Positions 1 to 19,822 of a stretch of 19,822 nucleotides of DNA are shown here, one piece after another. Below the pieces are notes generated by a model. It was not told the DNA's origin. It saw only the letters and a program-made list of their open reading frames with translations, and ran no database searches. Origin of the DNA: Bugula neritina. Lineage: Eukaryota > Animalia > Bryozoa. Each line of letters starts with the position of its first letter. The stretch's first letter is position 1. The position numbers were made by a program, and so were the translations under genes. The DNA lies in assembly GCA_964035545.1 (NCBI GenBank), contig CAXIUT010000045.1, positions 1-19,822 of the forward strand, read 5' to 3'.

Positions 1-76
1 CCCAACCCCAACCCCAACCCCAACCCCAACCCCAACCCCAACCCCAACCCCAACCCCAACCCCAACCCCAACCCCA
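1..76. repeat. Left telomere, (CCCCAA)n
   Basis: Perfect C4A2 tandem repeat at the sequence start; this is the Tetrahymena-type ciliate telomere repeat. Confidence 0.98.
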
Positions 77-108
77 GAATTATATATATTGTTATTTAAC
101 CTAACAGT

Positions 109-2006
109 ATGAACTAACATAAATAACTAGCCAGTCGTACTCCTCACAACAATTAGATAAAAAAAGATAAACTACAGATCTTGTCTGTCTTGTCATCTTT
201 GTCTCCTTTAGCGTTGTCATGCTCATCCTAGGACTCTACTGCTACTTTACGGGCTCTATCTCGAAATTTAATATTCCTTATGATCCAGACGGAAAAGGTT
301 GCGGAAGTGACTATCCAAATCATCAGTACATCTACTTTCCCTCACCATAATATGATGTAAAATGAGTATATATTAAGTCACTTTGGGTCACAACTTGTGT
401 CGCTAACTGTCCATCAGACGAAGGACAGACTGTAGATTGCAAAACCAACTCAATCGTACCTTCATGTCAATAGAACAATTCAGCACAGAATACAAAAGCT
501 TTCCATATTTATCCTACTTATTCATGTAAAAATAATAAAACTCAGTTAGAGGATCCGTATGTTTGCCAGCAGATGAAACAATCAGACAAAAGGTACTCGC
601 AGGTATCGGAGCACGTACTATCTAATAAATATTTGGATCTGTTATCAAAGATTGGTCTCTCTTCTTACTCATGGTACCAATTATACTAGTAATGATAGCT
701 ATCACTATCTTACTCATCAGACTCACTGCAGGTTATGTCATTTATATACTCTATGCCCTCTCAGTTTTAGCATTCATTGGATTTGGTCTCTACTTGATTG
801 TTCCAGGAGAAGATTCTCATTCTACATTTATCCTCAAAAAGAATAAAGTTGTTACAATACTCTGTGCAGTACTTAGCTTTTTATTAGCAATGATCATATT
901 CTGTGTCTTCTGTGCTTACAGAGGAAGAATCAAAACTGCTGTTACCTTCATTGATTCTTCTAATTAGTTCTTTAGAAATAATTATTCTATACTTATTTTA
1001 CCCTTAGTTTTAGTAGGATTTCTCATACTGTTTCTCTACTTTTGGATCTTTCTCACGCTTTCTTTCTATAGTGTCAGTATTCCTGTCCACGAACCTCAAC
1101 AAATACCTTTTCAGCATTTTAAACTAACTGCTCCTGTTGTTTGCGCACTAATAATTAACTTGTTCTACCTTATTTGGGGTGTTTTCTTCTTAATTCATAC
1201 TGGAAATTCAATTATATCAGGAACTGTTGTCAACTGGCAATACAAAAGATAAAATCCATATCTCATAGCATCAAAAAATTATCTTACTTCTCATATTGGA
1301 AGCGCTTGTCTAGGAAGTTTTCTCACAGCTCTTCTTGGACTCATCAAATTTTAACTTGACTAAGCTGATGTACTTATGTAGTAAGATAGTGTTCTCAAAG
1401 AGAAAGATAATAACAATAAAATAGATGCATTGACTGTTTGAAAAGATGCTATACCTGTTTATGTTGCTGTTGTATAGCATTTATATTTAAATGTTTCCAT
1501 CACGCAGCTTACTCATACCAAAATCTTACAGGCCTGCCTTACTGTCAATCATCAAGTGAAGTTTATGATCTAATACGAGTTCATCGATAAGAATGGAGCA
1601 TAATTGCCTTTTTATATCTCGTACCATCTTTTTAATATAGATTTTTGATCAATTCATTCCTCTAGCTCTCACTATAATCAATATTTTAATAGCCAATGCA
1701 CTAATAGGAAGTATATAGCTGTTTAAAGATAATACCTCTAATCGACTCTTAGTCTTTTTCATTGTAGGGATAGTTACCTATGCTATATCTCAATTTTTCA
1801 TTGGTATTTATTCAGAAACGATACAATCCTTGTTCGTTATAGAGGAATTTCATAATAATCTTCTTATTGATAAAGACAATCACCCTTTAGAACTTGAAGA
1901 CTTCATGCATGACGATAAATAAAAAAATCTATCAAAAATAGTTAGTCCCAGATAAAAAGTTGGAAGTCCCAGATATTCTCTTTTTCCTCAGAAAGATAAT
2001 CCTTGA
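109..2006 (+). CDS. Choline transporter-like (CTL/SLC44 family) membrane protein, about 598 aa
   Basis: ATG109 to TGA2004-2006 with TAA/TAG read as sense. Introns 137-156, 357-377, 526-545, 1370-1389 and 1621-1640 give a 1797-nt CDS. Motifs: RxTTDLVCLVIF, PYDPDGKGCG, CVANCP, RIKTAV, HIGSACLGS, Cys-rich CLKRCYTCLCCC, and many TM helices. Confidence 0.88.
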
Positions 2007-2036
2007 TATTTTAATTTATAAGTAATCTATTTTTAT

Positions 2037-4394
2037 TCAATCACTATGAATCTCCTTGAACTTGCTTCCAAATACCAATGATGTAATAGCCATCAACTTA
2101 ATCAAAATATTCAAAGCAGGACCTGATGTATCTTTCAATGGATCTCCTACAGTATCTCCTACGACTGCTGCTTTATGAATGTCTGTTCCTTTACGAACCA
2201 CATTACCAGCATCATCCTGCATAGCTCCACTTTCAATATATTTTTTTGCATTATCCCAAGCACCTCCAGTATTTGCAGCTGAAATAGCCATCTGAACTCC
2301 ACTAACGATTGCTCCAGGCAAAAATCCAGCCAATATTTTAGGACCAAAAGCCAAACCTAACACCAATGGACTCAAAATAACCTAAATATTAAGATTAATA
2401 CTAATAATCCAGGAGCAATCATCTCTTTTAGGGAAGATCTAGTTGATATTCTGATACAAGCTTTGTAATCAGGCTATGAAGTGCCCTCAATAATACCTGG
2501 ATCATTTCTAATTTGTCTTCTCACCTCCTCTACCATACCAAAGGCAGCTTTTCCGACTGATCTTATAGTGAAAGCTGAAAAAACGTAAGGCAACATAGCT
2601 CCTAGCATAAGTCCAGCAAAGATTTCGGGTTTAGTCATAGCGATATCTGAGGCAGCCTATCTTGTATCTAACTGCGCATTATGCAAGAATCCACCAAAAA
2701 GAGATAAAGAGACCAAAGCAGCTGATCCAATAGCAAATCCTTTACCAATAGCAGCAGTAGTATTACCAGCAGCATCTAGAGCATCAGTTCGACTTCTCAC
2801 TTCTTCACCCATATTAGCCATCTCAGAAATACCTCCAGCATTATCACTAATAGGTCCATAACCATCTATAGCCAAACTTAAAGGTAGATTAGACAACATT
2901 CCCAATGCTGACAAAGCAACTCCATAGTAACCTAAGAAGTTGTTTGAAACAAAGGCTGTAATAGCAATAAATATAGCTGGAATAAGAGTACTCATGTATC
3001 CAAGAGCAAGACCCAAAGTAACATTAGATGCTGGACCTGCTTTGCAAGTATCAGCTAACTCTCGAACTGGGCCATATGAATGAGAAGTGACAAATTAAGT
3101 GAAAGCTGCAATAATCATACCAGAAATCAGACCTAAAATAGAGCAGAGATAAGGTTTCCATCTTTATATGATGGTGCCTTCAACATCACCATTCAACTTG
3201 ATAGTTGAAAACTCAGGGAAGGAAAATACACATACGAGATATGTGATACCCAAAAGAGCGACTGTTGAACCAACGAGTTGCACTTTCAAAGTAGATTCAA
3301 TTTTATTGTTTGTATCAACTTTCATAACATAGATAGCCAGGATGCTAATGAGTAAGCAAACAATAATACCAATAGCAATGAGGACAAGAGGATACATCAA
3401 AACAGATAGATATCTATTACAAACTTACATTTTAGGATCATTTCCACCCATCAAAGTATCAGCTGAGATAACCAAAGCTGCACAAGTAGACTCAGCAAAA
3501 GAACCGAATAGATCAGCACTCATACCAGCAACATCTCCCACATTATCTCCCACATTGTCAGCAATAGTAGCTGGATTTTTTGGACTATCTTCAGGAAGAT
3601 CTTTTTCTACTTTTCCAACCAAATCGGCACCTACATCAGCTGCTTTAGTATAAATTCCTCCACCAACTCGTCCGAAAAGAGCCACAAAGGAACCTCCAAG
3701 ACCATACCCAGCAATAGCTTAGAATAACTTTTTATATCCTTCTTTATCTGATGGCATCTTTTAATCTCCATCATCATTGATAGCCTTGAAAATAAGAATC
3801 ATAAAAGTCAACACTAAATCTATTGATAAATACCTAAAAGTCCCAATGAAACAAGAGCGAATCCCATGGAACAACCAGCTCGATAGGCAACTCTAAAAGC
3901 AGGAGCGAGACCAATTCTAGCACAGAAGGTTGTTCTGAAGTTAGTTTGAGTAGCGATGACCATACCTATAGATCCACAAACGATTGAAATAATGGCTCCA
4001 ATAGCAAAAGCAAATGCAGTCATGATTCCTTCAGTAGTAAGGAAAGTGATAACAATGAACATCACTGCAACGAATATTAAACATATGAGATATTCTTGTT
4101 TAAGGAATTCAACAGCACCCTAAATAGTAATAAAAGTACATTTGCAATTTTATCTCCCAACTCAATAAGCAACTTTCTTTGATCATCAGAAATATTTTAA
4201 ACCAACTGGGTGGAAGAAGTAGTTTCAGCTGAAGCCACGTCAATTTGTCTGACTTTGATGAAATTAAAGATGGCCCAGAAAATACCCAGAAGACAACAGA
4301 TAATGATAATGATGATCGAAGTGGTGAAGTCAAATGAACCGTAGCAATCAGTGTTGTCTCCCTGAAGAGAGAACAAAGAAAGCCCCTCACTCAT
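2037..4394 (-). CDS. VP1: Vacuolar-type H+-translocating pyrophosphatase, K+-dependent (type I), about 765 aa
   Basis: Motifs [51 protein letters not shown] (Ala marks the K+-dependent type), GGAWDNAKK and [10 protein letters not shown]. Introns 4120-4139, 3814-3833 and 2382-2401 give a 2298-nt CDS ending at TGA. Confidence 0.96.
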
Positions 4395-4573
4395 ATTTAC
4401 CAAAGATTTATTATCAACTTTAATATTCAAATTTCATATTAAATCATCTTATTAATAAGTATTTAAATTAAATCATAGATATTGATCTTTATCGGGATGT
4501 TCTAGTCTTTTTGAAATAAAAATAAATCAATGATACTTGAGTGCGTGTTTGATGTTAAATTTTAATAATAAAT

Positions 4574-4579
4574 AAAAAA
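4574..4579 (-). terminator. RNA polymerase III oligo-T terminator of the tRNA
   Basis: TTTTTT immediately 3' of the tRNA on the minus strand. Confidence 0.65.
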
Positions 4580-4652
4580 TTCCCAATCCGGGGATCGAAC
4601 CCGGCCCGCCAGGGTGAAAACCTGGTATCCTAACCATATAGACTAATTGGGA
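4580..4652 (-). tRNA. tRNA-Glu (anticodon TTC)
   Basis: The reverse complement folds as a cloverleaf: acceptor TCCCAAT/ATTGGGA, D-loop TGGTTA, anticodon stem CCAGG/CCTGG with loop TT-TTC-AC, T-loop GTTCGAT. Confidence 0.95.
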
Positions 4653-4820
4653 GATGATAATATCTTCTACTCTCTTACTCTTATATTATTCAATTAATAT
4701 CAACTACCAACCTCATCCGCTGTTTTTATCCAAATCAACTCCATTATAAAACTATCAATTTAATGCCAATAATATATTTATCAATATAATAAACTTAAAA
4801 ATAAATAAAAATAAATAAAA

Positions 4821-7649
4821 TCATGAGCAACGATCAAACAATGGCTGTCCCTACCTACATCTCAAACACTGCTTAACATCATAATTAAATTCCAAACAAC
4901 GAAGATCAATTAATTCACAGATAAAGTTTTTAAGATAATACCCTTGCTTGCACTACGAACAATACACTCCACTATACTTGATGCAGTAAACATCAACTCC
5001 TAAGGCAGGATATATACAACTACCATCAGAATATATGTAGTTTTACTTGCATGTCAGACATCGTCCAGTTTTGAAAGAATAAGTCAAACAAAATTGTGAT
5101 ACCTGATAACATATTCCATCATTTGAATAAAAACCATTCTAACACACACTGCAGTAAGATTCATTCACTCCTATCCTACAAAACGGGATATTAAAGTTGT
5201 TTTTATCAGATTAATCATAGATGCACCTACCATCAGATATATTATATCCTTATTGACATTCCTAACACACTAAGTCAACTCTTTTCAAGCAAAGATCCAC
5301 ACTTTGACCAGAATTAATCACACAATTTCCATCTTGTAATGTATATCCTTGGTAACAAGAAGTGCAATCTCCATTTGATTGATTATAATTTTTACATAAA
5401 GGATTTACAATCCCACATACGCCCTACAACTAGATAAACCCTGAATAACACTATTGACATGATGATTCATTGGTAAATATTTTACAATTCGAATCAACTC
5501 CTTCCAAACTGCCATAATTGGTGCATTTTCCGTCCAATAAAAAATATCCTTTGATACACTTAGAACAAAAACCAGATAATTTGTTATATTATTTACAAGT
5601 CTATATTATTTTAACTGAGTTATCTTAGGGACTGAACCAAATTGTTTGCTATTTTTTAATACAAGTTCCATGGAAAAGATCAAATCCAGGAAAACAGGAT
5701 GTGCAATGTCCACTATATTTGTTATATGATCGACATAGTGGGTTAACTTTGAGGCAAATATTGTTTTTTAGATAATAAAATTTATTGCAAAAAGAACATC
5801 TACCTTTTCGATTGTATTGTCTACAGTTTTCTATTTTAGGAAGAAGTAAACATTGCCTATTCGATAAAACAAAACCAGGATAACATGACATACACTATCC
5901 ATTACTTTTATTATATACTTTACAATCTTTATTTGGTAATTTACAAAGATTATATTCCAAATAATATCCATCATAACATAGTAAACACACCTACTCATCA
6001 TATTTCTTACAATTTATATCAATTAGAGTAGATAACACACAAGACTGTCGACTCAAAACAGAATCAGATCTGCAATTCAAACATCTACCCGAGGAATCAT
6101 GAGATATACAGCCAGAAGGGAGGCTTTTATAACATTTGCCATTAGTGCTCAATATATAATTTGACATGCATTGAAGACACTAGTTGTCTCTGATAGAAAT
6201 ACAGGCATAGTGTTTACTGCCTTTGTTGTTGAGGCATCTTCCATTGATCAGTTTAAATTAAGTATAACAAACCACACATTTTCCATTAGATAAAAATATA
6301 GAACAATATTCAGGGATCTACACACATACGTCCAAAACTACAACAAAACCTATCTCGCATTGTCTACACTTCGGATACTAAGAATAACTATCATACAACA
6401 AACAGTGTTAGACAGTCTAATTAATCCTAAAACAACTATCAAATTTCATATAGCTATTCTAAATACATTTAAGACAATTTCCATCTCTATCAGCCTACAG
6501 ACAAAGTTCAGGAAGTTAACGACATGTATCCACAGAAGCATAGTACCCTGAACTACAAGAATAACAGATAGTATCAGAAGAGTTCAGACAATTAGGATCA
6601 TATAACAGACATCTATCACTGTTGTTGCTCAATTTATACAGTTACCTGCAAAGAAGACACTAATTATCAGTTTGATTTAGACAATAAGGATCTTTGCATC
6701 GACCTGAATCGATTTTGAAATATTTATGAATACAAGATAAACATTATCCTTTAGTGTTATAAGTCAAACAATATTAAGATACTTTTTAGCATGAGTAACC
6801 CTTTGAATAGAAGCGATCAGCACATCGAATACATTGTCCAGTTGGAGTAATATTCAAACAATTATCTGTAAAACCTACAAACAAGTATCATTCAGCAATT
6901 CATAATTGGTAAAACATTATTAACAATTTTAGCTTTAACTATTAAATAATTTACATCCCAAAGGCAAAATCTAACATTCATACATCTTATTCATATACTA
7001 CAAGTCAGTACAATGAGGAACAGGCACACATTTATTCCTTAACTCCTTAAAACCAGATTTACACAGCAAACACCCTTAGCTATCATATAAATAACAATTA
7101 TCTACTTTGTATTCTACTTTCGAACAACTAAAACCAACCAAATTATACCCTTTCGCACACATCTGACATGCCCCACTACCAACGTCAACTTTTGCACAAT
7201 TCCGACGAATATAAAAACATCTATTAGAACTCAATATATATCCAGATGGCAAGATTTACACGTCTAATTCTCATATTCCTAGCAATGAAGAGTACCCACA
7301 CATGATTTCGATTGAAGAATCGTTCCAAAAGAACATCTAGTGCACTCTTATTTTTTGTATTAAATACATCCACTATAATCTTTAACACATTTATTATCAA
7401 GTCTTTTGTATGTTGGCTGCATTTCATACATTCTGACCTTGAAAAACCAAAAAGAATACAATTATCTTCCCCTGATGTTTCAAAACATTTGCCATCAATG
7501 TTTAATTCATATCCTGACTTGCATGCTGTTGCATTTCCGTTCAGAATAATTGCAAACCAAGGCACCCAACTGAACAGCTTTGACTTAGATGTTTAAATGA
7601 AAACTAAGAGAGAGAAGAATAGTAGCAAATAGGGTATATTATAAGTCAT
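4821..7649 (-). CDS. Secreted/surface cysteine-rich CxxC-repeat (furin-like/growth-factor-receptor-like) protein, about 940 aa, with frameshifts in the 5' part
   Basis: ATG7649 is followed by a signal-peptide-like YLLLFFSLLVFI, then many CxxCxxG(Y/F)xLxxxxC repeats to TGA4821-4823. The frame is clean from about 6870 to 4821. Keeping the Cys pattern needs single-base shifts near 7585, 7560, 7530, 7418, 7248 and 6875. Confidence 0.8.
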
Positions 7650-7685
7650 AATATTATTAGTAAAATATTTAACTGTTAACTCTTC

Positions 7686-10238
7686 ATGTACACCTCTCCC
7701 CAATCAAAATAGTCAAACACATTGATATTCCCGACATCCAAACTCCTCTCCTCACCAAAAACACCAACCTAAAGCAATAAGAGCAAGAAAAAGATCAATT
7801 TTTGATAAAAACACGTATGTAAATTCAAAAACTCAAAGAAAGCTAACAGTACCAATCAGCTCTGAATAAAATAAACATGCTTATCAACAAATATCCAAAG
7901 ATATAAGAAGTTATCAACTAAAAGGATAAATAACTTTCTCTCTCAAGCACTTTCAAGAAGCGATAGATACTTATGACCAACTACTTGCCCTAACAACTAT
8001 TGAAGAAAGTGTTAAACTGACATCAAATCAAATGAAAATAAATAACTAAAATACACTAATCTAACTGAAAAGAATGAGAGCACTTTACTATTATAACAAA
8101 GGTTTATGTCCTGCAGAAGATGAATCAACATTCAAAGGCAGTTTAAAACTTTAAAAAGGCAAAATAATTAAATAAAAGTAAAACATAGATATATCTTTGT
8201 ATGGCTTAGAGTTATAGAAGTTTAAAAAATATGGATAAAGTTTATTAAATATATCAAAAAATAATAACAAATAATCCATAAAAAAGTTAATATCTATTCA
8301 AAATTATAAAAATATGTTCAGAATTAAAGACTATCAAACTATGCTTGCATTTATAGATAAAGGTTTACTATTTTGGCAAAACTAAGCCTTCAAAAGAAGT
8401 TAGAACTATAATTTAATAACTTATCTTAGTAAAGCTGACTGTCTAAGCAAACCTTCATAAATATTAATAAGCAATTCATTTCTATGTTCAAATATTATCT
8501 TTTTCATAGACAAATACATTAAAAATAAATAAAAATATACCATAAACTAGCTTTATGCTATGACTCTTTGGGCAATTTACCATTTTCCTAAACATACTAT
8601 CTTAAAATACTAGATATCAACGATAAATAATACAATACAATAAACAATCTAGCAAATTTGTATCTTCGTCAAAATAAATACTAAAAAGCATTAAATATCT
8701 TAAACAAAGCAATCATGAATATTCTAAAATAACAATCAACCCAATAGACAATTTTAACTCTCTTAAAATGCCATCGAGTAATATCACTAGTAAAACTAAA
8801 TTTAATAATCTAAGCAAGTCAAGATATAAAAGAATATAATATAGATTTCATAAAAAGGAAAGCTAAAATAAATAAAAGAAATAAAAGATTAGAATAACTA
8901 TCAATTTATCAAATCAATAATAAATAAAATACAAAAATAGCATAATCAACTAAACAAAATAAAATAAGATAGATAAGATAGATAAGATAGATAAGAAATA
9001 ATAAAAATATAAAAATAATTATTATGTTCTTTTACATAATAACTAAATAACTAAAAAAAACCTAATTAACATAAAGTAGATCTATAAAACTTATAAAATA
9101 GAATAGATCGTTTATACGGCTAATAGTAACACTCAAAAAGAAAACTTTATAACAACATTAATAAAATACCACAAAAGTACACAATAAAATCATATAAATA
9201 GAAAGCATAATCAATAAAAAATAATCAAATAATTGTATGTTTTAAACAGAATTGCAACAACTCAAATTAGAACATCATCAAATATATAATATGATTAAGG
9301 AATTTAAGAATTAATAAAAATATGGAAATTAGATGCAGTTGTCAATCAACTCCTACAATCTAATCAAAAAGATAAGGCGAAATATATACAATATATGTAC
9401 TGGATATTTAAATTCTTATTTCATGCGATTCGATTGATTGCTAATCAACTTGTAGTCAAAAATTAAAATAATATACATATCAGTAAAATATCTAAGTTTT
9501 TTCATAAATTCAAACAATCTTTTCTACTTGAGCAATATACCCAAAATAGGCACCATCTGCTAAACAGTTACAGCCATCATGAACATCTATCTAGATTAAT
9601 AAAGTGATATCATCTATAAAAGTTTAAATAAAATAATAACCAATAACTACTAACTCGAGAGAGATCTACAAACAGCTCTAGAACAATCACTAATCTATCT
9701 AGCAAAACAAAATTATATCTCATAAGCAATCAAACAACATAAAAACAACTGTATCGCTCAATAGATGAAAACACATGTGAAGGCTTATCAATGGTTCAAA
9801 GATAAAAAGAAAAAAGTTGTCAATAAAATATTCAAAATAGAACATGAATCACATTCATAATAAAAAATAATATAAGATCTTGTAGTATAAGATATCAGCA
9901 GTATTTTTGTCTATCTAGTAAAAAACAAAGTACTCTATTCACATCAAACCCAACAAAATAAATAACTCCTCAAAGAAGTCATTTAAAAGACACTGATCCA
10001 TAAACACAAATAAAAGCAAATCAACTAAATCTACAACAAATCAACAAATAAGTAGACATAGTACACCTAAGGATGCTCAAAATGTCTCATCTATCACACC
10101 ACCATTCCAAACCAGCCATTTCCATTTCTGATCAACCGCAACCAAATCATCGATTCCCTCATCGGTGATGCTATCAAGTAGAATAATACGGAGCTGTTTA
10201 TGGCACTTGTAGGACAACTTGATTTCAAAATGATATGA
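7686..10238 (+). CDS. TPR-repeat protein with coiled-coil C-terminal region; multiply frameshifted (sequence error or pseudogene)
   Basis: TPR-like segments YQLKGEITFSLKHFQEAIDTYDQLL, YYYNKGLC/LQKMNQHSKAVENFKKA, LHKYEEAIHFY, IYHKLALCYDSLG and NNLANLYLRQNKYEKALNILNKAI lie in different frames. The last frame ends at TGA10236-10238. The start (7686 or 7817) is uncertain. Confidence 0.6.
8964..8995 (+). repeat. Short 9-bp tandem repeat (ATAAGATAG) x about 3.5 inside the TPR gene
   Basis: Directly visible; reads EDREDREDRE in one frame if TAA=Glu. Confidence 0.7.
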
Positions 10239-10275
10239 TATTTGAATTTAGGCTGATAATAGTATCATTATTAAG

Positions 10276-12173
10276 ATGATAAATCTCATCAATGAGTAGT
10301 GTTAAATCAAGTACCAACCACCATAAATAGTCAACACCTAGACTCCTATCCCAACGCCAACCTGACCCTCTCCATCCTTGGAACACAATCTTCAGGAAAA
10401 AGTACACTTCTCAACAATGTCTTCAAATCAGATTTTCCTGTCCTTGATTCAAGTATACAAAGAGTCAGATGTACAAGAGGGGTATGGCTTAAAAATATCA
10501 ATAACATCAACATAATCGATACTGAAGGATTCGATTCCTTATAAAGAAATTAAAACTAAAAAATATTTTAAAAACAAATGAGTCTCTTCTGTGTTGTCAT
10601 CTCAGATATTATTCTCATCAATCTTTATACATATGAAGTAGGAAGATATTCTGGAGGACATCTTGACATACTGGAAGCTATCTTTAAAGTAGGAGAAAGA
10701 CTGGTAACTCCACATCAAAAGAAGATCATCTATATCATTAGAGATTGTCCATAAGATGCTGATCATAGCATTCTATCGAACTAACTTTCAAAATAGATTA
10801 ATTAATTATCTACAAAATACAAAAATAAACAACTAAAATATACAATAGAATACTATTTTATGAGTCACTACGACTACCAACTAGATTTATTCAAAAAATA
10901 AGCAACCAGATTACTCCCAATGATAACCATTAGACGAACATCAGCAATAAACAACTACAAATAGAAAGATAGAATAAAATATTTATACTAATTATGGCAA
11001 CAAATAAAAACATCAAAAAATTAGATAGATTTAAAATCAATAGATGATGCAATTAAAAATTATGTAATGGAAAGAATGAAAAATTAGATATTTAGTATTT
11101 TAGAAAAATAATTAGATAATTTAAAAGATCTTCAATCGATTAAATCGTATTAGAGATATATATCTTTTTTAAATCGATAAATCAAACATCATTTTTAAGA
11201 GAATAAACCCAAACATATAAAATAAAAATAATTAGTAGCTTATTGTAGTAAAGTTTTTACACAATTTGAACCTACAGCACTTAAACATTTCAATACTATT
11301 GCTCTTAGAAATATCGAAGAAGAATTATAAATGATGGTATAAAATTAAATAATAAAAAATAAAAAAAGTAAAAAACTGTCTCATCTTATCTTCAAAAAAA
11401 AGAAATAAGTCACATAAATATACAAAAAAGTCATCAACTAACATCAATAATACTCACTTTTGATCAAAAACTTTCACTAAAAAATGTCAGATATCATCAA
11501 CAGATAGGAACAAAGACTAAGTCACCTCTTCAGTCAGTTCTAGTTCACACTATAAAGAGAACTCAACCTCATTATCAACTAACATTCCAATTAACTCTCT
11601 TTCAAAAAATAAATTATCAATAAAAAAATAAAAGAACTCTGCAAAGAATATCAATACAACGAATGGTAAGTTGATTTCACTTCTATTTGGGAAAGAGTGA
11701 GCTATCGATGCATATAAAAGCTAATCCCATAAATCATCCAAAAATAATCAATCAAAAGCTGTTCGAATGTAGGTGTTATTTCAGGAGATCAAAGCACCAA
11801 CATCATCGCCAGACATACAAATTTATAAAAAAAAGCACTTGACTTCTGCAGAGATATACTCACATATTTACAATAATAAAATACTTATACACAACCTCTA
11901 AGTGAAGTTAAATAAATAGTCAGAGAATGTCTCAGCCAAAGACTAACATAAGAAGTACTTTTATATTAAAGTTAGAGAGCACGCTGGAAAATATCACTTT
12001 TGATCATTTCTATTTTACTTCTACTTCTCTATGGATAATTTGAAACTGCATTGGGCTTCATGTCTTTCAAAAAACGGAAAAGAAAGTTCTATGGAAGAAT
12101 ATACTTCTGGACAATGGTTGCTTTTCTAGGAGCAACATTATGGAAATAACTAAAAGATAGAAATAAAATATGA
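10276..12173 (+). CDS. SEY1: RHD3/Sey1 (atlastin-like) GTPase, about 625 aa
   Basis: G1 ILGTQSSGKSTLLNNVF, RCTRGVW, G3 IIDTEGFD, SDIILINL, IIRD, a helical middle and two C-terminal hydrophobic segments. Intron 10311-10330, plus a possible 21-nt intron 11955-11975. TGA12171-12173. Confidence 0.85.
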
Positions 12174-12212
12174 TTTATAAAATAGATTTTCATGTGATAA
12201 AATAGTAATGAA

Positions 12213-12871
12213 TCAATTTCTAAGACCGACTTGCCAAGCAAGTGAAGGAAGTGAAACTTGTCCTCTTCCTCTGATTTTGGTAAAAGTAGATAAAAATCCA
12301 TAATTTTTATTTTTCAATATATTTTCTGTATATCCATTTTGTCTATGAGCTCCATCAAGACCGTCTTAGAAATCACTATCAGCTACAGTTTTTATTTTTT
12401 TGTTAGATTCCTATATATTAAATGATTTACTTTTTTTAGAAATTTAGCTGTTTTTCCTCTACTTTTAAAAGGAAGACAATCGAAATCTTTTTATTGCTTA
12501 TTTATATCAGTATCTGTAATATTCTTTCTCAAAGATGTATAGAAATTTATTTGTTCTTCTGTATTATGTACATGATCTTTTCCTTTCAAAAACACATGTT
12601 CGAATTCATTCGGAATCACCTTCTATTTCCTTTTCTCTTGTTATTTCTGATGCTTGAACTAATTAGATTTAGTTGTTTTGAAAAAGACTTCAGGAGGTGC
12701 TGTTTATCTATTATCTACTTTTTTAGGTTCTCCATTATCTCGTAAATTTATCACCCAAACCAACCCATTTTCAGTCATCATGCTATTCTTTATCAAATGT
12801 CGAAACTAAGTAACATTTCTAGCCATGAAATTTGTTGGACTTTTCTTAGAATTTTCCTTTCGATTCTCCAT
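12213..12871 (-). CDS. Hypothetical protein, about 212 aa, with three (W/F)xxxLR motifs
   Basis: ATG12871, one 20-nt intron 12411-12430, TGA12213-12215; 639-nt CDS with no internal TGA. Confidence 0.7.
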
Positions 12872-12930
12872 TAGTTATAATAGAAGATCTATAAATAATA
12901 TCATTCTATCATCATAAACTCATTAAATTA

Positions 12931-14036
12931 TCAATTCGCTTTATTATCCAATCTGATCATACTCATTGCCACAGGCTTAGTAGTTTTCTAGTCTTTTGAA
13001 CTAAATACTGAACCTCCTCCTCCTGCAGCTGATACTAATCCTTCGTAACTTTAGCTCACTAATTTCTTACAATTCTATGAAACATTCTATAGTATTTAGT
13101 ATCGCTTCTCTAATTGCTTCTATTATTATTTCAAAATATTTCTCTACTACAATAGTTTTTATCTAAATTTTTTCATTATTTCTTTTTTCCAACATCCTTT
13201 CTTATCTGCTTCATCACAACAAACACTCCCTTCAGTTTGATTCATCTTATTCTATATAGCTATTCTTATCTGATTAAGACTATTTTATATTTATTTCATT
13301 CGTGTGTATATTCCATCAGTAAATTCTTTAAGTTTTTATCCTCTTTTCTTAGCCTACTGATGCATTTTCTATTTAAATATCAAAGTTTTTTCCATCTTAT
13401 GAAGAATTATTTATTTCTACATTACTTGATCATTCTTTTTCTTCCACTTCTTTTTCTATTACTAAAAATATTAAGCCTTTATTATGTAAGGTCCTATCTA
13501 CTATTTTAATTTCATTAGTTAATTTTGTTTCCTTTATCAGTAAATATATACATAATGATAGTCAAAGACAACTATTAATTTTATTTATTGATTTTCTATA
13601 AACTTTTAGTCAAATTCTAACACTCTTTTTGTTTATTATTAATAACATAATTTCTAACAGTTTCATACGTCTATTCAGAACAATTACTTTTAACCTATTT
13701 AAGTGCAGAATTAACCATACCTGATTCAAACTATTAAGTAAATTTACTTTTAATAAAAGACTAATCATCAAAATAATTATAAACACTACTAATATGACTA
13801 ATATTTGAATCTATTGGTAGTACCTACATTGAAAAAGCTTATCTTTTATTATTCTTTCTCACTCTTTATTTTATTTACTACATCAATTCACTCTGTTCTT
13901 GAATAAGCAATTGATCATTGACCATATTTCCTTTTTATGACTCGATATATTGCTTCAAAATACTACTTCTAGCCTAGATCCATTCCTTCTACTGATAAAG
14001 ATTACTACCCTCACTTTATAATTTACTGTTGATCAT
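12931..14036 (-). CDS. Hypothetical coiled-coil protein, about 361 aa
   Basis: ATG14036, 20-nt intron 13532-13551, TGA12931-12933; 1086-nt CDS rich in K/E/Q. Confidence 0.7.
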
Positions 14037-14093
14037 GTTATATTATGTAAAATAACTCTTATCAATCTAAATATTTAAAGAAAATAGAAGATA

Positions 14094-14534
14094 TCATTCC
14101 TACTGCTTCAAATTTTATTATGAATGAATATCTGGTTTGCTCTTTTATAAACTTCCATCATAACGAATGTTAATAGTTTTGTTTTTTAATTCTTTTCGTT
14201 GATTTTTTAAGAAATCATTAAACTATTGTTTTCCTACAGTTTTATTCAAACTAGAAGATACAGGCTTAACTGAATGATACTGCTATCGAATATCTTCTTT
14301 ATTTCTTGTTCTTTTTAGTCTGAATTTATTAGAAGCATTGAGTTGACCCTGATCAATCATTTTGCATAGATCTTTATCTAAGATTTAATTTTTTCTATTG
14401 ACTACTTTGGTCTTAACTAGACAATATCTATTTTTTTTACTAGCAAAGAAATATTAGAGATGTTTATCTACCAATGCGTTGTATGGTATTTTTCTAGATT
14501 GAAGTGGTTATATTTTAAATTGTTTTTTCTGCAT
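14094..14534 (-). CDS. Small basic protein, 146 aa, with an ERICH3-N-terminus-like motif (possibly ciliary)
   Basis: ATG14534 to TGA14094-14096, no intron. YNALVDKHLEYFF..K.RY.LVKTKVV resembles the YNSLxDKHLxxYF motif I recall from the ERICH3 N-terminus. Confidence 0.6.
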
Positions 14535-14654
14535 TTATTATATCTATCAAACTATTTTCCCTTTTAAATGATAATTTAAAGAACCTAAAATAGAATATTT
14601 AAATAAGATCTTTATCATTTTTGTATAACTTATTTAGCATAAATTGATTTGAAT

Positions 14655-16674
14655 ATGAGACCAATCAGACCAGGACAAAAAAGAAATCAAAATACTAAGC
14701 CCAATGTAAATCCACCTTCATCTAGAATAGAAGAGGACAAAATAATCCTGACATCATCCACCCGACTAATATCAACATTGTCAATGAATAGTAAGATGAC
14801 TAAAATCAAGTACTTATACAACCACTCAGAAACTTGCTTAAGTTAATCGCCTCTCAGCCGCCTAACTAAACCTGACCATCACCAGAACCCTTGTGGTCTC
14901 CAATCCTCAAGCTTAACCCAATAAAGTTAACTATGACTATCTGTAACGAAAAAATAAAGTCAATGATTCTATCGATCAACTTGTCATGCATCTATCCTGT
15001 GAAGGAGACTACGTCCACACCGGATCTAACGAATATAAAATTCAAGAAGAAATCTAACACATTAGAAAAACAAAATTCTAAGCAGCTAAAAGACAAGCAG
15101 AACAAGAAGAACCTGGATCAGGAAAAAATGTTGAAGCCATCAAACAAGCTTTAAAAAATAAATTTGATTACAAAAATAGAGAAGTACAAACTATCTATGC
15201 TCCTATCAAAGAAAGAGGAGCAGCTACATGTCCTCCTATTACTAACAATCTAAGAGGAGAGGTCACTCAATGGGAAATGTGGGATAGTTATATTGATTAA
15301 TTCAAGAAATAAAATAAGGATGATGAAAAAGACAACAAGGAAAAGAAAGAAAAGAAGAAAGGCTAATCTTCTGGCGGAAGATATTCAACTTCATTCAAAA
15401 GATGCATGAAAATCATGGAAAGAATGATTAGACAAAACGAGGAAGATAAAAAATATAATGACTATAAGTACTATTGGCAAGAAGGATAAGAAGCTCAGAC
15501 ACAAGAAGGAGAGTTACTACCTATTTGGAGGTTAAGTTATTAAAAGAAAAAGAAACATGTCACCTCTATCTCTTGGAATCCTAAATATAAAGATCTTTTT
15601 GCCATCTCACTTGGAAGCTATGATTTCTCTAAGCAAAAAGCTGGTCAAATTCTTGTTTGGTCCCTTAAAAATGTCACTTTCCCTGAGTACAAGTATGAAA
15701 GTTTGCCAACTGGAGTTATGTGTGTTGACTGGCATCCTTCATCTCCTGCCCTCTTAGCTGCTGGACTCTATGATGGTACTGTCCTTGTTTTTGATGTAAG
15801 AAATAAACATAATAAACCCATTTATTAGTCAACAGTTAGAACCCAAAAGCATACAGATCCAGTGTGGCAGGTTAGATGGAATCCTGATACAGATAAGAAA
15901 TTCAACTTTTATTCAATTTCATCAGACGGAAGAGTGATGAACTGGAGTCTAATGAAAAATAAACTTGAACCTGATGAAGTATTCAAACTGAAACTGACAG
16001 GATAAAAAGAGGAAGAAACTTCTTTTATCGGTCTAGCATGTGGATTATGCTTTGATTTTAACAGATTTGATAACTTCTCATTCCTAGTCGGCACTTAAGA
16101 AGGTAAAATCCATAAATGTTCCCTCGCATATTCAGGTCAATACCAAGAAACATACAAAGGCCACTTACTTGCAGTTTACAAAATCAAATGGAACCATTAT
16201 CACCCTACAACTTTCATTTCTGCATCTGCTGATTGGACCATTAGAGTCTGGGATTCAACCTATCCCCAAGCACAAGTCATGATTTTCGATATGGGAATGA
16301 TAGTCGTTGATGCTATGTGGGCTCCTTACTCATCTACTGTTTTTGCATGTGCTACTCTTGAAAAGATATTTGTCTATGACCTCGATGTTGATAAACACAA
16401 AGCTTTAGCAGAAAAGAAACCAGTCAAAAACCCAAAACTTACCAACTTGACATTCAATTCCAAAGACCCAATTGTCCTTCTAGGAGACACATTCGGTGGT
16501 ATTACAGTTATTAAACTTTCTCCAAACTTGTTGAAGAGAGGACCAGAAATAAAGAAGAACGTTGAGAATCCAAAGAACCAACCTCCTCCACCAACTGAAG
16601 AAGAAATTCGCGCATACGAGAAGAAGAAGATGGACGACTTGATTTCCTTGGTATCCAAGTGGGAAAGAGATTGA
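14655..16674 (+). CDS. DNAI1: Axonemal outer-arm dynein intermediate chain (DNAI1/IC78 type, WD40), about 659 aa
   Basis: Motifs KIMERMI.QN, LLPIWR, VTSISWNPKYKDLFA.SLGSYDF, LAAGLYDGTV, KHTDPVWQV.W, SISSDGRV, FLVGTEEGKIHKCS and FISASADWT. Introns 14706-14725 and 14810-14829 give a 1980-nt CDS. Confidence 0.93.
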
Positions 16675-16768
16675 ACGAAGCAATGATCTAGATCATTTAT
16701 ATATATACTTTGAAAATAAATGGATAAAATCTATTCCTGTAATATTATACTCATCTATAATATCACAA

Positions 16769-16861
16769 TGGGGTTGGGGTTGGGGTTGGGGTTGGGGTTG
16801 GGGTTGGGGTTGGGGTTGGGGTTGGGGTTGGGGTTGGGGTTGGGGTTGGGGTTGGGGTTGG
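16769..16861. repeat. (TTGGGG)n tract: right telomere of the first minichromosome, internal in this sequence
   Basis: About 15 perfect G4T2 repeats starting about 95 bp after the dynein stop, in right-end orientation. Confidence 0.95.
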
Positions 16862-16862
16862 C

Positions 16863-18063
16863 AGAGTTATTGATCCTGAAGCAGATCCATCAAAAGGGTT
16901 TTATACTTATCTTGTTTCAGGAAGTGATGATCTTGGTGCCTTCGAGATCAGAAGAAGATATAATGATTTTTACTATTATAGAGAAGCATTAGTGAAGAAA
17001 TGGCCAGGTATTTATATTCCGCCTATTCCATAAAAAAAAATAGCAGTACCTTTTTTATTATTGAGGGAAATAAAGATGCCTAGAATATTGAAATTCGAAA
17101 GAAATATTTCGATTTCTTTTTAAAAAGATTAGCTAAAATTAAACACCTCTTCACATGTCCAATAACTCGATAATTTTTAAGAAACAAAGGCATTTAAATG
17201 TAAAAAGTAAATCTTATTTAAAAATAGTTTTATTCAACGATGATTCCACCCAAATATAATGAGTTAGTTAGTTAATACAAAGCAATCTACTCGAAACTGA
17301 ATCTATAAAACAACAATTATAATAAATAACTAAAAACTTCAATTCAAGGATTTGGATCTTTCCTTAAAAAGGCATAAAAATAATTAGACAGCCTTAAATC
17401 TCAAGTTGAAGTTATAGTGGAAGCAAGAAATGGATTCACTCAAAACCTAAGTACATTATACATAATATAGATAACTGCAATACCACTTTATTACCTTAAT
17501 ATTAGAAAAATATTTATTCAGAATATCTTCCATAAGAACAAAAGAAATAACCAAATCTCATCTTTGTAGATAACAAAAATGTTCAAACCAGTGTACAAAC
17601 TCTCAAAGATACATCAACAGTTAACTCCTTTGCTGTTTGTCTCGATCATATCAGTTATTAAATTCTCGAAGTAAAAGCTATGGAAGAAGCTCTAAAAATA
17701 AAGTAAAAATATTAACTAGATCAAACATCAAAGTAAATTGAGCTATCATAAAAAAAGACAGAACTAGCAAAACTAAAAGAAGGAAAGACAACTTTCAAAT
17801 CAATATTTTCTTTAGGATCAAAAACAGATCAAATTCAAAAAATTTAACTAGACATTCCATAAATGTAAAAATCAATAGCTCATTTATTAAATTTCAACTA
17901 AATTTTAACAACTATTTTCGGAAAGTCATAAATGCCCACATTCAAAAGAAACAAACAAATACAATACTATCGAATGATGTACTAAATTTCATAAAACTAA
18001 ATTAAATACTTAGCCTCTTATGGATAATTCATGAAAAGTGTTATGCAAGGTCTCAATAAATGA
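16863..18063 (+). CDS. PX-domain sorting-nexin-like protein, 5'-truncated
   Basis: RRRYNDF, WPGIYIPPIPEKK, IEIRKKYFDFFLKRL, then a helical region with GKTTFKSIF. Introns 17046-17065 and 17451-17470, plus a possible 21-nt intron 17207-17227. TGA18061-18063. There is no start codon because the frame begins at the telomere junction. Confidence 0.88.
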
Positions 18064-18089
18064 TAAATAGCAAAATTAGTCTTATCAAT

Positions 18090-19578
18090 TCATATTATAA
18101 GTTTCCTATTTAGTATCTACTCATTATATAACTTTTTATTCGATATCCTGATCTCATTATTGTGAGATTTAGGCCTAGGCTTCCAAAGTATCCCCTTATT
18201 TCCACTTTGATCAGTCGTCTCCACACATCTCTTATCACTCGAATAATTCAATAACTGTGATTACTCAAATCGGCTCGAATTTTCATCAATTGTGGCAAAT
18301 ATATTTACACGAGCAGAATTAACTTCAGGAATATGAGATTTAAAGCGACTCGATGACTGCTAAATCAGATACTCTTCTCTACATATTTAATCATTTGGTC
18401 TGTTTCTTTTGGCTGAAGCATCCAAATCACATTCAGATAAAGATATTCCACAATTAAGAGAAACAAATGGAATCGATGATATCTGTCTTTATCCATTATT
18501 TGTAAATTCTTCGTTGGTTATTTTAAGTTTTTTGTCTATATTTCATCAAAATTACTTGATTTAGACATAAAAGATAATTTTTTAGTTGATTTTACACCTG
18601 AAATCTTTGACTACTGATGTTTAAGGACTCTTTCTTACTCAGGATTAAATTCCAGTTGAATTATATGTGTCTTTTGTTGAGGTTTAGGTCTGCCATTTAG
18701 AGTTATCTATCCGTTCATACTCTAAAAGTTTGTAATTGGAGGACTTTCCTCTCTTTTCCCTTTTAACTATGCTTGCTTTTCAGCATAATTTTACTTTATT
18801 TGCTTATCTCGTCGTTAATTCTACATTTATAAACTAGTACAATAGCCTTTTTCTTTTCTTACTCTCTCTCTTGCATTAATTATTTAGCCTATCGTTATTT
18901 TTTCTAAATCCTTAGCTTATCAGTAGCTTAGTTTTCTTCTTTGATGTAAATTGGAATTTCATCAACTTTTACAAATCTCTTTTTTGTTTTTTTAACAGGG
19001 GAATAGGATTTTCTCTTTTTATTATCACTTGTCATAGCTCTTTTTTCCTCTTTTAGCGCAAGTTAATTATCCTTATTCATAAAATTATTCGATCTTTGCT
19101 GAACCCTTCCAGTTTGCATCGTCATCGGTCGTTACTTATTTTTCAGTTTCATGCTTTATTCTAATTTGGAGTTGATAAACAAGCTATCACATATGTTTTA
19201 TTGATTTTTATGATGAGTTCCAATTGACTTTTGACTCATAGCATTGGTTTAATATTTAGTACTTTTTCCAATAGTTGTATTTTTGAAGCTCAGAGATGAA
19301 AAAGTTCCATTTTGTCTTTTAGGAAACAACCTTCCAGGTGCACTGGTATCTACTTGTACAGGTTTAACTACACCTAAAGGTATATGTTCTATTTTTTATT
19401 TGGTTGGTTTAGCGAACTAGTAAAAGTTGAAATTATTAAGCAGTGAATGATTAGTTTTTTTATAGATGTGATCAGGTACTTTTTTTTAGAGATATTTCTA
19501 ATAGAGTTGCTAAGCCCCCTTATCAACTACTATATCTATCGTATTAGTCACAGAATGAATAGCATAGTTTCTTTGCAT
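18090..19578 (-). CDS. Hypothetical basic protein, about 482 aa
   Basis: ATG19578, 20-nt introns 18821-18840 and 18536-18555, TGA18090-18092; 1449-nt CDS with no internal TGA. Confidence 0.68.
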
Positions 19579-19724
19579 TGATATTGACTACTTTGTAAAT
19601 ATATTTATAATCTTCAATATTCAAGTAATAACCAATCTATATCATCATTAGATTCCATTTTCATATCTATTTTGATTCTTTAACATGGCAATAATATATA
19701 TCGTATATTTTAATATTACAAATA

Positions 19725-19822
19725 GGGGTTGGGGTTGGGGTTGGGGTTGGGGTTGGGGTTGGGGTTGGGGTTGGGGTTGGGGTTGGGGTTGGGGTTGGGG
19801 TTGGGGTTGGGGGGGTTGGGGG
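19725..19822. repeat. Terminal telomere (TTGGGG)n of the second fragment
   Basis: G4T2 repeats run to the end of the window, with one G6 variant near the tip. Confidence 0.97.

Follow-up and report, generated by a model that had tools for sequence, protein, structure and literature searches.

Evidence for glutamate at TAA and TAG and for TGA as the only stop in probable macronuclear ciliate DNA co-assembled with an animal genome

Introduction

The DNA analysed here (19,822 nt, hereinafter the window) spans all of contig C54 of a 216-Mb animal assembly. With TGA as the sole stop codon, its longest open reading frame has 688 codons, compared with at most 191 when all three stop codons are applied. 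Which amino acid do the in-frame TAA and TAG codons specify, and to which organism do these genes belong? The original prediction held that TAA encodes glutamate, that TGA is the only stop, and that the DNA comes from a peritrich-like oligohymenophorean using the nuclear code of table 30. Our analysis indicates that the window is very probably macronuclear ciliate DNA co-assembled with the animal genome, in which UAR encodes glutamate and UGA is the sole stop (table 30).

Results

Structure and origin of the contig

Contig C54 carries telomere repeats of the Tetrahymena type (CCCCAA/GGGGTT) together with ciliate genes. The left telomere, (CCCCAA)n, occupies positions 1–75, and the right telomere, (GGGGTT)n, occupies positions 19725–19822. 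An internal block, (GGGGTT)15, lies at 16770–16862 on the forward strand and is read as the right end of a first chromosome; the next fragment is joined directly onto it. This block sits inside the stretch 109–18063, which is not a single chromosome. A telomere pattern search found numerous telomere-bearing contigs in the assembly, and its large contigs contain multi-exon animal tubulin genes without in-frame TAA or TAG codons. DNA of C54 is present in public runs labelled as three organisms and deriving from three studies; other runs of organism A are without it.

Genes of the window

Pfam matches in the window comprise an H+-translocating pyrophosphatase (H+-PPase), a choline-transporter-like protein, an RHD3/Sey1 GTPase, a WD40 protein and a PX domain. 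Where a gene is interrupted by in-frame stops or introns, its pieces were searched against databases separately. The choline-transporter-like gene (PF04515; 171–2049, forward strand, boundaries approximate) has several exons and contains in-frame TAA and TAG. The H+-PPase gene (2037–4394) runs from an ATG at 4392–4394 to a TGA stop at 2037–2039 on the reverse strand, which the original prediction had omitted to state. Beside it, at higher coordinates, lie tRNA-Glu(UUC), the ordinary glutamate decoder (4580–4652, reverse strand), and a gene for a cysteine-rich repeat protein (4821–7703, reverse strand), which matches the Giardia VSP family weakly and has many in-frame TAA and TAG codons. A TPR-like, lysine-rich gene region in several frames (7726–10238, forward strand) precedes the RHD3/Sey1-type GTPase gene (10296–12173, forward strand; TGA stop 12171–12173), which contains 38 TAA and 8 TAG codons in frame. 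The latter has a match in the PDB to Candida Sey1 (2.7e-07); its second piece gave chance ankyrin-repeat matches in the PDB and nothing else. The gene at 14643–16674 (forward strand; TGA stop 16672–16674) encodes outer-arm dynein intermediate chain 2 (IC2) and matches Tetrahymena outer-arm dynein IC2 (DIC2) in the PDB at 2.5e-83, with 282 bits over 191 aa. The PX-domain gene (16863–18063, forward strand) has its 5' end cut off by the telomere junction. Unnamed lysine-rich gene(s) occupy 12314–14546 and 18090–19620, both on the reverse strand. TAA is commoner than TAG.

Introns of 20 nt that resemble codons

Introns of 20 nt in these genes end in TAG and can mimic in-frame TAG codons. Three lie in the H+-PPase gene (4120–4139, 3814–3833 and 2382–2401, reverse strand), one in the choline-transporter-like gene (1370–1389, forward strand), one in the PX-domain gene (17046–17065, forward strand), and two in each region of unnamed lysine-rich gene(s) (12411–12430 and 13532–13551; 18536–18555 and 18821–18840; all reverse strand). 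Specifically, the TAGs at 4120–4122, 3814–3822 and 2382–2384 (reverse strand) are ends or insides of such introns. TAG 4120–4122, although its column is E in 56 of 72 references, was therefore rejected as evidence for glutamate, being the 3' end of an intron. Similarly, an apparent 1-nt frameshift in the H+-PPase gene is the intron 3814–3833, at the place of which the relative L075 has 21 nt.

These intronic TAGs are what favours the view that in-frame TAA and TAG are artefacts of introns, pseudogenes or assembly errors. The codons tested below, however, are colinear as single residues and stand opposite GAA or GAG in orthologues, and the same kind of column recurs in unrelated genes on several contigs. 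The artefact explanation is thus refuted for the tested sites, and we consider it exceedingly unlikely overall.

TAA at conserved glutamate positions

All nine TAA codons cited in support of the original prediction exist. Two are in the H+-PPase gene (3719–3721 and 3095–3097, reverse strand), one is in the choline-transporter-like gene (LIKF[TAA]L), and the others, on the forward strand, begin at 8465 and 8468 (TAA TAA 8465–8470, in the motif KY..AI of the TPR-like region), at 10542 and 10569 (Sey1), at 16096 (IC2) and at 17031 (17031–17033, PX). Within the window, comparison with reference columns covers the H+-PPase and IC2 sites. TAA 3095–3097 (T[TAA]F) occupies a nearly invariant Glu of H+-PPase, with E in 70 of 72 references and GAA in the L075 orthologue. 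TAA 3719–3721 occupies the Glu of LF-E-AI, with E in 53 of the 72 references, all bacterial or archaeal, and GAG in L075. TAA 16096–16098 occupies the invariant Glu of VGT-E-EGK in IC2 (E in 99/99); in the PDB alignments, which do not give the identity of the residue, exactly one residue is absent here between the flanking pieces.

Among well-aligned reference columns with at least 80% conservation, TAA falls on Glu in 13 of 14, namely 12 of 13 plus the dynein site. Tubulin genes on sister contigs supply ten of these Glu columns from outside the window, and H+-PPase site 3719–3721 (53/72), being under the cut-off, is outside the count. Orthologous codon pairs, drawn from the window versus L075 and from contig C10 versus L176, give a similar picture: TAA is paired with GAA or GAG in 12 of 21 changed pairs. 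GAA and GAG make up 3.5% of codons in the Sey1 gene and 3.7% in the PX-domain gene, and these shares rise to 10.9% and 12.0% when TAR is added. Residues other than Glu occur at few TAR codons, all in variable loops or insertions; one of them is S, in a loop of alpha-tubulin.

TAA would be read as Gln under table 6, the commonest oligohymenophorean code, as Tyr under table 29 of Mesodinium, or as Lys in the manner of Oligohymenophorea sp. PL0344, and one TAA-CAA pair and one TAA-AAA pair among the orthologues would suit the Gln and Lys readings. The column counts refute all three, since Gln, Lys and Tyr are the consensus of 0/14 columns against 13/14 for Glu, and the probability that any of them applies is close to nil. 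Judged from these comparisons, TAA is a glutamate codon, as the original prediction had it.

TAG at glutamate positions

The test of TAG rests on fewer sites than that of TAA. Three conserved tubulin columns are testable (FFS-E-TGAGK, LL-E-H and GMD-E-MEF), and in all three TAG occupies Glu. Among the 11 changed pairs that TAG forms with orthologues, GAA or GAG accounts for 6 and AAA for 1; with TAA and TAG pooled, 18 of 32 changed pairs have GAA or GAG, 2 have AAA or AAG, and 1 has CAA or CAG. Two TAGs of the window are testable, and both are opposite Glu in the closest orthologues. One, in the H+-PPase gene (2474–2476, reverse strand), is GAA in L075 and lies in a variable column (R, K or E in the wider family). 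The other, in the IC2 gene (15826–15828, forward strand), is E in the closest orthologue, P0002 (84% identical), with 12 identical residues on either side; distant ciliates carry Q and other residues there.

These two sites bear on whether the code is split, as in PL0344 or its mirror image (e.g., TAA = Glu, TAG = Lys or Gln). Bacterial pyrophosphatases mostly have R or K opposite TAG 2474–2476, more distant ciliates have Q opposite the IC2 TAG, and a family of CUA-anticodon tRNAs scores highest against animal tRNA-Lys in a small local panel. But both of these "non-Glu" columns are variable, the closest orthologues have Glu at both, and neither the three tubulin columns nor the changed pairs, with a single AAA, agree with a split. 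We therefore regard a split code as highly improbable, and TAG = Lys, an idea that arose from the one H+-PPase site, was dropped on the tubulin and orthologue evidence. TAG, like TAA, is best read as a glutamate codon. Since TAG, assessed separately in the tubulin columns (3/3) and closest orthologues, also reads as Glu, the predicted code is that of table 30, in agreement with the original prediction.

TGA as the only stop

In H+-PPase, the Pfam profile match reaches position 645 of 645, TGA follows 10 codons further on, and it lies at the conserved C-terminus in both orthologues. IC2 stops at TGA two residues earlier than Tetrahymena DIC2 does, and exactly where P0001 and P0002 stop. TGA also ends the Sey1 gene and, in the acidic tail at the conserved C-terminus, the alpha- and beta-tubulin genes, and no TGA was found inside regions of homology.

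Context-dependent stops have precedents in Blastocrithidia (UAA) and Condylostoma (all three stop codons), and TAA or TAG could be Glu within genes yet a stop for some of them. One alpha-tubulin gene on contig C16 has TAA directly before TGA, so that its true last codon is ambiguous, and the gene ends checked number about eight. Against such a dual role, all homologue-checked ends are TGA, with TAA and TAG well upstream, and we consider it very unlikely. TGA is thus the sole predicted stop, ending every gene examined (about eight ends), as had been proposed.

Candidate tRNAs and proposed decoding

The tRNA-Glu(UUC) gene also adjoins the H+-PPase gene in L075, where one compensatory acceptor-stem pair differs. 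A DNA search of the assembly found no relatives of it beyond the gene itself. A tRNA with a UUA anticodon did not turn up in pattern searches of the assembly, in which the ciliate is only partly assembled; these searches required a canonical T-loop. Two CUA-anticodon tRNAs are present as 3' halves only (C10:16818 and C256:3992), and 78 metagenome contigs contain full-length relatives; one of these contigs (L176) is syntenic with C10. Read by eye, the family has an acceptor stem starting U1-C2-C3, a variable loop of 4 nt, and a D-loop like that of the window tRNA-Glu. Sequence similarity did not assign the family to Glu, and its top match, at 75% in the small local panel, is an animal tRNA-Lys.

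We propose that UAA and UAG are decoded as Glu by suppressor-type tRNAs and that the release factor recognises UGA only. The CUA-anticodon tRNAs of the sister contigs would be charged with Glu, a UUA-anticodon tRNA would reside in the unassembled part of the ciliate genome, and eRF1 would lack UAR recognition.

Discussion

The code is already known from peritrichs (table 30), and the window is a further instance of this established variant. These contigs should be annotated with table 30 and 20-nt introns; table 1, 6 or 11 breaks or mistranslates every gene. The contigs should also be flagged as those of a cobiont ciliate, not the animal genome. A related ciliate contig was found in a public "Desulfosporosinus" MAG, indicating that such contamination extends to prokaryotic bins through mis-binning.

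Peritrichs read UAR as Glu, a reassignment with one origin, in Peritrichia (PMC10553269). The ciliate of the window is most likely a peritrich. The phrase "peritrich-like oligohymenophorean" is consistent with this single origin, with the C4A2 telomeres and with the match of IC2 to Tetrahymena DIC2. It is unlikely that the ciliate belongs to a non-peritrich lineage with its own origin of UAR = Glu, or that its tRNAs for UAG derive from a tRNA other than tRNA-Glu. The latter reading points to a likeness of their anticodon and T arms to those of tRNA-Lys or tRNA-Gln and, if true, would imply a switch of tRNA identity during reassignment.

In the ciliate of the window, the telomeres are of the oligohymenophorean type and dynein IC2 is Tetrahymena-like. 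Blastocrithidia (table 31) shares UAR = Glu with this ciliate, but is a trypanosomatid in which UGA encodes Trp and UAA also serves as a stop, whereas in the window TGA ends genes at conserved C-termini. Table 6 (Tetrahymena, Paramecium) resembles the window in its UAR sense codons, UGA as the only stop and C4A2 telomeres; it differs in UAR = Gln, whereas none of the conserved columns tested for TAA and TAG is a Gln column. Oligohymenophorea sp. PL0344, with UAA = Lys, UAG = Glu, UGA as sole stop and CUA-anticodon tRNAs (PMC10553269), has the last three features in common with the ciliate analysed here, but its UAA = Lys contrasts with Glu at 13/14 conserved TAA columns and Lys at none. The peritrich code (table 30; Vorticella, Opisthonecta, Carchesium) shares TAA = Glu, TAG = Glu and TGA as sole stop with the window, and no difference between the two codes was found.

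Origin of the contig

The window makes up the entire contig C54 of a 216-Mb assembly of 321 contigs. It starts with (CCCCAA)n and finishes with (GGGGTT)n, which is the Tetrahymena-type telomere repeat, and the same repeat occurs on many small contigs of the assembly. The large contigs carry animal-type, multi-exon tubulin genes, whereas those on the small contigs C87, C10, C16, and C255 have few introns, and three of these four contigs show TAA and TAG in frame. The window DNA is present in public runs under three organism labels from three studies, and is absent from other runs of the first organism. Because of the telomeres, the tubulin gene contrast between large and small contigs, and the distribution among public runs, the window is ciliate macronuclear DNA carried along with the animal sample.

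A further repeat, (GGGGTT)15, lies inside the window at 16770–16862, and a PX-domain ORF without a 5' end starts directly after it, in the segment 16863–19822. The contig thus combines a complete chromosome (1–16862) with a 3-kb telomere-ended fragment fused to it. The same internal-telomere layout is repeated in four other contigs of the assembly (C10, C11, C14, and C15). The join is spanned by one public contig, while another public run contains a different fragment-to-CCCCAA join, at 17358; such fusions are probably chimeric joins.

Mitochondrial DNA, from either the ciliate or the host, probably accounts for two other contigs: C214, on which 11 organelle-type tRNA genes are densely clustered, and C73, which has 19% G+C and a tRNA-Phe. 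The public contig DYPS01000008.1 (L075), 48 kb long and deposited under a Desulfosporosinus sp. MAG, has the tRNA-Glu and H+-PPase arrangement of the window, with 75% DNA identity over the whole PPase gene and in-frame TAA and TAG. L075 is a contig of a related ciliate mis-binned in a bacterial MAG.

Reading frames and introns

The longest ORF of the window has 688 codons with TGA as the sole stop, versus 191 with all three stops. Gene identities were confirmed from separate pieces, one at a time. H+-PPase matches PF03030 (E down to 2e-54), the outer-arm dynein IC2 matches Tetrahymena DIC2 (2.5e-83), and the Sey1 gene matches Candida Sey1 (2.7e-07). Pfam matches were also obtained for a choline-transporter-like protein, RHD3/Sey1 GTPase, and a PX domain.

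Nine 20-nt introns, all GTA...AG and AT-rich, reconcile the reading frames over the window. Three interrupt the PPase gene (4120–4139, 3814–3833, and 2382–2401, minus strand; each GTA...TAG), and the others are at 1370–1389 and 17046–17065 on the plus strand and at 12411–12430, 13532–13551, 18536–18555, and 18821–18840 on the minus strand. TAG stands at the 3' end of seven of the nine, and a TAG at the end of or inside an intron can be mistaken for an in-frame codon when ORFs are read naively. Specifically, a TAG at a conserved PPase Glu column is part of a 20-nt intron aligned by chance and was dropped as evidence for Glu, and an apparent 1-nt frameshift in the PPase gene is really one of these introns. 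The L075 counterpart of intron 3814–3833 is 21 nt long and thus keeps the frame on read-through.

TAA and TAG encode glutamate

The original prediction read TAA as Glu, and each of its TAA codons that was looked up is present at the position it gave, both PPase codons being on the minus strand. Independent reference columns were read beneath each in-frame TAA. In an MSA with 72 bacterial and archaeal H+-PPases, the column is Glu in 70/72 at TAA 3095–3097 (−) and in 53/72 at TAA 3719–3721 (−), while the remaining PPase TAAs fall in variable loops or insertions. For dynein IC2, where a word search gave 119 partial homologues, TAA 16096–16098 (+) corresponds to Glu in 99/99, and the column at TAA 16003–16005 is variable, mostly acidic. 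For the sister-contig tubulins, the host animal's own tubulin exons served as standard-code references, and TAA stands at E in VG-E-GME-E-G-E-F, FFS-E-TGAGK, CL-E-HG, IGK-E-II, AVV-E-PYN, and others. Glu occupies 12 of 13 TAA sites in well-aligned columns at least 80% conserved, and counting the dynein site raises this to 13 of 14; the lone non-Glu column is in a variable alpha-tubulin loop.

TAG was examined on its own because a split code is known in a related ciliate (PMC10553269) and one PPase TAG initially looked Lys-like. TAG under conserved tubulin columns is Glu in 3/3. The PPase TAG at 2474–2476 (−) is GAA in L075, and the IC2 TAG at 15826–15828 (+) is E in P0002, the closest orthologue at 84% identity, where the 12 flanking residues on either side are identical; this variable column holds Q and other residues in more distant ciliates. 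The Lys-like appearance was set aside, since the conserved tubulin TAGs and the closest orthologues give Glu.

Codons were also compared in two orthologous ciliate locus pairs, the window with L075 and C10 with the metagenome contig L176. Where the codons differ, the partner is GAA/GAG in 12/21 pairs for TAA and in 6/11 for TAG; CAA/CAG appears once and AAA/AAG twice. Such TAR-GAR pairing is what would be expected for synonymous change inside the Glu codon family. In Sey1 and PX, GAR alone accounts for 3.5–3.7% of codons and GAR plus TAR for 10.9–12.0%, in agreement with TAR as Glu. The cysteine-rich repeat protein at 4821–6887 (−) uses TAG more than TAA (18 versus 12), unlike the window's other genes (Sey1, 8 versus 38).

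TGA is the only stop

The PPase match reaches the final Pfam profile position, TGA follows 10 codons further, and the L075 PPase ends at the same place. The IC2 TGA is two residues short of the Tetrahymena DIC2 end, at exactly the end point of the IC2 homologues P0001 and P0002. The tubulin genes terminate at TGA in their acidic tails; in one alpha-tubulin gene this TGA comes straight after a TAA, so the last residue of that protein is ambiguous. No TGA was found inside regions of homology, which bears out TGA as the only stop.

tRNA genes

The window encodes an ordinary tRNA-Glu(UUC) at 4580–4652 (−), which differs from that of L075 at two positions, together forming one compensatory acceptor-stem change (A5-T68 versus T5-A68). 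In the assembly, pattern searches hit two tRNAs with a CUA anticodon, each as a 3' half, at C10:16818 and C256:3992, both ciliate contigs; no tRNA with a UUA anticodon was found. When metagenome contigs were scanned for an exact pattern, 78 of them (L155–L232) carried a widespread CUA/UUA tRNA family that has one D-arm and one T-arm in common. The C10 gene matches the main CUA type of this family exactly over the 3' half, and L176, among the 78, is syntenic with C10. By eye, the acceptor stem begins U1-C2-C3, the variable loop has 4 nt, and the D-loop is similar to that of the window tRNA-Glu. Overall similarity to a small tRNA panel singled out no isotype. On one of these contigs (L196), tRNA(UUA) is 88% identical to the adjoining tRNA-Glu(UUC).

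Comparison with known codes

Tables 6, 29, and 31, and the code of Oligohymenophorea sp. PL0344 (UAA = Lys, UAG = Glu), are each contradicted on a tested feature. All three coding features of table 30, the peritrich nuclear code, are found here: UAA = Glu, UAG = Glu, and UGA as sole stop, an assignment useful for annotation. UAR = Glu is reported to have evolved once, in Peritrichia (PMC10553269); thus, the UAR = Glu code is the correct reading here and is already known.
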